DNA of 64,000 bases from Alphaproteobacteria bacterium (GTDB lineage: Bacteria > Pseudomonadota > Alphaproteobacteria > Rs-D84): NCBI GenBank assembly GCA_017463185.1, contig JAFTPS010000014.1, positions 154,546 to 218,545 of the forward strand, read 5' to 3'. Position numbers and translations under genes: made by a program. Below are positions 1 through 64,000 of this stretch, piece after piece. The notes beneath the pieces were generated by a model, which saw nothing but the letters and a program-made list of their open reading frames with translations, did no database searches and was not told the origin of the DNA. Numbering within the stretch: the first letter of the stretch is position 1; the number at the start of each line of letters is the position of its first letter.

Positions 1-12
1 CATTCCACATCC

Positions 13-1239
13 CTAAAAAACGTATCTCAAAGACAAACCACCTGTGTGATTAACCACATCTGTATGTAATCTTAAATCATAATTTAGGCGTAAATTTATG
101 CCGCTAATATTATATTCAGCCCAAATGCCAAATTCTGCCCCCAGTGGTCGTTCTGTGTCTTCTATTTCAAAATTGTATTTATATCCCAATACATCTAAAT
201 CTACTTTATTGTCTGGTTGTGTAATATTATATTCAACAAATGCACGACCACCCAATACAAAATCACCAATCGCATGTTCATAACCCGCCCCTGCAACAAC
301 ACTATAAAAATCACTTTTGGATTTTTTTAAGTATTCACTGTTTTGATTTAATTCTATATTTGTGTATCTGATACCAATTTCTGGACTTAATCCGTATTCT
401 GTTTTATAACCCGCCATAACCGATGCAAACAAACCAGATACATCACCATTATTCAATTCACTATCTATATACTCATAATCTGCAAAGTTATACGCAACCA
501 GCCCATTTACATAGAATTTGCTCGGTTGCCATTTTGAATATAAAAATACACTGCCTGTATCAAATAATATATCAGACGGATTTATATCTATATCAACATT
601 TGAATAACTGTATCCCGCACCCATTAAAACACTATCTGACAACTGTAAATCCGCCCCCAGAATAACCCCCAGTCCATTTGTTGAATAATTGTATTTACCA
701 GACTTATTCATTGAATTAAGTAATGTTGTTCCCCATACAGAAAACTTATCATCATTAAACCCTATATTACCAAAAACAGAATTATAAATATCAATATTAT
801 GTTGTTTTACAATATTTCTTGAAATGCCAATAACCGATAAATCCGTCAATTCAGAAACATTATTCGCAACCCAATTATCAAATTGATTTTTTAAGTCTGC
901 TACATTCTGTAAAACAAATTCATCCCCCTCTAAACCTATTTCCTTATCAAAATTTTCAAACGTTATACCAGAATAATAAAATTCACTTGGACTATAAGGT
1001 GCCTGATATTCATAACCGTTTCCATCACCCAACCATTCTGTTTGAGTTAATACTAAACTATGTTCAAACGGTTTATAATAATAGTAAATATCTGAAATTT
1101 GTGTTAATTGTCCAGCCGCAGCATATGCAGGGTCAATAACACTATACATATTACCATCATATGAAACCAACGTTAAATCCACTGCATGTGCAGAAATTGC
1201 ACAAAATATACCAACCAAACCAAATATTATCTTTTTCAT
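13..1239 (-). CDS. Outer-membrane beta-barrel protein (autotransporter/OMP-like), signal peptide
   Basis: N-terminal signal peptide MKKIIFGLVGIFCAISAHA. Gly/Tyr-rich amphipathic beta-strand pattern throughout and a C-terminal ...LSLRYVF ending in aromatic Phe, typical of OM beta-barrels. Preceded by the conserved structured leader (copy 1). Confidence 0.55.
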   Translation of the reverse strand: MKKIIFGLVGIFCAISAHAVDLTLVSYDGNMYSVIDPAYAAAGQLTQISDIYYYYKPFEHSLVLTQTEWLGDGNGYEYQAPYSPSEFYYSGITFENFDKEIGLEGDEFVLQNVADLKNQFDNWVANNVSELTDLSVIGISRNIVKQHNIDIYNSVFGNIGFNDDKFSVWGTTLLNSMNKSGKYNYSTNGLGVILGADLQLSDSVLMGAGYSYSNVDIDINPSDILFDTGSVFLYSKWQPSKFYVNGLVAYNFADYEYIDSELNNGDVSGLFASVMAGYKTEYGLSPEIGIRYTNIELNQNSEYLKKSKSDFYSVVAGAGYEHAIGDFVLGGRAFVEYNITQPDNKVDLDVLGYKYNFEIEDTERPLGAEFGIWAEYNISGINLRLNYDLRLHTDVVNHTGGLSLRYVF

Positions 1240-1490
1240 ACTACACCCTTTGTAAAAAAAACACCGCCAATAAAGGATATTGACGGTCGGGCGTTTCCAA
1301 AAATCATACTGTAAATGACTCCCATTGCGTTCAGGTTGCCCTTATTGTATTACAACGGGTGGCCCGACCAAAGGTCAGGCATAACGATGCGAATGCACCA
1401 TTTGCAAAAGTGGATAACGATGCATATCGCACCGTACAGTATGGGCTTTTGGAACCCGAACCCGCTAGTCCCCTATCGGATTCAATACTT
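1240..1490 (-). promoter_or_regulatory. Conserved structured 5' leader, copy 1 (terminator hairpin plus U8 abutting the RBS; upstream complementary antiterminator segment)
   Basis: In RNA orientation the leader reads ...GGGUUCGGG...CCUGACC..GGUCGGGCC...UAUGAUUU..GCCCGACCGUCAAUAUCCUUUAUUGGCGGUGUUUUUUUU-ACAAAGGG-N7-AUG. GGUCGGGC is complementary to GCCCGACC, which overlaps the terminator stem. The same architecture and motifs recur at 9328-9595 and 16493-16715. Confidence 0.55.
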
Positions 1491-1534
1491 ATAATAACAG
1501 TAAATACCTATAAATGCAAAAAATAAAAAAACGA

Positions 1535-2188
1535 CTAAATTGTTTCATCAACAAGCTTAGATATAAAATCTACAAAATCACTGGAAAATTTTATATCCAA
1601 ATTTTCATTACAAGAGATTAAATTTTTAATATTTTCTATATTTTGGAAATCTAGCCAACATTCATCACCTGTTTTACATGGGATAATCCTATCAGCCTCA
1701 CCTTTATAAAAGGCAGCAACCATAGGATTAATAAAATGATTATTTTGTTCACAAAAATCCTGCCACAACATAACAACATCGCCTCCATGACACATAGATA
1801 AAAAATCTTCACCATTCATGTAATTAAAACATAATTTTACGGGCAAATTAGCAACCCTTAAACCACGAGGCAAATTTACAAGAGCACGATTTATTTCTTG
1901 CTGACACATTTCTTTTATTTCTTCTAAAGATAAGTTATTATATTTTCTCTTAAATAGATCTACATCTAACCAAATACACAGCTCATCAAAATCACCTTTT
2001 ACAGATTTTAAAGCATCCTTTATTCTTGATATATAATTACTTACTGTTATACCACCACATAAATTACTAGACATTATAGTAACAATTTGCTTATCTGTAT
2101 ATTCTCTAAAAAACTTTTTCAATACTTTTATATACCTTTCTTCGCTTCCACCCTCACAAACCACCAAAATATATTTATATACACACAT
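1535..2188 (-). CDS. RloB/TOPRIM-like small protein (AbiLii / DUF4276-like partner of an ABC-type ATPase)
   Basis: N-terminal motif ILVVCEGGSEERYIK matches the RloB/OLD-TOPRIM (v)EGxxE signature. 217 aa; its start overlaps or abuts the upstream ATPase gene (2188 vs 2198). The gene is very AT-rich compared with its neighbours. Confidence 0.55.
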   Translation of the reverse strand: MCVYKYILVVCEGGSEERYIKVLKKFFREYTDKQIVTIMSSNLCGGITVSNYISRIKDALKSVKGDFDELCIWLDVDLFKRKYNNLSLEEIKEMCQQEINRALVNLPRGLRVANLPVKLCFNYMNGEDFLSMCHGGDVVMLWQDFCEQNNHFINPMVAAFYKGEADRIIPCKTGDECWLDFQNIENIKNLISCNENLDIKFSSDFVDFISKLVDETI

Positions 2189-2197
2189 GTCAAACCC

Positions 2198-3541
2198 CTA
2201 ATCCAAAATAATAGGCTGCCCCCTATACATCCCAGAAACATACCTATCTCTGAAATTAACCTCATTCCTTTTTTCTATAGAAGATAATCTAACCAAGACA
2301 GAACCGTTTTTTTTGTTTTTATTAACAAAGGCAAATTCATCTGTTTTATAAATCTTATTTTCTAAAATATCAGTTGTATGCAAAGTAGCTATTAGCTGCG
2401 CTCCATTCTTATTCAAATTTTTATATTTAAACCTTTTAATTAAACCTTCTAAAACTTTTGGATGTATAGAACGATCCATTTCATCTATTATAATCAAAAC
2501 ACCTTTTTCAACTGCCCCTAATATTAAACCAGCCAATTTAAATATTTCTTGAGTACCAACGGATAATTCATTATGAAAATTAAAAGGAACATCTTTTCCT
2601 GTATCATCTTCTAAATAAGGAATAATATCATCAACATAAACCTTGTCTTCATCAAAATTTTTTATAAAATCAAACGGAATTTCAACATTCATCAAACTCT
2701 CTTGAGAATACTCTTTATATTTATGCTCAAAACGTTTAACATCTACATCAAACATCTGAATAAACTTTGATATTTTATCCAAACTAACACATATATCTTC
2801 ATCCTTATCAGAATCAGCTAAATATCTAATAGAAGAAAATGCTCTTAAACTATCTTTTGCTGAAATTATTTTTATATTATTAGAAATATAATAAAAAACA
2901 TCCGATAACCTACTATCTAAGTTAGGAAATTGCCAAACAAATTTTTCTAAAAAAGTATTTTTTTGATAATCTTGTCCATCCTTACCACGAACAATAGCAG
3001 CAGTTTCGTATATTTTATCTAACAAAACATAATCAAAACCATCACAGTCAATATTATCAAAATAAGTTTTTTGATTTTCTATTTTGTATATAGATATATT
3101 ATTAGTTAAATCAATTAATTCTTCATAAACAATGGAATTCTCATCAAAAGCCAAAATATAACTATACTTACGTGAATTAACAAAAAATTCTATACTAAAA
3201 CACGTTGGTTCTTTTATAAAACGCAATTTGTTTGGTTGATACGAAGAAAAAACCAAACCATCTACTACAATCTCACGAAAAACTTTTATCGCCTTAACTA
3301 TATTACTTTTACCACTAGCATTAGGACCATATATACATTCCACAGGAACAACCCTGTCAGCAATTTTTTTTGTTGGTTCCAATGCATAAATTACATCTTT
3401 CTCAACCAATCTTTTTTGGCCAAAAGACATATCCAACGTCAAATCAACAATGGATTTAAAATTTTTTATATTTAATCTATACAACATGTTTTTTACCTTA
3501 GGCGAGCATATTATACCATAAAAAAGAAAAAAATTCAACAA
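2198..3541 (-). CDS. AAA_21/ABC-type ATPase (AbiLi / RloA / PARIS AriA-like defense ATPase)
   Basis: Walker A GPNASGKSN near the N-terminus. A long helical middle region, then Walker B/D-loop LIIIDEMDRSIHP and an H-loop-like ATLHT near the C-terminus; this split ABC ATPase architecture is typical of the AAA_15/21 family. Forms an operon with the TOPRIM-like gene. Confidence 0.65.
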   Translation of the reverse strand: MLNFFLFYGIICSPKVKNMLYRLNIKNFKSIVDLTLDMSFGQKRLVEKDVIYALEPTKKIADRVVPVECIYGPNASGKSNIVKAIKVFREIVVDGLVFSSYQPNKLRFIKEPTCFSIEFFVNSRKYSYILAFDENSIVYEELIDLTNNISIYKIENQKTYFDNIDCDGFDYVLLDKIYETAAIVRGKDGQDYQKNTFLEKFVWQFPNLDSRLSDVFYYISNNIKIISAKDSLRAFSSIRYLADSDKDEDICVSLDKISKFIQMFDVDVKRFEHKYKEYSQESLMNVEIPFDFIKNFDEDKVYVDDIIPYLEDDTGKDVPFNFHNELSVGTQEIFKLAGLILGAVEKGVLIIIDEMDRSIHPKVLEGLIKRFKYKNLNKNGAQLIATLHTTDILENKIYKTDEFAFVNKNKKNGSVLVRLSSIEKRNEVNFRDRYVSGMYRGQPIILD

Positions 3542-3630
3542 TAAACAACTTTTTTGTTTATATTATAAAAAAACAAACACAACAAACACAAAAACACATA
3601 CAATAATATTATTATAAACAAAAAAATTGT

Positions 3631-4803
3631 TTATAATACCACAAACCCCAGCATTTTATCTGTGGCGGTTTGCATAGAATCACGAATTGGGTCAACGGTC
3701 AGGCGACTATAAACCTGTGTTGCGCTGGTGGATTTATGGCCAAGTGATTTACCAATAACCGGCAAACTGGCACCCGATATTGCCTGCCACGACCCCATTG
3801 TGCGACGCAGGTCATGAATCCGCATATCTGTGATGTTTGCCGCCTTTAACAAAGATTGCCACGGACGTTTCGGGTCTTCCAGATGTCCACTGGCACTTTT
3901 ACTACTCGGCAATACCCAACCTTTTTTCTTGCCTTGATTGATTTTTAACAGCAATTCACGCAACTGATTCACCATTGGAATCTGCAACGGTTGCCCACCT
4001 TTGGAATCAGGCACATATATCAACCCCGACGTAAAATCAACATGTTCCCAGCGCATAGTCAGCACATTATTCCGCCGCATCCCAGTCATCAGCGATATCA
4101 TCACATAGTTTTTGAACACATCGTTTTTACATTCCGCCAAGGCCGTCCAGAACCTTTTTAATTCATCACCATTCAAGAATCTGTCCCGACTTTTTTCTGT
4201 AAATTTACGAATTCCGCCGGCCGGATTACCACGTAACCCCATTAAGCCCTTTTTCACTGCAATCACATACATATGCTTAATCAACGACAACACCCGATTG
4301 GCCGTATATGGACTGTGTGTTTTACAAGTCTCCGCATGCAGGCGTTCAATCTCGTCCGCTTTGATACTTAACAACTTGCGATTATGAAATTGATTCAACC
4401 GGTGCTTGAACACACTGTCATCATTTACAACCGAATGTTGCTTTTTATAGATTGTGGAATATTCGGGTTTATAGATATTTTCATAAAACTGGCGCAGGGT
4501 CATATCATTCAGATTTTCCCGTCTTTGAATACTGGGGTCTGTGCCATTAGTCGCCATTTCTTTTAAGCTATGCGCCTGCCGCCGTGCATCACACAGTTTA
4601 ATCTGCCCCACACGCCCGATTTTTATACGCTTTGGTGTGCCTTGGAATTTCATATAGGCATAATAAGTCTTTGCCCCGCCATAGGTCACAATAACACACA
4701 GACCATCATGACTGCCCGTGTCATAATAAACCGCCTGCCCCGATGCAGGAACGGCTAAATTTTCCAACGCCCGTTCTGTAAAATTGATACGATTTGACGA
4801 CAT
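3631..4803 (-). CDS. int: Tyrosine site-specific integrase (P4-type)
   Basis: 390 aa. C-terminal catalytic residues R..HDLRRT..HKSTSATQVYSRL (R-H-R-Y), with an N-terminal arm-binding region. The gene directly abuts the Bro-N gene and lies about 1 kb from a tRNA 3'-end fragment. Confidence 0.85.
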   Translation of the reverse strand: MSSNRINFTERALENLAVPASGQAVYYDTGSHDGLCVIVTYGGAKTYYAYMKFQGTPKRIKIGRVGQIKLCDARRQAHSLKEMATNGTDPSIQRRENLNDMTLRQFYENIYKPEYSTIYKKQHSVVNDDSVFKHRLNQFHNRKLLSIKADEIERLHAETCKTHSPYTANRVLSLIKHMYVIAVKKGLMGLRGNPAGGIRKFTEKSRDRFLNGDELKRFWTALAECKNDVFKNYVMISLMTGMRRNNVLTMRWEHVDFTSGLIYVPDSKGGQPLQIPMVNQLRELLLKINQGKKKGWVLPSSKSASGHLEDPKRPWQSLLKAANITDMRIHDLRRTMGSWQAISGASLPVIGKSLGHKSTSATQVYSRLTVDPIRDSMQTATDKMLGFVVL

Positions 4804-5634
4804 TTATTCTTTAGCCACACGCTTTAACAGTTTTGAATTTGTGCCCGACACAACCCTTTTTCCGGTTTCTTGTTCCAGCTGTAATCGTGCCTGACGGGCA
4901 ACATTACCGCCACGCTTGGCCACCGCCATATTTTGTGCCAGTCCCATTGGATTTTCATTTTTTGCAATCTCGGTCGCAGACAGTTCCGCCAACATATTCA
5001 GAACCAATTCAGCATTCGTCATATTATCACGCAAGGATTCTTTCTTTAGCCCTTTGTGCTGTTTATATTCTTTGGTCTTCATACCCGACCAAGAACGTGT
5101 AATTTCATCTGTCAGCAAGGCGTATTCCAATCCTTTCTTAATTCCACCCTTGTCCCATTGATTGGTCAGGTCTTTACGAATTTCAATAGAACGCAACCGC
5201 TGGGCAATCCATTCATCCGAATAACCCAACCGCTGGTAATAATTCAATGCACGTTGAATTGCGATTTCGGGGTCTGATATTTCATCAATTCTTTCACTAC
5301 CCACACTGGCCAGCCACAACTTAAATGGTTCTGCTTTCTTAGATGGCACAGATTGAATCAAGCGCAACAACTGTTCTGTGTCCGCCACATCGGTCATACG
5401 CAACTTGCCATCTGGTGCAACCAATTTCAACTGGTTACAATTTGTAACCGTTTCATTTCCTTCCGCCTTCAGACGGCTTTTCAAAACCTTCCAATAATTA
5501 CGTGAATGTTGATAATCCGATTCCGTCAATGCTGCAATAACATCAACAATGGAAAAATACCACTTTTCAGCATCCGCATCCCATTGGGTTCTGATATTTG
5601 TATCTTGGAACAGTTTTAGTGTCGTATCCGTCAT
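4804..5634 (-). CDS. Bro-N domain protein (DinD / phage antirepressor KilAC-like)
   Basis: N-terminal Bro-N-like segment WDADAEKWYFSIVDVIAALTES...YWKVLKSRL and a C-terminal KilAC-like region. 276 aa, a length matching the DinD family. Contiguous with int. Confidence 0.55.
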   Translation of the reverse strand: MTDTTLKLFQDTNIRTQWDADAEKWYFSIVDVIAALTESDYQHSRNYWKVLKSRLKAEGNETVTNCNQLKLVAPDGKLRMTDVADTEQLLRLIQSVPSKKAEPFKLWLASVGSERIDEISDPEIAIQRALNYYQRLGYSDEWIAQRLRSIEIRKDLTNQWDKGGIKKGLEYALLTDEITRSWSGMKTKEYKQHKGLKKESLRDNMTNAELVLNMLAELSATEIAKNENPMGLAQNMAVAKRGGNVARQARLQLEQETGKRVVSGTNSKLLKRVAKE

Positions 5635-5784
5635 TTTTTACCCCTGTAAATTTGACCCGTTATCTTTTTCGTTTTGCTACCAATTTTTATTAAATCTTGT
5701 TAAAGTTATTATGCGACACAATACGCAGAAAATCAAGAAAAATTAAACAATATTAAACAATGTTAAACACTTGACCCGTTAACT

Positions 5785-5819
5785 GAAGATCAGTGGTTCA
5801 AATCCATTCCCCGCAACCA
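5785..5819 (+). other. tRNA 3'-end fragment (T-arm GGTTCAAATCC plus acceptor 3' strand plus CCA); putative att repeat of the integrase island
   Basis: The sequence ...agtggTTCAAATccattccccgcaACCA has a T-arm and acceptor 3' half. There is no complementary 5' acceptor strand or D-arm upstream, so it is a fragment and not a functional tRNA gene. Confidence 0.5.
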
Positions 5820-5889
5820 GTTTTAATAAAAAATGCCCCTAATCCGGGGTGTTTTTTATTAAACCAAAATTATTTTATCCCAATCAAAA

Positions 5890-5914
5890 AATCACCCAAA
5901 TGGGTGATTTTTTA
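5890..5914. terminator. Bidirectional intrinsic terminator (tcaccc-aaa-tgggtga flanked by T/A runs)
   Basis: Perfect 7-bp stem followed by a T-run, immediately downstream of the lipoprotein operon end. Confidence 0.5.
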
Positions 5915-6931
5915 TCATTTTGATATATCAGATATCAATATTTCCATCAATTCATCTGACACTTTTTTTACCAATGCATTTTCAACTGTATTACACGATG
6001 CGCCAGATTCATAATGAATTGACTTTGAAACAGAATCAGTGGACACAATTTCCATTGTTGCAGTTTCTATAAGTTTATAGGAAACAGTCAATTTAGCATC
6101 TGTTTTTTGAACTTTTTCGCCTGTCAATTGAATAGTTTTATCTGTACGATTGATATTAAATCTTTCAATTCTACCAACCAACAGATAATCAGCTATTTCC
6201 AATTGTTTTAATTTATTTAAATTTTCTCGTTTTGCTATATCATCATTCAGTAATCCTAATTCTTTTGCTTGTTTATCAAAATTACTTCTGTCGACAACGG
6301 TCAATTTTTTTGACCTAGAGATATCCTTTTCCCACGCTGTTATTAAATCAGCATCTGTTAAACAATCCCATTTTTTCTTGCCTTCAAACCCTGTTATCAC
6401 CACACTATATTTTGATTTTTTTACCAAATCTGGTGAAACATAGTCATCTGTGACAAATACTTTTGCTTCAATCTCGACTGTATATTTTCCTTTTTTTTCT
6501 GATACAGATTTTACAGAATATCCCTCTATTTTTCCTTGATATTTTTGGTTGATATTTCTTTCTTCTATGCGCAAAGATTCATCAATTTTTCCACCTTTGT
6601 AATCTACAAAAACATCTTCCTTATAATCTGCTGAAACCTGTTGTTTATCATCATCAAACCAACCATCCGTAATTGATTTAAACCAAGATTTCTTTTCAAC
6701 CTTTGCTTTTATTTCACGTGTATCTTCCAGATGATAATCAGCAGAAACTATTTTCGCACTGTCTGCACCACCAGACACCACAGAAGTCTGTCTTATAGCA
6801 TTATCAATCGCATCAATAGTAGCTTCATATTCTGATTTTCCGTATCCCGTTGCACCTACATTTTGAATTTTTGCATTTGCATAATTTATAACACCGCAAA
6901 ACATTAAAAATACAATGAAAAATTTTTTCAT
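5915..6931 (-). CDS. Secreted protein, possibly CsgG/LpoB-fold lipoprotein-operon component
   Basis: Signal peptide MKKFFIVFLMFCGVINYANA (start taken at the internal Met). C-terminal ...KYSVVITGFEG..ADYLLVGRIERFNI.. resembles CsgG-family motifs. Last gene of the four-gene operon. Confidence 0.4.
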   Translation of the reverse strand: MKKFFIVFLMFCGVINYANAKIQNVGATGYGKSEYEATIDAIDNAIRQTSVVSGGADSAKIVSADYHLEDTREIKAKVEKKSWFKSITDGWFDDDKQQVSADYKEDVFVDYKGGKIDESLRIEERNINQKYQGKIEGYSVKSVSEKKGKYTVEIEAKVFVTDDYVSPDLVKKSKYSVVITGFEGKKKWDCLTDADLITAWEKDISRSKKLTVVDRSNFDKQAKELGLLNDDIAKRENLNKLKQLEIADYLLVGRIERFNINRTDKTIQLTGEKVQKTDAKLTVSYKLIETATMEIVSTDSVSKSIHYESGASCNTVENALVKKVSDELMEILISDISK

Positions 6932-6991
6932 TTTTACATCCTTTTTTGTAAAAAAACACCCAAACAAAATTTGAGTGTTTTTTATATTCGT

Positions 6992-7594
6992 TTACCAGGT
7001 TTGAGTATCTTTATCCACCAACTTTTTAATAATCTTATAATCTGACCATAATTCAGTACCATCTGATACATCCGTCAAAGATAAATCAAAAGTATATTCA
7101 ATCAGTTTATTTCTGCGATCAACATTTGTATTTTTTTGAGAAATACGCCCTGTCAGTGATAAATCAAATGCTTTTACTGTATTATTTTTCTTTACTGTTG
7201 ATTTATCAACCAACGAAGATTCGGCCAATTCTCTGGACGCAGCAACATCTGAATTTCTGTTTGAACCAAAAGAATTAGTTGCTTTTACATTTCCACTGCG
7301 TCTGACTTCTTTGGTTATAAACATTGTTAAATCGCGCATATTCAGCCGTTGTTGTGTATCATTTACAATTTCCGAAACCTTCATAATATATGGCTGACCA
7401 TTTGGTTTTGGGCTGGCCAATTCATGTGCCAGCATATCATTTAACATACTTTGGGCAGCAACTTCAAAATCATTACTTGATAATGTTGCAGATACAAATT
7501 CCTGGGATTCTGAATCAGTCAATACTTTTGGACTAGAAGAACATCCCACCCCCATAAAAGCTATTGCAATCATTAAATAAAAAACTTTTTTCAT
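6992..7594 (-). CDS. Lipoprotein (DUF799/LpoB-like?)
   Basis: Lipobox MGVGC|SSS. 200 aa. C-terminal pattern LSLTGRISQ...FDLSLTDVSDGTELWS is reminiscent of LpoB/CsgG-like folds. The family assignment is tentative. Confidence 0.4.
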   Translation of the reverse strand: MKKVFYLMIAIAFMGVGCSSSPKVLTDSESQEFVSATLSSNDFEVAAQSMLNDMLAHELASPKPNGQPYIMKVSEIVNDTQQRLNMRDLTMFITKEVRRSGNVKATNSFGSNRNSDVAASRELAESSLVDKSTVKKNNTVKAFDLSLTGRISQKNTNVDRRNKLIEYTFDLSLTDVSDGTELWSDYKIIKKLVDKDTQTW

Positions 7595-7607
7595 TTTTTT
7601 CCTTTTA

Positions 7608-7979
7608 TTATTGTTCTATTTTTGTATTTGATACATAAACTTTATAATCCACAGCCTTGCTTGATGGCGCGACAATGGTCCAATAAAAAGGCAATCCTTT
7701 TTTAACTGTCTGTTTTACATATTTAGACAACAAAGTATTTATTTTTATTCCACTATCATTAAACCAAGCTGTTGAATAATACAAATCTGTATCATTATAC
7801 ACTTCACCAGAAACGGTTATTTTCATATTTCCATTTTCTACATATTCAACCCCATTGATACGAATATTTTTTATACAATCGTCTGGCAGGCTATCTATAT
7901 GTATATGTTCAGGATTCAGATTTTGGGTGGTCGTACAACCACCCAAAACAATTCCTAAAATACAAATAATTTTTTTCAT
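7608..7979 (-). CDS. Small lipoprotein (DUF4810-like?)
   Basis: Lipobox LGGC|TTT. 123 aa. Sits in the operon between two other lipoproteins. Confidence 0.4.
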   Translation of the reverse strand: MKKIICILGIVLGGCTTTQNLNPEHIHIDSLPDDCIKNIRINGVEYVENGNMKITVSGEVYNDTDLYYSTAWFNDSGIKINTLLSKYVKQTVKKGLPFYWTIVAPSSKAVDYKVYVSNTKIEQ

Positions 7980-7992
7980 AATTTACCTGTAT

Positions 7993-9327
7993 TTAGTTCA
8001 GTTTACCAACAACTATTGCTGGCACTGCATTTGCCGTTGGGATACGAACAAATACAATTGCATTTTCAATACCTTCTGGGATAACAACTTCTAAGCCATC
8101 ATTGATAAATAATTTTCTATCAACAGGCATATTGACACGTGCCGTTTGAATTTCTGTTGGTATAGAATCCCAAGATCTTAAATCCCACGGTTTCTTTACA
8201 CTCATAACCCCGGTTACTGCCGCCGCTGTTGCTGCTGCCCTAAACGGAGTATCCTTAGCCGCTTCATTTGCTGCATATCCTGCTGCAGTTGCGGCGGCAA
8301 TTTTTCCAATTTCAAACGCTACTGAACTTATAATATTACGTGTCTTATATTTGTTATAATCAGTTTTAACAACAGAATCAACATTTACTAATTGTTGTGT
8401 TGTAACCGTTGTATCGCCAGATTTAACACTTATTGTTTCTAATGCTTTGGTTCCTGGGAATACATCAGGGATAGTCAGTTCAATACCCGCTTCAACCCCT
8501 AATGCTGACAATGGTTGTGTCAAAGGTTTCAAAACATCTGGTACCAATGAACGTTTTTGCAATTGTCCAACCATACCGTTTTCAAAAACAACATAAACAC
8601 TTCCTTTTTTCAAACCAGCAACATCTGATTTAACAAAAGTATTTTTTGGTGCAAATTTTGCAACTCTGCTCATACCATTGTTCGCATTACTATAATCACC
8701 GCTGGCACCATCATACAACGCCATCAACCAAGTAGTATATGGATTTGCATAATCTTTCATTGCGGTAATATCATCATCCAAAGACGATACATCTTTACTA
8801 ATGGAATCAGTAATAGAATCCAAACTTGGCACATTGATACCAAATTCTTTTAATATTTTTTGATCTTCTTTAAATTTCTCTTGTTCTTTTGCAATTTCAT
8901 CACTATTTTCGCTTATATTTTCTTTTTGTAAATCATATACCTGATTAAACACTTGCTTTGCATAAGAATCATCATTTGCAATCAGTCCAATTCCTTCATA
9001 AGTCTTGAACATAATCTTTTCATAACTTTTGATTTTATATGATGAATCTTCATCGGTTTCACCCTTTAATATAGAATTTACCGGTGAAAAACATGTTTCA
9101 AGTCCTTCTGCATTATTTGCCCATAAATATGCATTACCACACTGCAATCCACCCAAATAAACATTATTCGGTTCTTGATTTAATACAGTTGCCTTAGCCA
9201 TCTTTTCTGCTGCAACTTCGTAATTACCATTTGAAAAATCCTCGCGATATTGTTTGGAAATTTCTGCGTAATTACCATTACAGGCCGCCAATACCAGACA
9301 TCCTGTCAATAAAGTTATTTTTTTCAT
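7993..9327 (-). CDS. Lipoprotein, first gene of the four-gene envelope operon
   Basis: Start taken at MKKITLLTGCLVLAAC (lipobox LAAC). Ala/Thr-rich C-terminus. Immediately preceded by leader copy 2. Confidence 0.45.
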   Translation of the reverse strand: MKKITLLTGCLVLAACNGNYAEISKQYREDFSNGNYEVAAEKMAKATVLNQEPNNVYLGGLQCGNAYLWANNAEGLETCFSPVNSILKGETDEDSSYKIKSYEKIMFKTYEGIGLIANDDSYAKQVFNQVYDLQKENISENSDEIAKEQEKFKEDQKILKEFGINVPSLDSITDSISKDVSSLDDDITAMKDYANPYTTWLMALYDGASGDYSNANNGMSRVAKFAPKNTFVKSDVAGLKKGSVYVVFENGMVGQLQKRSLVPDVLKPLTQPLSALGVEAGIELTIPDVFPGTKALETISVKSGDTTVTTQQLVNVDSVVKTDYNKYKTRNIISSVAFEIGKIAAATAAGYAANEAAKDTPFRAAATAAAVTGVMSVKKPWDLRSWDSIPTEIQTARVNMPVDRKLFINDGLEVVIPEGIENAIVFVRIPTANAVPAIVVGKLN

Positions 9328-9595
9328 TGCACATCCCTTTGTTAAAAAATAAACCGTCAATGGAATTTGACGGTCGGGGAGTTAGCAAATCATATATGTC
9401 AATGATTCTGTCGCTTTTAGGTTTCCCCTGTTGTATAACGAACAGCCCCCCGACTGATTTACAGTCAGGGATAAATAACGACACAAAACCACAGGAATGA
9501 CATCGGATAACGATGCCATACGCAATTTTGCACCGGACATATAAAGGCTTGCTACAGCCCCGAACCCAATTCCCATTGGATTCATTTCCTAGTTT
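9328..9595 (-). promoter_or_regulatory. Conserved structured 5' leader, copy 2
   Basis: RNA orientation: GGGUUCGGGG...CCCUGAC..CAGUCGGGGGGCUGUUCGUUAUACAACAGG...UAUGAUUU...CCCCGACCGUCAAAUUCCAUUGACGGUUUAUUUUUU-AACAAAGGG-N8-AUG. Terminator-like hairpin plus U-tract. GUCGGGG is complementary to CCCCGAC. Confidence 0.55.
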
Positions 9596-9620
9596 AACAT
9601 AAAATATATAAAAAAGGCAA

Positions 9621-9650
9621 AAACAAAAAACGCCGCCAATCGGCGGGTTT
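9621..9650. terminator. Intrinsic terminator (cgccgccaatcggcggg flanked by A- and T-runs)
   Basis: GC stem-loop with a poly-A upstream and poly-T downstream. Lies downstream of rpmJ on the minus strand. Confidence 0.5.
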
Positions 9651-9785
9651 TTATTTTTTCTTGAATCCCTGTTTCGCTTTGAATTTTGGATTATCAGGGT
9701 CAATCAAGATAACTTGCTTTCCACGACGGATTTGTTTAACATTACCGCGTTTCTTCCAAGCCTTTAAGGAACTTAAAAATTTCAT
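9651..9785 (-). CDS. rpmJ: 50S ribosomal protein bL36 (type B, non-zinc form)
   Basis: A 44-aa ORF absent from the ORF track (below the size cutoff): MKFLSSLKAWKKRGNVKQIRRGKQVILIDPDNPKFKAKQGFKKK. This closely matches the YkgO/bL36 type-B pattern MKV.SSLK..K.R....IV.R.G...VI.K.NPRFKA.QG. It sits between the leader and a terminator. Confidence 0.8.
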   Translation of the reverse strand: MKFLSSLKAWKKRGNVKQIRRGKQVILIDPDNPKFKAKQGFKKK

Positions 9786-10039
9786 GTCGTTATCCTTTTT
9801 ACAGTGGCGATTATAAACATATTTTTTGAAAAATCAAATAATAATATTATTTATTGTTGTTTTAGTAGGGGCTGTTGAAATTGTTGATTTTAGAGTTTTT
9901 AGATTTTTTTAACCGTTTTTCAACAAAAAAATCCCAGGTTTATGGGGTGTTTATGCATTGTTGTTAAAAAATGCCCCTGTTTAATCAACAGTTGAAAAAT
10001 ATGCTGTTTTTAACACTTTTAACAAAAAGTTGGCTTGAC

Positions 10040-10080
10040 CTTTTTATGCTTGTTGAAAAATGTTGAAATTGTTATAATTC
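10040..10080 (+). promoter_or_regulatory. Putative promoter with extended -10 (TGtTATAAT) for virB3-virB4, embedded in TGTTGAAA iterons
   Basis: tgtTATAATtc at 10070-10080. The motif TGTTGAAA recurs four times on the + strand and once inverted within 9870-10070. Confidence 0.4.
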
Positions 10081-10101
10081 AAATACCGCGGGAGGGAATT
10101 T

Positions 10102-10398
10102 ATGAAACAGCAGGTTTTGAAAGCATTGGCAAATCCGGCGCACATATTTTATGTGCCATATAATTTAGCTGTGCTGAATTTTATATCGCTGTTCATTATT
10201 TTTGCGATTATTTTTATAACAGCGATGGTTGTAACGCGTGGAAAGATGGCGATAAATCCACTGTATTTCTTGGTTGTTGTGATAATAACACATTCAATAA
10301 TTGCAATTTTTTCTAAGCGGGACCCACAACTGGGCCAAATTGTAACGGCAAAAATTCAGTTGATGAAACGTAAAATACCCAGAAAATTGGCGGCATAA
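10102..10398 (+). CDS. virB3: Type IV secretion system protein VirB3-like
   Basis: 98 aa with two TM segments. Size, topology and position directly upstream of virB4 support the call. RBS ggaggg lies 8 nt upstream. Confidence 0.6.
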   Translation: MKQQVLKALANPAHIFYVPYNLAVLNFISLFIIFAIIFITAMVVTRGKMAINPLYFLVVVIITHSIIAIFSKRDPQLGQIVTAKIQLMKRKIPRKLAA

Positions 10399-10401
10399 GA
10401 T

Positions 10402-12828
10402 ATGAACACTATAAACGGATTTTTTGATTACTTTGCGGGCAGTGGATTTCCAATCACTTTGACTATTTTGGTGATGGTTGTTTTGTTTGTTTTTATTGTT
10501 TTAATGATGTTTGTACCAACTTTGACGCGTCGTATATTTCCGCATTTTGGATATGCCAAGTACTCAAATTACCTGCCGTTTGGAACGGTTTATAATGATA
10601 ATTCTATGTCATTGACCGATGGTGGATTGGTGCGCGCATACCGCGTGGCTGGTGTTCAAACCAGTATGCAGGATGACGCAACCAAAGAAAAATTTTTAGA
10701 ATTACGGGCGCAGTTATTTAATCAGATACGCGACCCGAATGTTGTTTTGCGTTTTTATATGGTGCGGGACGCGGCCGACGAAAATACGGATTATGAATTT
10801 GATCAACCGACTTTGCAAAGTATTTATAATAAATGGCGTGGCCAGGGATTAAAAATTTTCTTGAACAGTTATTATATAACCATATCTGTTTATGGACCAA
10901 ACGCGCGCGAAAGGTTAAATCAATATGGTAATTACATAGAATCAATATTAGCGGCGTATCGTCCACAAGTTTTACGTAATGACAGTTCTGATAATATGGC
11001 ACGATTTTTTGGTCGTATATTATCCCCTATTTCAAAGCCTGCACCTATGCGTGCTGATAATAATATCGCAAATCTGACAACGGTTGATGATATTGAATTT
11101 TTGCGTGATGGTATTGTACGTTATATCAGTGGTGGCAATCAATCCTTTGCAGCGTGTGTTTCTTTCAAGATATCACCGGATTATTTGGACGAAGAATTCT
11201 TTGATACTGTATCAACCATCCAGACAGAAATGATTTCTATGAATGGTTTTCGTATTATGGGTAATGCTGATATAGAAAGTACTATCCGTCAACGCCGCAG
11301 TACGGCTGATGAAAACACAACATCAACCGAGGAACAAATATCATCAGCCCAAAGTGCAATGGATGAAAATATATCTGGTAATCAAAGTCTGATAAATTAT
11401 TATCCTTTATTTGTAATATTTGGTGCAACCCGCGAAGATTTACAAAAATCAGTTGCAGAATTTAAAAAAATAGCCGCACAATTTGGTATTTCACCTATTG
11501 TTGAAACATTTGCATCCCAGGTTTCTTGGTTTGCACAAATTCCGGGATTTGATACATTTCCGCGCAGTTTTAAATTATTATCCCGCGCGGCGGCGATTTC
11601 AATTCCTATGTCAACCCAGCCACGTGGTGTTGAAAATTCTGATTGGGGGCCTGGCCCATTGGTTGTTTTTCCAACCGCCCAGGGAACACCGTACCAGTTC
11701 CAATTCCACGTATCGGACAAGCCTGCCGCCGTGGCACATACACTTACAATTGGTCCAACCGGTGGTGGTAAAACAACCTTGTTCAGTTTTCTGATAGCGC
11801 AATCTTTACGTCATCCAAAACTAAAAGCGTTTTTCTTTGATCGTAACAAAGGTGCGGAAATATTCACATTGGCAGTTGGTGGAAAATATATCACTATGCA
11901 GGGCAAAGAAAAAAATACAGACCCCATGGCACAAAATTTCCTGACGCGTTTAAACCCACTTAAAATGCCAGATACTGCGGCAAATCGCGCATTTTTACGT
12001 CGCTGGTTTGCGATTATATCGGGCCAGAATGATGCGGCATCGGCCGATGAAATCGCACGCGCGGTATCTGTGAATTTTGATTATTTGTCCGACCAGGATA
12101 AATTGTTAAAAAATTTATGGGAAAGTTGTTTTTCTTCATCTGGTAATATGCGCCCTGCCCTGAAAAAATGGATTGACCCGTTGCAGTACGGTGATATGTT
12201 TAATGATACATCTGATACATTAGATTTACAGGCGCGTCTTACAACATTTGATTTTACCGATATTTTACAAGATGAAACATTGGCCCCGGCGGTAATATCG
12301 TATATATTGCACAGAATAAATAATATCACTGTATCGGGTGGTAATCCTTCGTTGATTATGATTGACGAAACCGCTCCTATGTTGGAAAACAAAATGTTCC
12401 GTGACAGTTTTATAGCCGGCCTGCAAGAGGGGCGTAAAAATCGCCAGGCATACATGGCTGCATTCCAGCGCGCAAATGTTCTGGATAAGTTAGGAATTGG
12501 TGATGTGGTTCGTGGCCAAGCCCAGACAGTCTTGTTTTTCCGCAACCCAGCGGCAGACAGCAACGATTATGCACATTGGAATTTAAATCCATTAGAAATG
12601 GCGTTTATCCAAGGCAAGGCTTATCCTAACTTAAAACGTGCTTTGTTATTATCACGTCCTGTCACAGGTGAATCTGTGATTTTAAACACAGAATTGGGTG
12701 GATTGGGCAATTTATTGCGTTTATTTGAATCTGGGCGTTCGTCTGTATTACTGGCCGAAGAATTATATAAAATGTACGGCAATAATTTTGTAAATGAATA
12801 TCTAAAAAAACAGGGCGCGGCCGAGTAA
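10402..12828 (+). CDS. virB4: Type IV secretion ATPase VirB4/CagE/TrbE family
   Basis: 808 aa with N-terminal TM helices, Walker A GPTGGGKTT and Walker B IMIDETAPML. Overall architecture matches VirB4. Confidence 0.85.
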   Translation: MNTINGFFDYFAGSGFPITLTILVMVVLFVFIVLMMFVPTLTRRIFPHFGYAKYSNYLPFGTVYNDNSMSLTDGGLVRAYRVAGVQTSMQDDATKEKFLELRAQLFNQIRDPNVVLRFYMVRDAADENTDYEFDQPTLQSIYNKWRGQGLKIFLNSYYITISVYGPNARERLNQYGNYIESILAAYRPQVLRNDSSDNMARFFGRILSPISKPAPMRADNNIANLTTVDDIEFLRDGIVRYISGGNQSFAACVSFKISPDYLDEEFFDTVSTIQTEMISMNGFRIMGNADIESTIRQRRSTADENTTSTEEQISSAQSAMDENISGNQSLINYYPLFVIFGATREDLQKSVAEFKKIAAQFGISPIVETFASQVSWFAQIPGFDTFPRSFKLLSRAAAISIPMSTQPRGVENSDWGPGPLVVFPTAQGTPYQFQFHVSDKPAAVAHTLTIGPTGGGKTTLFSFLIAQSLRHPKLKAFFFDRNKGAEIFTLAVGGKYITMQGKEKNTDPMAQNFLTRLNPLKMPDTAANRAFLRRWFAIISGQNDAASADEIARAVSVNFDYLSDQDKLLKNLWESCFSSSGNMRPALKKWIDPLQYGDMFNDTSDTLDLQARLTTFDFTDILQDETLAPAVISYILHRINNITVSGGNPSLIMIDETAPMLENKMFRDSFIAGLQEGRKNRQAYMAAFQRANVLDKLGIGDVVRGQAQTVLFFRNPAADSNDYAHWNLNPLEMAFIQGKAYPNLKRALLLSRPVTGESVILNTELGGLGNLLRLFESGRSSVLLAEELYKMYGNNFVNEYLKKQGAAE

Positions 12829-12832
12829 ATCC

Positions 12833-13441
12833 TTGAAAAAAATAATTGCTATTTTTTGTACTTTGTTTTGTTGCCGGGCAATTGCCAATGATTGTCTGGC
12901 GTACAAATTAAATCCGCGAATTTTTATTGATAGCCCCGATTGGCAACGGCGCGTGGTACAACCCCTGGCACCAATGGATTTGTGGCACGGAAATGTGGTT
13001 GCAACATTGGTTGATAATTATGATATTATTGCCAACAGTACACCGGTTGAAAATGGTTTTTGTGTTGCGCTTAAAACGGTAAATGCAACCGTCGGATACA
13101 GTGATTTTTTAGTAAAAATAGATATGAGACACGCACCGGAATCGTGTTCTTATAATGCGGTTTTATCACACGAAGATGCACATATTCGGACATATCTGAA
13201 TGTTATAAATGATTTTAAGGGTGAATTGCAAAAATCTGTATTTTCCGCGGCTGATTCTATAATGCCTATATTTGTCCGTAATAAATCAGATTTAGATGCG
13301 GCAATTGATATGATGAATAATGAATTGCAATCACATCCAGATTTAATTTTAATAAAACAAAAAATTCACGCGGCTCAGGAAATTCGTAATAAACGTCTGG
13401 ATATGAATGATGATGGCGCAGAACTTAAAAAGTGTATCTAA
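12833..13441 (+). CDS. Secreted protein of unknown function, translationally coupled to virB4 (possible T4SS periplasmic component)
   Basis: TTG start 4 nt after the virB4 stop. Signal peptide MKKIIAIFCTLFCCRAIA. 202 aa with no recognisable catalytic motifs. Confidence 0.4.
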   Translation: MKKIIAIFCTLFCCRAIANDCLAYKLNPRIFIDSPDWQRRVVQPLAPMDLWHGNVVATLVDNYDIIANSTPVENGFCVALKTVNATVGYSDFLVKIDMRHAPESCSYNAVLSHEDAHIRTYLNVINDFKGELQKSVFSAADSIMPIFVRNKSDLDAAIDMMNNELQSHPDLILIKQKIHAAQEIRNKRLDMNDDGAELKKCI

Positions 13442-14042
13442 TTCCAATTTTTAATTCACTTACTTGTCTAAAAAAATCGTGTCGTACTGGCGCATACATA
13501 AACATAGTTCGTATCGCGGCTTGCTTATTTATATTATAAATCGCACCAATTCCAATTCGTGGTGCGGCACGATGGGTTGATACGGTTGTATCAATTCCAT
13601 CATATACACCGTTTTCCATTTCGCGATAATATGCATCTGTTTCAAAAATAAAGTTTGCAACACCAACAGATATTATGGCTTCCAGCCCGCGAAAGATATT
13701 ATAATATGTCTGAATATTCGCACCATAAATTTGATAACTTATTTGTGTTTTTAATTCCAGCCAATTGTATTCGTTGGTATAGCGGCTTTTTTCTGTATTT
13801 GTATCAAACGAATACCCATAAAAAATTTCCGCACCAAAACATTTGTTAAATCGTGCACCTGCATTGACTGTCACCGCGCCATATTTATCAGATATGTGAA
13901 CTGGATTTTCATTATAATCAACAAAAGCCAAACTTAAATCCACACCTACATATGGTTTAAAAGATTCTACTAATGGTTGTCGTATATTGGCATAACTTGA
14001 CACAGGTAATATAATAAAAAGTAAAAATAAAATGCGTATCAT
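13425..14042 (-). CDS. Small outer-membrane beta-barrel protein (OmpW/Omp25/OmpA-like 8-strand barrel)
   Basis: Signal peptide, alternating hydrophobic strands, and a C-terminal IGIRYTF. Confidence 0.55.
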   Translation of the reverse strand: MIRILFLLFIILPVSSYANIRQPLVESFKPYVGVDLSLAFVDYNENPVHISDKYGAVTVNAGARFNKCFGAEIFYGYSFDTNTEKSRYTNEYNWLELKTQISYQIYGANIQTYYNIFRGLEAIISVGVANFIFETDAYYREMENGVYDGIDTTVSTHRAAPRIGIGAIYNINKQAAIRTMFMYAPVRHDFFRQVSELKIGIRYTF

Positions 14043-14092
14043 ATATGATATTTTATAATTAAATTACACATATGAACATACGAATGTATTCA

Positions 14093-14773
14093 TTAAAAAT
14101 CGTTTTTGAATGCTTCTATCATAGCATTATTCACTTCTTCGCCAGATAAACCCGCCTGGCGCAGAAATAAAATTTGTGCATCATTTGGTCTGTAAATACT
14201 TGCACTGTGTTCCGCCGATATTGGTTCGGCACTGATACGTTGTGATGGCATAAATTCAATTTTTGCGTTTTGTTCGGCCAAAGCACTGAACCCAATATCT
14301 GACTCACACCCATCACATCCATTATCAATAATCGCAGTACCCGATAATTTAGATTTTGAATTTTCCCGGCCAAATAACTTAGTTTTTACAAAAATGCCGG
14401 TGTTTTTTTCCGTGTGATGTGCTGTACAGTCATATTCAAATTCGTTTTCATTTGTTATCATAACTTGACCGTAAATTTCAGAATTTTTTCCGGCGTTTTT
14501 AATAAAAATGTTTAAAAAAGCCGGCTTTTTTATTTTTATGTCTGCGCTAAAAAAAACTTTCTGGTTTTTAACCAATACGTCAATATTTAACCGGTTTTTC
14601 CCGGTGATTTCGCCAATGTATATAATATGTACTGGTAAATCATAATTTTTATCAATGGGCGCATTTTCCAATGTTGATAAATCGGCCATATATATACCAT
14701 CACGGAAAACAATTGTTTCCGCCGGAAAGGTTTTTATATTGAATTCATTCCACAGGTATGACATATTAAACAC
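14093..14773 (-). CDS. SufD/SufB-family protein (short, stand-alone)
   Basis: The C-terminus ...SAEHSASIYRPNDAQILFLRQAGLSGEEVNNAMIEAF matches the SufB/D C-terminal signature (HgAt.G.ld.eqLFYL.sRGi.eeA...gF). At 226 aa it is about half the length of canonical SufD. No sufB/sufC is adjacent. Confidence 0.55.
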   Translation of the reverse strand: MFNMSYLWNEFNIKTFPAETIVFRDGIYMADLSTLENAPIDKNYDLPVHIIYIGEITGKNRLNIDVLVKNQKVFFSADIKIKKPAFLNIFIKNAGKNSEIYGQVMITNENEFEYDCTAHHTEKNTGIFVKTKLFGRENSKSKLSGTAIIDNGCDGCESDIGFSALAEQNAKIEFMPSQRISAEPISAEHSASIYRPNDAQILFLRQAGLSGEEVNNAMIEAFKNDF

Positions 14774-14791
14774 ATTATAAAGGATTTAATT

Positions 14792-15871
14792 ATGGGATTC
14801 AATTGTGGAATTGTGGGCCTGCCAAATGTTGGCAAATCCACATTATTTAATGCTTTGACACAAAGTGCTGCGGCGGATGCACAAAATTATCCGTTTTGTA
14901 CCATTGAACCAAATACTGGACGTGTTGTTGTACCGGATGCAACATTACATGAACTTGCGCGTGTAGCTGGTTCCCAGAAAATAATTCCAACACAATTAGA
15001 AATTGTGGATATAGCCGGGCTGGTAAAAGGCGCATCCGCAGGCGAGGGATTGGGTAATAAATTTTTGGGAAATATCCTGTCAACAGATGCAATAATTCAC
15101 GTTGTTCGTTGTTTTGAAAATGATGATATTGTCCACGTAAACGGGCGTATAGACCCATTATCAGACATTGAAACTATTGAAACAGAATTGATGTTAGCGG
15201 ACCTGGAAAGCATAGATAAACAAATAAAAAACTTGGAAAAAAAGGCCCGTGGTCTGGATAAAGATGCTATAAAATTATTAGCCGATGCGAATGTAATAAA
15301 AACTAACCTTGAAAAATCAATTCCGGCACGCAATGGCGATGTTGATGCATCTCCATTTAATCTGTTGACATCAAAACCGGTTATTTATGTTTGTAATGTG
15401 GAAGAATCCGCAGCCGCCACCGGTAATAAATATTCCGATATTGTAAAACAAAAATTTGGCAATACGGCGGATGTCTTGGTTATTTCATCAAAAATAGAAA
15501 TGGAAATTTCACAAATTGTTGACCCAGACGAACGTAAAATGTTTCTTGATGATTTGGGGTTGTCTGAATCTGGTCTGGACCAGGTAATAAAAACAGGATA
15601 TAAAACATTGGGCCTGCAAACATATTATACCATAGGACCCAAGGAAGCACACGCCTGGACTATCACAGTCGGTATGACAGCACCACAGGCTGCTGGTAAA
15701 ATTCACACTGATTTTGAACGTGGATTTATCCGTGCCGAAGTTATCAGCCCCGACGATTTTATATCCTTGGGTGGTGAAGTAGCGGTTAAAGAGGCCGGCA
15801 AAATGCGCTTGGTTGGTCGTGATTATATAATGCAACCCGGTGACATTTGCCATTTTTTGTTTAATACATAA
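14792..15871 (+). CDS. ychF: Ribosome-binding ATPase YchF (Obg-family GTPase)
   Basis: MGFNCGIVGLPNVGKSTLFNAL G1 motif. C-terminal TGS domain. 359 aa. Confidence 0.9.
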   Translation: MGFNCGIVGLPNVGKSTLFNALTQSAAADAQNYPFCTIEPNTGRVVVPDATLHELARVAGSQKIIPTQLEIVDIAGLVKGASAGEGLGNKFLGNILSTDAIIHVVRCFENDDIVHVNGRIDPLSDIETIETELMLADLESIDKQIKNLEKKARGLDKDAIKLLADANVIKTNLEKSIPARNGDVDASPFNLLTSKPVIYVCNVEESAAATGNKYSDIVKQKFGNTADVLVISSKIEMEISQIVDPDERKMFLDDLGLSESGLDQVIKTGYKTLGLQTYYTIGPKEAHAWTITVGMTAPQAAGKIHTDFERGFIRAEVISPDDFISLGGEVAVKEAGKMRLVGRDYIMQPGDICHFLFNT

Positions 15872-15882
15872 ATAAAAATGTT

Positions 15883-15914
15883 AAAAAAACACCGGTAATT
15901 GCCGGTGTTTTTGT
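15883..15914. terminator. Bidirectional intrinsic terminator (caccggtaattgccggtg)
   Basis: Perfect palindrome flanked by A- and T-runs, between the convergent ychF and OMP genes. Confidence 0.55.
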
Positions 15915-16492
15915 TAGAAACGATAACCAATACTGGTTGTTATGGCAAAACCAGATGTATCAACTGTATATTCATAACCGTTTACATCAGTTTCAAAATT
16001 CATAATTTGATATTCTAATCCACCCTTTATAGACAGATTATCATTGAAATTATATTTCACACCGGCGCCAATGCCATAGGCAACGGCTGTATCATCAAAG
16101 CTTAAACTTCCGTCATCATATTCCATATTTGCAAATCCTAATTCTGCTGAAATGTATGGTTGTGTTTTTCCGTCCAAGAATGGAACAATAGCTCTTAAAC
16201 TAACACCAAATATTTCTTCCGTTTCTGTTTCTGAAAATTCTGGTGCAATACCAATTTGAATACCGTCAAAATCAATGCCGACATATGCAGAACCATTACC
16301 GTTAAAAGCAGAAGAATCTGCTTCTGTAATTTTTGTTCCGTCTAATTCATATTCCGCAGATGTGTTTGAATACAAACTGATTCCATATTCAATAAAAAAT
16401 CGTGGGTTTAATTTATTTTGTTGAACACTTTCTTCTGCAAAAGAAGTCACCGGCAACAAAGCCAATGCGGCAATTATTGAAATTTTTTTCAT
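15914..16492 (-). CDS. Small outer-membrane beta-barrel protein (Omp25/OmpW-like)
   Basis: Signal peptide MKKISIIAALALLPVTSFA and a C-terminal ...TTSIGYRF. Preceded by leader copy 3. Confidence 0.6.
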   Translation of the reverse strand: MKKISIIAALALLPVTSFAEESVQQNKLNPRFFIEYGISLYSNTSAEYELDGTKITEADSSAFNGNGSAYVGIDFDGIQIGIAPEFSETETEEIFGVSLRAIVPFLDGKTQPYISAELGFANMEYDDGSLSFDDTAVAYGIGAGVKYNFNDNLSIKGGLEYQIMNFETDVNGYEYTVDTSGFAITTSIGYRF

Positions 16493-16715
16493 ATTTTCTC
16501 CCTTTGGTTAAAATTTAAACCGTCAGAAATGACGGTCGGGGTGGTTGATAAATCATAGTTTAGGAAATGACTCTGTTGTCTTTGGGAAAATCCCTGTTAT
16601 ATAACAAACAGCCCCCCGACCGTTATAGGTCAGGGATATTTCAGTGTGTAATAAACACTGCCTAAACTATTGGGTTATCACACCCCGAACCCACATCCCT
16701 GCAGGTTCATTAAAA
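16493..16715 (-). promoter_or_regulatory. Conserved structured 5' leader, copy 3
   Basis: RNA orientation: GGGUUCGGGG...CCCUGACC..GGUCGGGGGGCUGUUUGUUAUAUAACAGG..UAUGAUUU..CCCCGACCGUCAUUUCUGACGGUUUAAAUUUU-AACCAAAGGGAG-N4-AUG. Confidence 0.5.
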
Positions 16716-16803
16716 AGTATATATTAAATATCACTACTTTTCAACCCAAAGCAAAAATATATAAATAATTCATATAAATTAAAATTTCTCAGGAACACAA
16801 TAG

Positions 16804-16884
16804 ACCCCGGCCTGCGCCGGGGTGACGATTAGTTATTTGTATATAGATTTTAGACTCGTCATACCGGCGTAGGCCGGTATCCAC
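16804..16884. repeat. Two GC-rich REP-like palindromes upstream of the GIY-YIG gene (ccccggc-ctgc-gccgggg; ataccggc-gtag-gccggtat)
   Basis: GC-rich hairpins in an AT-rich context. Homologous hairpins flank the second GIY-YIG paralog at 63552-63577 and 63968-63997. Confidence 0.5.
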
Positions 16885-16939
16885 TGCGTTCTTGATAGTC
16901 CTTGCACTTGAATATAAAAAACAATAAAATTAAATTATT

Positions 16940-17254
16940 ATGAAATCTGGTGGTTGGATTTATATTTTATCAAATAAAAAAATGGGTACTTTGTATGTTG
17001 GTTCAACAACCGATTTAGTTGGACGAACATGGCAACATAAAAATCGTTGGATTCCTGGTTTTACATCCAAATACAATATTGATAAACTGGTGTATTATGA
17101 ATGGCATGACAGTCTTGAAAATATGGTTTTGCGTGAACGTCAAATAAAAGAATGGAAACGTGCATGGAAATTAAGACTAATAATAGATTTTAACCCCGAT
17201 TGGCTTGATTTATATAATGAGTTGTTAACTAAATCAGGCTATATCCCAGAATAA
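16940..17254 (+). CDS. GIY-YIG nuclease family protein (UPF0213/COG2827-like)
   Basis: GIY-YIG core ...GWIYILSNKKMGTLYVGSTTDLVGRTWQHKN... About 70% identical to the paralog at 63596-63910. Flanked by 24-bp direct repeats: caggaacacaatagaccccggcct at 16790-16813 and cacagaacacaatggactccggcct at 17261-17285. Confidence 0.75.
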   Translation: MKSGGWIYILSNKKMGTLYVGSTTDLVGRTWQHKNRWIPGFTSKYNIDKLVYYEWHDSLENMVLRERQIKEWKRAWKLRLIIDFNPDWLDLYNELLTKSGYIPE

Positions 17255-17343
17255 AAACATCACAGAACACAATGGACTCCGGCCTAGTATCACCCACAAA
17301 AATTTTCAATTTTTGCGGGACCCGAAGCCGGGGTTATGTGCAA

Positions 17344-17406
17344 TCACTACCCACTAACCACTTACACTAACCACTATAAAAATCCCGCCATTGGCAGGAT
17401 TTTTAT
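17344..17406 (+). ncRNA. Candidate small RNA 3' end: CA-rich motif (cactaaccacttacactaaccacta) followed by an intrinsic terminator; copy A
   Basis: A 33-nt motif nearly identical to 43881-43913, in both cases immediately followed by aaaaatccc-GC hairpin-tttt. No ORF is present. Confidence 0.3.
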
Positions 17407-18428
17407 ATATACCATTCAACTGTTTTTATAATGCCGGTATCAAATGTTTCATCAGCGCGCCACCCCAGCTCTGTTTCCAGTTTGGTTGCATCAATTGCAT
17501 ATCGGAAATCGTGACCGGCACGATCAGCAACAAATGTAATCAATTCTTCATACTTTTTGCCATCGGCGCGCGGACGCTTTTCATCCAGTATGGCACAGAT
17601 TGTTTTTACAATTGTAATATTGTTGCGTTCATTATGCCCGCCAATATTATATGTTTCACCTGCACGTCCTTTGTGGAAAATTAAATCAATTGCCTTGCAG
17701 TGGTCCAGCACATACAGCCAGTCACGAACATTTTCACCCCGTCCGTAAATAGGCAAAGGTTGCAATGCCAACGCTTTGCCAATAATATGCGGAATCAGTT
17801 TTTCATTATGCTGTTTTGGACCATAATTGTTGGAACAATTTGATGTTGTTACATTCATTCCATATGTATGATGATATGCGCGTACCAGAAAGTCAGACGA
17901 TGCTTTTGATGCTGAATATGGACTGTTTGGTGCGTATGGTGTATCCTCGCGGAACATACCAGTTGCGCCCAATGCGCCATAAACTTCATCTGTTGAAATA
18001 TGATGAAAACGTGCATCTTCATAGCCTGATTTTATTTTACCGGGCCCATCCATCCAATGCTTGCGTGCCGCATCCAGTAAATTAAAAGTTCCTATAATAT
18101 TAGTATTGATAAATGCGCGTGGTCCTTTTATAGAATTATCCACATGACTTTCTGCGGCAAAATGGATTACACCACGAATATCATTTTCTGTAAATAATTT
18201 TTCAATTAAATCCACATCGCAAATATCGCCCTGAACAAAAGTATAGTTGGGCATATTTTCACATTCACGCAAATTATCCAGATTTCCCGCATATGTCAGT
18301 TTATCCAGATTGATAATTTTATATTCGGGATATTTTTCACAAAAATATGGAACAAAATTAGAACCAATAAATCCCGCACCACCTGTGATTAAAATTGTTT
18401 TATACATTTTTCCAAACCTTTTTTCCAA
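17403..18428 (-). CDS. rfbB: dTDP-glucose 4,6-dehydratase
   Basis: TILITGGAGFIGSNFV Rossmann motif, the NLDKLTYAGNLDNL hallmark, and a YxxxK catalytic pair. The true start is probably the internal Met (MYKT) at 18407. Confidence 0.9.
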   Translation of the reverse strand: MEKRFGKMYKTILITGGAGFIGSNFVPYFCEKYPEYKIINLDKLTYAGNLDNLRECENMPNYTFVQGDICDVDLIEKLFTENDIRGVIHFAAESHVDNSIKGPRAFINTNIIGTFNLLDAARKHWMDGPGKIKSGYEDARFHHISTDEVYGALGATGMFREDTPYAPNSPYSASKASSDFLVRAYHHTYGMNVTTSNCSNNYGPKQHNEKLIPHIIGKALALQPLPIYGRGENVRDWLYVLDHCKAIDLIFHKGRAGETYNIGGHNERNNITIVKTICAILDEKRPRADGKKYEELITFVADRAGHDFRYAIDATKLETELGWRADETFDTGIIKTVEWYI

Positions 18429-19210
18429 TGTTGAATTTCAATACCAAAAGTCGTTTTAATTTTTTCTTTGTCTAAAACGCTGTAAAACGGGCGTACAGCA
18501 CGTGTTGGATATTGTGCGGACTTGATTGGGTTGACGCAACATTTAAGCCCCGACATATTCATAATTTCACACGCAAAATCATACCACGAACAAACCCCCA
18601 TATTTGTAAAATGATATATCCCGGAATTTTGTTCCGACATCTGTGGAATAATTTTTACAATTGCCGCGGCCAAATCGCCGGCAAACGTAGGTGTGCCTAT
18701 TTGATCAGCAACGACATTGATAGATTCTTTTTCTGCACCAAGTTTCCGCATAGTCTTTACAAAATTATTTCCGTGATTGCTGTACAGCCAAGCTGTGCGA
18801 ATAATAACCGCGCATTTTGCATTTTCCAATACCGCTAATTCACCGGCACGCTTTGTTTTTCCGTACACAGACACTGGATTTGTCGGCGCGTCGGCATCAT
18901 ATGGTGTATGCGCCGTTCCATCAAAGACATAGTCCGTGGAAATATGAATAATTTTTGCACCACTTTGTGCCAAGTTTCGCGGACCATCTGTATTTATTTT
19001 TGTTGCGATATCTATTTCGTCTTCGGCCCGGTCTACCGCCGTATAGGCGGCACAGTTGATAATTACATCAATATTATTTTCACGCACAAAATTTTTTACC
19101 GCCACCGCATCTGTGATATCCAGCATATCAACATCCGCACAAATCGCATCCGGCAACAGTTTTGCAATTTCCGTCCCCAGTTGCCCTTTACAACCCGTTA
19201 TCAGGTACAT
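18389..19210 (-). CDS. rfbD: dTDP-4-dehydrorhamnose reductase
   Basis: MYLITGCKGQLG N-terminus, 273 aa, positioned between rfbC and rfbB. Confidence 0.8.
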   Translation of the reverse strand: MYLITGCKGQLGTEIAKLLPDAICADVDMLDITDAVAVKNFVRENNIDVIINCAAYTAVDRAEDEIDIATKINTDGPRNLAQSGAKIIHISTDYVFDGTAHTPYDADAPTNPVSVYGKTKRAGELAVLENAKCAVIIRTAWLYSNHGNNFVKTMRKLGAEKESINVVADQIGTPTFAGDLAAAIVKIIPQMSEQNSGIYHFTNMGVCSWYDFACEIMNMSGLKCCVNPIKSAQYPTRAVRPFYSVLDKEKIKTTFGIEIQHWKKGLEKCIKQF

Positions 19211-19739
19211 CTTTTAACCCCTTGGCTTGTCTGTCTTTGTCACTTGTAATAATTTTATCGGCCGGCACGCGCCAATCCACCCCAATATCTGGGTCATCAA
19301 AACGAATACCAAATTCTGCCCCTGGCGCATACAGATTATCACACTTGTACGCAAATACCGCCGTATCGGACAGTACCGAAAACCCATGCAAAAATCCGCG
19401 TGGAATAAAAAGTTGACGTTTATTTTCGTCTGATAATTCAACGGCTACATATTTACCAAATGTTGGCGAATTTTTACGAATATCAACGGCTACATCTAAT
19501 ACACATCCCGATAATACGCGCACCAGTTTTGCTTGGGCGTGTTCCCCCAGTTGACAATGCAGACCGCGTACAACGCCGTATGTGGATTTAGATTGATTAT
19601 CCTGGACGAATTTATTTGGAATACCATTTTTGATAAATTCAGCTTCGTTATAACTTTCAAAGAAATATCCGCGTGCATCGGTAAATACGCGTGGTTCAAC
19701 GATTATAACGCCGTCTATTTCTGTTTTAATAAAGTTCAT
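19188..19739 (-). CDS. rfbC: dTDP-4-dehydrorhamnose 3,5-epimerase
   Basis: 183-aa cupin with ...DARGYFFESY...GLHCQ... motifs. Confidence 0.85.
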   Translation of the reverse strand: MNFIKTEIDGVIIVEPRVFTDARGYFFESYNEAEFIKNGIPNKFVQDNQSKSTYGVVRGLHCQLGEHAQAKLVRVLSGCVLDVAVDIRKNSPTFGKYVAVELSDENKRQLFIPRGFLHGFSVLSDTAVFAYKCDNLYAPGAEFGIRFDDPDIGVDWRVPADKIITSDKDRQAKGLKDVPDNGL

Positions 19740-20613
19740 GTTTTTCCTCGTATACTTTCTGCAAATAATCTTTATAATTCCCGGCTTTTAATTCGTTTAT
19801 CAAATCCAGCATTTGTGTGTCATTGATAAAACCTTGTTTGTATGCAATCTCTTCTATACAGGCGATTTTAAGGCCTTGACGTTGTTCAATAATCTGAACA
19901 AATTGCCCGGATTCCATTAAACTATCTGGTGTTCCTGCATCCAACCAGGCATTTCCACGTCTCATTGGGACAACGGACATACGCCCCTCGCGCAGGTATT
20001 CATTATTCAAATCTGTTATTTCCAATTCGCCGCGTTGTGATGGTGTTAAATTGCGGGCACGTGCCACAACATCGCCCGGATAGAAATACAGTCCCACCGA
20101 CGCATAATTTGATTTTGGATTTTTGGGTTTTTCTTCTATGGAAATGGCGCGATGGCTTTTATCAAATTCAACAACACCGAATCTTTCTGGGTCAGATACA
20201 TGGTACGCAAATATGGTTGCACATTTGCCGGCGTTTTTGGCAACCTCTGCCTGAAAAGACGGCAGTTGTCCACCCATATAGAAAATATTATCCCCCAGAA
20301 TTAAACATACATCATCTGTGCCGATAAAATCTGCCCCAATCGTAAAAGCCTGGGCGATACCTTTGGGTTCTGGTTGTACGGCATATTGAATATTTAATCC
20401 GATTTTTTTACCATCCCCAAACAGTTTTTCAATATTCGGCGTATCCTGGGGCGTGGAAATAATCAAAATATCACGAATCCCGAACATCATCAGTGTTGAT
20501 AACGGATAATAAATCATAGGTTTATCATATACCGGCAATAATTGCTTAGATGTAGTTTTTGTCAGCGGGTAAAGGCGTGTCCCACTGCCCCCCGCCAGGA
20601 TAATTCCTTTCAT
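19726..20613 (-). CDS. rfbA: Glucose-1-phosphate thymidylyltransferase
   Basis: MKGIILAGGSGTRLYPLT signature. 295 aa. Confidence 0.9.
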   Translation of the reverse strand: MKGIILAGGSGTRLYPLTKTTSKQLLPVYDKPMIYYPLSTLMMFGIRDILIISTPQDTPNIEKLFGDGKKIGLNIQYAVQPEPKGIAQAFTIGADFIGTDDVCLILGDNIFYMGGQLPSFQAEVAKNAGKCATIFAYHVSDPERFGVVEFDKSHRAISIEEKPKNPKSNYASVGLYFYPGDVVARARNLTPSQRGELEITDLNNEYLREGRMSVVPMRRGNAWLDAGTPDSLMESGQFVQIIEQRQGLKIACIEEIAYKQGFINDTQMLDLINELKAGNYKDYLQKVYEEKHELY

Positions 20614-20687
20614 AAAGCATCCTTTTTATTGTTTGAAGTTCAAAGAACAGTTTGATATTAGTCAAAAGATATATATAAATCAACCGA

Positions 20688-22307
20688 TTAAATATTCATT
20701 AGTTTATCTAACTTTTCCTGGGCGGATATTATATCGCTGTCAACGGCGCAAATCTGCGTACGCACAGATTCGTCACCACCCAATAATTGGGCCGTCAATT
20801 CACGCTTTTGTATATTCAGTTTTTCCAAATATCGCTGAATTTTTAAAGATACAATATATTTTTCCGCTGCTGTTTTATCAAATGTCAAATCCGCCGCCAC
20901 ACCATCAAAATCAATGTTTAGTGTTCCTAAAAATTCCATATACTGTTCGGCCAATTCTGGAAAATTATTTACAATATAAATCAGTGTACCTTTTGTAATC
21001 GCGTCAACATCCGGCAAAGCAATATTGACCGCGGAATTATTTTTTTTCCATTTATGCCATGAATTAAATTTGCGCGCGTTGTATTCTTTCTCAAATTCAG
21101 ATTTAAGGTCAGGGTCTGCAATTTTTTCTAATTCTTTTTTCAGGAATTTTTCCGCTTGGCTGCGTCCCCCGGGGGTTGATACAACAAAATTTTTATTTGC
21201 TAATTCCCATAAAAAATCAACCAATGGCATAGCGTCATCAATAATTTTGCGCATAGCATCCACGCCACCGGTTTTAAGTATTTCATCTGGGTCTTTGCCA
21301 CCACTAACAAAAGCAAATCTTACATCTGATGTATCACGCAAAAACGGCATCATAATACCGCACGCACGTCCAGCCGCCTTTTGCCCTGCCCCGTCCCCAT
21401 CAAAACAAAATGTAATATTGCGATTTGATTTACAAAGTAATGCAATATGGTCCTCAGTCAAAGCTGTTCCCAATGGTGCAACCGTTTCAGGAAATCCATT
21501 TGTTTGCATTTTTATTGCGTCTATTTGTCCCTCTACCACGATGGTGCGATTAGCGCGATGAATTGCATCGCGTGCAAAGTTTAATCCAAACACGGTTTTA
21601 CGCTTGTGGAAAATATCGGTATCAGTTGTATTTATATATTTGGGCTCAGACCCATCCAAACTGCGTCCAGAAAAGGCAACAATTTTGCCGTTTGCATTAA
21701 ATATAGGAAACATCAATTTATCGCGGAAAAAATCATACATACCATAATCGCTGCGCCGACACAGCCCCGAATCAATCAGGTGCCGTGAATTTGCATATTT
21801 GTTTGCAATAATATTATTTTTTGGTGCATACCCGATACGATATTTTTTTATCAGTTCATCAGAAAATCCACGATTTCGTGCGTATGCAAGGGCATGCGCC
21901 CCATCGTCAGTAAATAATTTTTCCGCATATGTTTGTGCGGCGCGTTCGCATATATCAAATAAACTTTCCTCGCGTTCAACAATGCGTGGGTCGCGTGGTT
22001 TATAGTCCGGCATTTTTAAGCCAGCCTGATTTGCTAATTCACTAATCGCCGCTTTAAAATCCATATTATTATGTTTCATTGTGAACGATATAATATCACC
22101 GTGTTCACCACAACCAAAACAGTGATAAAATCCCTTTTCTTCGTTCACAGAAAAACTGGGGGTTTTTTCATTATGAAACGGACAGCATCCCCAATAATTT
22201 TGTCCCTTGCGCGTCAAAGGCACAACGCGTCCAACAACATCAACCACAGACAGGCGCGCACGCAGTTCATCGGTAAAGTTGGAATAGTTGTACTTGCCAG
22301 ATGCCAT
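20688..22307 (-). CDS. dnaG: DNA primase
   Basis: Zinc-binding CPFHNEKTPSF...CFGCGEHGD motif, a TOPRIM core, 539 aa. Confidence 0.9.
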   Translation of the reverse strand: MASGKYNYSNFTDELRARLSVVDVVGRVVPLTRKGQNYWGCCPFHNEKTPSFSVNEEKGFYHCFGCGEHGDIISFTMKHNNMDFKAAISELANQAGLKMPDYKPRDPRIVEREESLFDICERAAQTYAEKLFTDDGAHALAYARNRGFSDELIKKYRIGYAPKNNIIANKYANSRHLIDSGLCRRSDYGMYDFFRDKLMFPIFNANGKIVAFSGRSLDGSEPKYINTTDTDIFHKRKTVFGLNFARDAIHRANRTIVVEGQIDAIKMQTNGFPETVAPLGTALTEDHIALLCKSNRNITFCFDGDGAGQKAAGRACGIMMPFLRDTSDVRFAFVSGGKDPDEILKTGGVDAMRKIIDDAMPLVDFLWELANKNFVVSTPGGRSQAEKFLKKELEKIADPDLKSEFEKEYNARKFNSWHKWKKNNSAVNIALPDVDAITKGTLIYIVNNFPELAEQYMEFLGTLNIDFDGVAADLTFDKTAAEKYIVSLKIQRYLEKLNIQKRELTAQLLGGDESVRTQICAVDSDIISAQEKLDKLMNI

Positions 22308-24550
22308 TATTTTTTCTTAGCCTTTTTGTTTATCATATCAATTGCTGTTTCTAAATCAGGTTGCGTTGCAACCGATACATTTACACGATTTGATGAAATA
22401 TACGGACCGTAACGTCCCGTTGGATAAAAGAAAATCATCTTTTTGGTTTCGGGGTTTTCTCCGATTTTTATTGGTTCGGCTTTTTTGCCTGCATTTGCCA
22501 ATAATTCACGTGCCGCATCCAGTGTGATTGTTTCTGCGGTGTATTGTTTGGCCGCAACATTTTTTGCACCATCGGTCACATATGGGCCAAATTTTCCAAC
22601 ACGAAATTCTATTCCGTCCCCCAGTTCAACCGCATCAGATTGCACTGTTTGTGGTTTTACATCACTGTTTTTTGTATTTTGTTCATTGTTTTTTAGTTGT
22701 TTAGTATATTTACAGTTTGGATATTTTTCACAACCAATAAACGGTCCAAACTTAGATAGTTTTATCCCCAATTTACCACCACATTCTGGGCATATATCAT
22801 TACCATCCGCGAACAAGTGATTGTGCATAAATATGTTTATTTCATCAATAATATCGGATGTTTTTATTCCACGTGCGCCATCAATCATACCACTGGTTGG
22901 TTCCCAGAAATTCTTCAGTGCAATTATTTTATCCTGTTTTCCATTTGAAACATCGTCCAATGTATCTTCTGTTTTTGCGGTAAAGTTCACATCCACCAAA
23001 TCTGTAAAATATTTGTTCAGATATGATGCGATAACCCATCCGCCACTTGTTGGGTGAAAGCGGCGTTGTTTATCCTGTTCCACATAAGCACGGTCAACAA
23101 TTGTTGACATAATTGTTGCATATGTTGAAGGACGACCAATCCCCAGTTCTTCTAATTTTTTTACCAATGATGCTTCGGTATACCGTGGTGGTGCCTGTGT
23201 AAAGTGCTGTTCGGGGATAATTTCAGAAACGGCAATTTTATCGCCAATATTCAATGATGGTAATTTTGCTTCTTTTTTATCATCTTCATCATCTTTATCC
23301 TCGGTATAAACTTTCATAAAACCATCAAATGTGCGCGTAGACCCGACCGCGTGAAATATTGCAATTTTATTTTCTGTTTCAATATCAGCAGCAACCGAAT
23401 CAAATTCAGCATTTTTCATCTGACAGGCGATTGTTCTTTTCCAGATAAGATTGTATAACTTTGCCTCGTCCCCAGATAAATTTTTTGCAGGTCCTTCAAA
23501 ATGTGTTGGGCGAATAGCTTCGTGTGCTTCTTGTGCGTTTTTAGATTTTGTTGCGTAAACATTTGGTGTTTTTGGCACAAAGTTTTCACCGTATTCACGC
23601 GCAATAAAGCCGCGGATTTCATTTACCGCGTCCGCATTCAGGTTTGTTGCATCGGTACGCATATATGTAATCAACCCTTGTTCATACAGGTGTTGAGCCG
23701 CACTCATTGTGCGTTTTGATGCAAAGTATAATTTACGCGCCGCTTCCTGTTGCAGGGTAGATGTTGTAAAAGGTGCGGCTGGTTTTCGTGTGGTCTTTTT
23801 CTTTTCAATATTGATAACGGATGCTGCGATTTCAGGCGTACCTATTTTACCCAAAATATCATCAACCATTGATTTGTTTTCAATGGTCATTTTTTCAATT
23901 TTTTGTCCATTGAATTTTACTAATCCTGCATTGAACATTTGTTCTTTGTTCTTTGCACATTGCGCATTGACAGACCAATATTCAATGGGCTTAAAACTTT
24001 CTATTTCTTTTTCGCGATCAACGACCAATTTTACAGCCACCGATTGCACGCGTCCCGCAGATTTTCCCAGATTTCTGCGCCATAATAATGGTGAAATACC
24101 AAACCCAATCAGGTAATCTAACGCCCGCCGCACCAGATACGCATCAACCAAATCTTGGTCTATTTCACGTGGATTGGCAATGGCTTCTTGGACAGCTTTT
24201 TTTGTGATTTCATGAAAAGCTACACGATATACTTTTTTATCTTTTAATAATTTTTTGTTTTTTAATATATCTAATAAATGCCATGCAATGGCCTCGCCCT
24301 CGCGGTCAGGGTCGCTTGCTAAATATACGGCATCGGCTTTTTTTAATTCTTCGGTAATAAGTTTTATTTGTTTTTCTTTACCCGGCATAATTTGCCATTT
24401 CATTGCAAAATTATTTTCCGTATCAACACTGCCATTTTCCGGCACTAAATCGCGCACGTGACCAACCGACGCAATCACGCGCCACCCATTGCCCAGGTAT
24501 TTTTCAATGGTCTTTGCTTTTGACGGAGATTCCACAATCAGTAAATTCAT
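22307..24550 (-). CDS. topA: DNA topoisomerase I
   Basis: Start taken at MNLLIVESPSKAKTIEKYLG (TOPRIM). C-terminal zinc ribbons CPECGG...CEKYPNC. The ORF-track N-terminal extension is likely spurious. Confidence 0.9.
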   Translation of the reverse strand: MNLLIVESPSKAKTIEKYLGNGWRVIASVGHVRDLVPENGSVDTENNFAMKWQIMPGKEKQIKLITEELKKADAVYLASDPDREGEAIAWHLLDILKNKKLLKDKKVYRVAFHEITKKAVQEAIANPREIDQDLVDAYLVRRALDYLIGFGISPLLWRRNLGKSAGRVQSVAVKLVVDREKEIESFKPIEYWSVNAQCAKNKEQMFNAGLVKFNGQKIEKMTIENKSMVDDILGKIGTPEIAASVINIEKKKTTRKPAAPFTTSTLQQEAARKLYFASKRTMSAAQHLYEQGLITYMRTDATNLNADAVNEIRGFIAREYGENFVPKTPNVYATKSKNAQEAHEAIRPTHFEGPAKNLSGDEAKLYNLIWKRTIACQMKNAEFDSVAADIETENKIAIFHAVGSTRTFDGFMKVYTEDKDDEDDKKEAKLPSLNIGDKIAVSEIIPEQHFTQAPPRYTEASLVKKLEELGIGRPSTYATIMSTIVDRAYVEQDKQRRFHPTSGGWVIASYLNKYFTDLVDVNFTAKTEDTLDDVSNGKQDKIIALKNFWEPTSGMIDGARGIKTSDIIDEINIFMHNHLFADGNDICPECGGKLGIKLSKFGPFIGCEKYPNCKYTKQLKNNEQNTKNSDVKPQTVQSDAVELGDGIEFRVGKFGPYVTDGAKNVAAKQYTAETITLDAARELLANAGKKAEPIKIGENPETKKMIFFYPTGRYGPYISSNRVNVSVATQPDLETAIDMINKKAKKK

Positions 24551-24554
24551 TTCC

Positions 24555-25700
24555 CTAACTTCCTTTGGCAGATAATTGTTGGTCTTTGTGAATATGCGCG
24601 TTTTGGCACAGTCCGAACCCAAACATCAGTGATAACAGACTGCTGCCGCCAAACGACATCAGCGGCAACGGCACGCCAACGGTTGGCAATAATCCCAAAA
24701 CCATAGAGATATTTATAAAGTAATAAATAAAAAAGTTCAACATAAAACCAAAACAGATTAGTTGCCCAAACCGATTGCGACATGTTTTTGCCGCCCAAAA
24801 CAATGCGATAATAATCCATGAGTATACAGCCAATAATCCAAATGCGCCAATAAATCCAAATTCTTCGCCCAGCATAGTGAAAATAAAATCGGTCTGTTTT
24901 TCCGGCAGGAAAGATTGCTGGGATTGCGAACCGTTCATATATCCTTTGCCAGTGATACCACCGCTGCCAAAAGCGATTTTAGCCTGGGTTATTTGATAGC
25001 CTGCGCCCTGAACATCGCTGTCGGGATTTACAAATGTAATCACGCGTTGACGCTGGTAATCGTGCATACCACCAAACCAGATAACCGGGGCCGCCATACA
25101 TCCTAATATTGCCGCAATAATAAACCACTTTTTATTTGCCCCAACAATATAGAACACTCCAACAGTAATCATCCCCAACGACAGGGCTGTTCCCAAATCA
25201 GGTTGTGCAACAATTAAACCAAATGGCACCAAGAGCATCAATCCCGGCACCAGATAATTTTTAAATTGTGATAATTCCACCGAATTAAACCACGCAAAAT
25301 ATCGCGCCAATGCCAATACCAGTGCAATTTTAATCAATTCAGACGGCTGAATATGAATAATCCCCAGATTTAACCACCGCTGCGCCCCCATACCCGTATG
25401 CCCAACAAATGTCACCAAAATAATCATAATCAGTGCAATGGCATAAATCAGATATGCGGATTTTAACCATGTCTTGATATTTGTAAATGCCGCAAAAAAG
25501 AAAACACCAAACCCCAGCAATATTTTCATCAACTGTGAAAACGCAAAGGGTCGCCAATTACCGCCACCGGCCGAATACAGCACCACAATTGATATCGCCA
25601 GCACCATACACATAGGCACAAACAGTCCCCACGAAAAACGCGACAGTTTTTCCGACAATGTCATCATATTTGCATTTGAAACGCGGGTCTGGCGTGCCAT
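24555..25700 (-). CDS. mrdB: Peptidoglycan glycosyltransferase RodA (SEDS family)
   Basis: 381-aa polytopic FtsW/RodA-family protein, adjacent to the PBP2 and mreCD genes. Confidence 0.85.
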   Translation of the reverse strand: MARQTRVSNANMMTLSEKLSRFSWGLFVPMCMVLAISIVVLYSAGGGNWRPFAFSQLMKILLGFGVFFFAAFTNIKTWLKSAYLIYAIALIMIILVTFVGHTGMGAQRWLNLGIIHIQPSELIKIALVLALARYFAWFNSVELSQFKNYLVPGLMLLVPFGLIVAQPDLGTALSLGMITVGVFYIVGANKKWFIIAAILGCMAAPVIWFGGMHDYQRQRVITFVNPDSDVQGAGYQITQAKIAFGSGGITGKGYMNGSQSQQSFLPEKQTDFIFTMLGEEFGFIGAFGLLAVYSWIIIALFWAAKTCRNRFGQLICFGFMLNFFIYYFINISMVLGLLPTVGVPLPLMSFGGSSLLSLMFGFGLCQNAHIHKDQQLSAKGS

Positions 25701-25701
25701 T

Positions 25702-27477
25702 TTATTTATCCCCCTTTAACAGTTCGCGCATAACCGCGGCCGCGCTGCGAGCGGCCGGGCCACTGCCCCCGGAATGCTCGGTTATAACACATACGGCATA
25801 TTTTGGATTATCCGTTGGTGCATACCCAACAAACAAACCGTGATTTCGCATATTCCATTTTAATTGTTCGTTGGTTAAAACACCTTTGGCGCGTTCCGCC
25901 TTAGAAATACTGCGTACCTGGGATGTTCCGGTTTTGCCACCCATTTTTGCCCCGTTGACATTTATCGCGCTGCCCGCGGCCGTTCCCCCCGGTTTTGTCA
26001 CCTGTTCCAGTCCATTTAACACAAAGCGGATATTTTTCTGTTGCAGGTGCATAGATTCAAATACCGGCTTTTTGTTGTCATAAATCAATCTGGGGACAAC
26101 CTGGGTATTTGATGTTGCGCGTGCAATCATTACTGCCATTTGCAGGCAATTTGCCAATATAAAACCTTGGCCAATGCCGGAAATAACGGTATCCCCGTGA
26201 ACCCAGCGACTGCCAATTTGTTTTTCTTTCCAGTATCTATCTGGAATAATGCCTGGCATTTCGCGTGATAAAATATCATCCATATATTTTTGCGTAAATC
26301 CCAGACGCACCGCCATAGCCTTTATCGCGTCAATTCCAATACGCAGGGCGATTTGATAAAAATAAATATCGCACGAATGCTTTAATGCCCCAGCCAGGTC
26401 CACCCAACCGTGTCCCTTGTCTTCCCAGCAATGATATCTGCGGTCGCCATAGTCCCAATGTCCAGGACAGAAAATCTTTTCTTTGGGTGTGATTGCACCT
26501 GATTCTAATGCGGCCAGTGCAACAACAATTTTAAATGTAGAACCCGGGGGGTACAGACCTTCTATGGTTTTGTTCATAAATGGTTTTGCATAATCAGCGC
26601 GCAGTGTTTCTATATATTCGTCGCCGTCATCACCACTAAATATATTTGGGTCAAAACTGGGGGTGGACACCATTGCCAAAATATCCCCGGTTTTTATATC
26701 CAGCACAACCCCACACCCCGACCTGTGCTGGGTCAGTGCATCGTACAGTGCGCGTTGCGCCCCGTCATTTATGGTTGTTTGAACATCACCACCAATAATT
26801 GGGGCAATGTATTGTGATTTATCCTCGCCCGTGACGCGACCAACCGCATTGGTAATCATAACGGTTTGCCCCGCCGTTCCCTTCATAACATCATCAAAAC
26901 GTTTTTCCAGCCCCGTCACCCCAGTTGTGAAAAATGGTGCGTTTGCAACCTGTTGTCGTGGTTCGCCCACATAGCCAAAAATCTGGGCGCCAGCTGGCCC
27001 CAGTTCATACACACGACCATATCCGCTTTCCACATGTAATCCTGGTAAATTGCGTGCCTGTAATCGTGCCAGTGTATTCCAATCAGCATTTTCACTGACC
27101 AGAACAGGTTGAAATTTCAATTGTTTTTTTATTTTAGCACGGATGCGGTCAACGCGCTTTTGTTTCAGGTTTAATTCCCGTGCCACAATATCAACCAATG
27201 AATTTATGTCATGTGATTCCTCTGGTACAATGTAGATACGATAAATCGGTGCGTCGCGTGAAATAGGTGTGCCGCCGGCCGTCAAAATTCGTCCTCGTTC
27301 CGGCATATTTATTTGGATACGAAATGAATTATTTTGACTTCTTCGTGTGTATTCGCGGTAATTAAATACCTGCATCTGCAACATACGCAAAATCAGCACA
27401 GATGTCAGCACCGCCCCTGCTGTTAAAAACAGTGCGCTTCTGCGATCAAAAGTACGTGAAACCTCTGTATCAATCAT
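25702..27477 (-). CDS. mrdA: Penicillin-binding protein 2 (elongasome transpeptidase)
   Basis: STFK (SxxK), SGI.. and KTGTS motifs plus an N-terminal TM segment. Start taken at MIDTEV; the ORF-track extension to 27534 is probably spurious. Confidence 0.85.
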   Translation of the reverse strand: MIDTEVSRTFDRRSALFLTAGAVLTSVLILRMLQMQVFNYREYTRRSQNNSFRIQINMPERGRILTAGGTPISRDAPIYRIYIVPEESHDINSLVDIVARELNLKQKRVDRIRAKIKKQLKFQPVLVSENADWNTLARLQARNLPGLHVESGYGRVYELGPAGAQIFGYVGEPRQQVANAPFFTTGVTGLEKRFDDVMKGTAGQTVMITNAVGRVTGEDKSQYIAPIIGGDVQTTINDGAQRALYDALTQHRSGCGVVLDIKTGDILAMVSTPSFDPNIFSGDDGDEYIETLRADYAKPFMNKTIEGLYPPGSTFKIVVALAALESGAITPKEKIFCPGHWDYGDRRYHCWEDKGHGWVDLAGALKHSCDIYFYQIALRIGIDAIKAMAVRLGFTQKYMDDILSREMPGIIPDRYWKEKQIGSRWVHGDTVISGIGQGFILANCLQMAVMIARATSNTQVVPRLIYDNKKPVFESMHLQQKNIRFVLNGLEQVTKPGGTAAGSAINVNGAKMGGKTGTSQVRSISKAERAKGVLTNEQLKWNMRNHGLFVGYAPTDNPKYAVCVITEHSGGSGPAARSAAAVMRELLKGDK

Positions 27478-27925
27478 TGGCGACCCTTTTGAAAATGGCG
27501 CAACTGGGTAAATAAAGTGCCGCCGACCACGCAAAAATCCATATGCCGCGAATTAAATTTGCAAAACTAAAATCCATAATCAATAAAACAATCAATCCAA
27601 GACCAATAAAAAATAAAAAAGCCAATGCCCCGTCCATATCCATACGGCTGATATCAATATAGCTTTGAAAGCCATTGACCGAATACCCCAGGCAATAAAT
27701 CGCCAACCATAAACAGACACTGTTAAATTGATAGTCCAATAAAAAACACATTAAAATCGCAAACGGTGTAAACCACGGTATGCGCCGTACAAACGAATAG
27801 TAAAAAATAGGAATAATTGCCAAAACACCGGCCGGATTCCAAAATGGTACAGCCAATCGCCACAGCGCAAGCGTTACTAAAAACGGAAACGCCACGTGTA
27901 AAACTTTAACTATTTTTTCTTTCAT
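27470..27925 (-). CDS. mreD: Rod shape-determining protein MreD
   Basis: 151-aa polytopic membrane protein between mreC and mrdA. Confidence 0.7.
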   Translation of the reverse strand: MKEKIVKVLHVAFPFLVTLALWRLAVPFWNPAGVLAIIPIFYYSFVRRIPWFTPFAILMCFLLDYQFNSVCLWLAIYCLGYSVNGFQSYIDISRMDMDGALAFLFFIGLGLIVLLIMDFSFANLIRGIWIFAWSAALYLPSCAIFKRVAND

Positions 27926-28752
27926 TTATATTCGTTATTTGTATCAAATTGCAAAACCATCACCCGCAACAAAGACGCAGGATTTATGATTTTTACATCT
28001 GTCTCGTTTTTCATTTCACCGACAATCAATCCATCCGGTAAAACACCGCTAATATTACTGGTGACCAGTTTTATACCACCTGTCGCCTGAAATTCCGGGT
28101 CGCTGAAAAATCCCATAACTGGCACTCCTGACCCATCGCCACGCATAAAACCATAAACTTCGGACCCGACAACACGCACGGCAATATTTGTATCACTGTC
28201 CGTTAGGGCGCGTACACGCGAAAAATTCGGTGCGGCATCAATAACAATGCCAACCAATACCATATCGGGTGATACAACAACCTGGCCCGGTTCTATGCCA
28301 CGATTTGATCCACGATTTATAATATATGTATTGTGACCCATTGCGCTGTTGTCATGAATAACATTGGCAATAACGGTTTTGCGCGGACTGTTTTGTACCA
28401 TATCCAATTTACGAACCAACTTTTGGTTTTCCGCAATTGCAATATCACAGGCGTGCTTGTTTGCCAATGCCGCGTCCAACCGTACGCGTAATTCTTCGTT
28501 TTCATCGCGCAGTGTGGCTAATTCGCGCACATTATCAATCGTATTTCCAATCACACGCACGGGCCACGTAATAACATCACCCACGACCTGGGCCACCGGT
28601 ACAACCACATGTGATAAAGCATTCATCAATTTATAATCCGGTTTTGCAATCATAATATATATAAACAGCACCGGCAACACCGCGCCGGCCGCAACGGATT
28701 TAATCAGTGGATATACCTTGGAAGATAGTTTGTTCTGGTTCATCGGGCGCAT
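27922..28752 (-). CDS. mreC: Rod shape-determining protein MreC
   Basis: N-terminal TM segment, a coiled coil (LRDENEELRVRLDAA), and C-terminal beta domains. Start taken at MRPMNQ; the ORF-track start at 28827 is an alternative. Confidence 0.8.
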   Translation of the reverse strand: MRPMNQNKLSSKVYPLIKSVAAGAVLPVLFIYIMIAKPDYKLMNALSHVVVPVAQVVGDVITWPVRVIGNTIDNVRELATLRDENEELRVRLDAALANKHACDIAIAENQKLVRKLDMVQNSPRKTVIANVIHDNSAMGHNTYIINRGSNRGIEPGQVVVSPDMVLVGIVIDAAPNFSRVRALTDSDTNIAVRVVGSEVYGFMRGDGSGVPVMGFFSDPEFQATGGIKLVTSNISGVLPDGLIVGEMKNETDVKIINPASLLRVMVLQFDTNNEYK

Positions 28753-28882
28753 TTTAGTCACAAAAAGGTAATTATTCAATAAAAACTTGATTTTTCCTTT
28801 AATTATGCCAAAATAGCACTCAGTCAAAGTGGCAAGGCATTGCCATCAGACCAGAAAAACATATCTACAAAAAGGATAAAAA

Positions 28883-29086
28883 ATGCCAAAATTAAAAACA
28901 AAGTCGTACTTAAAAAAACGTGCGTCTATGACCGCGACCGGTAAAATCCGTGTTGCCCGTAACGCCCACAAGAAATTGCTGCGTAAAAAATCTGCGCGCG
29001 CAAACAATGCGGGTTCTAAACCACAGTATTTGAACGAAAATATGGTCGGACAGGCTAAAATCCTGGCTCCATACGGTTTGAAATAA
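28883..29086 (+). CDS. rpmI: 50S ribosomal protein bL35
   Basis: MPKLKTKSYLKKRASMTATGKIRV... matches the L35 pattern. Confidence 0.85.
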   Translation: MPKLKTKSYLKKRASMTATGKIRVARNAHKKLLRKKSARANNAGSKPQYLNENMVGQAKILAPYGLK

Positions 29087-29099
29087 TAGGGGGTAAGTT

Positions 29100-29468
29100 A
29101 TGGCAAGAGTAAAACGCGGAACAACCGTAAAACAAAAGCACAACAAGATTTTGGCGCGCGCCAAAGGTTATTTGGGCCGTCATCATTCAACATATCGCGC
29201 CGCCCGTGAAAAAACGGAAAAAGCGGGTCAGTACGCATATCGCGATCGTCGCGTTAAAAAACGTGAATTTCGTGGTTTGTGGATTGTTCGTATCAATGCC
29301 GCTGTGCGCGCAAACGGTATGACTTACAGCCAGTTTATGAATGGCTTGAAAAAGGCTGGCGTTGCCCTTGACCGCAAGGTTTTGGCCGAAATGGCATATG
29401 CGGGTGATGCAAACTTCACAAAATTGGTTGATACAGCGAAACGATTTAGCACCGCCGAATCTAAATAA
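29100..29468 (+). CDS. rplT: 50S ribosomal protein bL20
   Basis: [24 protein letters not shown]... is canonical L20. Confidence 0.95.
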
Positions 29469-29496
29469 TCCCTTGTCGGTGGGGTAATTGTTTTGT

Positions 29497-29531
29497 CATA
29501 ATAAAGACCGTCAAAAGACGGTCTTTATTTA
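29497..29531 (+). terminator. Intrinsic terminator / attenuator between rplT and pheS (aaagaccgtc-aaaa-gacggtcttta)
   Basis: Perfect 10-bp stem followed by a T-run, 30 nt upstream of the pheS start. Confidence 0.55.
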
Positions 29532-29561
29532 TTATACTAATTTTATCTAAGGTAAAAGATT

Positions 29562-30509
29562 ATGCAGGAACAGATTAAAAATATAAATAACTTGGACGAA
29601 TTACAAGCGTTATATACTGCCACATTTGGTAAAAACGGTACGATGACCGTGCGGTTAAAGGAAATGAAAAATCTGGACAATGACGCGCGTGCCGCGTTAA
29701 ACCGTGAAAATCAGACTTTGCGTGAATTGTTTAAAGTCCGTCAAACCGAAATAGAAAACGCGGTGTTGATGGCGGGATTGGAAAAACAAAAATTGGATGT
29801 GTCATTAAACCCAATGCCGGAAAATCGTGGAACTTTGCACCCATTGACACAAAGTTTAACTGAAATAGCATCTATTTTAGAATCTTTTGGCTATACAATG
29901 CATACCGGCCCAGAAATAGAGGATGACTGGCATAATTTTACCGCTTTAAATACACCGGCCCATCACCCTGCCCGTGATATGCAAGACACATTCTTTTTGC
30001 CAAATGGAAATGTTTTGCGCACCCAGACATCTGCAATTCAAATTCGCGCAATGGAATCAGATGGTGTGCCAATTAAAATGTTTGGGATTGGTTCTACCTA
30101 TCGCAAGGAAATGGATGCCACCCACAGTCCAATGTTTCATCAGATAGAAGGGTTGTATATTGATAAAAATATAACAATGTCTGATTTGATTGCTGATATT
30201 CGTGCATTTTTATCACGCTTTTTTGGAATTGATAATGTGGAACTGCGTATCCGCCCGTCATACTTTCCATTTACCGATCCCAGCATAGAAGTGGACCTGA
30301 AATGGCGGGGTTCAAAATGGCTGGAAATTATGGGGGCTGGTATGGTTCATCCAAATGTTCTGCGTAATTGTGGCATTGACCCAAATGTGTACCAGGGCTT
30401 TGCTTTTGGTTTTGGTTGGGATCGTTTGGCAATGTTGAAATACAACCTGCCAGACATTCGCCAGTTTTATGACAGTGATGTTCGTTGGTTAAAAAACAGT
30501 GGATTTTAA
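29562..30509 (+). CDS. pheS: Phenylalanine--tRNA ligase alpha subunit
   Basis: Class II aaRS motifs (FPFTDPS...GAGMVHP). 315 aa. Confidence 0.9.
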   Translation: MQEQIKNINNLDELQALYTATFGKNGTMTVRLKEMKNLDNDARAALNRENQTLRELFKVRQTEIENAVLMAGLEKQKLDVSLNPMPENRGTLHPLTQSLTEIASILESFGYTMHTGPEIEDDWHNFTALNTPAHHPARDMQDTFFLPNGNVLRTQTSAIQIRAMESDGVPIKMFGIGSTYRKEMDATHSPMFHQIEGLYIDKNITMSDLIADIRAFLSRFFGIDNVELRIRPSYFPFTDPSIEVDLKWRGSKWLEIMGAGMVHPNVLRNCGIDPNVYQGFAFGFGWDRLAMLKYNLPDIRQFYDSDVRWLKNSGF

Positions 30510-30524
30510 TTTAGGGGTACAGAA

Positions 30525-32828
30525 ATGAAATGGACACTTGATTGGTTACAACAATATTTAAAAACGGATAAAAACGCCGAACAAATTGCGGATACCCTGA
30601 CGCGTATAGGGCTAGAGGTAGAGGAAGTTGTTTCCCCTATATCGCCTGTTGCGGCAAAAATTATTGAATGCAAACCACATGAAAACAGCGATCATTTGCA
30701 CGTATTGATGGTGGATGATGGTAGCGGCACATTGCGTCAGGTTGTTTGTGGTGCGCCAAATGCGCGTGTTGGTTTGATTTCTGCATTGGCGATACCAGGC
30801 TGTGTTATTGACGGACATGAAATTACATCTGGTAAATTACGCGGTGTAGTATCCGATGGAATGATGTGTTCGGCCCGTGAATTGGGAATCAGCGATGACC
30901 ACAGTGGCATTATAGAATTACCCGCCGATACAAAAATTGGTTCACCTGTTGTTGAATCCAAGACGGTTTTTGATGCTGGTATTACCCCAAATCGTCCGGA
31001 TTATTTGTCTGTGCGTGGTATTGCGCGCGACCTGTCTGCGGCGGGTGTTGGTGAATATATTGATGTGGCGGCACATAAATTATCCACCATTGCGGGTACG
31101 CGCAGTGTAATTTTAAAAACCGATAAATGTGGTGCATACAAATTGTGCGAAATTCATAATATCAATATAGCCCCCAGTTGTAATGATATTGCATCTCGTC
31201 TGCGTGCAATTGGCATAAATCCAAAAAATGCCGCTGTGGATGCAACGAACTATATTTGCTATGATATGGGTCAACCAATGCATTGTTTTGATGCGGATGA
31301 AATTGTTGGTGATATAACCGTCCGTATGGCACAAAACGGTGAAAAATTTACAGATCTGTTTGGAAACGCGCACGATTTGACAGAATCTGATATGGTTATT
31401 GCTGACAATGCTGGGATTTTAGCATTGGCGGGTGTAATTGGTGGTGCGCGTGGCGCAACAACCGACAATACAAAAAATATAATCCTGGAATCCGCATATT
31501 TTGACCCGGTATCGGTCCGTAAATCGGCCAAGCGTTTGGGCCTGTCAACCGATGCATCGTATCGCTATGAACGCGGCATAGATCCAACGATAACCGGACC
31601 TGCAATCGCATATGCGGCGGATATTATTATGTCGGCCTGTGGTGGGGAAATTGTCGGTACTTTTGCCGCTGGCAATGACGCTGATTCTGATGTTAAAATT
31701 GCATACAGTCCAGAATATTTTAAGCAAAAAACTGGAATTGATATGGATATCAATACTCAGCATGATATTTTAATTGCGCTGGGCTATAAAGTTGATTGTG
31801 CATCTAATCCATGGATTGTTGTACCCCGCCCTGCCCGTGTGGATGTTCAAATCCCGGAAACGATTGTTGCGGATTTAATTCGTATCTATGGATATGAAAA
31901 AATCGCAACCGCGTCTAAGCATACATCGGGTGAAGCCAAGCCACACAATACGCATGATTTATATATCAAACGGGCTTTGAGTGCGCGCGGATTAAATGAA
32001 TGTCGTTCGTTTGGTTTCGGAAATTCTGTAATGGAAAATTTATTGTCTGATAAGCCAATTGTAAAAATAGCAAATCCAATCACAACAGATTTTGATACAA
32101 TGCGCAATGGTCTGTTGGGTGGATTGTTGACCGCGGTATCAAACAATGAAAAACGTGGTTTTGCGGACATGAATTTATTTGAATTGGGAACGGTGTTTGA
32201 TGGTGATACGCCTGGGGCTCAACATACATCATTGTGTATAGTTCGTACGGGTAATACCGCACCAAAACATTGGTCGTCACGCAATCGTTGTGTTGATATC
32301 TATGATGTCAAAGCAGATTTAATTGCATTGCTAAACGGCCAGCGTTTTACGGTATCCACCGAGAACGCACCTCTATGGGCGCATCCATTCCGTTATGGCG
32401 CAATAATGCAGGGCAAGAAAAAGATTGCTGAATTTGGTGAATTGCATCCGTCAGTCGCAAAAAAATTGCGTATAAAAACAAACACAGTTATCGCAATTGT
32501 GGATAATGTTGAAAACCTGCCTGGGGCGCATCGGCCGCGACACATAATATTGTCGGAATTTCAGCCAATAACCCGCGATTTTGCGTTTATTGTAAATGCG
32601 GATATGCCGGCTGAAAAATTGACGGGCGTTGCCATGTCCACAGACCCGCGTATTACAGATGTAGTTGTGTTTGACGCATTTGAAATGGCTGAAAACCAAA
32701 AATCAATCGCGTTCACAATTACAATCCAGCCGACAGACAATATGACCGACGCGGATTTGGCTAAATTACAGACCTGTGTAATAGATGCCGTTGAAAAAAA
32801 GTGTAATGCAAAAATTCGTGATAAATAA
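30525..32828 (+). CDS. pheT: Phenylalanine--tRNA ligase beta subunit
   Basis: 767 aa containing tRNA-binding, B3/B4, B5 and FDX-ACB domains. Follows pheS. Confidence 0.9.
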   Translation: MKWTLDWLQQYLKTDKNAEQIADTLTRIGLEVEEVVSPISPVAAKIIECKPHENSDHLHVLMVDDGSGTLRQVVCGAPNARVGLISALAIPGCVIDGHEITSGKLRGVVSDGMMCSARELGISDDHSGIIELPADTKIGSPVVESKTVFDAGITPNRPDYLSVRGIARDLSAAGVGEYIDVAAHKLSTIAGTRSVILKTDKCGAYKLCEIHNINIAPSCNDIASRLRAIGINPKNAAVDATNYICYDMGQPMHCFDADEIVGDITVRMAQNGEKFTDLFGNAHDLTESDMVIADNAGILALAGVIGGARGATTDNTKNIILESAYFDPVSVRKSAKRLGLSTDASYRYERGIDPTITGPAIAYAADIIMSACGGEIVGTFAAGNDADSDVKIAYSPEYFKQKTGIDMDINTQHDILIALGYKVDCASNPWIVVPRPARVDVQIPETIVADLIRIYGYEKIATASKHTSGEAKPHNTHDLYIKRALSARGLNECRSFGFGNSVMENLLSDKPIVKIANPITTDFDTMRNGLLGGLLTAVSNNEKRGFADMNLFELGTVFDGDTPGAQHTSLCIVRTGNTAPKHWSSRNRCVDIYDVKADLIALLNGQRFTVSTENAPLWAHPFRYGAIMQGKKKIAEFGELHPSVAKKLRIKTNTVIAIVDNVENLPGAHRPRHIILSEFQPITRDFAFIVNADMPAEKLTGVAMSTDPRITDVVVFDAFEMAENQKSIAFTITIQPTDNMTDADLAKLQTCVIDAVEKKCNAKIRDK

Positions 32829-32932
32829 AAATTTTGATTATGCTTATCACCCCGCATAAACTTAGTTTTTGCGGGGTATTTTTTATTGAAATTCTATGCT
32901 GATTTGCTATGCTTTGAACAAAGGAATTTTTT

Positions 32933-34498
32933 ATGGACAGCAATTACACAGTTTTAGCCCGCAAATACCGCAGTCAGGATTTTAAATCACTGATAGGTCA
33001 GGATGTTTTGGTCAAAACCTTGACCACTGCAATAAATACTTCACGTATTGCGCACGCATATATTTTTACCGGTATTCGTGGTACTGGTAAAACCAGTACG
33101 GCCCGCATATTGGCCAAGGCTTTAAATTGCCTGTCATCGGACCATGCAACATCCACCCCATGTGGTGAATGTGAAAATTGTCGTGCAATTGCGGCGGGGC
33201 AGCATATTGATGTTATGGAAATTGACGCTGCGTCCCATACGGGCGTGGATAATATGCGTGATATTCTGGACGCTGCACAATACCGCCCAACAAATGGTCG
33301 CTACAAGGTTTATATTATTGACGAAGTTCATATGTTATCCACCAGTGCTTTTAATGCTTTGTTAAAAACATTAGAGGAACCACCTGCCCACGTAATTTTT
33401 ATCCTGGCTACAACCGAAATCAGAAAAGTCCCCGTGACAATTTTATCCCGGTGCCAGCGTTTTGACCTGGTCCGTGTTTCGGTTGAAACATTAAAGAAGC
33501 ATTTTGCCTGGATTGCTGATGCTGAAAAAATAGAATTATCTGATGCGGCAAATGAATTGTTGGCGCGTGCCGCCGACGGTTCGGTTCGTGATGGATTGTC
33601 CCTGTTGGACCAGGCGATTGCCCAAACCGGTGGTCACGTGGACGAGGGTGCGGTCCTTGATATGTTAAAGCGCGCTGACCGTGGCGTTGTTGTTGATTTT
33701 ATGAAAACATTGTTATCGGGTGATGTTGCGCGCGCCCTGAATAAAGTGGACGAAATATATAACAATGGTGCGGATTTGGCAATGTTATTGACGGATATGA
33801 TGGAATGGACACACTGGGCAACGCGTATGCATCCGTCTTTGCGTGCGGGCGAGGCTACTAATTCCCCATATACTGCCGACCAGCGCGACCAGATTATGGA
33901 TATAAATTCGCGTATAACATTAAATACCCTTTCCCGTATATGGCAGGTTATGGTTGCATCTGTTTCCGAAATGCAGGCGGCGGGTAATCAGAAACAGTGT
34001 TTTGATATGTTGATAATTCGCCTGATGCATATTGCTGATATGCCTTCTGTGCCTGAAATTTTGAAACAACAGGAATCTGAAAATCGTATGCGCGATGTTA
34101 AAAATATTTTGGCGGATCGTATGGCGCAATCGCAACCCGAACCAGAAGCCGCCAAATCCGCCGTATGCGTAATAAGTTCTGCGGGTGACTTGGCGTGCGC
34201 ATTACAGGACAGCAAGGAAATATTACTTTATTCATATTTTAGTGGAAATATAGAAGTTTCCGAAATAACTGACGGTCATATCAAATATTTTGACCGCAAA
34301 GGTGACGCGGATTTTGCACATAAATTAGCATCCTGGTTAAATGATAAAACGGGACATCCTTGGACATTGGAACGTGTCAGCCAATCTGTGAATGTTCATA
34401 CTGTGTCGGAACAAAAACAAGAAGAATTGGTTGCAGATCCATTGGTTGCCAGCGCGATGAGTTTGTTTGAAAATGCAGAAATAATCGGGGTAAAATAA
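32933..34498 (+). CDS. dnaX: DNA polymerase III subunit tau/gamma
   Basis: GIRGTGKTSTARILAKALNC Walker A, the zinc module C..C..C..C and the SRC motif. Confidence 0.9.
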   Translation: MDSNYTVLARKYRSQDFKSLIGQDVLVKTLTTAINTSRIAHAYIFTGIRGTGKTSTARILAKALNCLSSDHATSTPCGECENCRAIAAGQHIDVMEIDAASHTGVDNMRDILDAAQYRPTNGRYKVYIIDEVHMLSTSAFNALLKTLEEPPAHVIFILATTEIRKVPVTILSRCQRFDLVRVSVETLKKHFAWIADAEKIELSDAANELLARAADGSVRDGLSLLDQAIAQTGGHVDEGAVLDMLKRADRGVVVDFMKTLLSGDVARALNKVDEIYNNGADLAMLLTDMMEWTHWATRMHPSLRAGEATNSPYTADQRDQIMDINSRITLNTLSRIWQVMVASVSEMQAAGNQKQCFDMLIIRLMHIADMPSVPEILKQQESENRMRDVKNILADRMAQSQPEPEAAKSAVCVISSAGDLACALQDSKEILLYSYFSGNIEVSEITDGHIKYFDRKGDADFAHKLASWLNDKTGHPWTLERVSQSVNVHTVSEQKQEELVADPLVASAMSLFENAEIIGVK

Positions 34499-34499
34499 A

Positions 34500-34958
34500 A
34501 TGAAATGTGAATCAGGACGTTCTTTGATAGAGGTTATCGGTGTATTGGCTATTGCTGGTATTATGACCGTTTCGGCGGTTGGAATGTATAATATGATACG
34601 CAAAAATCAGTCGCGGATGATTGCAAATTCTGAACTGGAACAAATTGCATCTGATACAAAAATCTTGATGGAAATGCGTGGCACTTACGAAGGGGTGTCC
34701 ATTGATTATCTTATCAAAGCTGGTGCATTAAAATCAGATGTTGCGCCACTGGGGGGTGATGATTGGTCGGTTATATCCAGCGTGGATGGCGAATCCTTTT
34801 CCATAAATTTGACCCAGTTATCCCAGGGCGAATGTAATTATTTTACAACATCTGCGCCAAAATGGGTGTCGGCAATTGTTGTCAATGGATATGAAAACGA
34901 TGGTGCTGACCATTGCTTTTCATCTGATACAAATCAAATATCATTTATTGTGGAATAA
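34500..34958 (+). CDS. Type IV pilin-like protein (class III signal; N-methylation domain; C-terminal disulfide loop)
   Basis: MKCESG|RSLIEVIGVLAIAGIM has Glu at +5 after the G cleavage site and a hydrophobic alpha1 helix. The C-terminal Cys...Cys pair is 28 residues apart (disulfide-bonded D-region), as in type IVa pilins. The gene starts 2 nt after the dnaX stop. Confidence 0.6.
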   Translation: MKCESGRSLIEVIGVLAIAGIMTVSAVGMYNMIRKNQSRMIANSELEQIASDTKILMEMRGTYEGVSIDYLIKAGALKSDVAPLGGDDWSVISSVDGESFSINLTQLSQGECNYFTTSAPKWVSAIVVNGYENDGADHCFSSDTNQISFIVE

Positions 34959-35639
34959 ATGCGTATAACAAAATTATTTTTTGTTGGATTGTTTTCTTTA
35001 TTGATGGTGGCGTGTGCCCCCTATCACAGTCCAGACCGTGCCACCTGGCGTACATACCTGAACGGGGCCAGTTTTACCGATATGACCGAAACCAGTCGTA
35101 TTGCCAAGCGTCCCGTATACTTGGGGGCTGGCGGTGTATTGGTAACGGATATTGTTTCGTCCGCCAAAATGGAATACGGGGACAAAACAACAAACGATAA
35201 TGCCATCGCAACATATTATATGGCCAATCTAGAATACGAATTATATGATGCTTTACGAAAGCCCGGAATTTCTGTTCAGCGTGCCGGTACAGATGTGGTT
35301 GTGATATTGGTGCGTGACGCGATTATGGAATTAGATGTTGCTGATATTTCCCAAACCGGGGATGACACATTAAAAACAATCGCAAAAATATTAAAAAAGC
35401 ATAATGCAACATTCTTGGAAATTGCGGGTTATACCGATGCAATGCGTGATACAAATGCGGCATATGCCCTATCGCTGGATATGGCCCAGCGTGTTGCGGT
35501 GCATTTATCACAGCACGATGTAAATACTGCGCGTATGTTTATTGTGGGGCGTGGTTCGGCACGTCCAATCGCCGCCCAGGATGACATAGGTCGCCTGACC
35601 AATCGTCGTGTAGAATTGCGTATTGCGCCCGCCCGCTAG
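34959..35639 (+). CDS. OmpA-family lipoprotein (peptidoglycan-binding OmpA/MotB C-terminal domain)
   Basis: Lipobox LMVAC. C-terminal GYTDAMRDTNAAYALSLDMAQRVAVHL...NRRVELRI is the OmpA_C signature. Translationally coupled to the pilin-like gene. Confidence 0.7.
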   Translation: MRITKLFFVGLFSLLMVACAPYHSPDRATWRTYLNGASFTDMTETSRIAKRPVYLGAGGVLVTDIVSSAKMEYGDKTTNDNAIATYYMANLEYELYDALRKPGISVQRAGTDVVVILVRDAIMELDVADISQTGDDTLKTIAKILKKHNATFLEIAGYTDAMRDTNAAYALSLDMAQRVAVHLSQHDVNTARMFIVGRGSARPIAAQDDIGRLTNRRVELRIAPAR

Positions 35640-35694
35640 TAAAATAATATCAAGATAAGTTTCTCTTTTACTTTCAATTTTTTATTGTTATAGT

Positions 35695-36390
35695 GTGGCT
35701 ATAACAAAACAAAGGACGGAAAAAATGGCTACAAAAGCAACAGAAAATAAAGTCGTAAAAAACTATAAAAAGACTGGTATTATCGCGGCAATTGTTATTG
35801 TTGTTGCGGTGTTGGGTGTTTGGGCGGTTCGTGCGCTGAACGGTGGTTCGTCTGCATCTGTATCAGAGGCGATGGAAGTTGTGACCAGCGACGCTGCAAA
35901 CGGCGCAAATATGCGTATCGCGGTTATTCGTATGGACGAAATCCAGACCCAGGCGGCGGCATTAAAAGACCTGCGTGCGCAAAAGGAAAAATATGAATCA
36001 AAATTGCGTGATGAATTAACCCGCGACCAGAAGGCATTGGAAAAAGAAAAAGCAGAAATTGAAAAGTCCCAGGATGTATTATCCCGTGAAGCCCTGCAAC
36101 GCCGTGTTGTTGACTATCAAAACAAAGTCACTAAATTACAACGTGATTTGACCGAACGCGCACAAAGCATTGAGGCGTCATATATGAAAGCTCTTAGCGA
36201 TTTACAGGCAAAACATCTGGACCCGATTATAGAGGGTGTAATCGCGAAAAAGAATTTGTCATTGGTTTTGGATGGTCGCTATGCGCGTACAGGTGCGGAT
36301 GCAAGTAATCTGGACATCACAGACGAAGTAATCAAGGCGTTGGATAAAAAAGTATCCTCGGCCAAAATGGAAACACCTTTGGGGTTCTAA
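35695..36390 (+). CDS. OmpH/Skp-like periplasmic chaperone (coiled coil)
   Basis: N-terminal hydrophobic anchor, a long coiled-coil region, and a MRIAVIRMDEI.. start typical of OmpH-family proteins. 231 aa. Confidence 0.45.
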   Translation: MAITKQRTEKMATKATENKVVKNYKKTGIIAAIVIVVAVLGVWAVRALNGGSSASVSEAMEVVTSDAANGANMRIAVIRMDEIQTQAAALKDLRAQKEKYESKLRDELTRDQKALEKEKAEIEKSQDVLSREALQRRVVDYQNKVTKLQRDLTERAQSIEASYMKALSDLQAKHLDPIIEGVIAKKNLSLVLDGRYARTGADASNLDITDEVIKALDKKVSSAKMETPLGF

Positions 36391-36397
36391 TTCTTAA

Positions 36398-36428
36398 AAA
36401 ATCCCGCCATCGGCGGGATTTTTTTTGC
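36398..36428 (+). terminator. Intrinsic terminator (atcccgccatcggcgggat + T8)
   Basis: Perfect GC palindrome followed by a poly-T. Confidence 0.6.
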
Positions 36429-36632
36429 CACTCGTGTTCTTTTTTACGAATAACGAGTTCCAAGTAATGAATGACGATAAATGCTTGAAAACCCATAAAT
36501 ATGCTTTATAATTTACGGGTGCGAAGATGAAATTGTTCTTTTATACATTTTTGTGCAAATGTATGAATGAATGATTTTTCTTCGCGTTGTGAAAAAAAAC
36601 AAAAAAACTTAAAAAATAATGGAGAAAAACTA

Positions 36633-38804
36633 ATGTTATTTGGTTTATTTAACAAAGATGAAAAGACTCATCTGAATAATCCTGTTGTTGTTGAATTCCC
36701 ATATGGTGATGAAACACTGCGTCTGGAAACGGGCCGTATGGCGAAACAGGCCAACGGTTCTGTATTGGCAACAATGGGGGGGACAATGGTTTTGGCAACT
36801 GTGTGCGCCGAAAAATCTGCGGTAGAGGGCCAGGATTTCTTCCCTTTGACCGTTGATTACCAGGAAAAATTTGCGTCTGCTGGTCGTATTCCGGGTTCGC
36901 GCGACAGACGCGAAGGAAAAGCGTCAACCGCCGAAACATTAACTGCGCGTTTGATTGACCGTCCAATCCGTCCGTTGTTTCCGGAAACTTTCAAGAACAA
37001 AGTTCAAATCATCGCCCAGGTATTTTCTTATGACAAGAAGAACCAGCCAGACATTCTGGCGATGATTGCGTCATCTGCGGCATTGGCACTGTCGGGTGTT
37101 CCTTTCCAGGGGCCAATTGGTGCGGCACGTGTGGGGTATGCTGATGGTAAATATTTGTTAAACCCATCCAAAAAAACAACCGAAGATTCCGAAATGGATT
37201 TGGTTGTTGCCGCGACCAAGGACGGCGTTTTGATGGTTGAATCTGAAATTGGAGAATTGGACGAAGCAACGGTTTTGGGTGCGGTTAAATTTGGTTTTGA
37301 TGCGCAGCAGCCTGTTATCGCCGCAATCAACGAATTGGCGGAAAAGGCTGGCAAAGACCGCTGGGCAACACCGGAAAAGACCTCAGAACAAATCGCAATG
37401 GAATCCAACTTTGAACAGTTTGCACCCGCGATTGAATCCGCCCTGCAAATCAAAGAAAAATTAGTTCGTCTGGAAACATTGGCGGGCATTCATGCCGACG
37501 CCAAGGCGCGTATCCCTGAATTATTCCCGGAATCCGAACGTGCCGCGTCAACGTTGGAATCTTGGGCAGACGAAGTTATAGAAAACCTGACTGCGCGTAT
37601 TATGCGTGGCAATATCTTGTCGGGCAAACCACGTATTGACGGTCGTGATAATAAAACCGTGCGTCCAATTGAAATTGAATTGGGCGTATTGCCACGTGCA
37701 CATGGTTCTGCGTTGTTCACGCGTGGTGAAACCCAGGCACTGGTGTCTTTGACATTGGGTGGTGGCAAAGATGCGTTGCCAATTGAATCACTGGACGGGT
37801 CCGAGGAACGCGATTTTATCCTGAATTATAATTTCCCGGGATACTCTGTTGGTGAATGCAAAGGCTTAAAGTCACCAGGTCGTCGTGAAATTGGTCATGG
37901 TAATTTGGCGTGGCGTGCTGTTCATCCGATGGTTCCAACCCGTGATAAATTTGACTATGTAATCCGTATTGTGTCTGACATTTTGGAATCCAACGGTTCT
38001 TCTTCTATGGCGACCACATGTGGTGCAACATTGGCGATGATGGACGGTGGTGTTCCAATGACACGTCCGGTTGCGGGTATTGCAATGGGCCTGATTAAAG
38101 AAGGTGAAGACTATGCCATTTTAACCGACATCTTGGGTGACGAAGACCATCTGGGTGATATGGACTTTAAAGTGACAGGTACCGACCAGGGTATCACAGC
38201 GTTGCAGATGGATATTAAAATCACATCTATTACATTTGAAATCATGGAACGTGCCTTGGCCCAGGCAAAAGATGGTCGTATGCACATCTTGGGTAAAATT
38301 GAAAAAGCAATCAAAGCCCCGCGTGCACACGTATCTGAGTATGCGCCCCAGGCTTATACAATGAAAATCAATCCTGACAAGGTTCGCGATGTTATCGGCA
38401 AAGGTGGCTCTGTTATCCAGGCTTTGACCCGTGAAACTAATACACAGATTGATTTAGAAGATGACGGCACAATCAAAATTATGGCTGTCGCCAAAGAAGA
38501 TGCCGATGCCGCTATTGCGCGTATCAAAGACATCGTAGCCGAACCAGAGGTTGGCGAAATCTACGAAGGTGTTGTATCTGGGATGAAAGATTTTGGATTG
38601 TTTGTAAAAATCCTGAATGGGTTTGAGGCAATGGTCCATATTTCTGAAATCACTGGTGAACGCATTGCCAAAATAGAAGATACAAAAATCAAAGAAGGCG
38701 ATAAAGTGTTCGTAAGATATCTGGGGGCCGATAAACGTGGTAAAACGCGTATGTCTATGGTTGGGATTGACCAGAAAACAGGTAAGGAAATTGTAAAGGA
38801 ATAA
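36633..38804 (+). CDS. pnp: Polyribonucleotide nucleotidyltransferase (PNPase)
   Basis: Two RNase PH domains, KH (..IGKGGSVIQAL..) and S1 domains. Start taken at MLFGLFNKDEK; a sigma70-like promoter TTGAAA-17-TATAAT lies at about 36485-36514. Confidence 0.9.
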   Translation: MLFGLFNKDEKTHLNNPVVVEFPYGDETLRLETGRMAKQANGSVLATMGGTMVLATVCAEKSAVEGQDFFPLTVDYQEKFASAGRIPGSRDRREGKASTAETLTARLIDRPIRPLFPETFKNKVQIIAQVFSYDKKNQPDILAMIASSAALALSGVPFQGPIGAARVGYADGKYLLNPSKKTTEDSEMDLVVAATKDGVLMVESEIGELDEATVLGAVKFGFDAQQPVIAAINELAEKAGKDRWATPEKTSEQIAMESNFEQFAPAIESALQIKEKLVRLETLAGIHADAKARIPELFPESERAASTLESWADEVIENLTARIMRGNILSGKPRIDGRDNKTVRPIEIELGVLPRAHGSALFTRGETQALVSLTLGGGKDALPIESLDGSEERDFILNYNFPGYSVGECKGLKSPGRREIGHGNLAWRAVHPMVPTRDKFDYVIRIVSDILESNGSSSMATTCGATLAMMDGGVPMTRPVAGIAMGLIKEGEDYAILTDILGDEDHLGDMDFKVTGTDQGITALQMDIKITSITFEIMERALAQAKDGRMHILGKIEKAIKAPRAHVSEYAPQAYTMKINPDKVRDVIGKGGSVIQALTRETNTQIDLEDDGTIKIMAVAKEDADAAIARIKDIVAEPEVGEIYEGVVSGMKDFGLFVKILNGFEAMVHISEITGERIAKIEDTKIKEGDKVFVRYLGADKRGKTRMSMVGIDQKTGKEIVKE

Positions 38805-38808
38805 TTGT

Positions 38809-39171
38809 ATGAAGCCTGAACAATTAAATTGGACGGATAAACAATGGGCATCCCACCTGGCGTGGGATGTCCGTGATATCCCAGCATTACGCAAATGGGT
38901 GACAGAAAATTATTTTCCGGGTATTGCAAAAAACAAAGAAAATGGAAAGTTTGTTTTCTTTATTACTAAACTGGACCGGACACCATCGGGGGCAACACGG
39001 GTATTACCATTTGTTTCATCCGACAAAGAATTTGAATCTTTGACACTTGCAACCCAGTATGCTAACCAGGAAATTTTACCACGTATGGAATTTTCACCCG
39101 TTGTTGCTAAAATGATGGGTGTGCCAATGCGTGCATTACAAATGTTGCATATCAACGAAAAACAAAAATAA
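38809..39171 (+). CDS. Hypothetical protein (120 aa)
   Basis: ORF coupled to the pnp stop; no recognisable motifs. Confidence 0.3.
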   Translation: MKPEQLNWTDKQWASHLAWDVRDIPALRKWVTENYFPGIAKNKENGKFVFFITKLDRTPSGATRVLPFVSSDKEFESLTLATQYANQEILPRMEFSPVVAKMMGVPMRALQMLHINEKQK

Positions 39172-39184
39172 AACGGGGGGATAA

Positions 39185-39484
39185 ATGGATATGGAAAATT
39201 TAATGGCCCAGGCTGCTGCCCTGCAAAATAAAGTTGCCGCGGCCCAGGAACAATTGGCAAAAACTGTGGTCAAGGGTATTGCCACGGATGGCACATGTAT
39301 TATTGATATGACCGGTAAATATGATTTGGTAAAACTTACCATTCGTCCGGATATTTTATCCCGTGGTGCGGATGTGGTGGCGGATGCTGTTATGGCGGCC
39401 TATCATGATGCCAAGACCAAAGCCGACAATATTATTGACACGGTTATGGGTGATGCCACCGCTGGCATACCAATGCCACAATAA
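39185..39484 (+). CDS. ybaB: Nucleoid-associated protein YbaB/EbfC
   Basis: 99 aa; MDMENLMAQAAALQNKVAAAQEQLAKT... matches the YbaB family. Confidence 0.85.
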   Translation: MDMENLMAQAAALQNKVAAAQEQLAKTVVKGIATDGTCIIDMTGKYDLVKLTIRPDILSRGADVVADAVMAAYHDAKTKADNIIDTVMGDATAGIPMPQ

Positions 39485-39583
39485 AAAACTTGTCTTTTAA
39501 TATAATACAGTGTAAACTGCACACCAATGAAACAGGCAACAATAATTATTATTAAATAATCGGCAACTGCGCTTCTGCGGTGG

Positions 39584-39611
39584 CTGGGGCGCATATGCGC
39601 CCGTTTTTAAT
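39584..39611 (+). terminator. Terminator-like palindrome GGGCGCATATGCGCCC + T5, 20 nt upstream of the ileS start (candidate leader attenuator)
   Basis: Perfect 7-bp GC stem plus gttttt. There is no room for a promoter between it and the ileS ATG. Confidence 0.4.
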
Positions 39612-39626
39612 ATAAAAACAGACAGG

Positions 39627-42600
39627 ATGAAAAATATGTCATACAAAAAAACAGACCCACGCCCAGACTTAACCGCCTTGGAACAGCAAATGTTGTCCAA
39701 ATGGGCATCTGAAAACACTTTTCATAAATCATTGGACAAGACTAAATCGGGTCGTCCATTCTCGTTCTATGATGGTCCCCCGTTTGCAAATGGTTTACCA
39801 CACTGGGGGCATTTGGGGGTATCTGTTGTCAAAGATATGGTTGCGCGTTATCAAACAATGACGGGACGTCATGTGTCACGCGAACTGGGGTGGGATTGTC
39901 ACGGTTTGCCTGCGGAAAATTCGGTTGAAAAAAAGCAAAATCGCCCCGCCAAGGATATTGTTGCGTGCGACGGTATTGCGGCGTTCTGTGATATGTGCCG
40001 CAGTGACGTTATGACATATACAAATGAATGGAATCATTTTATTACCCGCATGGGTCGCTGGGTTGATATTGGCGATGGGTATGGTTATAAAACCATGGAT
40101 AAAAATTATATGGAATCCATGCTGTGGACATTAAAGGAATTGTATAACCGTGGTCTGTTGTACAAAGATTACAGTGTAAATCCATACGACTGGGTCAATG
40201 GCACCGTTGTTTCTAATTCCGAAGCGTCCCAGGATTACCGTGAAATTGTTGATGATGCAGTGACGGTATGGTTCCAATTAGAAAACGGCGACCGCGCAAT
40301 TGCCTGGACGACAACCCCGTGGACATTGCCTGCGAATTCTGCATTGGCGGTAAATCCGAATATGGAATACCTGCGCATGGCGGACAGTGATGGTGCAATC
40401 TATGTTATCGCCGCCAGCCGATTAAAAGCATATGAAAAACAGTTCGCCAACGCAACTGAAATTGGGCGCATTATGGGTGCAGATTTGGTCGGGTTGCATT
40501 ATACGCCATTGTTTCCATACTATGCAGGCACATCTGAATTATTATACCAGGTAATCCCAGCCGACTATGTATCTGATTCTGATGGTACAGGTATCGTACA
40601 TATCGCGCCGGCGTATGGGGCGGATGACTTTTGGGCGGCAAAAAATATTGACCCAAAATTCCCAGTTCTGTTGAACGTTGACACATATGGTAATTTTGAT
40701 GAAACAGTTATTGATTTTGCGGGTCAAAATATCTTTGACGCAACACCTGCGATTTTGGATTGGCTGAAATCAAATGGTCGCCTGGTCAAAAAAGAACAGT
40801 ACAAGCATTCGTATCCATTTGGCGACCGTTCAAAAGAAAAGTTAATTTATCGTGCGACGGATTCTTGGTATATTGATGTGCCAAAAATCAAGGATAAATT
40901 ATTGGCAAATAATGCCCAGGTGAATTGGACATCGGCGGGTGAACGTTTCCGTTCATGGATTGAAAACGCTCGCCCATGGTCAATATCGCGCAATCGTTTC
41001 TGGGGCATGCCATTGCCAATCTGGGAACGTGATGGCGAATATATGGTGTTCGGGTCAATCGCAGAACTTCAGGAATTCTTTGGCGTAGAAATAAATGATT
41101 TGCACCGTCCGACATTGGATAAACTGACCAAAGACGGTTGGACCCGTATCCCCGATGTATTGGATTGCTGGGTGGAATCTGGGTCTATGCCATGGGCGTC
41201 ATTGCATTACCCATTTGAAAACGTGGATAAATTCAACGCAACATTCCCGGCGGATTATATCATAGAAGGCCAAGACCAAACCCGTGGATGGTTCTATGCG
41301 TTAATGGTTTTGGCAACGGCATTGTTTGATAAACCCGCGTTCCGTGCGGTATCTGCCAATGGTATGGTGGTTGATGAAAACAAGAAAAAGTTTTCAAAAT
41401 CCCTGCGTAACTTTGTGAACCCTGCGGATCAGATTGAACAATATGGCGCAGACGCAGTGCGATTATATATCCTGGGGTCTAATTTTATGAAGGCTGAACC
41501 TGTTCCTGTGGACAAAGATGGCAAAGTATTCGCAGAATCTACAAAAACGATTCTCACGCCACTGTGGAATGCGTATCACTTCTTTACACTGTACGCAAAC
41601 GCCGGAAATGTTATCGCGCACGAAATGACAAACCCAACAAACCCGTTGGATAAATATATCTTGGCGGAATTGAACATGTTGACGGACATTGTGCGCGACG
41701 CGTTAACCGAATACAAACCAGATGTCGCCGTCAAAGAATTTGTGCGTTTCCTGGATATCTTGAACAATTGGTATATTCGTCGTGGTCGTGCGCGTTTCTG
41801 GGACGAAGAACAGGACGCATTTGATACTCTGTACACGGTTTTGACACGATTCTGTCGTACACTGGCACCGTTTGCGCCATTTGTATCTGAATATATCTAT
41901 ACGAATCTGACGGGTGACGAATCTGTGCATTTAACATCGTTCCCAGAATCGGGTGACGCGGACAATAAAATTGTTGATGATATGCGTCGTGTACAGGCAA
42001 TTGTATCCACTGGTAAACAGTTGCGCGAACAATATAAATTGCGTAATCGCCTGCCGTTAAATTCTTTGACTGTTGCGGGTGCGAATATGCCCGAATACGC
42101 AGATATCATTCGTGAAGAATTGAATGTAAAATCGGTTGTGTTCCGTGAAACATTTGATGATGTGGCGGACAGTTTTGTATACATGATAACACCAAAAATC
42201 GGTGCTCGTCTGGGTGGTGCATTAAAAGACATAATTCCGGCCGTCAAGCGTGGCGATTATGAATTGTCGGGCGATAAATTGGTCGCGGCGGGTCATGAAT
42301 TGAATTCGGACGAATTTGAAATGCGCCTGAATATGCGCGATGGTGTATCTGGTGCGGCATTACCAGATAATACGGCTGTGGTCGTACTGGATACAGAAAT
42401 CAATTCCGAACTGGTCGCCGAAGGTTTGGCAAACGACGCCCTGCGCTTTATCCAAGACACGCGCAAGGCCGCAAACCTGGACGTATCTGACCGCATTGTT
42501 TTGACGTACAGTGCAGACCCGGCCCTGGCAAACGCGCTGGAAAACCATAAAAAACGAATAATGCACGAAGCGTTAATTGTTGAAATGACCACCGGCGACG

Positions 42601-42659
42601 GTGAATATGAAACCGAAATAGAAGGCTATAACCTGAACATTTCTGTAAAGAAAGCATAA
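39627..42659 (+). CDS. ileS: Isoleucine--tRNA ligase (long type-2 form)
   Basis: HIGH-like PPFANGLPHWGHL, the WTTTPWTLPAN editing-domain motif, and KMSKS-like KKFSKS. 1010 aa. Confidence 0.8.
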   Translation: MKNMSYKKTDPRPDLTALEQQMLSKWASENTFHKSLDKTKSGRPFSFYDGPPFANGLPHWGHLGVSVVKDMVARYQTMTGRHVSRELGWDCHGLPAENSVEKKQNRPAKDIVACDGIAAFCDMCRSDVMTYTNEWNHFITRMGRWVDIGDGYGYKTMDKNYMESMLWTLKELYNRGLLYKDYSVNPYDWVNGTVVSNSEASQDYREIVDDAVTVWFQLENGDRAIAWTTTPWTLPANSALAVNPNMEYLRMADSDGAIYVIAASRLKAYEKQFANATEIGRIMGADLVGLHYTPLFPYYAGTSELLYQVIPADYVSDSDGTGIVHIAPAYGADDFWAAKNIDPKFPVLLNVDTYGNFDETVIDFAGQNIFDATPAILDWLKSNGRLVKKEQYKHSYPFGDRSKEKLIYRATDSWYIDVPKIKDKLLANNAQVNWTSAGERFRSWIENARPWSISRNRFWGMPLPIWERDGEYMVFGSIAELQEFFGVEINDLHRPTLDKLTKDGWTRIPDVLDCWVESGSMPWASLHYPFENVDKFNATFPADYIIEGQDQTRGWFYALMVLATALFDKPAFRAVSANGMVVDENKKKFSKSLRNFVNPADQIEQYGADAVRLYILGSNFMKAEPVPVDKDGKVFAESTKTILTPLWNAYHFFTLYANAGNVIAHEMTNPTNPLDKYILAELNMLTDIVRDALTEYKPDVAVKEFVRFLDILNNWYIRRGRARFWDEEQDAFDTLYTVLTRFCRTLAPFAPFVSEYIYTNLTGDESVHLTSFPESGDADNKIVDDMRRVQAIVSTGKQLREQYKLRNRLPLNSLTVAGANMPEYADIIREELNVKSVVFRETFDDVADSFVYMITPKIGARLGGALKDIIPAVKRGDYELSGDKLVAAGHELNSDEFEMRLNMRDGVSGAALPDNTAVVVLDTEINSELVAEGLANDALRFIQDTRKAANLDVSDRIVLTYSADPALANALENHKKRIMHEALIVEMTTGDGEYETEIEGYNLNISVKKA

Positions 42660-42660
42660 A

Positions 42661-43332
42661 ATGTCACTCTCGCCGCAAAGATATTTTGAACTGGTTCCCC
42701 CGACCGTAGACATGACGATACGGTCGGAATTGTATCACACAAACGAATTTAACTTTGCGGTGGCGGTGATTTTGTCGGCCCAGGCGACTGATAAAAAGGT
42801 AAACGAAGTCACGCCTGAATTATTCCGCGTCGCACCAACACCACAGAAAATGTTGGAATTGGGAATTGATGGACTTAAAAATCATATTCGTGTTATTTCA
42901 TTTTTTAATAACAAGGCAAAAAACATAATTGCGCTTAGCGCGCAATTATGTAAAGAGCAAAGCGCAGAGAGCAAAGAGCAATTAGATTATAAGTTTCCAC
43001 TAGAATACCACAATCGCGATGCGTTGATGAAATTACCCGGCATTGGTCAGAAAACCGCAAATGTTGTGTGTAATGTTTTGTGGGGTGCACCGAACATAGG
43101 CGTGGATACACACGTTTTCCGCAATGCGCACCGATATGGTTGGGTGGATGAAACGGACAACACACCAGAAAAGGTGGAACAGAAATTGTTAAAAAAAATT
43201 CCACGTAAATATCATGCGATTGTAAATCATGTAATGGTCCTGCATGGCCGCTATACGTGCAAGGCTTTGCGTCCAGATTGTAAAAATTGCCCCGTGGCAA
43301 ATTGGTGTCCCGCCCCAGATAAAAAAATTTAA
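42661..43332 (+). CDS. nth: Endonuclease III
   Basis: HhH-GPD (LPGIGQKTANVV) and an [4Fe-4S] cluster motif C-x6-C-x2-C-x5-C (CKALRPDCKNCPVANWC). Confidence 0.85.
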   Translation: MSLSPQRYFELVPPTVDMTIRSELYHTNEFNFAVAVILSAQATDKKVNEVTPELFRVAPTPQKMLELGIDGLKNHIRVISFFNNKAKNIIALSAQLCKEQSAESKEQLDYKFPLEYHNRDALMKLPGIGQKTANVVCNVLWGAPNIGVDTHVFRNAHRYGWVDETDNTPEKVEQKLLKKIPRKYHAIVNHVMVLHGRYTCKALRPDCKNCPVANWCPAPDKKI

Positions 43333-43686
43333 TTATATGATTTTATCAAATTCCTGTCTGCGTTCATGATATATTTTATCGTACACGCGATAATTGCTTT
43401 CACGATTGATGATTTTCTCTAAATCCTGTAATACAGATTTCAGATTCAGAAATGCACTAAACACCGCAGTATATATTTCTTCGTGTGTCGGTCTGTTTTT
43501 GCGCGATTCAGTTATTGCCTGTGCGATTTCCAACAATGTTTTATTTTTTGCTTCTTCGTTCATGACCGTACCCCTATCGTAAAATCCCACTTTGTGGAAT
43601 AAACAAAAACCGCATTTGAAAACAAAAGCGGTTGGAGTTTTAGAACAATTAAGCGAATTGCATGCCTTATTCAATATATTCGGCAT
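43333..43686 (-). CDS. Hypothetical small protein (true start possibly at internal MNEEAKN, about 76 aa)
   Basis: ORF only; no motifs recognised. Confidence 0.25.
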   Translation of the reverse strand: MPNILNKACNSLNCSKTPTAFVFKCGFCLFHKVGFYDRGTVMNEEAKNKTLLEIAQAITESRKNRPTHEEIYTAVFSAFLNLKSVLQDLEKIINRESNYRVYDKIYHERRQEFDKII

Positions 43687-43880
43687 ACTCCAACCGCAAT
43701 GGTCGGAGTATTTAACACCTCTTCAGGTGCGCTCAAAGGGTTCTAAAGCCCCACACTGAAAAACCTCAGTGCCAGCACATTATATGATATATAAAATACA
43801 ATTTCAAATGCTTAGATAAATAAAAGTTTATCAGAGTGGTAAGTGTTTGCACTATAATGTGCGGCATTCGCCACACGCAT

Positions 43881-43941
43881 TCACTAATCACTAACCACTT
43901 ACACTAACCACTAAAAAATCCCCCCATCTGGGGGATTTTTT
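43881..43941 (+). ncRNA. Candidate small RNA 3' end: CA-rich motif plus intrinsic terminator; copy B
   Basis: tcactaatcactaaccacttacactaaccacta followed by aaaaaatcccccc-atct-gggggatttttt. A possible promoter (ttatca..N19..tataat) lies about 60 nt upstream at 43818-43848. Confidence 0.3.
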
Positions 43942-45274
43942 AGTCATATGGATTTTCGGATTTTTCATAATCTATTATAATCGGCAGGTGTTCCCACTTT
44001 AACGCCGTCGCAATTCCACGCCGTAAATATCGTGTGTATGATTCGGGGATATCCGATGCACCGCCGACATTTATTGTAATTTTCATTGGGTGGCGACCGG
44101 TCTGGCGCGCAAATTTTATTTTCATTGGACGTTTTAGACGCGACATAGGTGGCTGTCGTTCCGCAACCAATTTTTCCACAATGCGGTTTACCAAACTGGT
44201 TGGTGCCTGGGCCATTGAAATATCCCATTGTTCATAAATGCGTCGGAACATATTCTGAACACCCATCCCCGTTTCCGCGGATACGGCCAAAATCATAGGC
44301 TTTATAATTTGATGAAAAGAATTTGAAAATTGATGTTTTAACTTTAACAATTTTTCATCGCGAATTTCAGGTTCAACCAAGTCCCACTTGTTCAGTGCAA
44401 CACACAAAATTTTGCCCGCGTTATACACACGTGCGGCAATTCCCAAAGCCTGGTTTTCAATATTACGCGTAGCATCCACCATTAAAATAACCACATCTGC
44501 CTTATCAATTGCATCCAGTGATTTTAACGCAGACAATGTTTCAACATCATCTGTCACCCCCGCTTTGCGGCGCAGACCCGCCGTATCCATCAGAATGATA
44601 TCGCGTCCATAAAATTTGGTCGGGATTTTTACTGTGTCGCGTGTAATTCCCGGCGCATCCATAACAATCTGACGCCGCTCCCCCAGGACGCGATTTACAA
44701 ATGTAGATTTTCCAACATTTGGCTGGCCCAAAACGGCAATTTTAATACGGTTATCGGTGGCCTTGTCTGGGGAGGGCTGGGTTGCTGCATCACCCGCAAT
44801 TTTGTCTAAAAATTCATAGATTTCCGTGAATCCGGTCTTGTGCTCGGCTGAAATTAAAACAGGTTCACCAAACCCCAGTTTATAAAAATCGTGAATATTC
44901 CCCAGTCTTTTTTGTGATTCGGATTTATTGACCAACAATAAAATCGGTGCCTTGGTTTTACGACGAACCAATCGGGCCCAGTCTAAATCCTTGCTTGTCA
45001 AGCCAACGCGTCCATCAACAACAAATAAAACGGCATCGGCATCAGCAATTGCCGCAATTGCCATATTTGTGGAATCCAGCGCAATCCCAGATTTTGCGCT
45101 TTCCAAACCAGCTGTATCAAATAATTGATATGGGCGATTACAAAATACCCCCCCCATACAGTCACGGGTTACCCCAGGACGGTCGTGAACCAGCGCGTCC
45201 CGCGTTCCTGTCAGGGCGTTATAAAGTGTTGACTTGCCCGTGTTCGGGCGACCTGCAATAGTTATCTTTATCAT
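43940..45274 (-). CDS. der: Ribosome biogenesis GTPase Der (EngA)
   Basis: Tandem GTPase domains (GRPNTGKST, GQPNVGKST) and a C-terminal KH-like domain. Start taken at MIKITIAG. Confidence 0.9.
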   Translation of the reverse strand: MIKITIAGRPNTGKSTLYNALTGTRDALVHDRPGVTRDCMGGVFCNRPYQLFDTAGLESAKSGIALDSTNMAIAAIADADAVLFVVDGRVGLTSKDLDWARLVRRKTKAPILLLVNKSESQKRLGNIHDFYKLGFGEPVLISAEHKTGFTEIYEFLDKIAGDAATQPSPDKATDNRIKIAVLGQPNVGKSTFVNRVLGERRQIVMDAPGITRDTVKIPTKFYGRDIILMDTAGLRRKAGVTDDVETLSALKSLDAIDKADVVILMVDATRNIENQALGIAARVYNAGKILCVALNKWDLVEPEIRDEKLLKLKHQFSNSFHQIIKPMILAVSAETGMGVQNMFRRIYEQWDISMAQAPTSLVNRIVEKLVAERQPPMSRLKRPMKIKFARQTGRHPMKITINVGGASDIPESYTRYLRRGIATALKWEHLPIIIDYEKSENPYD

Positions 45275-45340
45275 TACTTTTTCCATTGATTTTTTGTAAT
45301 TATAAAGCAAAAATATAAATAATCAAATGGGGGCGTAAAT

Positions 45341-45937
45341 ATGAAGAAAAAAATCAAAAATGGATTTCGTCACGTGCGTGACATAGTTGTCAATCCAAAG
45401 CGTTATTTTACAAAGATTGTTGCTGACGGTAATCTAGAGGAATCTATGTTAAAGGCTTTTATGTACGGCCTGTTGGGTGGATGTTTGGTATTGTTGTTAC
45501 GTTTGTTGGGTGGTGCAACAATCACATTGGGTTCTGTATTTACAGCAATTGTAATAGTCCCGGTTTTGGCGGTGGCATTACTGTTCGTTATGGGCGGGTT
45601 GCTGATGCTGGTATCAGAAATTACCGGGGGCGAACGCGACTGGGAAATAGCTATAAAAGGCCTGGCATCAATATTCTTTATCTATCCGATGATTTTGGTG
45701 CTGAATGCATTGGCATTTAATTGCACTTCTATGTGGGTGATAAGTTTGCTGGTTGATATTTACATATTATTCCTGTTTTATAATATTTCCGTGTATTGTA
45801 TGCGTGGCAAGCGTTCAAATGTAATTGTGGTGATTGGAATATTAGCATTATTTATCGCAACCGTATATGCCACAGATTATCGCATAGGTTGGTTTATGTT
45901 AAAAAATACCAGTGCTACCTTGGCGTGTCTGCTATAA
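45341..45937 (+). CDS. Polytopic membrane protein (Yip1-domain-like)
   Basis: 198 aa with about five TM helices; no catalytic motifs. Confidence 0.35.
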   Translation: MKKKIKNGFRHVRDIVVNPKRYFTKIVADGNLEESMLKAFMYGLLGGCLVLLLRLLGGATITLGSVFTAIVIVPVLAVALLFVMGGLLMLVSEITGGERDWEIAIKGLASIFFIYPMILVLNALAFNCTSMWVISLLVDIYILFLFYNISVYCMRGKRSNVIVVIGILALFIATVYATDYRIGWFMLKNTSATLACLL

Positions 45938-46024
45938 AACACCCGGCAAATGCCGGGATTTTTTATTGTACCAATATAGAACATTCAATGTTATAATACT
46001 CTTAAATTTTTCAAGAGAGAGATT

Positions 46025-46747
46025 ATGAAACCCAAATCAGAAAATATAATTTCATTACAACATATCAACAAAAGTTTTCCACTGGAAATTGGTGGTGAAC
46101 AACAGGTTTTATTTGATATAAATTTTAATGTGCGTGTTGGCGAGTTTGTCGCAATTATGGGGCCATCTGGGTCGGGCAAATCCACATGTATGAATATTAT
46201 TGGTGCATTGGATACACCGTCATCTGGCACATATGAATTATATGGTCGTAATGTAACCAATCTGACCACCGATGAATTGGCGATTGTACGAAACGAACAT
46301 ATTGGTTTTGTGTTTCAACAATTTAATTTGTTGTCAAAGCGCAGTGTGCTGGACAATGTAATGTTGCCGTTGATGTATCGTGGTATGACAATGGCCGAGC
46401 GTCAATCCCGTGCCCGCGAAATGTTGCGTCGCGTTGGATTGGAAAATTTTGAAACATACCTGCCCAATCAGTTATCCGGTGGTATGAAACAGCGTGTTGC
46501 CATTGCGCGTGCATTGGCGGGGGACCCTAAATTGATTCTGGCGGATGAACCAACGGGTGCGCTGGACAGTAAAATGGGTAATGAAATTTTGAAATTCTTT
46601 AAGCAATTAAACCAAGAACTGGGGATAACAATTGTTATGATTACCCACGAATTTGATATTGCCAAATATGCGGACCGCCTGATACATATTCGCGATGGCA
46701 AAATCAATTATGATGGGCGTATTCCGCGGGACGAGCGTAATTTATAA
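46025..46747 (+). CDS. ABC transporter ATP-binding protein (MacB/LolD family)
   Basis: Walker A GPSGSGKST, ABC signature LSGGMKQR and Walker B ILADEPTGALD. Confidence 0.9.
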   Translation: MKPKSENIISLQHINKSFPLEIGGEQQVLFDINFNVRVGEFVAIMGPSGSGKSTCMNIIGALDTPSSGTYELYGRNVTNLTTDELAIVRNEHIGFVFQQFNLLSKRSVLDNVMLPLMYRGMTMAERQSRAREMLRRVGLENFETYLPNQLSGGMKQRVAIARALAGDPKLILADEPTGALDSKMGNEILKFFKQLNQELGITIVMITHEFDIAKYADRLIHIRDGKINYDGRIPRDERNL

Positions 46748-46750
46748 TAA

Positions 46751-47983
46751 TTGTGGGGGGAATCTATGACATTTAACGATATTATCAAAGAATCATGGCT
46801 GTCAATCAGTGGCAACAAAGTCCGTTCTTTTTTAACGGTATTAGGTATTATTATCGGCGTTATGGCGGTTGTGATAATGGTCGCTGTTGGTGAAACTGTG
46901 CAAAAGCAAATCACAGACCAGTTTTCATCACTGGGGACAAATACGATTATGATTCGTGCTGGCGCGGCCCAGACCGCAGGTGTCCGCACGGGCAGTCGCC
47001 AAACCCTGACAATGGATGACGCAGAATTTATCGCAAAATTACCCGATGTTATGGCGGTCACACCGGTCCAGAACGGCGCAGCCCAGGTAATTTACGGTAA
47101 TAAAAACTGGGCCACATCAATGGTCGGTGTGTATCCAGATTATACAACCGTTCAAAATGTTGAAATTGAATACGGCACATTTTTTGACCAGGCGGCGGTC
47201 CGTAATGCATCCACTTATGCGGTAATTGGGCCCGAAACGGCCGAAGAATTGGGGATGGATAAAAATCCCGTTGGCCAGGTTATTCGTATTCAAAACACAC
47301 CGTTTACAATTATTGGTGTGACGCGGGCTAAGGGTGATTCCGCAATGGGCAGCCAGGATGATATGGTAATCATTCCCGTGACCACATTGAAAAAACGCCT
47401 TTCGGGCAGTCGTTTCCCCAATGCGGTCCAGATGATAGCCCTGAAATTATATGAAAATTCGGACAATAACCTGGCCATTGACCAGATTACCGCCCTGTTG
47501 CGCGACCGCCATAAATTAAAAGACGACGCGGCGGACGATTTCCAAATCATGGATATGAAACAGATTATGGAAACAATGAATAATGTGACTGGATATTTGA
47601 AATTATTACTGATTGCTATTGCAGCGGTATCGCTGTTGGTTGGCGCAATTGGAATTATGAATATGATGTTGGTGTCGGTTGCCGAGCGTACACGCGAAAT
47701 CGGTATTCGCAAGGCAATTGGCGCGCGCGAACGCCATATTATCACGCAATTTCTGGCCGAATCAGTTATGATTTCATTTATTGGTTCTATGGTTGGTTTG
47801 ATATTGGGGGTTGGCCTGTCCCAGGGTGTGGGGCGTTTTGTAATGGGATACAATGTCCCGTTCAGTGCCTGGCCAGTGGTGCTGTCGGTCACCGTTGCGG
47901 TTGTGGTTGGATTGTCATCGGGTGTAATGCCCGCGATGAAGGCCGCAAAACTGAATCCAATTGACAGTTTAAGACATGAATAA
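46751..47983 (+). CDS. ABC transporter permease, FtsX/MacB-type with periplasmic domain
   Basis: 410 aa: TM1, a large periplasmic domain, and three C-terminal TM helices (FtsX fold). Follows the ATPase gene. Confidence 0.8.
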   Translation: MWGESMTFNDIIKESWLSISGNKVRSFLTVLGIIIGVMAVVIMVAVGETVQKQITDQFSSLGTNTIMIRAGAAQTAGVRTGSRQTLTMDDAEFIAKLPDVMAVTPVQNGAAQVIYGNKNWATSMVGVYPDYTTVQNVEIEYGTFFDQAAVRNASTYAVIGPETAEELGMDKNPVGQVIRIQNTPFTIIGVTRAKGDSAMGSQDDMVIIPVTTLKKRLSGSRFPNAVQMIALKLYENSDNNLAIDQITALLRDRHKLKDDAADDFQIMDMKQIMETMNNVTGYLKLLLIAIAAVSLLVGAIGIMNMMLVSVAERTREIGIRKAIGARERHIITQFLAESVMISFIGSMVGLILGVGLSQGVGRFVMGYNVPFSAWPVVLSVTVAVVVGLSSGVMPAMKAAKLNPIDSLRHE

Positions 47984-48060
47984 GTAAAATAATCAAAAGG
48001 GACGGCAGTTTCGTCCCTTTTAGTTTCTTGAATAATTTTATTATTCCTATTATAATTTAT

Positions 48061-48261
48061 CCGTCAACGGGTTTTCCGTTGACGAGGCCTGATAACCTCA
48101 CTCAGTGCGTCGGAATAGATTTTTCTTGTTGCGACGTTAAATCATCTCCTGACCCCGGTCAGGAGGGTTGTGAATATATTGAATAAGCACGCAATTCACT
48201 GAGTTGTTATCAGCCTCCTGACCACCTAAATACGGTGGTTTTGTTTTTATCTGGAGGAAAA
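48061..48261 (+). promoter_or_regulatory. Structured 5' leader with long-range P1 stem, internal hairpin and RBS-proximal terminator hairpin (candidate riboswitch/attenuator)
   Basis: gaggcctgataacctcactcagtg (48085-48108) pairs with cactgagttgttatcagcctc (48194-48214). The inner hairpin is ctcctgacc-ccg-gtcaggag. cctcctgacc is repeated at 48213. accacc-taaatac-ggtggt + tttgttttt lies immediately before the RBS ggagg and ATG. Confidence 0.4.
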
Positions 48262-48627
48262 ATGAAATATCTTTTAACTTTTGTTTTTGGAATATTTTTG
48301 GCAACAAATGCGCAGGCTGTACCCAGTACAGTTTGCATGACGCGCATTGAATGCCAGACGGAATTAGCCACCCTGGGCAGCACATATCGCTGCTGTGCAC
48401 GAACCCAGACATCCTATACCTGTCCCACGGGCTGGCACGCATTGGGGACATCAACCTGTTATCGGTTGCCGGTGGCCAACGGCGAATCTGACCAGAAAGG
48501 ATACCTGGGCACAAAATACGGCAGTTGCGCTGTCATATCCAGCACCAAGACCTGCTATTACACAACGACGGGAACATGTCTGGCAACGGATTTACCCATA
48601 GATTCAGAATTAGAGGCTATTCAATGA
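48262..48627 (+). CDS. Small secreted cysteine-rich protein (121 aa)
   Basis: Signal peptide MKYLLTFVFGIFLATNAQA. The mature region has 10 Cys. RBS ggagg. Confidence 0.5.
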   Translation: MKYLLTFVFGIFLATNAQAVPSTVCMTRIECQTELATLGSTYRCCARTQTSYTCPTGWHALGTSTCYRLPVANGESDQKGYLGTKYGSCAVISSTKTCYYTTTGTCLATDLPIDSELEAIQ

Positions 48628-48911
48628 GGAAACTAATTGTGTCCCTGCTCTTGTCTGTTCTGTTTTCGCCCGCGTTTTGCTCTTGTAAAGAAACCGGCAC
48701 AGTTTATGTCGCATGCAAACCGGGATATTATCTGGAAAGTTATGATTGCAAACGTTGCCCATCGTCCGGCGGCGTATATGGCACAACCGTTGATAATAAC
48801 AAGGGCGACATAACCAGTTGTTATATCCCAACCGACAAATTATCGGCAGAGGATAACAGTGGCTATTTTACCTGTGGGGCGGATACATATTATGTAAAAC
48901 CATCACAATAA
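48624..48911 (+). CDS. Small secreted cysteine-rich protein (95 aa)
   Basis: Signal peptide MRKLIVSLLLSVLFSPAFC, with 8 Cys in the mature region. ATGA overlap with the upstream gene. Confidence 0.45.
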   Translation: MRKLIVSLLLSVLFSPAFCSCKETGTVYVACKPGYYLESYDCKRCPSSGGVYGTTVDNNKGDITSCYIPTDKLSAEDNSGYFTCGADTYYVKPSQ

Positions 48912-48938
48912 AAATCCCGGCATTTGCCGGGATTTTTA

Positions 48939-49211
48939 TTACTTACGCAGACCCAATTTTTTAATCAGTTCCTCGTAATCAGCCACATTGCGCTTTTTGA
49001 TATAAGCCAACAATTTTTTGCGACGGTTTACCATCAGCAACAGACCGCGTTTTGAATGTTGGTCTTTGTGATTGGCTTTCATATGTTCTGTCAAATTGCG
49101 AATGCGTTCTGTCAAAACTGCAACCTGGGATTCCGCGGAACCACCATTATCTTTTTCAGTTGTTTTATACGCCTGAATCAGTTCTGATTTTTTTTCTTTT
49201 GTCACGGACAT
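48939..49211 (-). CDS. rpsO: 30S ribosomal protein uS15
   Basis: 90 aa; ...[19 protein letters not shown]... is canonical S15. Confidence 0.95.
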
Positions 49212-49228
49212 TTTATTTCCTTTTAGTT

Positions 49229-50104
49229 TTATATCGTTCGTTTTGGGCGCAACTTTCCATCCACAATCGTGCCAATCCCAATGAATATTTCACCGTTATA
49301 GACCCGCCGTGGACCGCTATTGCCACCCACATTGATAAAGCCACCGTTTTTATAAAATTCGGTATCTTTATCGCCCAGATTCTGAACCGGAATGTCCCCC
49401 AGCCCAAAATCAATTGGTTTGAGATATTGTCCCAAATTCCTGCTATTATTAAACAGATTTTCCAAAAAATCAAGTTTTACAGCATCTTTTACATCAAAAC
49501 CGTTGGTCTGTGTTCGGCGTATCATATCAACGGTTGCCATCGCGCCACACATTTTGGCAATATCTCGTGCAATGCTGCGTACATAGGTACCACGACTGCA
49601 TCGTACCCGAAAATCCCAGGATTTTCCCCGTACACCACAAAATTCTAAATCAAAAATTTCTATTTCGCGCGGTGGTATTTCAATCGCCCCACCCTGTCGT
49701 GCTATATCATATGCGCGTCGTCCATCAACATGTACGGCCGAATAAAGTGGTGGCGTTTGCATAATTTTACCAATTAAATTTGGTATCACAGCCCGCACGA
49801 CATTCTGGCTTGGGATAAAATCATCGCGTGCAATTTCACGCCCCGTTATATCCAGCGTATCTGTTTCAAATCCAAATTGCAGGGAAAATAAATATTCCTT
49901 GGTATGGGGATTGGTTGCTTCTACAAATGGAATCATTTTTGTGGCATCGCCTATCGCGATTGGCAGTACGCCCGTTGCCATCGGGTCCAGCGTTCCAATA
50001 TGTCCAAATTTTTTTGTCCCCAGTATACGTGCTACACGCCCACCTGCCGTGCGTGAAAACAGCCCGCTTTCTTTGTCTAAAATAATCCAACCAGATTGTG
50101 CCAT
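49229..50104 (-). CDS. truB: tRNA pseudouridine(55) synthase
   Basis: [19 protein letters not shown] catalytic Asp motif. Confidence 0.9.
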
Positions 50105-50107
50105 CTT

Positions 50108-52624
50108 TTATCCAAATAAACTCAGTTGTGGTGGCGTGTTGTCTGCAATTGGCGCTTTCTTTTTCTGGGGGGCGTGTATCTGTGCACATTCCGGTACAAT
50201 TTGTGGTTCACTGTTTTCCAATGCGCTTAAAACACATTCAGCACGTGCCACAACTGATGCCGGCATGCCCGCCATTTTTGCCACATGAATCCCGTATGAA
50301 CGATTGGCCACCCCCGCCACAATTTTATGCATAAACACAATTTCGTTATTGTGTTCGCGCACATCAATGGTCAAGCACGATACATTGTTTAAACCGCCGT
50401 TATTTGTCAGTGCTGTCAATTCGTGGTAATGCGTTGCAAACAGTGTTCTGGGTTGCATTTTGTCCAGGTATTCTAATACCGCCTGGGCAATAGCCATCCC
50501 ATCATATGTTGCTGTACCTCGCCCTATTTCATCAAAGATTATAAAAGAGTGTTTTGTTGCTCGGTTCAGAATATTGGCGGTTTCGCTCATTTCCACCATA
50601 AATGTGGATTGTCCCGCCGCCAGGTTGTCCGACGCACCCACACGACTAAATAATTGGTCGCATACACCGATTGTGGCACTTTGTGCCGGCACAAAGGACC
50701 CCAAGTGTGCCAATACCACAATAATCGCATTTTGGCGCAGGTATGTGGATTTACCCGCCATATTTGGCCCGGTCAATAATGCAATCGCGCGTGCATTCAA
50801 ATTGCAATCGTTTTTAACAAAATTATCCCCGCGCATCCGCAGAACCATTTCAATTACGGGATGTCGCCCGCCCACAATATCAAACGCGCAATCATCGGTT
50901 ATTGTTGGGCGCACCCATGAATATTTTTCTGCGACACACGCCAGGCTGACCCAAACATCCGCGTCTGCCAATAAATCCGCTGTCCCCAGCAAATCATCCG
51001 CGATGGCGCGAATTTGTTCAATAAAACCCGATATAATTTCGGCCTCAATCGCTGCGGCCTTTTCCGCCGCGCTGCGAACATCGTTGTCCAAATCAATCAA
51101 ACGCGCGGTTGTAAAACGCATATTTCCGGACATAGTCTGGCGATGAATAAACCCTGATTCGGGCTTCATCAGTATGTCTGCGCGCGCGGATGGAACCTCT
51201 ATAAAATACCCCAGAATATTGTTGTATTTGATTTTAAGGTTATGAACCCCGGTTGATGCAACATATTCGGCCTGTAAAGATGCAATTGTTTCCTTGGCTC
51301 CGTGTGACAGCCCACGCATATGGTCCAGTGGCCCATTAAATCCATCACGAATAACCCCACCATCACGGAAAAATGTCGGCAGTTCATCCGCCAACGCACG
51401 GTTTAATTCCACCGCAAGTGCGCTGTGAGTATTTATTTCCTGGAATCTGTTTGCCAATCCTGCATCCAGACGCGACGATAAAATCTGGGCCCGTGGTAAT
51501 TCAATCATAAAGTCCGCCACATGTCGCATATCGCGTGGTGTCCCACGCCCAGACAATAATCGCGATAAACTGCGCCCAACATCCGGCACAGATGATAAAA
51601 CATTGGCCACCATTGTCATAACATCATTGTTTAATAAAAAATGATTTATGTGTGTCTGGCGTTTTTGAATTTCATCCCTGTCCGCTGACAGACTACGCAA
51701 ATACGCGCGCAATTTACGCGCCCCTGCGGCGGTTTTTGTGTTATCCAACACATCCATCAGGCAAGACCCACCGTCATTTATCGGCGTGTCAATTTCCAAA
51801 CTGCGCCAGGTCGCCGAATCAATCAACAACTGGCGACCGGACTTAAAAGTGTATGGTGCGCGAAATGTAATAGTTGCCCCGCGCTGGGTATTAAATAGAT
51901 ATCCTGCCAACAGGCAAATTGCGCTGTCGGGACGTATGCCCGTGTCAACACCAACCGCCCCGCCGAATACACGCATTACAACCATATCTATATCCGCACG
52001 ATGATACAATTTTTCATACACCGGGGTTGCTTTGAACGTATCGCGCAGTGATTGGATAACCGTTTCCTCGGCCGCACCGAATGGGAAAATAACCTCAGCT
52101 GGGTTTATGCGTACCAAATCATCAACTGCATCCGCGGTTTGTCCAACAAAAAATTCACCAGTTGAAATATCGCAACCTGCAATGTCATATTGACCTTTTT
52201 CCATTGGCGCAACTGCCACCAGAAAATTAGATTTTTTTGGTGTCAGTAAATTTTCATCTGTCAGTGTTCCGGGCGTTAAAACACGAATAACTTTGCGTTC
52301 TATAAACTTGTGTCCGCGGGCTTTGGCCTCGGCCGGGGTTTCCATTTGTTCCACCAATGCTACCTTAAAACCCGCCCGTACCAGACGACCAAAATAGTTG
52401 TCCGCCGCGTGCCATGGAATCCCACACATGGGAATGTCCGCGCCATCCGCATCCGTACCGCGTGCCGTTAAAACCAGCCCTAAATTAGAACTGATAGTTT
52501 TTGCATCGTCAAAAAACGATTCGTAAAAATCCCCCAGACGAAACATCAGCAACGCATCTGGATTTTCCGCTTTAATATCCACATACTGTTGCATAACCGG
52601 GGTCAGTTTGCTTTTTTCCGCCAC
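50108..52624 (-). CDS. mutS: DNA mismatch repair protein MutS
   Basis: 838 aa with Walker A GPNMAGKSTYLRQ and ABC-like DEIGRGT. Confidence 0.9.
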   Translation of the reverse strand: MAEKSKLTPVMQQYVDIKAENPDALLMFRLGDFYESFFDDAKTISSNLGLVLTARGTDADGADIPMCGIPWHAADNYFGRLVRAGFKVALVEQMETPAEAKARGHKFIERKVIRVLTPGTLTDENLLTPKKSNFLVAVAPMEKGQYDIAGCDISTGEFFVGQTADAVDDLVRINPAEVIFPFGAAEETVIQSLRDTFKATPVYEKLYHRADIDMVVMRVFGGAVGVDTGIRPDSAICLLAGYLFNTQRGATITFRAPYTFKSGRQLLIDSATWRSLEIDTPINDGGSCLMDVLDNTKTAAGARKLRAYLRSLSADRDEIQKRQTHINHFLLNNDVMTMVANVLSSVPDVGRSLSRLLSGRGTPRDMRHVADFMIELPRAQILSSRLDAGLANRFQEINTHSALAVELNRALADELPTFFRDGGVIRDGFNGPLDHMRGLSHGAKETIASLQAEYVASTGVHNLKIKYNNILGYFIEVPSARADILMKPESGFIHRQTMSGNMRFTTARLIDLDNDVRSAAEKAAAIEAEIISGFIEQIRAIADDLLGTADLLADADVWVSLACVAEKYSWVRPTITDDCAFDIVGGRHPVIEMVLRMRGDNFVKNDCNLNARAIALLTGPNMAGKSTYLRQNAIIVVLAHLGSFVPAQSATIGVCDQLFSRVGASDNLAAGQSTFMVEMSETANILNRATKHSFIIFDEIGRGTATYDGMAIAQAVLEYLDKMQPRTLFATHYHELTALTNNGGLNNVSCLTIDVREHNNEIVFMHKIVAGVANRSYGIHVAKMAGMPASVVARAECVLSALENSEPQIVPECAQIHAPQKKKAPIADNTPPQLSLFG

Positions 52625-52653
52625 GATAAATCCGTTTTATTATTTGTATGAAA

Positions 52654-52848
52654 TCATGCACCGACTTTTAATGTTTCAATTTTCAATTCGGCTTCTTTTA
52701 ACAATTGTTCGCAGTATGCTTTCAATTTGATTCCCTGTTCATATGCTGCGACCGAATCGGCCAACGGTAATTCGCCAGATTCCATTTTTTTTACCAGTTC
52801 CATCAACTGCTTGTACGCATCTTCAAAACTCAACTTATTTTCGTCCAT
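52654..52848 (-). CDS. xseB: Exodeoxyribonuclease VII small subunit
   Basis: 64 aa; FEDAYKQLMELVKKMESGELPLADSVAAYEQGIKL matches the XseB pattern. Confidence 0.8.
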   Translation of the reverse strand: MDENKLSFEDAYKQLMELVKKMESGELPLADSVAAYEQGIKLKAYCEQLLKEAELKIETLKVGA

Positions 52849-52932
52849 TTTTATCCCCTTAAAATCACGAATTTACGGTACAAAAAGAAACGAAAATATG
52901 CAATAAAAAAACGCCCAAACGGGCGTTTTTTA

Positions 52933-53352
52933 TTATTTAACGGTTGTGGTTGCATTACGATTCCACTTCCAGACTTCTTCGCCTGTACCCTGTACCAAAG
53001 GACGTTCTTTGCCATAGGAAATAGTGGAAATGCGACTTGCATCAACGCCGTCATTCACGATAACTGCTTTTGCAGCATTTGCACGGCGTGCACCCAAAGC
53101 CAAGTTGTATTCTGTTGAGCCACGTTCGTCGCAATTACCAGCGATTTGGATTTTTGTATCTGCGTGGTTTTTCATATACAACGCCTGACCCAGCAAATTA
53201 TCTTTTGCTTCGTCAGAAATTTCAGATGAATTTAACGCGAAGAATACGCGCTGTTCGTTCAAATCAGCTGGTTCTACAATCTTAGATGAACCGCCACATG
53301 CGGCCAACAAGCCTGCAATACCCGCCAACATAGCAAAGTTTTTAATTTTCAT
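52933..53352 (-). CDS. pal: Peptidoglycan-associated lipoprotein (OmpA family)
   Basis: Lipobox LLAAC, with the OmpA_C motif ...NLALGARRANAAKAVIV..G.....I...SYGKERP. Confidence 0.75.
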   Translation of the reverse strand: MKIKNFAMLAGIAGLLAACGGSSKIVEPADLNEQRVFFALNSSEISDEAKDNLLGQALYMKNHADTKIQIAGNCDERGSTEYNLALGARRANAAKAVIVNDGVDASRISTISYGKERPLVQGTGEEVWKWNRNATTTVK

Positions 53353-53429
53353 GAAAATACTCCCTTGAGTTTCTGTTGCTCGTGTTCTATTGTACTATAA
53401 AATGTTTGAATTATCAAGGAAAAACACTT

Positions 53430-54200
53430 ATGTCATATAACGCGTTGATGGATTTAAATTTGGCTGGCGTGCGTTGGGAATTGACAGACACGCCGAATCT
53501 GGTGGGGCAAAATCGCGCCCCTGCCCAGTCGCCCGCAACGCCTGCACCATTGGCGGGCGGGGACCCGGCGCGTACATCGGCTATCGTTGTGCCTCCAATT
53601 GCGCCCGCTACAACCGTGTCATTGGATACTGTGCGCGCAATGGCTTCTCGCCCAAATGATATGAGTGCACTGAACCGTATGATTGGTGAGTTTAATCATC
53701 CACTGCGTACGGCGGCAACAAATACCACCCTGCCCTTTGTCGCATCAAATCCAAATGGGCTGGTTATTTTAACGGATATCCCATCATCGGACGATGACGC
53801 AACGGGAAAAATCCTGTCGGGCGCGTCTGGGGAATTGATGGATAAAATGTTGGCTGCAATTGGAATGTCGCGTGAAAATGTGTCTATTGTGCCAATGCTG
53901 TTTTGGCGCACGCCTGGTGGGCGCAGTCCTTTGCGCGCGGAATTGGATATGGCACGCCCTTTTGTGGACCGTGCGCTGGAATTGCTAAATCCGCGTGTTA
54001 TTTTAACATTGGGCACTTTACCGGCAATGGAAATAGCGGGAATCAACCTGGCAAAGGCCCACGGTAAGCCAATTGCCCAGGAAAATGGATACATAATTAT
54101 GCCCATATTTCATCCAAATTATTTGATATTAAAGCCCGCCGCCAAACGCGAAGTGTGGACTGCATTGCAAAATGTTCAAAATATCTTGAAAAACGCGTAA
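53430..54200 (+). CDS. Uracil-DNA glycosylase superfamily protein (family 4/5-like) with N-terminal Pro/Ala-rich linker
   Basis: Motifs GASGELMDK..G, ...VSIVPMLFWRTPGGRSP... and HPNYLI (equivalent to the HPSPL motif). A GC-rich low-complexity segment PAQSPATPAPLAGGDPA lies near the N-terminus. No 4Cys cluster. Confidence 0.6.
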   Translation: MSYNALMDLNLAGVRWELTDTPNLVGQNRAPAQSPATPAPLAGGDPARTSAIVVPPIAPATTVSLDTVRAMASRPNDMSALNRMIGEFNHPLRTAATNTTLPFVASNPNGLVILTDIPSSDDDATGKILSGASGELMDKMLAAIGMSRENVSIVPMLFWRTPGGRSPLRAELDMARPFVDRALELLNPRVILTLGTLPAMEIAGINLAKAHGKPIAQENGYIIMPIFHPNYLILKPAAKREVWTALQNVQNILKNA

Positions 54201-54279
54201 AAATAAATAATAATTTGACAAAATAATAACAAAGGAGCCTACAATTAAACCTTCATTTAACCGTGATAATCGTCGCGAT

Positions 54280-54792
54280 ATGGGACCGCGTATGAACAAT
54301 CGGATTTTCGCAAAATCTGTTCAGGTAATCAGTTCTACTGGCCAGAATATGGGTGTTATGCCCATTGCCCAGGCTTTACAAATGGCCGCGGATGATGGAC
54401 TGGATTTGGTTGAAATCAACGCCAATGGTGCTGTGCCAATTACCAAAATTATGGATTATGGTAAATTTAAATATGAACAGAAAAAGCGTGCGTCAGAGGC
54501 TCGTAAAAATCAAAAAACGATTGAAATGAAAGAGGTTTGGGTAAAACCATTCATAGAAGAAAACGACCTGAACATCAAAATGAAAAAAGTTTTTGAATTT
54601 TTGGCTGACGGCAACAAAGTAAAAATTGCCGTAATGACTCGTGGCTCTAAAAAGGTTCTGGCCCGTGGCAAGGATGCCGTACCAGAATTATTTGCCCGTA
54701 TTATGGAAATGATTGGGGACAAGGGGGCATTGGAATCTAAATCCAAACCCGACGAACGAACGAAATCAATTATCGTTGCGCCCGCAAAATAA
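54280..54792 (+). CDS. infC: Translation initiation factor IF-3
   Basis: 170 aa; ...VRVI..G..LGV....AL..A...GLDLVEI... The true start may be a non-ATG codon (AUU), as is typical. Confidence 0.85.
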   Translation: MGPRMNNRIFAKSVQVISSTGQNMGVMPIAQALQMAADDGLDLVEINANGAVPITKIMDYGKFKYEQKKRASEARKNQKTIEMKEVWVKPFIEENDLNIKMKKVFEFLADGNKVKIAVMTRGSKKVLARGKDAVPELFARIMEMIGDKGALESKSKPDERTKSIIVAPAK

Positions 54793-54814
54793 AAGCCGGC
54801 ATTTGCCGGCGTTT

Positions 54815-55678
54815 TTATATGTTTAATTTCGTTTGCATTTCAATCAATACTGGGGTATTTATCCCCAGGCTTTTTGCCCGTGCAATCAACCCGCGCAGGG
54901 CGAAAATACCTTCTACTGTACCTTCGGGGGTGTTGCCTTGGGCGATTGCCATACCACCTGCATAGTTGCGGCTGGTTGCCGATGTTGCCGACAGGAACAA
55001 GTCCCCTATTCCACATAGTCCCAGGAATGTACGCAAATTTCCCCCCGCGGCCAGTCCCAAATCCACAACTTCGTTCCAAGCGCGTGTAAATATCATCGCG
55101 CGGTCATTTTCACCCTGGGCGGCAATACTGTTGTAGCCGCATATCAGTGCAACCGCATTTTTTCCAACACCACAAACCTCGGTTCCGATAACATCACTGC
55201 TTTCCACCAGGTATAATTTATTCAGTATTTCGCGTCCTGCATTCAACGCGCGTGTCGTTCCTGCAAGTGTAGAGCCTGTTGGTACGCCGCGTGCAACCTC
55301 GGCTGCGAATTGTGGACCTGACAACACACCAAAGTCACTGCATTCTGGTAATTCGGTTTGCAGAATTTCCGACATAAATTGCCCGGTACTGCTTTCTGCG
55401 CCTTTGGTGCATATAATAATCGGTTGACCGTTATATACATTACGAGCTTTGCGCAACGTTTCGCGGAAATATGCCGCAGGGGTTACAATCAACCACGCAT
55501 CCATATCGCGCATTTTGCCCATATCGTCGGTTACATTCAGGTTTTGTGGTGTTGGTACACCATCAAATACTTTATGTTCCCCGTCATATGACCATAACAT
55601 TACATTTGCGCCACCTCGCGCAGATATTATGCTAAGCGCAGTTCCCCATGCGCCCGCACCAATAACACCAACATTCAT
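54815..55678 (-). CDS. gpsA: Glycerol-3-phosphate dehydrogenase [NAD(P)+]
   Basis: MNVGVIGAGAWGTALS Rossmann motif. 287 aa. Confidence 0.8.
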   Translation of the reverse strand: MNVGVIGAGAWGTALSIISARGGANVMLWSYDGEHKVFDGVPTPQNLNVTDDMGKMRDMDAWLIVTPAAYFRETLRKARNVYNGQPIIICTKGAESSTGQFMSEILQTELPECSDFGVLSGPQFAAEVARGVPTGSTLAGTTRALNAGREILNKLYLVESSDVIGTEVCGVGKNAVALICGYNSIAAQGENDRAMIFTRAWNEVVDLGLAAGGNLRTFLGLCGIGDLFLSATSATSRNYAGGMAIAQGNTPEGTVEGIFALRGLIARAKSLGINTPVLIEMQTKLNI

Positions 55679-57294
55679 TTTATTTTCCTTAGTTTTCTTT
55701 CAATTATGGGGACGACTGTCAATCCATCATCAGACAATTCAATAGCACGCAAGTATGCATTACGGGCATTTTCGTATTCACCCACCTCTACATACAGGTC
55801 CCCCAGGTGCTCAAATAAAGACGAACACGTCTCGGATACTTCGCCAACGCGTTCCAATACATCCAGTGCGGCAATCACACCTTCGCGCACCGCGACCACA
55901 CATCCCAACGTATCCCACGCCAAGACATCGGTCGGATTTCGTTTTACTAAATTCATTGCATATTCATACGCGTTTTCAATTTCGCGATTTTGTGCGGCCC
56001 ATATTTTTGCCTGCAAAGAAACGATTTCGCCATCAATCATCAGTGTGTCTGATGCGGTGCGAATATCATCCTGGGCGGCTTTCAGGTCGCCAAACGCATA
56101 GTGAACCTGGGCGCGGGATTTAATGAAAAACGCCCTGCCCGCTTCATTTAATTCGTTGCTGTCCAATGCGCGGTCAATCACACGCAGTGCCGACCGTTTA
56201 TTTCCATGCTGAATATGATATCCAACCAGTTTGTTTGCCGCCGGTACAAACAACGGATGGTCGCGCATAACCTGTTCCAGTTTTTTTATATCGCCACCAT
56301 TTTCCGCATCGCGTAATACAGCGAATAAATAGAAAGGGCTGTCTGGGTTTATCTTGGAAAAATATTTTTGATAATCGCCAACATTATTGTAAAAGAATTG
56401 CCCCAGATAATAATTTATTGCGTCTGCGTTTTTACCAAAATCTGGTGCGGTAATTTCTGCAAATCGTAACAATAATATTGCCAAATCTGAATACATCATA
56501 ATCTGGGTGTGTGACACATTTTGAACCAAACTGAACCCCAGTTGATTTTCATATCCGCTATACATTGACCAGTCTGGGATATTGTCGTAATCGGACATAA
56601 ACAGCCCGCCCGGGCGGGTTGTAAATTCCGCCCGCAAAGCATCTGCTTTATCAGCCATATCGTGATGAGTATAAAACGACATTATATACAGATAGTCGTT
56701 TATATTCATAAAATCGGGCGATACTTTTTCAAAGTATTCTGCTGCTTTGTCTTGGTCGCCTAATTCTGCATAAATTTGTCCACAAATAAATGATTTCCAG
56801 GATTCGTTTGTAGGCAGTTTATCAATAAAATTAAAAGTTTTTGTTCTATAATCATTTTTTATTGCTGACCAAATCCGCAACGGTGCCGCCAATGCAGATT
56901 CGTCGTTTTTATGGCGATTGTGTAATTCTTTCCATTCGCCTTGTTGTACCAGATATGCGTCATAAATCAGGCGGGCTGGCATACTTTTTTCAGATTTTAA
57001 CAATTTTGCATTCTGTGGCATATAACCGCTCAGGAACTCGGATATATATTTTGTGTTTTGAACAATCGGATATTCTGTTTCCGTCAATGCGTATGAAAAA
57101 TTGGCGGCACTGTCAAAGTCATTGATATAAATTGCGTGCTGTGCCGCCAAGAAATTACCATATTTAGATGCGGGAAAATGATATTGTTCCCCTGCGCTGT
57201 TTCTTTCGCCAATATGATGCCATATTGCTGTTCCTGTTACCGCTATGACAGCAAACAAACTAATGCCTATAAATAATTTCTCTATTTTTCTCAT
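55675..57294 (-). CDS. TPR-repeat protein with N-terminal signal anchor
   Basis: Start taken at MRKIEKLFIGISLFAVIAVTG. Multiple 34-aa TPR-like repeats, e.g. ...AYEYAMNLVKRNPTDVLAWDTLG... Confidence 0.55.
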   Translation of the reverse strand: MRKIEKLFIGISLFAVIAVTGTAIWHHIGERNSAGEQYHFPASKYGNFLAAQHAIYINDFDSAANFSYALTETEYPIVQNTKYISEFLSGYMPQNAKLLKSEKSMPARLIYDAYLVQQGEWKELHNRHKNDESALAAPLRIWSAIKNDYRTKTFNFIDKLPTNESWKSFICGQIYAELGDQDKAAEYFEKVSPDFMNINDYLYIMSFYTHHDMADKADALRAEFTTRPGGLFMSDYDNIPDWSMYSGYENQLGFSLVQNVSHTQIMMYSDLAILLLRFAEITAPDFGKNADAINYYLGQFFYNNVGDYQKYFSKINPDSPFYLFAVLRDAENGGDIKKLEQVMRDHPLFVPAANKLVGYHIQHGNKRSALRVIDRALDSNELNEAGRAFFIKSRAQVHYAFGDLKAAQDDIRTASDTLMIDGEIVSLQAKIWAAQNREIENAYEYAMNLVKRNPTDVLAWDTLGCVVAVREGVIAALDVLERVGEVSETCSSLFEHLGDLYVEVGEYENARNAYLRAIELSDDGLTVVPIIERKLRKIK

Positions 57295-57316
57295 AATGTA
57301 TGATAGAATAACGCTT

Positions 57317-57877
57317 ATGGATAATAATGTCAAATTTGAACAGTATGCACAAATGTTGCGGGAATGGTCCGGGCGTATGAACCTGGTCGCGCCCAGCACA
57401 TTGCCCGATATAAAAACGCGTCATTTTGCGGACAGTGCTCAACTGGCGAATATTTTACCGCGTGATGTTGATGTTGCTGATTTGGGCAGTGGTGCTGGTT
57501 TTCCAGGGGTTGTGTTGGCAATATTAGGGTGGCGGGTAACCTGTATTGAATCTATTGGTAAAAAGGTTGCGTTTTTGACCGCGGTAAAGGAAAAGTTAGG
57601 GCTGGATAACCTGACAATTTATCACGGTCGTGTTGAAAATTTTGTCCGGGATTTGCCGGCAAAAACACCAAATTTAGTATTTACGGCACGGGCATTTGCG
57701 TCATTGTTGAAAATTATGGATTATGTAGCATCTACAAAATGCCGGCTTTTTTTACTAAAAGGCCGGGAAATAGAATCTGAAATAGCCACCGCAAAAACAA
57801 AATATAAATTTAGTTATGATTTAACCCCATCGCGTACCGGGGACGGTTTTATAATTTCTGTGCGTTTTGACCGGTAA
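57317..57877 (+). CDS. rsmG: 16S rRNA (guanine527-N7)-methyltransferase RsmG (GidB)
   Basis: SAM motif DLGSGAGFPG. Located upstream of parAB, as in the conserved gidB-parA-parB arrangement. Start taken at MDNNVKFEQY. Confidence 0.85.
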   Translation: MDNNVKFEQYAQMLREWSGRMNLVAPSTLPDIKTRHFADSAQLANILPRDVDVADLGSGAGFPGVVLAILGWRVTCIESIGKKVAFLTAVKEKLGLDNLTIYHGRVENFVRDLPAKTPNLVFTARAFASLLKIMDYVASTKCRLFLLKGREIESEIATAKTKYKFSYDLTPSRTGDGFIISVRFDR

Positions 57878-57889
57878 TTTCATATGAAA
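57878..57889. promoter_or_regulatory. parS-like palindrome TTTCATATGAAA (copy 1)
   Basis: A 12-bp perfect palindrome matching parS (TGTTTCACGTGAAACA) at 13/16 positions when extended. Part of a ~45-bp direct repeat with 58091-58137. Confidence 0.35.
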
Positions 57890-58088
57890 TAAACGTTATT
57901 ATGTTGATTTTAGCGTGATTTCCAATTTGTTAAAAAATAGGCGTTTTTGCCGGTGTTATTGCTGTATTTGCATCGTGTGATGTCGCTGAACCCGGTGTCA
58001 GCAGTTATTGTGATTGACCAAGAAAATAGTTTTTTGGATTTTATAATGTTGCTATTATAATAAAAATATAAATTTGTCTACAAAACAG

Positions 58089-58104
58089 TGTTTCATATGA
58101 AATA
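58089..58104. promoter_or_regulatory. parS-like palindrome tGTTTCATATGAAAta (copy 2), 115 bp upstream of parA
   Basis: Same palindrome; 13/16 match to consensus parS. Confidence 0.4.
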
Positions 58105-58217
58105 AAAAATATTTGTTTGATTTTAGGTTATATTTTGTTTGTACGTGTTTAATGCCTTGACCGAATCGTTGCGATTTAATAAGGTAAAAAACAAAAGTAG
58201 GACACTAGGAAAGGAAT

Positions 58218-59000
58218 ATGGTACGAATAATCGCTTTTGCAAATCAAAAGGGCGGGGTGGGCAAAACCACGACCGCAATAAATATAGGGGCGTCATTGGC
58301 GGCAATCAAAAAACGTGTGTTGCTGATTGATTTAGATCCCCAGGGAAACGCCGGTACGGGATTGGGGTTTGTGCGTGCTTCACATCGCCAAAGTGTTTAT
58401 GGGGTGATTATGGGGACGGCAAATGCCGCGGACAATATTCTGTCCACAGCGGTGCCAGGAATGCATATTTTGCCATCTTCCCAGGCACTGGCGGGCGCAG
58501 ATTTAGATTTGCAAGGGATGGATAATATGGAATATCGTCTGCGCGATGCTTTGCAGCCGATTTTACCACACTATGATTATATTTTACTGGACTGCCCGCC
58601 TGCTTTGGGAACCTTAACTTTGAATGCATTGACAACAGCGGACAGCGTAATTGTTCCTTTGCAGTGCGAATTTTTTGCACTAGAGGGTATACAACAGCTG
58701 ACCGAAACAATCAAAGCTGTAAAGCAAAAATGGAATCCTGACTTAGAAATTCTTGGGGTGTTACTAACTATGTACGACCGCAGATATGGTTTGACGCGCG
58801 CTGTTGATGATGATGTGCGAAAAACATTTGGTGATTTAGTGTTTAAAACTGTCGTGCCACGCAATGTTCGCGTGTCAGAGGCACCCAGTCACGGGAAGCC
58901 CGCATTGTTTTATGATTTTAATTCAACTGGTGCCCAGGCATATTTGCGTGTTGCAACCGAAGTTGTACAACGAACCGAAGGGGGCGAAAATGTCTTCTAA
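58218..59000 (+). CDS. parA: Chromosome partitioning ATPase ParA (Soj)
   Basis: Deviant Walker A KGGVGKTTTAINIGASLA. 260 aa. Confidence 0.9.
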   Translation: MVRIIAFANQKGGVGKTTTAINIGASLAAIKKRVLLIDLDPQGNAGTGLGFVRASHRQSVYGVIMGTANAADNILSTAVPGMHILPSSQALAGADLDLQGMDNMEYRLRDALQPILPHYDYILLDCPPALGTLTLNALTTADSVIVPLQCEFFALEGIQQLTETIKAVKQKWNPDLEILGVLLTMYDRRYGLTRAVDDDVRKTFGDLVFKTVVPRNVRVSEAPSHGKPALFYDFNSTGAQAYLRVATEVVQRTEGGENVF

Positions 59001-59868
59001 ATTTGGATTGGGACGCGGTTTGTCCGACCTTAAAAATGAAATGGGAAATATTCCAGATATTAGTATTTTAACCGGAACAGAGCGTGTTATTGTAAAGCAA
59101 GTGCCTCTGATTCAAATCGGTGCAAATCCGGACCAGCCCCGTAAAACATTTTCCGATGCAGAATTGGCTGATTTGGCCGCTTCAATTCGTGAAAAAGGTG
59201 TTTTACAGCCTATTATTCTGCGAACTGTTACAGGGCGGCCTTATATGTATGAAATTGTCGCGGGCGAACGTCGTTATCGTGCATCTCAGATTGCGGGGTT
59301 AAATGAAATTCCTGCGTTGGTTAAAACCCTGTCCAATGAAAACGCGATGGAAATCGCATTGATTGAAAATGTTCAACGCGAAAATTTAAACCCAATAGAA
59401 GAGGCCAACGCCTATAAAAATTTGATGGAACGTTGTCAGTATGAAATGGCGGATGTGGTTCGTCTGATTGGCAAATCTGAAAGTTATATTCGTAACTGTT
59501 TGCGTCTGACAGGGTTGCCAGATGCGGTAAAAAAAATGTTAGAGCAGGGTGATTTATCTGCATCCCACGCACGAACAATTGCCGCATCTGCTGACCCATT
59601 GGCGTTGGCTGAAAAAATAATTGCTGAAAAATTATCCGTTGCCGCAACGGAAAATATGGTAAAAAACGCACCGCGTGCCACGAATGCGCGTCCGCGTGTA
59701 CAAAAAACTATTGACCCGGCAACGGTGCGTGAAATTGAAACGCGTATTCGTGCGGCAATTGGCGTTCCCGTAAAATTGACCGAGCGTCGTGGTGGGGCAG
59801 GGCAGATTACATTATCTTTTTCAACCCGCACACAAATGTACGAATTGGTTGATACTTTGACTAAATAA
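58990..59868 (+). CDS. parB: Chromosome partitioning protein ParB (Spo0J)
   Basis: Start taken at MSSKFGLGRGLSDL. ParB box GERRYRAS and an HTH region. Overlaps the parA stop. Confidence 0.9.
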   Translation: MSSKFGLGRGLSDLKNEMGNIPDISILTGTERVIVKQVPLIQIGANPDQPRKTFSDAELADLAASIREKGVLQPIILRTVTGRPYMYEIVAGERRYRASQIAGLNEIPALVKTLSNENAMEIALIENVQRENLNPIEEANAYKNLMERCQYEMADVVRLIGKSESYIRNCLRLTGLPDAVKKMLEQGDLSASHARTIAASADPLALAEKIIAEKLSVAATENMVKNAPRATNARPRVQKTIDPATVREIETRIRAAIGVPVKLTERRGGAGQITLSFSTRTQMYELVDTLTK

Positions 59869-59892
59869 AAAAGCCGGCTTTTGCCGGCTTTT

Positions 59893-60957
<1,065 letters not shown>

Positions 60958-61020
60958 TTATGATTTTTTTGAACTATAAATCACGATACTTAAAAAATCA
61001 AGGCAACCCGATAAATTTAT

Positions 61021-61401
61021 TTGATTTATCAGATAATCTGGTATTATAAGCGCACTATGCGTGATACTATAAAGGCTCATAAAGATTTTTTAATGGCTGA
61101 CGGCGACCCGTCGGCCCGCAGTGCATTCTTTTTAATTCGTGCGAAAACGGCGCGTTTTGCGGATAATCCGCGTTATGGTCTGACGGTGACCAAGCGTACT
61201 TTTCGTCACGCTGTGGACCGTAATCGTGCCAAGCGTTTGTTGCGCGATTGGGTTCGTTTTAATGAAAAATTATTACGCCCAGATTTGGACTATGTTTTTA
61301 TTGCCCGTCGTGCGATATTGGACGCAACGCGCACCGATGGTCGGGTCGCGATGAAAAAGGCCTTAAATTACCTGCGTAAATTAAAGACAGATGAACAATA
61401 A
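61021..61401 (+). CDS. rnpA: Ribonuclease P protein component
   Basis: The RNR-like motif ...RNRAKRLLRDWVRF... plus overlap with yidD support the call. True start possibly at MRDTIK (61057). Confidence 0.75.
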   Translation: MIYQIIWYYKRTMRDTIKAHKDFLMADGDPSARSAFFLIRAKTARFADNPRYGLTVTKRTFRHAVDRNRAKRLLRDWVRFNEKLLRPDLDYVFIARRAILDATRTDGRVAMKKALNYLRKLKTDEQ

Positions 61402-61627
61402 ACTTTCGTTATCAAAGCGGATTGCGATTAGTCTGGTGCGCGTGTACCAGGCGGCTATTTCCCCATTTGTCGGGGGCAGGGCGGCGTGTCGTTTTATCCC
61501 CAGTTGCAGTGAATATACCCGGCAATCAATTGAAAAGTATGGGGTGTTTCGCGGTATAGTTTTAGGGGCGCGTCGTATTCTGCGTTGTCGCCCCGGTGGT
61601 GGTTTTGGGTACGACCCTGTTCCTTGA
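61391..61627 (+). CDS. yidD: Membrane protein insertion efficiency factor YidD
   Basis: 78 aa; ...YQAAISPFVGGRAACRFIPSCSEYTRQSIEKYG... is canonical YidD. Confidence 0.9.
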   Translation: MNNKLSLSKRIAISLVRVYQAAISPFVGGRAACRFIPSCSEYTRQSIEKYGVFRGIVLGARRILRCRPGGGFGYDPVP

Positions 61628-61690
61628 CAACGGGGCTGATTATGGTACAATTCGGTCTGACCGAAAAATAACAGATAAAGGATTTATATT

Positions 61691-62131
61691 ATGTCTTTTC
61701 GTGCAACAGTTGAATCAATGTCCAAAATTATGGATGAAATGGGCATTACGGAATTAGAGCTGGAACGCCAGTTTTTGTTTGGCGTGTACCGCAAACACAT
61801 TCATTTATCTAAACAGACGGGCACAACCGCGGTTGCTATGCCATCCTTGCCGGTGGCTGAGGCTAAATCCACCAACGCAGAACCCGCCCCAGTCAGTGGT
61901 TATTCATTAAAATCGCCAATGGTGGGGGTTGTGTACCTGGCCCCGGAACCTGGCGCAGACACTTTTGTAAAGGTTGGCACATCGGTAAAGGTCGGCGATA
62001 CAGTTGCTTTGGTAGAGGCTATGAAAACGTTCAATCCGATAAAATCTGACAAAGATGGCGTGGTCAAGGAAATCTTGGTATCGGATGGCGCGGCGGTTGA
62101 ATTTGACCAGCCCTTGATTATCATTGAATAA
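61691..62131 (+). CDS. accB: Acetyl-CoA carboxylase biotin carboxyl carrier protein
   Basis: Biotinyl-lysine motif EAMKT; C-terminal lipoyl-like domain. Confidence 0.9.
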   Translation: MSFRATVESMSKIMDEMGITELELERQFLFGVYRKHIHLSKQTGTTAVAMPSLPVAEAKSTNAEPAPVSGYSLKSPMVGVVYLAPEPGADTFVKVGTSVKVGDTVALVEAMKTFNPIKSDKDGVVKEILVSDGAAVEFDQPLIIIE

Positions 62132-62144
62132 AAACAGATAAAAT

Positions 62145-63494
62145 ATGTCACAAATAAAAAAAGTATTGATTGCCAATCGTGGCGAAATCGCACTGCGTGT
62201 AATTCGTGCGTGTCGCGATATGGGTATACGCACGGTTGCGGTGTATTCAACCGTTGACCGTGATGCAATGCATGTACAGTTGGCGGATGAATCCGTATGT
62301 ATTGGTCCAGGACCGGCCCGTGATTCATATTTAAACGAATCTGCAATTTTAACGGCGGCATTGTTGACTAATGCGGATGCAATTCACCCGGGATATGGAT
62401 TTTTGTCTGAACGTGCCGACTTTGCACAAAAGGTTGAACAGCACGGAATGATTTGGATTGGGCCATCACCGGAAATGATTATCCGTATGGGTGATAAAGT
62501 AAATGCTAAACAGACCGCAATTGAATGTGGGCTGCCCGTTGTGCCGGGGTCTGATGGCGCGTTAGAATCATTAGATGACGCCCTGGCCACCGCTGAAAAA
62601 ATTGGTTATCCAGTTATGTTAAAGGCATCGGCCGGTGGTGGTGGTCGTGGTATGCGCCCCGTTATGAGTGCCGGCGACATGGCAGAGGCGTATCAGCTGA
62701 CTAAAAATGAGGCCAAGTCTGCCTTTGGTGATGATACGCTGTATATGGAAAAGTTATTGTTACATCCGCGTCATATAGAATTTCAGGTTCTGGGCGACAA
62801 ACACGGTAATGTGGTAATATTTGGCGAACGCGATTGTTCCTTGCAACGTCGTAATCAAAAAGTGATGGAGGAATGTCCCGCCGCTGCGTTATCCCAGAAA
62901 CAGCGTGATGATATGATAGATATTTGCAAAACCGCGGCCAAAAAAATGGGCTATACCAATGCCGGAACATTTGAATTTATGTTTGAGGACGGTAAATTCT
63001 ATTTCCTGGAAATGAACACCAGATTACAGGTGGAACATCCCGTCACAGAAATGGTATATGGCGTTGATTTGGTGCGCGAACAAATCCGCGTTGCTGCCGG
63101 TGAAAAATTGGGTTATACCCAGTCTAATGTTGTCCCGCATGGTCACGCGATTGAATTTCGTATCAATGCCGAAGACCCCGAAACTTTTATCCCAAATCCT
63201 GGAAAAATCACATTATATGCACCCTCGGGTGGATTGGGGGTACGTGTTGACAGTGCGGTCTATACCGGGTACGCGATTCCGCCGACATACGATTCAATGA
63301 TTGCAAAATTGATTGTTCACGCCCAGAATCGCCCCGCGTGTATTATGCGTGCAACGCGCGCCCTGGACGAGTTTGTAATAGAAGGTGTAAAAACCACTAT
63401 CCCATTACAACAGAAATTATTATCCAACAAGGATGTAAAACAATTAAACTTTGACAATCATTGGTTGGAAAATTTCTTGAAAAAAGATGAATAA
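62145..63494 (+). CDS. accC: Acetyl-CoA carboxylase biotin carboxylase subunit
   Basis: ATP-grasp fold with MSQIKKVLIANRGEIALRVIRAC. 449 aa. Confidence 0.95.
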   Translation: MSQIKKVLIANRGEIALRVIRACRDMGIRTVAVYSTVDRDAMHVQLADESVCIGPGPARDSYLNESAILTAALLTNADAIHPGYGFLSERADFAQKVEQHGMIWIGPSPEMIIRMGDKVNAKQTAIECGLPVVPGSDGALESLDDALATAEKIGYPVMLKASAGGGGRGMRPVMSAGDMAEAYQLTKNEAKSAFGDDTLYMEKLLLHPRHIEFQVLGDKHGNVVIFGERDCSLQRRNQKVMEECPAAALSQKQRDDMIDICKTAAKKMGYTNAGTFEFMFEDGKFYFLEMNTRLQVEHPVTEMVYGVDLVREQIRVAAGEKLGYTQSNVVPHGHAIEFRINAEDPETFIPNPGKITLYAPSGGLGVRVDSAVYTGYAIPPTYDSMIAKLIVHAQNRPACIMRATRALDEFVIEGVKTTIPLQQKLLSNKDVKQLNFDNHWLENFLKKDE

Positions 63495-63551
63495 AAACCC
63501 GGCATTTGCCGGCGTTTTTATATTCAAACAATTTGGTCCCTGCGGGGCAAT

Positions 63552-63577
63552 AGATACCCGCCTGCGCGGGTATGACG
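63552..63577. repeat. GC-rich REP-like palindrome (atacccgc-ctgc-gcgggtat) flanking GIY-YIG paralog 2
   Basis: Homologous to the hairpins at 16804-16884. Confidence 0.45.
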
Positions 63578-63595
63578 CGAGTTTTTAGCTATATG

Positions 63596-63910
63596 TTATT
63601 CTGGGGAATAGCCCTCAGCCAAAAGAATATCGTTATACAAATCACGCCAATCAGGATTTTTTTGAATTATTAGTCTGTATTTCCAATTACGATTCCATTT
63701 TTTTAACTGTCGTTCGCGCGCAACCATATTTTCTAATCGCTCGTGCCATTCATAATAAACCAATTTATCAACATTATATTTGGATGTAAAACCTTTGATA
63801 GCTTTGTTTTTGTGCTGCCAAATTCGTCCAACTAAATCAGAAGAAGAACCAATGTATAATGTCCCCATGGGACCGCTTGCTAAAATATAAACATATCCAC
63901 CAGATTTCAT
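63596..63910 (-). CDS. GIY-YIG nuclease family protein (paralog 2)
   Basis: MKSGGYVYILASGPMGTLYIGSSSDLVGRIWQHKN... is about 70% identical to 16940-17254. The ORF-track N-terminal extension to 63994 runs into the flanking palindrome and is likely spurious. Confidence 0.75.
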   Translation of the reverse strand: MKSGGYVYILASGPMGTLYIGSSSDLVGRIWQHKNKAIKGFTSKYNVDKLVYYEWHERLENMVARERQLKKWNRNWKYRLIIQKNPDWRDLYNDILLAEGYSPE

Positions 63911-63967
63911 AATGATATTATGATAATAACCGCATATCTTTTCAAACAAAAATTCATCAACACAGCC

Positions 63968-63997
63968 GTCATACCTGCGCAGGCGGGTATCCATTGC
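63968..63997. repeat. GC-rich REP-like palindrome (cgtcatacctgcgcaggcgggtatcc) flanking GIY-YIG paralog 2
   Basis: Near-identical to cgtcataccggcgtaggccggtatcc at 16858-16884. Lies at the window edge. Confidence 0.45.
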
Positions 63998-64000
63998 TAG

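Follow-up and report, generated by a model that had tools for sequence, protein, structure and literature searches.

The window, meaning the whole 64,000-nucleotide stretch of DNA that was analysed (positions 154,546 to 218,545 of contig JAFTPS010000014.1, from an Rs-D84 alphaproteobacterium), carries a four-gene operon on its minus strand that opens with a lipoprotein gene and is preceded by a structured leader. Two further copies of this leader lie before genes for surface proteins.

7993..9327, minus: gene 1, lipoprotein of 444 aa with a lipobox (LAAC) and no Pfam family
7608..7979, minus: gene 2, 123 aa, resembling DUF1425/YcfL (24.1 bits, under the 28.3 cut-off)
6992..7594, minus: gene 3, LpoB-family lipoprotein (PF13036, 92.9 bits)
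5915..6931, minus: gene 4, CsgG-like lipoprotein (PF03783, 29.9 bits)
5886-5913: palindromic terminator after gene 4
9336-9586, minus: leader copy B, the two-domain leader before the first lipoprotein gene
9631-9646, minus: predicted rpmJ terminator, reported by the terminator scanner, separate from the leader element
9651-9785, minus: bL36-like gene (Ribosomal_L36, 25.7 bits, just under the Pfam cut-off of 26.1)
1246-1486, minus: leader copy A (R2 55.0 bits), before the 408-aa autotransporter gene
13-1239: autotransporter gene downstream of copy A, 408 aa (Autotransporter domain, E = 2.6e-14)
16502-16711, minus: leader copy C (R2 47.6 bits), before the beta-barrel outer-membrane-protein gene
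15914-16492: beta-barrel outer-membrane-protein gene downstream of copy C, 192 aa (OMP_b-brl, E = 1.4e-11)

The four operon genes lie on one strand with gaps of 13, 13 and 60 nt. No minus-strand terminator-like sites were found between 5915 and 9327, and promoter-like matches in this interval are rarer than chance. The four-gene cluster is conserved in relatives, where the orthologues of gene 2 carry the DUF1425 annotation. The leader accompanies the cluster in three of seven relatives, directly in L126 and two genes further upstream in L124 and L127, and is absent from the clusters of L122, L123, L125 and L128, so that a universal linkage of leader and operon was rejected. An initial annotation of this DNA had proposed that the leader controls the entire operon (5915-9327). 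Given the close spacing, the lack of an internal terminator and the conservation of the cluster, control of all four genes by the leader is a reasonable inference from the sequence, tempered by the presence of the leader in only three of the seven relatives. The bL36 gene rpmJ had been placed just upstream of the leader, and a 44-aa ORF is indeed found there (9651-9785); on the scanner's prediction, rpmJ is insulated from the leader by its own terminator.

The same annotation described a structured leader at 9328-9595 as the second of two copies. The leader itself was borne out, with boundaries that are right to within some 10 nt (the first hairpin begins at 9583, and a -10-like hexamer occupies 9591-9596), but the window holds three copies rather than two. 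With filters off, the covariance model R1 finds them at 9336-9471 (121.7 bits), 16502-16636 (109.2 bits) and 1246-1381 (92.5 bits), all on the minus strand, and blastn recovers the same three. A second class of leader, at 43592-43780 and 48060-48256, keeps the expression platform and has an altered P2 core, so that the 64 kb contain three copies plus two variants. Beyond the window, a family search combining a pattern scan with two covariance models (R1 and R2) gave about 105 strong copies in some 70 metagenome-assembled genomes (MAGs) of uncultured gut Alphaproteobacteria, Candidatus Enterousia and relatives, with up to six pattern matches in a single MAG.

Structure of the leader RNA

The leader of copy B can be divided into a promoter region, a 5' domain of hairpins and a 3' domain built around three strands (a G-rich Y, a C-rich X upstream of it and a C-rich Z downstream) that compete for pairing:

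9615..9620, minus: -35-like hexamer TTGCCT, read from sequence, with an 18-nt spacer
9591..9596, minus: -10-like hexamer TAAACT, 7 nt before hairpin H1
9562..9583, minus: H1, 5'-terminal hairpin, GAAUCCAAU-GGGA-AUUGGGUUC, with a conserved GGGA loop
9544..9561, minus: H2, short conserved hairpin, GGGGCU...AGCCUU, followed by a YAUA motif
9511..9535, minus: H3, hairpin, CGGUGC...GCAUCG, followed by UUAUCC (9505-9510)
9479..9505, minus: putative variable hairpin, CGAUGU...GUGUCG, followed by UUAUUUAU, read by eye
9462..9470, minus: strand X (CCCUGACUG), which pairs with Y as the anti-antiterminator hairpin
9446..9454, minus: strand Y (GUCGGGGGG), common to the X and Z pairings
9408..9445, minus: P2 helix, with the conserved internal loop UUAUACAACA / AAAA(G) and a GGG-loop-CCU tip
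9388..9407, minus: P3 hairpin, AAUCAU...AUGAUU, with a sequence-conserved stem, followed by the junction UGCUAA
9373..9381, minus: strand Z (CUCCCCGAC), which forms P1 with Y as the antiterminator and overlaps the terminator base
9344..9375, minus: intrinsic terminator, GACCGUCAA-AUUCCA-UUGACGGUU, then UAUUUUUU; the scanner reports a hairpin at 9375-9352 with a U-run
9334..9339, minus: Shine-Dalgarno-like AAGGGA, before the ATG at 9325-9327

The promoter of copy B is weak, with 8 of 12 matches, below the threshold of the promoter scanner. Across the family, TTG is enriched at -36 to -34 relative to the first hairpin, and 56 of 64 members have a -10-like hexamer (four or more of six matches, the second base being A and the sixth T) whose end is 6-7 nt short of H1. 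These positions would put the transcription start of copy B at about 9584-9586.

The hairpins of the 5' domain are maintained by paired changes. Among 99 copies, H1 has 95.9% of cells paired and both-side changes in all nine of its pairs; H3 is 97.0% paired with both-side changes in five of six, and H2, with three modelled pairs, is 96.2% paired. The putative hairpin at 9479..9505 differs between copies in both length and sequence. The domain as a whole is 96.4% paired with a covariation score of 0.500, against 83.1% and 0.252 in shuffles, a control that here and below overstates significance because related copies are non-independent. All 99 matches to the 5' domain sit 0-49 nt upstream of a match to the 3' domain, and none is solitary.

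A strand at the junction of H1 and H2, here called W (GGGUUCGGGG), matches Y at position 7 of both strands across the family (chi-square p = 1e-7). A role for W as a decoy for X received no backing from duplex energies, the cognate advantage of W with X not being significant (p = 0.25); that of W with Z is small (0.44 kcal/mol, p = 3.5e-4). Shared ancestry could be the source of the correlation between W and Y.

In the 3' domain, 111 of 116 instances are predicted to form the X:Y hairpin, which has both-side changes in six of seven aligned pairs and is also reported by the terminator scanner (9471-9447). The alternative partner of Y is Z; together with P2 and P3, the resulting helix P1 makes up a three-way junction, which it closes. 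P1 has nine of nine pairs in 82 of the 105 strong copies, and its three variable pairs are changed on both sides in 31, 35 and 21 cells. Comparison of cognate with non-cognate pairings of Y and Z favours the cognate duplex in 97% of cases (p = 4e-13). Both alternative partners covary with Y at its position 7 (A5 column 47), X in column 2 and Z in column 262. Within the junction, P2 has both-side changes in 10 of 10 modelled pairs, and P3 is 98.3% paired, with a 3' arm that was fixed by the search pattern and a 5' arm that was unconstrained by it and is still conserved.

The terminator follows directly, and Z overlaps its bottom 3-4 base pairs. At least seven of eight stem pairs form in 100 of 105 copies, both-side changes occur in seven of the eight, and at least six U residues fall within 10 nt after the stem in 102 of 105. 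P1 and the terminator share Z; each covaries and each is intact in about 95% of copies. In copy B, some 15 nt separate the terminator from the Shine-Dalgarno site of the gene for the first lipoprotein. The string CCCCGACCGTCAAATTCCATTGACGGTTTATTTTTT, quoted in the initial annotation for the terminator/antiterminator arrangement, is found at 9344-9379 on the minus strand, followed by AACAAAGGGA and the lipoprotein ATG (9327-9325); it occurs once in the window and gave no match in 100 shuffles.

The two alternative structures were evaluated on 118 aligned copies. In the OFF structure, pairing reaches 94.0% (81.9% in shuffles) and 28 of 30 pairs have both-side changes; its covariation score is 0.404, compared with 0.182 in shuffles and with no more than 0.136 after sliding of the partners. 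For the ON structure, which contains P1, pairing is 96.1% (81.6% in shuffles) and the score 0.427 (0.160 in shuffles). G-U pairs are frequent (for example UG:40 at columns 5/44 and GU:92 at columns 189/247), which argues for selection at the RNA level and on this strand. The full leader also folds much better than its shuffles, with z = -6.13 and none of 200 equally good. The terminator/antiterminator arrangement described earlier is thus present and under selection, in that the terminator, X:Y and Y:Z all keep pairing by compensatory changes, and its design proved richer than first described, with a three-strand switch and an obligatory 5' domain. Judged by these patterns in the sequences, the roughly 250-base leader is a real structured RNA, with a predicted built-in stop signal and two competing folds.

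The leader family and its downstream genes

Most copies were found with a pattern that fixes GTCGGG, TATGATTT and CCCGACC, so the conservation of these blocks is partly built in; copies recovered solely by covariance model retain them all the same. A start codon lies 38-60 nt after Z, on the same strand and with a Shine-Dalgarno sequence before it, in 86 of the 105 copies. A hydrophobic N-terminus is found in 79% of the downstream proteins, against 38% of background ORFs, and their Pfam matches include Autotransporter, OMP_b-brl, Chlam_PMP, YadA_anchor and Porin. Small cysteine-rich secreted proteins and surface glycosyltransferases are also encoded downstream of leaders. The regulon is not purely envelope, since GT2 glycosyltransferases, a UvrD-like helicase and small cytoplasmic proteins follow leaders as well. 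The leader also explains certain annotation artefacts, namely spurious ORFs and over-extended N-termini called across it.

Many diverged copies per genome, an element that stands before different genes in different genomes, and two ends (H1 and the terminator) that are complementary are also what a MITE-like or other mobile repeat with terminal inverted repeats would display, the complementarity of H1 and terminator then being a feature of the DNA. Such an origin is highly improbable. The G-U pairs are strand-specific, compensatory changes maintain the internal helices, and the pairing of H1 with the terminator itself tolerates G-U. Relative to the start codon, 86 of 105 copies share the same orientation and spacing, and the supposed inverted repeats do not take in the predicted promoter, the conserved unit reaching past H1 to include it. 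The search pattern had no matches in viral contigs, which speaks against a mobile repeat and also led to rejection of a phage origin.

Attenuation, energetics and candidate signals

We consider it quite probable, from the sequence patterns described above, that 9336-9586 is a cis-acting transcription-attenuation leader with its own predicted promoter. The RNA would start at hairpin H1, and X:Y would form first during transcription, leaving Z free; the terminator would then form and stop transcription before the operon (default OFF). For read-through, Z would have to displace X from Y. P1 would be longer and stronger than X:Y, with two extra pairs as a possible toehold, and its formation would pull the base of the terminator away from its U-run. 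The outcome would be set by a trans factor (a small molecule, an ion or a protein) binding the three-way junction, the 5' domain or both. The complementarity of H1 to the terminator hairpin may let H1 capture the terminator or form a kissing interaction with its loop, and so link the two domains.

In the folding model, the attenuator most likely terminates by default. The OFF fold is the minimum-energy fold in all three window copies, 15-17 kcal/mol under the fold with P1 enforced, and the bare duplexes have the opposite order, at -19.2 kcal/mol for Y:Z vs -13.4 for Y:X. With the ON fold 15 kcal/mol above the OFF fold in the nearest-neighbour model, P1 would need substantial help or a kinetic route. 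When extra upstream bases are included, the global minimum-energy structure pairs the 5' end with Z and the terminator; this fold was rejected, since for an RNA begun at the predicted start the local-hairpin OFF fold is the minimum.

The link between H1 and the terminator was evaluated in two ways. Cognate H1-terminator duplexes have a mean of -12.6 kcal/mol, vs -10.9 for non-cognate duplexes (p = 1.8e-5), and four control pairings gave no comparable cognate effect. Column-by-column covariation between H1 and the terminator loop, whose columns are unaligned insertions, gave no clear register, and the best mutual-information pairs had pairing z-scores below 3. Because of that result, it is the duplex-energy test by itself that suggests the link.

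An OFF fold that is also the minimum-energy fold, a stable hairpin opening the transcript, and abundant envelope proteins encoded downstream would all suit an element that has no ligand. Such an attenuator would give a fixed low read-through or respond to temperature, transcription speed or Mg2+ through the kinetic competition of X and Z, and the 5' hairpins might protect the mRNA, as in the ompA 5' UTR. This explanation is unlikely, for it hardly accounts for a length of about 250 nt, for many invariant unpaired positions, or for the covariation of two helices with one shared strand.

The attenuator explanation can be narrowed to an ON-type riboswitch for a small molecule or ion, in which the junction, possibly with the 5' domain, is the aptamer and the ligand stabilises P1 and so prevents termination. 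Such an aptamer could consist of P1-P2-P3, with the conserved internal loop UAUACAACAG/AAAG, the sequence of P3 and the AAC junction. A riboswitch would explain why conserved unpaired nucleotides occur amid covarying helices, why the expression platform overlaps P1, and why several copies per genome precede a coherent gene set; the second class of leader (43592-43780 and 48060-48256), with its retained platform and altered P2 core, is what riboswitch variants look like. We nonetheless hold it to be a possibility that falls well short of even odds. Known riboswitch families gave no match, even with E relaxed to 10. At about 250 nt and with two domains that are both obligatory, the element is big for a simple aptamer, and ON riboswitches do not usually have an additional strand such as X. 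The P3 stem keeps its sequence instead of covarying, a pattern more characteristic of recognition by a protein or an RNA.

That last property would fit a protein-dependent attenuator of the PyrR, TRAP or LicT type, in which the GGGA loop of H1, the stem of P3 or X:Y is the site recognised by an RNA-binding protein that, once bound, stabilises either the anti-antiterminator (repression) or the junction (activation). Anti-antiterminator, antiterminator and terminator do occur in series, the stem and loop sequences GGGA in H1 and GUCAU/AUGAU in P3 are invariant, and a global regulator would account for the heterogeneous regulon. Proteins of the CsrA type bind GGA-in-a-loop sites, and the H1 loop context, ACAGGGAUGU in many copies, may by analogy resemble these. 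Neither the window nor the other loci yielded a candidate protein, and no regulator gene is recurrently linked to the leader, save for a few small unannotated proteins. A protein signal, too, is conceivable but doubtful.

Whichever signal acts on the predicted attenuator, the family precedes mostly secreted, outer-membrane and lipoprotein genes, and is thus likely to co-ordinate the cell-surface proteome of these gut bacteria with their reduced genomes. The order Rs-D84 (Candidatus Enterousia) consists of uncultured bacteria whose genomes are smaller than 1 Mb and which occur commonly in the guts of humans, ruminants, horses, chickens, mice and termites. They seem to rely on other cells, and their genomes contain genes for numerous uncharacterised surface proteins (PMC12306168). 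The copy number of the leader and its placement before surface genes make it a strong candidate for the main device that controls how the cell presents itself to a host or partner. As a tentative extension, the leader may be an orphan riboswitch-like master switch of this surface proteome, working by toehold exchange among X, Y and Z together with the 5' hairpin-terminator interaction, and sensing a host- or partner-derived signal. For RNA biology, it would offer a new orphan switch with abundant natural covariation and a design that combines three competing strands with a 5'-3' link.

Comparison with known systems

The leader family is large, is absent from Rfam, and lies before genes for surface proteins in gut Alphaproteobacteria with small genomes. 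Nowhere in the window does an Rfam family reach its gathering threshold, and the Rfam 15 riboswitch and leader families (c-di-GMP-I/II, T-box, Mg, Mn, ykkC and others) gave no gathering-level match there. At E up to 10, the riboswitch and leader families listed for 9250-9700 are weak terminator-type matches at the rpmJ terminator. A search of the literature on sRNA-Xcc1, Enterousia, Rs-D84 and riboswitch candidates near outer-membrane genes turned up no account of the element.

Two familiar classes of leader were rejected. A leader-peptide attenuator would call for a coding region, and no ORF or start codon is conserved: the frame of a 67-codon ORF at 9382-9585 stops after 10 codons in copy C and after 6 in copy A, and just 22 of 64 copies have the A needed for an AUG where H1 begins. 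An RNA thermometer of the ROSE or fourU type does not fit because the Shine-Dalgarno sequence (9334-9339) lies outside the supported helices, downstream of the terminator U-run.

PyrR-type attenuators share the logic of the leader, with X:Y, then Y:Z, then Z in the terminator, mutually exclusive in series. They differ in the default fold, which is the antiterminator in pyr leaders, where the protein stabilises the anti-antiterminator, and is predicted to be termination here; no PyrR-like binding motif or protein was identified. The c-di-GMP-I (GEMM) riboswitch and RfaH/ops (JUMPStart) are multi-copy leaders of outer-membrane, adhesin, pilus and surface-glycan genes. The likeness of the present leader to them is one of regulon only: there is no GEMM match to the leader at any threshold, and the GGCGGU in the 3' arm of the terminator is an incomplete ops element that varies (GGUGGU, GACGGU).

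The generic features of a riboswitch, a covarying structured domain in the 5' UTR and a terminator mutually exclusive with the junction helix P1, are both present, though no Rfam riboswitch matches the leader in sequence or structure. The pbuE adenine riboswitch has a three-way junction whose P1 helix overlaps, with its 3' strand, an intrinsic terminator in the 5' arm. The leader resembles such transcriptional ON riboswitches in this overlap and in a terminator fold that is thermodynamically favoured, which implies that the switch must act during transcription. It is unlike them in that X pre-occupies the 5' strand of P1 and in having a second obligatory domain of about 110 nt.

The closest relative found in Rfam is sRNA-Xcc1 (RF02221), which matches 9364-9455 with 36.4 bits, below its gathering score of 53. 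Eight further family members match this family only, at 34.0-41.7 bits, again below 53, and copies A and C do not reach E = 1 against the model. The match covers positions 1-87 of the 87 in the model, and only the outermost P1 pair is non-canonical. As in sRNA-Xcc1, there is an outer helix and there are two hairpins, the first of which has a small GNRA-like tip and an internal loop that contains AUACAA, and the helices concerned are supported by covariation within the leader family; both families are multi-copy. Since sRNA-Xcc1 has been seen on Northern blots as an 88-nt RNA, multi-copy in Xylella (PMC2996969; PMC12189769), and since the leader has a predicted promoter and terminator of its own, it might be an independent sRNA gene of the same kind, ending at the terminator and acting in trans, with its adjacency to the operon incidental or serving to supply read-through. 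This is very unlikely, given the constant placement and orientation of the next start codon (38-60 nt away in 86 of the 105 copies), the lack of a separate promoter signal between terminator and gene, and a mutually exclusive P1/terminator design that would have no purpose in a stand-alone sRNA.

The candidate attenuator and sRNA-Xcc1 also differ in host and setting. The leader belongs to gut Alphaproteobacteria, is followed by envelope genes and has no integron context, whereas sRNA-Xcc1 is found in Xanthomonadaceae and relatives in the context of integrons or genomic islands, for example upstream of symE in Xanthomonas integron cassettes (bioRxiv 10.1101/2025.06.18.660453). In the leader, the junction sits within about 250 nt that include the 5' domain, the X strand and the overlapping terminator, in place of an 88-nt trans-acting sRNA. 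The shared core may nevertheless provide a functional explanation of the poorly understood sRNA-Xcc1 family: if the master-switch reading is true, this widespread family would be the stripped-down aptamer core of the same sensor.

The leader and its family

On the minus strand of the window, about 250 nt of non-coding sequence lie between a 44-aa bL36-like gene (9651-9785, with its own terminator at 9631-9646) and a gene for a 444-aa lipoprotein (ATG at 9327). The initial annotation had placed a structured leader here, just downstream of rpmJ and ahead of the lipoprotein operon, and both observations are confirmed; the string it quoted for the leader lies at 9344-9379, is present only once in the window and would not be expected by chance. 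It had also noted two copies of the element. The leader studied here, copy B (9336-9586), does share its design with copy A (1246-1486), but the window holds three copies, as found both in a blastn comparison of this region with the whole window and by R1, a covariance model of the leader 3' domain. The two copies other than B (about 74% identity) precede a 408-aa autotransporter gene (13-1239; copy A) and a 192-aa beta-barrel outer-membrane-protein gene (15914-16492; copy C, 16502-16711), and all three are on the minus strand, each immediately ahead of a gene.

Features of leader copy B (window coordinates, read in RNA sense)
9620-9615 (-), -35-like hexamer, TTGCCT
9596-9591 (-), -10-like hexamer, TAAACT
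9583-9562 (-), hairpin H1, GAAUCCAAU-GGGA-AUUGGGUUC
9561-9544 (-), H2, a short conserved hairpin
9535-9511 (-), hairpin H3, then UUAUCC
9505-9479 (-), variable hairpin, weakly supported
9470-9462 (-), strand X, CCCUGACUG
9454-9446 (-), strand Y, GUCGGGGGG
9445-9408 (-), P2, internal loop UUAUACAACA / AAAA(G)
9407-9388 (-), P3, AAUCAU...AUGAUU
9387-9382 (-), junction, UGCUAA
9381-9373 (-), strand Z, CUCCCCGAC
9375-9344 (-), predicted terminator, hairpin and U-run
9339-9334 (-), Shine-Dalgarno sequence, AAGGGA
9327-9325 (-), start codon, ATG

When one genome for each GTDB species was scanned for the pattern GTCGGG-N44-62-TATGATTT-N4-14-CCCGACC, at least 117 stretches matched. Three matches, in a KSB1 MAG, a Ruminococcus MAG and a Roseobacter genome, were set aside as chance. 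The remaining listed matches fall in at least about 70 uncultured, gut-derived alphaproteobacterial MAGs from human, ruminant, horse, chicken, mouse and termite samples, labeled Candidatus Enterousia, "Rickettsiales bacterium" or "Alphaproteobacteria bacterium", with up to six in a single MAG among the matches listed; viral contigs gave none. Candidatus Enterousia belongs to order Rs-D84, with genomes mostly below 1 Mb (PMC12306168). Alphaproteobacterial tmRNA genes of the two-piece, permuted kind (148-149 bits) occur about 0.5 kb from leader copies in L012 (4574-4951) and L086 (6909-7287), confirming the alphaproteobacterial affiliation of these MAGs.

Alternative pairing and the proposed switch

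R1 was trained on 40 copies; with filters off it found exactly three strong copies and two weak variants in the window, and across 98 sources it gave 118 matches, some missed by the pattern. The OFF structure consists of the X:Y hairpin, P2, P3 and the terminator, and in the ON structure the Y:Z helix, P1, replaces X:Y. In the alignment of the 118 matches, 94.0% of cells keep the OFF pairing, compared with 81.9% in shuffles. Of the 30 pairs, 28 have changes on both sides, and the covariation score of 0.404 compares with 0.182 in the shuffles and no more than 0.136 with slid partners. ON pairing holds in 96.1% of cells (versus 81.6%) with a score of 0.427 (versus 0.160), and double changes in the three variable P1 pairs number 31, 35 and 21 cells. 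Position 7 of Y covaries with X and also with Z, as predicted for a true alternative-pairing switch. Covariation in two structures that share the Y strand shows the switch architecture and bears out the terminator/antiterminator arrangement proposed in the initial annotation. In the 105 strongest copies, P1 has nine of nine pairs in 82, the terminator at least seven of eight in 100, and the 10 nt after it at least six U in 102; of 116 instances folded with RNAfold, 111 were predicted to form the X:Y hairpin. The many G-U pairs show that selection acts on RNA of the leader's strand.

In the 5' domain, RNAalifold recovered H1, H2 and H3 from 61 copies. R2, the covariance model of this domain, had 99 matches with 96.4% of cells paired (83.1% in shuffles) and a covariation score of 0.500 (0.252 in shuffles). 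R2 matches are never solitary: each is followed, 0-49 nt downstream on the same strand, by an R1 match, so the two domains form one unit. In 56 of the 64 copies a -10-like hexamer ends 6-7 nt ahead of H1; positions -36 to -34 relative to H1 are enriched for TTG, and the transcript of this putative promoter is therefore expected to start at H1. According to the initial annotation, its reading would fail if no minus-strand transcript began upstream of 9595, a point on which the start predicted from these motifs would bear.

Z provides the 3' strand of P1 and also the bottom three to four terminator pairs, those abutting the U-run, so that P1 and a functional terminator are mutually exclusive. 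X:Y would be the first to form during transcription, and this local hairpin is stable (copy B, -16.4 kcal/mol). For an RNA that begins at the predicted start, the minimum-energy fold contains H1, X:Y and the terminator in all three window copies, the best P1-enforced fold lying 15-17 kcal/mol above it in each; since OFF is the minimum-energy fold, these models indicate that termination should be the default state. P1 is longer than X:Y by two to three pairs, from which Z may invade X:Y in a toehold-like manner. As bare duplexes, Y:Z reaches -19.2 and Y:X -13.4 kcal/mol, and Y:Z fits its cognate partner better than non-cognate ones in 97% of cases (p = 4e-13). Whether Z invades before the terminator's 3' arm is synthesized would depend on a sensed input: we infer a trans factor that binds the conserved junction, the 5' domain or both and decides the outcome. 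A link between H1 and the terminator is supported statistically: duplexes of H1 with its own copy's terminator hairpin average -12.6 kcal/mol, versus -10.9 with those of other copies (better in 77% of cases, p = 1.8e-5), and four control pairings lacked a cognate advantage of this kind. The register of this pairing is not fixed by column covariation.

The operon and other downstream genes

The four genes after copy B (5915-9327) encode an unassigned lipoprotein, a DUF1425/YcfL-like protein, LpoB (92.9 bits) and a CsgG-like protein. They are separated by gaps of 13, 13 and 60 nt without minus-strand terminator-like sites, promoter-like matches within the operon are rarer than chance, and a palindromic terminator (5886-5913) follows the fourth gene. 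The cluster is kept in relatives at 40-65% identity. The leader directly precedes it in L126; in L124 and L127 it heads a longer operon, in which the four genes come after those for an 87-aa protein and a beta-barrel protein; and it is absent ahead of the cluster in L122, L123, L125 and L128. The leader is therefore a portable module rather than a fixed operon attribute. Where the cluster lacks a leader, an 87-93-aa lipoprotein, MKK...C-S-[LM]-L...P-K-M-[IV]-V-x-C-Q, lies just upstream (L122 2157-2432, L123 2149-2430); its homolog in L108 (4192-4452) has a leader of its own, which suggests that the leader moves between neighboring envelope genes. On one side of the operon lie genes for a phage-type integrase and a Bro-N-domain protein (3631-5634, minus strand); on the other, type IV secretion genes (VirB3/VirB4; 10102-12828, plus strand) diverge from rpmJ. 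Given these flanks, the neighborhood may be an integrated or conjugative element.

Across the family, Z is followed within 38-60 nt by a start codon with a Shine-Dalgarno site ahead of it in 86 of 105 copies, and 79% of the downstream-encoded proteins have a hydrophobic N-terminus versus 38% of background ORFs. Pfam families among 92 downstream proteins include Autotransporter (8), OMP_b-brl (6), Chlam_PMP (4), YadA_anchor, Porin_4, PilS, LicD and GT2 glycosyltransferases; the majority have no Pfam family, and a few products are non-envelope, e.g. a UvrD-like helicase and some small cytoplasmic proteins. Many of the leader-controlled genes code for secreted, cysteine-rich proteins that are small (120-280 aa), have no Pfam family and share a recurrent C-terminal motif, x-C-[YFH]-Y-x-x (directly after the leader in L009, L038, L047, L055, L088, L090, L096, L110, L117 and others), which look like a lineage-specific surface-protein family. 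Spurious ORFs of 64-67 aa have been called on the leader, or gene 1 extended upstream over it (L118 2752-2946; L126 2501-4081; window 9382-9585), as in P0027, a gene 1 homolog of 526 aa versus about 445 aa in others; these are annotation artifacts of a long structured 5' UTR.

Related elements and known RNAs

A second class of the leader, similar in design, with a putative promoter, 5' hairpins, X/Y/Z strands and an overlapping terminator, occurs at 43592-43780 (minus strand; X/Y/Z CUCCGACC / GGUUGGAG / CUCCAACC) and 48060-48256 (plus strand; CUCCUGACC / GGUCAGGAG / CUCCUGACC), and also in L002 (7820-7935) and L055 (near 4466). It has a plain hairpin with a conserved GAAUAUAUUGAAUAA loop in place of P2, and R1 scores the two window copies at only 36 and 34.7 bits; the 48060-48256 variant is upstream of a signal-peptide protein (MKYLLTFVFGIFLATNAQA). 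A 66-nt direct repeat (79% identity; 17340-17405 and 43877-43942) consists of ACTAACCACT-like units and has a terminator-like hairpin at its end (CCCGCCATTGGCAGG / CCCCCCATCTGGGGGG, then a T-run). A sub-threshold Rfam match to Phe_leader (52818-52936, plus strand; 45.2 bits, gathering score 55, E = 2.6e-4), scored mostly from its terminator hairpin, could be another attenuator or merely a terminator.

No Rfam 15 family reached threshold in the window, and a literature search found no published description of the element; copy B is a member of a large leader family that is apparently undescribed. The junction core of copy B matches sRNA-Xcc1 (RF02221) over its full length at 36.4 bits, and sRNA-Xcc1 is the only family hit by the eight other members tested (34-42 bits); the L002 second-class copy also hits it (36.6 bits). 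The core thus shares an architecture with sRNA-Xcc1 at scores below the gathering score of 53. sRNA-Xcc1 is an 88-nt RNA from Xanthomonas (PMC2996969), is multi-copy in Xylella (PMC12189769) and lies upstream of symE in integron cassettes (bioRxiv 10.1101/2025.06.18.660453). In mechanism, the leader resembles transcriptional ON riboswitches and the three-hairpin attenuators of the PyrR type.

Follow-up and report, generated by a model that had tools for sequence, protein, structure and literature searches.

On balance, we read the structured RNA that precedes a small outer-membrane protein (OMP) gene on the minus strand as a cis-acting, riboswitch-like transcription attenuator that is OFF by default. 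This leader, copy 3 of its kind within the 64-kb stretch of DNA that was analysed (the window), belongs to a family of more than 130 distinct homologs from gut 'Candidatus Enterousia'/Rs-D84 Alphaproteobacteria MAGs and metagenomes. Attention centers on one G-rich strand, GGUCGGGG, which has two partners, an upstream CCCyGACC (helix P5) and a downstream nnCCCCGACC (helix AT, 10-11 bp). We consider it likely that the leader is a conditional terminator/antiterminator switch, while the narrower proposal of a genuine riboswitch that senses a metabolite or ion is a serious possibility that falls somewhat short of probable.

Copy 3, its paralogs and its homologs

The features of copy 3 are collected in Table 1. 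Its sigma-70 promoter matches the consensus at 10 of 12 bases, transcription is predicted to start at about 16710/16709, and position 16493 is the last leader base because the ATG of the downstream ORF occupies 16492-16490. The original prediction, which described a structured leader containing a terminator, is borne out in both respects: covariation in more than 100 homologs backs an RNA structure, and an intrinsic (Rho-independent) terminator, consisting of a G+C-rich hairpin with a U-tract, was detected 25 nt ahead of the OMP gene start codon, with a stem that covaries across the leader family. The original prediction did not extend to the two long-range helices, the competing antiterminator, or the resemblance to sRNA-Xcc1 described below. 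The folding energy of copy 3 is -83 kcal/mol (z=-6.5), a value as good as which was reached in none of 200 shuffles. The conserved motifs that had been quoted for this copy were all found in place on the minus strand, namely GGGUUCGGGG (16692-16683), CCCUGACC (16635-16628), GGUCGGGGGGCUGUU (16621-16607), UAUGAUUU (16557-16550), and CCCCGACCGUCAUUUCUGACGGUUU (16541-16517), the last of which occurs once in the window against a chance expectation of 0.

Table 1. Features of leader copy 3, its downstream gene, and the two paralogous leaders in the window
Feature	Position	Strand	Description
Whole leader RNA, copy 3	16494..16710	-	About 217 nt, from the predicted 5' end to the start-codon side
Sigma-70 promoter, copy 3	16716..16744	-	-35 TTGAAA 16744-16739, 17-nt spacer, -10 TATACT 16721-16716
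P1	16687..16708	-	9-bp hairpin GAACCUGCA-GGGA-UGUGGGUUC, GNRA loop; 5'-terminal in the transcript
P2	16672..16685	-	GGGU/ACCC hairpin; loop carries strand b (UGAUAA, 16680-16675)
Strand a	16661..16670	-	AUAGUUUAGG, one side of the long-range helix a-a'
P3	16642..16660	-	Hairpin CAGUGU-UUAUUAC-ACACUG
P5 5' strand (anti-antiterminator)	16628..16635	-	CCCUGACC, partner of GGUCGGGG in the proposed OFF fold
Shared G-rich strand	16612..16621	-	GGUCGGGGGG; P5 3' strand or AT 5' strand; last 2-3 nt a free toehold in the proposed OFF fold
P6	16573..16611	-	CUGUUUGU/ACAACAG, internal loop UAUAUAACA/AAAG, inner hairpin GGGA-UUU-UCCC
Candidate P7 hairpin	16551..16572	-	AGUCA 16572-16568 / UGAUU 16555-16551
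Strand a'	16555..16564	-	CCUAAACUAU; overlaps the P7 loop and the first bases of the P7 3' strand
Strand b'	16546..16551	-	UUAUCA, partner of the P2 loop
AT 3' strand	16534..16544	-	CCACCCCGACC; final ACC doubles as the first 3 nt of the terminator stem
sRNA-Xcc1-like three-way junction (AT + P6 + P7), proposed ON fold	16534..16621	-	Model R1, 79.3 bits, E=1.5e-14
Intrinsic terminator, copy 3	16508..16537	-	GACCGUCA-UUUC-UGACGGUU 16537-16518, interrupted U-tract UAAAUUUUAA 16517-16508
Shine-Dalgarno and ATG, copy 3	16490..16504	-	AAGGGAG 16504-16498; ATG 16492-16490
Putatively regulated gene, outer-membrane beta-barrel protein	15914..16492	-	192 aa, N-terminal signal peptide MKKISIIAALALLPVTSFA
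Paralog copy 2	9340..9584	-	Precedes a 444-aa lipoprotein-like gene, then DUF1425, LpoB-like, and CsgG-like genes
Paralog copy 1	1250..1484	-	Precedes a 408-aa autotransporter beta-domain protein

The gene that follows copy 3, a leader whose other neighbours are YchF and a GIY-YIG gene, had been described as encoding a small Omp25/OmpW-like porin. The first half of that description stands: the 192-aa product matches the Pfam family OMP_b-brl (PF13505; E=1.4e-11, 45.3 bits against a curated cut-off of 28.7) and, together with its signal peptide, has the character of an Omp25/OmpA-like 8-stranded outer-membrane beta-barrel, with a further weak match to Opacity/OprF. The label 'OmpW-like' is unsupported, since the OmpW Pfam family is absent among the matches of the protein at E<=0.01.

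Exactly three copies of the leader, all on the minus strand, were recovered in the window by both nhmmer (16509-16709, 9340-9584, and 1250-1484) and the covariance model R1 (16534-16621, 9372-9455, and 1285-1369), in agreement with the original view of copy 3 as a third paralog. Copy 3 is 75% identical to copy 2 over 145 nt (E=9e-17), and comparative alignment of the window copies confirmed a shared leader, with identities of approximately 70-75%. The copies differ in their terminators: the hairpin of copy 1 has an energy of -13.5 kcal/mol and 8 of the 10 nt past its stem are U, that of copy 2 has -11.3 kcal/mol and 7 U in 10 nt, and that of copy 3 has -10.2 kcal/mol and 5 U in 10 nt, with 2 in the first 5 (UAAAUUUUAA). 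The U-tract of copy 3 is thus weaker than those of its paralogs, as had been proposed, and by hairpin energy and U count its terminator is the weakest of the three window copies. That basal termination efficiency differs among the three copies is a reasonable inference from these two quantities. The copies also differ in their central hairpins: P3 stands alone in copy 3 and is joined by P4 in copies 1 and 2.

Homologs were collected in two ways. An exact search of species-representative genomes with a 3' pattern gave 67 loci, nearly all of them in gut MAGs that carry the labels Candidatus Enterousia, uncultured Alphaproteobacteria, or Rickettsiales; two contigs assigned to Muribaculaceae and Bacteroides fragilis appear to be misbinned. 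Half of the homologs were chosen by a pattern that fixes CCCGACCGTCA, a bias corrected by a 5'-selected set of 71 metagenome loci found with a P1/P2-only pattern. Because these loci mostly miss the 3' pattern (11 of 61 also match it), they show the 3' half without selection bias. The contigs that carry the leader are chromosomal, come from MAGs, and reach 935 kb, and none of the viral contigs searched for the leader matched. In the order Rs-D84, to which Enterousia belongs, most genomes are smaller than 1 Mb (PMC12306168).

Across 66 distinct upstream regions, the spacing between the family promoter and P1 is constant (TTG at -34..-32, an extended -10 TG, and TAnAAT at -11..-6), so the RNA begins at P1. 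At the other end, a Shine-Dalgarno sequence and ATG usually follow on the same strand, 5-25 nt past the U-tract. The non-redundant downstream proteins number 105, and in the genome-derived set 48 of 58 have signal-peptide-like N-termini. Pfam matches among the 105 include 13 autotransporter beta-domains, 11 Chlamydia PMP repeats, and 4 OMP beta-barrels, in addition to a YadA anchor, glycosyltransferase/LicD/TupA enzymes, PAP2, DUF805, 2 N6/N4 DNA methylases, Mrr/ResIII nucleases, and XRE-type HTH proteins; for the greater part of the 105, Pfam gave no match. Other products are lipoproteins and small membrane proteins. The common theme of these genes is surface or accessory functions, with no metabolic pathway. 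They point to no one metabolite.

Helices and alternative pairings

For P1, P2, P5, P6, and the terminator together, 89.6% of the cells of a 60-sequence alignment are paired, as against 79% after column shuffling and 33-50% with slid partners, and 191 cells carry double changes where 63 were expected. P1 is paired in 94% of cells, with both-side changes in 6 of its 9 pairs, and P6 in 97.8% (78% shuffled), with 124 double-change cells compared to 24. The local hairpin P5 (duplex energy -16.7 kcal/mol) is 90% paired, and its substitutions preserve G-U and U-G wobbles (C/U opposite G, A/G opposite U). The GUCAU/AUGAU hairpin P7, whose sequences can pair, was rejected as a proven helix, since its covariation does not rise above shuffles (95.7% paired versus 95.0% shuffled, with few double changes in the 5'-selected set), and it is kept only within the fold described below that resembles sRNA-Xcc1. 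Several motifs in the family are invariant and unpaired.

Two long-range helices were assessed by comparing the two strands of each RNA with strands mismatched between RNAs. Strand a comprises the 9-10 nt right after P2, and a' is the segment just before GAUUU; the longest helix between them has a mean length of 9.2 bp when both strands come from one RNA and of 5.5-6.2 bp when they are mismatched, and in the 5'-selected set 91% of RNAs reach at least 8 bp, compared to 12% of mismatched pairs. The sequence of a-a' varies in nearly every copy and is complementary within each, with all three window copies differing (AUACUGUA/UACAGUAU in copy 1, UAUAUGUC/GACAUAUA in copy 2, and AUAGUUUAGG/CCUAAACUAU in copy 3). 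The second helix joins the P2 loop (b) to the linker 3' of a' (b') and extends to at least 6 bp in 93% of RNAs versus 31% of mismatched pairs, as UGAUAA/UUAUCA in copy 3, UAGCAAG/UUUGCUA in copy 2, and UUCCAAAA/UUUUGGAA in copy 1. The MFE structure of copy 3 hinted that the 5' strand of P2 might also pair with the 3' strand of AT; a regex-based correlation test with imprecise parsing gave a weak signal for this, 17 of 53 with 11 expected.

The AT helix, the alternative to P5, is 94-97% paired, with 46-62 double-change cells against an expected 11-18 and strong covariation in three distal pairs. Its formation, by pairing of GGUCGGGGnn with nnCCCCGACC, takes 3 bp from the terminator stem. Rare variants preserve complementarity on all three sides. 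For example, in L111 and L129 the strand GGCCGGGG is matched by both CCCCGGU (P5) and CCCCGGCC (AT), and in L082 the shared base pairs A-U in AT and U-A in the terminator; this three-way compensation places both alternative pairings under selection. Within the 68 junctions of the 5'-pattern selection, the three-way junction closed by AT is 96.6% paired (87.3% shuffled), and 17 of its 24 pairs show double changes where 7.8 were expected, a number reached in 0 of 500 shuffles.

Constrained folding returned P5 plus terminator as the MFE structure in 43 of 60 leaders; the terminator forms in 55 of the 60. Nested folding puts the AT state about 10 kcal/mol above the OFF state on average, and read-through would therefore depend on kinetics or on an effector. 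When the two duplexes are compared in isolation, AT is stronger than P5 by 1.3-3.4 kcal/mol in all three window copies. It also includes 2-3 additional G's left unpaired by the OFF fold, an arrangement with the geometry of a toehold. Since a' and b' cover the loop and 3' strand of P7 and the linker that the AT-closed junction would use, the clamp formed by a-a' and b-b' competes with the junction, unless the two form a pseudoknot; AT might indeed coexist with both long-range helices as a pseudoknot instead of excluding them.

A proposed switch and its rivals

We propose that the transcript starts at hairpin P1 and then takes one of two mutually exclusive folds. In the OFF fold, which is the calculated ground state, a-a' and the pairing of the P2 loop with b' would clamp the segment that separates P6 from the C-rich strand, and the hairpin P5 (CCCUGACC/GGUCGGGG) would sequester the G-rich strand. 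Because CCCCGACC would then stay free, the full terminator GACCGUCA/UGACGGUU with its U-tract could form, and the gene would be silent. In the ON fold, the emerging CC(A)CCCCGACC would gain a toehold on the 2-3 G's left unpaired behind P5 and displace CCCUGACC, and the C-rich strand would pair with GGUCGGGGGG, closing an sRNA-Xcc1-type three-way junction (AT, P6, and P7). With ACC removed from the terminator stem, 4-5 weak pairs would remain, such that polymerase would read through. The switch model would predict read-through upon a change of the P5 5' strand from CCCUGACC to GGGACUGG.

The mutually exclusive terminator and antiterminator of this leader are those of a riboswitch expression platform, and its conserved, covarying 5' UTR domain stands in cis with a gene, as in riboswitches. 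We infer that an effector shifts the balance of the two folds, most likely by stabilizing the ON side, with its conserved three-way junction, or the clamped OFF fold. This effector would most likely be a small ligand or ion that is bound directly by the RNA, such direct sensing being the likeliest single trigger because the RNA is large and autonomous. Temperature or Mg2+ as the signal would be speculation.

The main rival of small-ligand sensing leaves the switch itself unchanged and has it thrown by an RNA-binding protein (an antiterminator, a terminator-promoting protein, or a ProQ/FinO- or Hfq-type chaperone) or by a trans RNA, for which the conserved single-stranded rUCAUU, UUAUCC, and AUAyAA/AAAG loop would be candidate binding sites. 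We regard this reading as rather unlikely, although it has several points in its favor, including a heterogeneous regulon that resembles a global accessory or surface programme, several invariant unpaired motifs that have no assigned partner, and relatives of sRNA-Xcc1 that are discussed as Hfq-associated sRNAs (PMC12189769). Against it, the leader is about 200 nt long, with at least 7 helices and two long-range pairings. The RAT, PyrR, and TRAP sites of protein-dependent attenuators are far less elaborate. Furthermore, a candidate partner gene was not seen adjoining the leaders, and Enterousia genomes are smaller than 1 Mb (PMC12306168).

Readings that dispense with a switch fare worse. A free-standing sRNA gene of about 200 nt, acting in trans with its proximity to genes incidental or serving only for read-through transcription, would explain why the leader has its own promoter and terminator and why it resembles a family that Rfam classes as 'Gene; sRNA' and that yields an 88-nt transcript in Xanthomonas (PMC2996969); a bona fide sRNA-Xcc1 of Neisseria is parted from the next ORF by another promoter-like site. 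We nevertheless find this improbable, as approximately 140 cases stand on the same strand as the gene, mostly 5-25 nt before a Shine-Dalgarno sequence and start codon and usually without room for a promoter. In addition, the variable strands a and b pair within their own molecule, so that no common seed is exposed, and an antiterminator that competes specifically with the terminator would be purposeless in a plain sRNA. Marginally less credible again is a constitutive structured 5' UTR that senses nothing and stabilizes the mRNA, insulates the gene from transcription further upstream, or renders the polymerase terminator-resistant in the manner of EAR or of put of HK022, as might be suggested by the location at the extreme 5' end of the transcript, the multiple copies before many unrelated genes, and the long surface-protein genes of the regulon (autotransporters of 1000-1250 aa). 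Selection nevertheless keeps two exclusive pairings of one strand together with a functional-looking terminator, which is the signature of a switch, and the anti-antiterminator P5 would be needless in such an element. We give next to no credence to the idea that the leader is a repeat of the DNA itself, whether REP-like, a miniature mobile element, or an invertible promoter segment: it is multi-copy and contains the inverted repeats GGTCGGGG/CCCCGACC, but copies in the same genome are merely about 70-75% identical, compensatory and G-U-preserving changes fall on one strand only, and viral contigs carry no match. An invertible segment or mobile repeat was ruled out by the orientation to the gene, which is always constant, and by the failure to see an inverted 85-bp segment among approximately 150 nhmmer matches. 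A leader peptide or coding region was also rejected. An ORF (9278-9703) runs through copy 2, but its first codon varies among ATG, GTG, TTG, CTG, ACG, and GCG, and substitutions follow helices, not codons.

Thus, a conditional switch in cis remains our preferred reading. Enterousia/Rs-D84 are uncultured gut bacteria with genomes smaller than 1 Mb and presumably few protein regulators, and the leader, with three copies in 64 kb, is a candidate master control of cell-surface presentation to host and phage. Over 130 natural variants, in which compensatory changes bear on the two alternative folds, offer ready-made mutational designs.

Comparison with known RNAs

The leader could not be identified with a known Rfam family: the whole window gave 0 matches at gathering thresholds, copy 3 in E-value mode gave noise only, with RF02221 (sRNA-Xcc1) absent at E<=10, and no homolog of the leader reached an Rfam gathering score. 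Below threshold, copy 2 matches RF02221 with 36.4 bits (GA 53; E of about 3e-5) across all 87 model positions, the aligned region being the AT-closed junction, and 6 of 20 other homologs do so with 35.1-40.3 bits; the 53-bit gathering threshold is thus reached by neither the window copies nor the homologs scored. The reverse comparison made use of R1, a covariance model of the 83-position junction built from 41 Enterousia junctions, and of three bona fide sRNA-Xcc1 sequences, from a Nitratidesulfovibrio plasmid, a Neisseria gonorrhoeae record, and a Pseudomonas plasmid, that score 69-73 bits to RF02221. R1 finds the Nitratidesulfovibrio RNA (L139; 69.7 bits to RF02221) with 51.1 bits (E=1.6e-8), every pair being compatible via compensatory changes, and misses the other two (L140 and L141) at E<=1. 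The 3' third of the leader can be read as a distant variant of sRNA-Xcc1.

The likeness is architectural. The leader junction has the closing G/C helix of sRNA-Xcc1 (GgCcGGggG/CccCCgGcC, corresponding to GGUCGGGGG/CCCCGACC in the leader), a helix interrupted by the AUACAA...(G/A)AA internal loop and capped by a short inner hairpin, a further hairpin, and a linker rich in U that ends A-rich, and both RNAs are multi-copy and lie upstream of accessory genes. There are also differences, in that the inner hairpin of the leader is flipped (GGG..CCC, as opposed to CCC-GNRA-GGG in sRNA-Xcc1) and the junction is just the 3' third of an RNA of about 220 nt, which also contains P1-P5, a pair of long-range helices in competition with the junction, and a separate terminator overlapping the closing helix. 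Some 90 nt separate the predicted transcription start from the junction, after which come the terminator and the gene. Host lineage and downstream genes are also unlike those of the leader: sRNA-Xcc1 is borne by integrons, transposons, plasmids, and phages in Xanthomonas, Xylella, Neisseria, Pseudomonas, and others, is multi-copy in Xylella, and lies upstream of symE, BRO, KilA-N, or ORF6N genes, whereas the leader loci gave no sign of lying on integrons, phages, plasmids, or genomic islands. A 2011 account by Chen reportedly describes sRNA-Xcc1 as acting in trans. The RNA, an 88-nt transcript in Xanthomonas, is likewise described as trans-acting elsewhere (PMC2996969).

A literature search returned no riboswitch described for Enterousia, no relevant riboswitch candidate tied to autotransporters in Alphaproteobacteria, and no treatment of sRNA-Xcc1 as cis-regulatory, and we found no paper or Rfam family that describes this leader. 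The 5' domain, the two copy-specific clamp helices, the competition among P5, AT, and the terminator, and the link to surface genes in Rs-D84 appear to be new. The link to sRNA-Xcc1 provides a testable hypothesis for a widespread mobile-element RNA whose mechanism has been unclear since 2010-2011, as its three-way junction may act as the 'ON' state of a cis-acting switch. A tentative and rather doubtful extension is that a new riboswitch class uses the sRNA-Xcc1-type junction as its ligand-binding aptamer, which Enterousia/Rs-D84 have incorporated into a clamp-and-terminator leader, and that the sRNA-Xcc1 RNAs of integrons, phages, and plasmids are really cis sensors for the accessory genes that follow them. 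If this were true, one chemical or ionic signal would turn on dozens of genes for surface proteins, restriction-modification, and regulators.

Among established riboswitches, those that bind c-di-GMP (GEMM-I/II) are the classic leaders of surface-protein and adhesin genes. The leader resembles them in its many copies before adhesin and OMP genes and in the GNRA loop of its 5' hairpin. Its architecture is different and the resemblance is confined to the kind of genes controlled; copies 2 and 3 gave no match to the c-di-GMP-I/II models (RF01051 and RF01786) at E<=10. A further comparison is with the three-strand platforms of terminator/antiterminator riboswitches such as those of purine, ZTP, and M-box leaders. 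The leader matches no Rfam riboswitch model, its regulon is not a pathway, and its clamp helices a-a' and b-b' differ in sequence in every copy. In common with those riboswitches, however, it is a 5' UTR with a complex covarying fold in which one strand has two partners, and its antiterminator overlaps the terminator in a toehold-like geometry within a multi-copy regulon.

Genes and repeats around leader copies 2 and 3

The proposed terminator/antiterminator leader of copy 2 is followed by an operon for a 444-aa lipoprotein-like protein and for DUF1425 (YcfL-like), LpoB-like and CsgG-like proteins. From its gene content, the operon resembles a module of the envelope or lipoprotein secretion type that is headed by this one leader. 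A 141-aa ORF across copy 2 (9278-9703, minus strand), taken from a mechanical ORF listing, is not conserved in the homologs and almost certainly spurious. Beside copy 3, a small GIY-YIG domain gene, a nuclease gene that may be mobile, is flanked on either side by G+C-rich palindromes (16800-16880 and 17270-17340) that look like REP-like hairpins or terminators. The stretch 17341-17410 holds a run of short CACTAACCACTTAC-like repeats and, after it, a T-tract hairpin (AAAAATCCCGCCATTGGCAGGATTTTT); comparable CCACTTAC/CACTAAC repeats occur upstream of the leaders in two other Enterousia loci (L046 and L050).

Coordinates of features in the window and in retrieved loci
Feature	Location	Strand	Detail
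Operon downstream of copy 2	window 5915-9327	-	
G+C-rich palindrome	window 16823-16804		ACCCCGGCGCAGGCCGGGGT
G+C-rich palindrome	window ~16864-16880		CCGGCGTAGGCCGG
GIY-YIG domain gene	window 16940-17254	+	
tRNA genes near leader	L084 133-601		
tRNA gene near leader	L069 699-771		
tRNA gene near leader	L068 3941-4013		
sRNA-Xcc1 element	L139 1182-1272		69-73 bits (range for the three elements)
sRNA-Xcc1 element	L140 1185-1270		as above
sRNA-Xcc1 element	L141 1198-1280		as above

Leader homologs in other loci

Several leaders lie close to tRNA genes, three of which are found ~200-700 nt upstream of the leader in L084. A palindromic region in L090 (1387-1529) gave a sub-threshold match to the Wolbachia sRNA WsnRNA46 (RF02625) on both strands (45 and 37 bits; gathering score 65.3). 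In one family member (L055, 7262-7499) the aptamer-like part is complete, but the 3' strand of a terminator could not be recognised (CCCCGACCGUCAAUUUCCGAGAGAAAAACUUUGGC...); this copy has either decayed or relies on another expression platform. Enterousia-typical leaders were also present on contigs assigned to Bacteroidota MAGs, labelled Muribaculaceae (L005 and L029; CAZJGX01) or Bacteroides fragilis (L058), most likely through mis-binning rather than horizontal transfer.

Bona fide sRNA-Xcc1 elements

Accessory genes lie on the same strand downstream of the bona fide sRNA-Xcc1 elements in all three loci. In the Nitratidesulfovibrio (L139) and Pseudomonas (L141) plasmids, 40-50 nt separate the element from the gene, which encodes a hypothetical protein in the former and a BRO family protein in the latter. 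In the Neisseria gonorrhoeae record (L140), a promoter-like site (TTGACA-17-TATAAT) stands between the element and the gene for a 295-aa protein, judged from its N-terminal sequence to be KilA-N-like. The closing helix of the Nitratidesulfovibrio sRNA-Xcc1 is overlapped by a small hairpin by 2 nt, an arrangement that recalls the overlap between antiterminator helix and terminator in the Enterousia leader.

Follow-up and report, generated by a model that had tools for sequence, protein, structure and literature searches.

Two GIY-YIG genes with flanking CGTC-tagged hairpins in an uncultured alphaproteobacterium are probable Ssn/SRM modules

We analysed a 64-kb stretch of DNA (hereafter the window) that lies within a 264-kb metagenome contig; the source is an uncultured alphaproteobacterium from metagenome assemblies, and VirB3/VirB4 genes are present in this organism. 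The window carries two genes for small GIY-YIG proteins, here labelled ssn paralogs 1 and 2 (copy 1 and copy 2), together with a family of CGTC-tagged hairpins, for which we use the published term SRM (Table 1). The two proteins align without gaps and share 73 of 104 residues (70%) in a pairwise alignment. GIY-YIG (PF01541) is the sole Pfam family matched; it spans residues 5–78 in both proteins and scores 50.8 bits in copy 1 and 57.6 bits in copy 2, with a cut-off of 22.6 bits. The initial annotation was thus right in describing two GIY-YIG reading frames of about 70% identity at these positions. Both genes are intergenic and freestanding, and they are 46 kb apart. A PDB sequence search returned no relative. 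In a protein look-up no record was found for the exact 104-aa product of copy 2, because gene callers take a longer ORF of 132 aa: public gene calls start it at 63994, within the upstream SRM (seen in L148).

Table 1. Positions of the two ssn genes and of the CGTC-tagged hairpins (SRMs) in the window.
Feature	Position	Core	Strand	Details
SRM D	16793-16832	CGTCACCCCGGCGCAGGCCGGGGTCTAT at 16800-16827	-	tail ..TTGTGTTCCTG; upstream of ssn copy 1
SRM A	16852-16894	CGTCATACCGGCGTAGGCCGGTATCCAC at 16857-16884	+	tail ..CTGCGTTCTTG; pattern, regex and fold
ssn paralog 1	16940-17254		+	104-aa GIY-YIG ORF, clade 1
Truncated SRM E	about 17262-17285		-	tail and adjoining stem arm only, ..GAACACAATGGACTCCGGCCT on + strand
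SRM downstream of ssn copy 2	63536-63582	CGTCATACCCGCGCAGGCGGGTATCTAT at 63550-63577	-	clade-2 tail ..TTGCCCCGCAGGGACC
ssn paralog 2	63596-63910		-	104-aa GIY-YIG ORF, clade 2
SRM upstream of ssn copy 2	63962-63997	CGTCATACCTGCGCAGGCGGGTATCCAT at 63967-63994	+	inverted repeat, pattern match

The CGTC-tagged hairpin occurs in four full copies and one truncated copy, all five within about 115 nt of an ssn gene. Searching the window with the pattern CGTCATACCNGCGCAGGCNGGTATC and up to 3 mismatches resulted in three matches, at 16857(+), 63577(-) and 63967(+), versus 0.00 in shuffled sequences. All three adjoin the two ssn genes, and the hairpin at 16800-16827(-) is a fourth, more divergent full copy. 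Three matches were also obtained with the published SRM regex (16800-16827(-), 16857-16884(+) and 63550-63577(-); 0.055 expected per shuffle), which SRM 63967 fails at a single position, the T:G wobble in its stem. The initial annotation had proposed a GC-rich hairpin family common to both gene copies, and the pattern search bears this out. No solitary SRM turned up in about 77 kb, made up of the 64-kb window and a further 13.5 kb of its contig.

As ssDNA, all four full copies fold into an 8-bp stem with a 4-nt loop. The fold of SRM D has -10.7 kcal/mol and a z-score of -4.0, and that of SRM 63967, with its one wobble pair, is weak (-5.4 kcal/mol, z -0.7). Both genes had been described as bracketed by the hairpins. 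This holds for copy 2, which has one on either side in the form of a 31-nt inverted repeat of 94% complementarity (63547-63577 / 63967-63997), but not for copy 1, which has two full hairpins upstream and only a truncated one downstream. The upstream pair, SRMs D and A, faces tag to tag across a 29-nt spacer. SRM A lies 56 nt before the ATG of copy 1 with its tag away from the gene, which is the placement in most relatives, and its orthologous counterpart in the related locus L156 has compensatory stem changes. At copy 2, the downstream SRM lies 18 nt from the stop codon and the upstream SRM 56 nt from the ATG. Both of their tags point toward the gene, whereas tags point outward at copy 1 and in most relatives. 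No stated mechanism accounts for this difference in orientation; a simple inversion between the flanking SRMs was rejected on logic as its cause, as it leaves the tag direction unchanged.

In an Rfam search at gathering thresholds, the whole window contained no family. An E-value search of 16450-17420 brought up two hairpin look-alikes below threshold: MIR862, which falls on the tag-to-tag SRM pair and scores 34 bits (gathering score 100), and FtrB, with 24 bits (gathering score 66). Both were judged chance hits. A tRNA scan found none, so the locus is not a tRNA-linked island.

The initial annotation had further reported 24-bp direct repeats around copy 1 and interpreted them as a duplicated target or recombination site. 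The actual repeat comprises 21 nt without gaps at 90% identity (16793-16813 / 17265-17285). Its two units are formed by SRMs D and E, which point the same way, and each unit contains the SRM tail together with the neighbouring stem arm. SRM E ends in the loop, lacks the CGTC tag and the other stem arm, and does not fold. It occupies the place of the complete downstream SRM of the relatives. Because the repeat is part of the SRM itself, and because the orthologous SRM in L156 (4327-4366) is complete and located at the same distance from the stop codon, we interpret the repeat as two SRM copies, one of them truncated, and not as a target-site duplication.

A small GIY-YIG gene between hairpins of this type has been described by Chenal et al. 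(Nat Commun 2025; PMC11893778). Their ssnA is a 94-aa single-domain GIY-YIG gene (cd10448). About half of the dRS3 copies represent a longer oriented motif, the NTS (CGTCATTCCCGCGMAVGCGGGAATCYRG), and NTS-like motifs (SRMs) flank 71% of ssnA homologs, on both sides in 42%. SsnA from four species binds the folded motif as ssDNA only and on one strand only, SsnA cuts a few nucleotides upstream of the motif, and it shows no binding to RNA or dsDNA in vitro. In N. meningitidis, SsnA lowers transformation by NTS-bearing DNA. The authors likened the NTS-ssnA-NTS layout to an IS or to REP-RAYT, leaving mobility as a hypothesis (PMC11893778).

As the reference ortholog we used the 94-aa ORF of N. gonorrhoeae (L172 1489-1773), which comes from a 2.17-Mb record filed among plasmids. 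This ortholog has Y6, Y17 and E64, and 16 NTS copies are found within 3.3 kb around it. Aligned to it without gaps, window copy 1 displays 48% identity (E 7e-33) and copy 2 59% identity (E 1e-37), and both lie below the E < 1e-10 by which SsnA homologs were defined in PMC11893778. The catalytic residues Y6, Y17 and E64 of N. meningitidis SsnA, whose replacement (Y6A, Y17A, E64A) abolishes cleavage (PMC11893778), correspond to Y8, Y19 and E66 in the window proteins. In a 9-protein alignment, Y8, Y19 and E66 are invariant, and their 11- and 47-residue spacings are the same as in SsnA. Both window proteins also have the single-domain GIY-YIG architecture of about 90–105 aa that is typical of the Ssn family.

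The GIY-YIG domain as such is generic, and the genes could in principle encode ordinary COG2827/UPF0213-type (YhbQ-like) nucleases or freestanding homing endonucleases, with the palindromes next to them by coincidence. A weak sub-threshold similarity to TIGR01453 (group I intron endonuclease) points in this direction; it was the only model to appear in the NCBIfam search, in which no model exceeded its cut-off, and it scored 19 bits against a cut-off of 56. The homology to SsnA is, however, direct, palindromes and genes occur together far more often than chance predicts, both here and in other phyla, and the genes have neither an extra DNA-binding domain nor an intron or intein context. Likewise, a search of a phage collection returned no homologs. 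We consider coincidental palindromes beside housekeeping or homing nucleases extremely improbable. The proteins were not assigned to the GIY-YIG homing endonucleases, given the low TIGR01453 score, the single domain and the lack of phage homologs, and the homing-like or mobile cassette of the initial annotation is not supported as stated, since there is no homing DNA-binding domain and no phage homolog.

To compare the hairpins across genomes, we aligned 20 SRM copies from the window, its relatives, Oleiphilus and N. gonorrhoeae. All 20 have the same CGTCA tag, and in each of them the stem is followed by T-C. In the 18 distinct copies, 144 of 144 cells of the 8-bp stem are paired. Compensatory changes are present in 4 of the 8 stem pairs, none of 500 shuffles reached the observed covariation score, and shifted registers collapse. 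Chenal et al. found the three nucleotides that directly precede the palindrome, and the C that follows it, to be critical (PMC11893778). The strict 28-nt NTS consensus is approached within 3 mismatches by one copy only, 63550-63577, and the rest are more distant; by their sequence, the window elements are SRMs and not NTS.

CGTC-tagged REPs were defined by Di Nocera et al. (2013; PMC3733652), and their CGTC-1 group includes Neisseria dRS3 and Rickettsia RPE-6. CGTC-1 elements have the CGTC tag and a short CCA-like tail, and their 8-bp stem starts with A-T pairs and carries a 4-nt loop; they are mainly alphaproteobacterial and frequently form inverted dimers (PMC3733652). The window SRMs display the tag, stem, loop and tail of this group, except that SRM D departs at the second stem position, where its stem starts A-C instead of A-T.

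We also searched for the motif across species with CARTRGANNCCSGCCNNCGCNGGNNTGACG, taking one genome per species. At least 120 8-kb blocks matched, with nearly the same 30-mer in each, and the blocks among the matches listed came from Sphingomonas, Neisseria, Acidimicrobiales, Chloroflexota, Zixibacteria, Rickettsiales MAGs and others. Ssn-like genes were sought in the blocks by tblastn and by a family HMM on six-frame translations, with the same result. Among the matches listed, 6 of 120 blocks contain an Ssn-like ORF, which lies at most 300 nt from the motif in 5 of them (from Oleiphilus, Neisseria and gamma-, delta- and alphaproteobacterial assemblies). The initial annotation had asked whether the palindromes occur without the gene, and this is the case in the remaining 114 of the 120 blocks among the matches listed. 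The hairpin, which occurs in many phyla and usually has no gene close by, is therefore a dispersed REP-type element, albeit one strongly enriched beside Ssn genes. Palindromes that proved to be ubiquitous REP elements unrelated to the gene positions had been named as grounds against the original proposal: they are indeed ubiquitous and REP-type, but they are also strongly enriched next to Ssn genes.

Hairpins at such positions could also act mainly at the level of RNA or transcription, as terminators, mRNA stabilisers or an operator for ssn autoregulation, and their link to the nuclease would then be regulatory. The SRMs are located in intergenic DNA at gene ends, the upstream ones at a conserved distance of 35–56 nt before the ATG. 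In a terminator scan, SRM D is terminator-like on the - strand, the stretch from the upstream SRM to the ATG of copy 2 contains a promoter-like site, and many REPs have been argued to be RNA elements (Di Nocera et al., 2013; PMC3733652). However, the promoter scan did not rise above shuffle expectation and most SRMs lack a T-tract. A plain terminator needs neither the unpaired CGTCA tag nor the trailing C, both of which are invariant across phyla, and the reported failure of SsnA to bind RNA or dsDNA in vitro (PMC11893778) also argues against this reading. A mainly regulatory role of the hairpins is therefore improbable in our judgement.

Taken together, the homology to SsnA, the conserved catalytic residues, the motif match, the hairpin covariation and the gene-motif association make it very likely that both loci are Ssn/SRM modules, each made up of an SsnA-like nuclease and its cognate flanking CGTC hairpins. 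The pairing of gene and hairpin is real, but this kind of system has been known since 2025. The REP-element/nuclease association analogous to REP-RAYT that the initial annotation had put forward corresponds to the Ssn proteins and SRM/NTS motifs of PMC11893778.

Close homologs with 67–85% identity are present in related assemblies and have the same element in their flanks. Their usual layout consists of one SRM 35–55 nt before the ATG and another about 20 nt past the stop codon, with the CGTC ends outward. An SRM that matches the regex lies at most 185 nt from the gene in 7 of 9 related ssn loci; L009 and L156 have flanking SRM copies that fall outside the regex, yet are plain on reading. Based on pairwise identities, clade 1 comprises window copy 1, L156 and L161, with SRM tails ..ATTG(T/G)(G/A)TTC, and clade 2 comprises window copy 2, L009, L160, L165 and L169, with SRM tails ..ATTG(C/T)CCC(G/A). 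Protein clade and SRM tail type agree in 8 of 8 loci compared, which are related and not independent. The window holds two old paralogs, and the SRM tail variant that each clade has for itself suggests two co-evolving enzyme/motif pairs.

Genomic sites also differ among the relatives. Clade-1 genes are located between ychF and dnaG (window, L156) or between L36 and ychF (L161). Clade-2 genes are found after accC (window), between sufBD and L36 (L009), between dnaG and ychF (L165), after an OmpA gene (L160) and between PPDK and PagL (L169). Among same-species contigs that carry the queried window protein (16–17 per look-up), the gene is at the same site in all places shown or grouped as similar; each look-up showed one or two places, and the remaining contigs were grouped as similar to those. 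Look-ups via the neighbouring AccC and OMP proteins revealed no empty site within the species, and the identical proteins P0022 and P0070 have a single context each. The initial annotation had taken the gene duplication as a sign of mobility; the two genes, however, belong to two old paralog clades and did not arise by a recent duplication, and the same-species contigs have the gene at one site.

Between related species, one filled/empty pair was detected. In L156, a 55-nt direct repeat with 96% identity brackets a 478-nt cassette at the dnaG|ychF junction. The repeated sequence corresponds to the ychF/dnaG terminator, of which L009 has one copy at the same junction, where ssn is absent. The initial annotation had proposed empty sites in relatives as a check on mobility; none was seen within the species in the places shown or grouped as similar, and this one pair was seen between species. 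Either an insertion with duplication or a deletion between the repeats could have produced the pair. At the dnaG|ychF junction of L165, a 178-nt repeat with 91% identity includes the 3′ end of the ssn ORF, the SRM and a terminator, which points to a partial duplication of the cassette. Both of these longer repeats resemble the window repeat in their spacing. We considered long flank duplication as a general mark of insertion and rejected it, since it is found only at L156 and L165 and is absent at L009, L161 and L169. Comparison of the filled sufBD|L36 site of L009 with the empty junction of L165 likewise showed no duplication.

These sites bear on whether SRM-ssn-SRM is an autonomous mobile element, either IS-like or with the nuclease as transposase, of which solitary SRMs would be non-autonomous, RAYT-like derivatives. 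The gene lies between inverted SRMs as it would between terminal inverted repeats, clade-2 genes occupy at least four sites in five related genomes and clade-1 genes two sites in three, and the L156/L009 pair comes with a 55-nt duplication. Among the matches listed, solitary SRMs outnumber gene-linked SRMs in other genomes, and the same hypothesis was raised in PMC11893778. On the other hand, no identical or near-identical copies were found, the paralogs are only 70% identical and belong to separate old clades, and same-species contigs as well as identical proteins of relatives display one context. Flank duplication is not general, the 178-nt repeat of L165 with the ssn 3′ end is a better fit to partial tandem duplication, and the filled/empty pair can equally have arisen by deletion between repeats. 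In addition to the lack of phage matches, only 33 of 72,556 plasmid records have homologs, mostly large replicons classed as non-mobilizable. We know of no strand-transfer activity or transposition chemistry in Ssn proteins. It is thus unlikely that the module is an autonomous mobile element. We are equally doubtful of its more specific version, a self-mobilising element, present or recent, that would move by means of a GIY-YIG ssDNA nuclease and so form a transposon class of its own, inserting beside hairpin-forming sequences (for example terminators) with long flank duplications and leaving solitary CGTC REPs behind. The overall pattern does not fit an active transposon; it fits old paralogs with occasional relocation or turnover in a rearrangement-prone neighbourhood. 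Because the cassette has relocated among relatives, its mobility on long time scales is possible.

For the Ssn/SRM modules, a mechanism can be proposed by homology from the characterised enzymes of Neisseria and Wolbachia, from which we infer that the window proteins are site-specific ssDNA endonucleases; their cleavage and their role in this organism are predicted on the same basis. When DNA becomes single-stranded in replication, repair, conjugation or uptake, the CGTCA-stem-loop-stem-TC strand would fold into the 8-bp hairpin. The Ssn protein would recognise this hairpin by both sequence and structure and cleave the strand that carries it, a few nucleotides to the 5′ side of the CGTC tag; dsDNA, RNA and the complementary strand would not be substrates. 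Cuts are predicted near 16852-16856 (+), 16829-16833 (-), 63578-63583 (-) and 63961-63966 (+). Restriction or trimming of SRM-bearing ssDNA could in consequence modulate recombination and horizontal transfer around SRM-marked sites, and the repeats themselves may owe their origin and persistence to the enzyme. Our best-supported guess for the role of the modules is that they restrict ssDNA that is incoming or exposed and modulate recombination at SRMs; dissemination of the repeats is a possible alternative. A genome-wide role of SRMs like that in Neisseria is not evident here, with about 77 kb free of solitary SRMs.

In practical terms, genes annotated as 'GIY-YIG nuclease family protein' that occur with CGTC hairpins in these Alphaproteobacteria can be annotated as Ssn/SRM modules. 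What the window adds to the 2025 description are two paralog clades with their own SRM tails, which are candidate orthogonal enzyme/site pairs and potential ssDNA tools. SRMs that are only gene-linked, as in about 77 kb of this genome, would represent a state preceding repeat expansion. The cassette is located at local rearrangement junctions, and the filled/empty pair bears on whether Ssn modules move and spread CGTC REPs. If the self-mobilising reading were true, the 'missing transposase' of the CGTC REP superfamily would be at hand, and the occurrence of ssn at rearrangement junctions in this lineage would have an explanation.

Among known systems, GIY-YIG homing endonucleases of the I-TevI type have the catalytic domain in common with the window genes, but their C-terminal DNA-binding domain, dsDNA cutting and residence in introns or phages do not apply here. 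The likeness to REP/REPIN-RAYT is one of organisation: in both systems a single small nuclease gene lies between inverted hairpin repeats that are recognised as ssDNA, further copies of the repeats are scattered elsewhere, and transmission is predominantly vertical. RAYTs, however, are IS200/IS605-like, with a Y1/HUH transposase and a GTAG tag, whereas the window has a GIY-YIG protein only and a CGTC tag, and membership in REP-RAYT/IS200-IS605 was rejected on these grounds. N. meningitidis SsnA (NMV_0044) and the window proteins are all single-domain GIY-YIG proteins of about 94–104 aa with the same catalytic Tyr, Tyr and Glu, and the Neisseria NTS/SRM has in common with the window SRMs the CGTCA tag, the 8-bp GC-rich stem, the 4-nt loop, the trailing C and the position in gene flanks. 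The stem is ATACCSGC in the window SRMs and ATTCCCGC in the Neisseria NTS, and the window proteins have about 10 additional C-terminal residues. Pathogenic Neisseria contain hundreds of clustered NTS, whereas the window genome has few SRMs, which are gene-linked only in about 77 kb. Finally, the host of the window modules is an uncultured alphaproteobacterium with VirB genes, and the window differs from the Neisseria Ssn system in having two paralogs with distinct SRM tails.

The ychF/dnaG junction was found in both a filled and an empty state among loci from related assemblies that carry ssn, the gene for an SsnA-like ssDNA nuclease. In L156, a 478-nt cassette composed of ssn between two Ssn-related motifs (SRMs, CGTC-tagged hairpin repeats) is located between two copies of a 55-nt direct repeat with 96% identity, and this repeat is the ychF/dnaG terminator. 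In contrast, the same junction in L009 contains a single terminator copy, and ssn is absent.

In relatives, the motif GCAATCACTACCCACTAACCACTTACACTAACCACTA adjoins the end of dnaG. The motif occurs twice in the window, where the rfbBDCA operon sits between it and dnaG; compared with L156 and L009, this operon appears to have been inserted. Logan short-read contigs with ssn copy 1 all stop 120 nt past the stop codon, and this shared end (at about window position 17374) lies within the motif.

Elsewhere in the window, a phage-type integrase (Arm-DNA-bind_3 and Phage_integrase domains) and a Bro-N protein are encoded beside AAA_15/AAA_21 ATPase genes. This neighbourhood suggests an integrated element in a low-GC stretch (GC 0.30–0.33 at positions 1-4000).

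Coordinates of features in the window and in related loci
Feature	Sequence	Positions	Strand
55-nt direct repeat, two copies	L156	3857-3911 and 4390-4444	
Single terminator copy	L009	1000-1055	reverse
GCAATCACTACCCACTAACCACTTACACTAACCACTA motif	window	17340-17376	
GCAATCACTACCCACTAACCACTTACACTAACCACTA motif	window	43877-43913	
GCAATCACTACCCACTAACCACTTACACTAACCACTA motif	L009	955-1000	reverse
Integrase/Bro-N region	window (= L173)	3631-5634 (= 5606-7609)	
~210-nt element	window	16493-16725	-
~210-nt element	window	~9361-9600	-
~210-nt element	L148	5925-6150	
~210-nt element	L012	3410-3665	
~210-nt element	L161	4490-4720	
Second leader-like sequence	L148	6840-6960	
Second leader-like sequence	L156	1820-1950	
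Second leader-like sequence	window	~43650-43720	
tRNA-like gene and apparent duplicate	L148	7195-7375 (~1.3 kb past window's right end)	
SRM upstream of ssn	L012	2905-2975	
Counterpart SRM	L009	2915-2975	

We also observed a conserved element of ~210 nt upstream of genes for small exported or outer-membrane proteins. It displays the invariant blocks TGAATCCA..GGGATGTGGGTTCGGGG, GTCGGGGGGCTGTT and CCCCGACCGTCA..TGACGGTTT and is closed by a terminator-like hairpin immediately before the RBS. From 5 sequences, RNAalifold predicted 38 pairs, 9 of them with compensatory changes, and no Rfam match was found. In this lineage the element is a candidate riboswitch-like RNA or cis-regulatory leader. Genes for cysteine-rich small secreted proteins are preceded by another leader-like sequence that recurs in the window and in related loci (..ggtcaggaggttg..gtgtgcttatt..atatat.cgcaaccctcctgacc..). 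In L148, the locus of ssn copy 2, a tRNA-like gene upstream of the MetRS gene is preceded by an apparent degenerate partial duplicate, both judged by eye.

The SRM upstream of ssn varies between L012 and L009. In L012 the loop carries an insertion of ~45 nt that holds a further palindrome, cccgcgcaaatattcgtttgcgcgggg, and in the L009 counterpart the tag-side arm is deleted. For the described Ssn/SRM system, neither loop identity nor loop extensions prevented cleavage in vitro (Chenal et al., 2025; PMC11893778).
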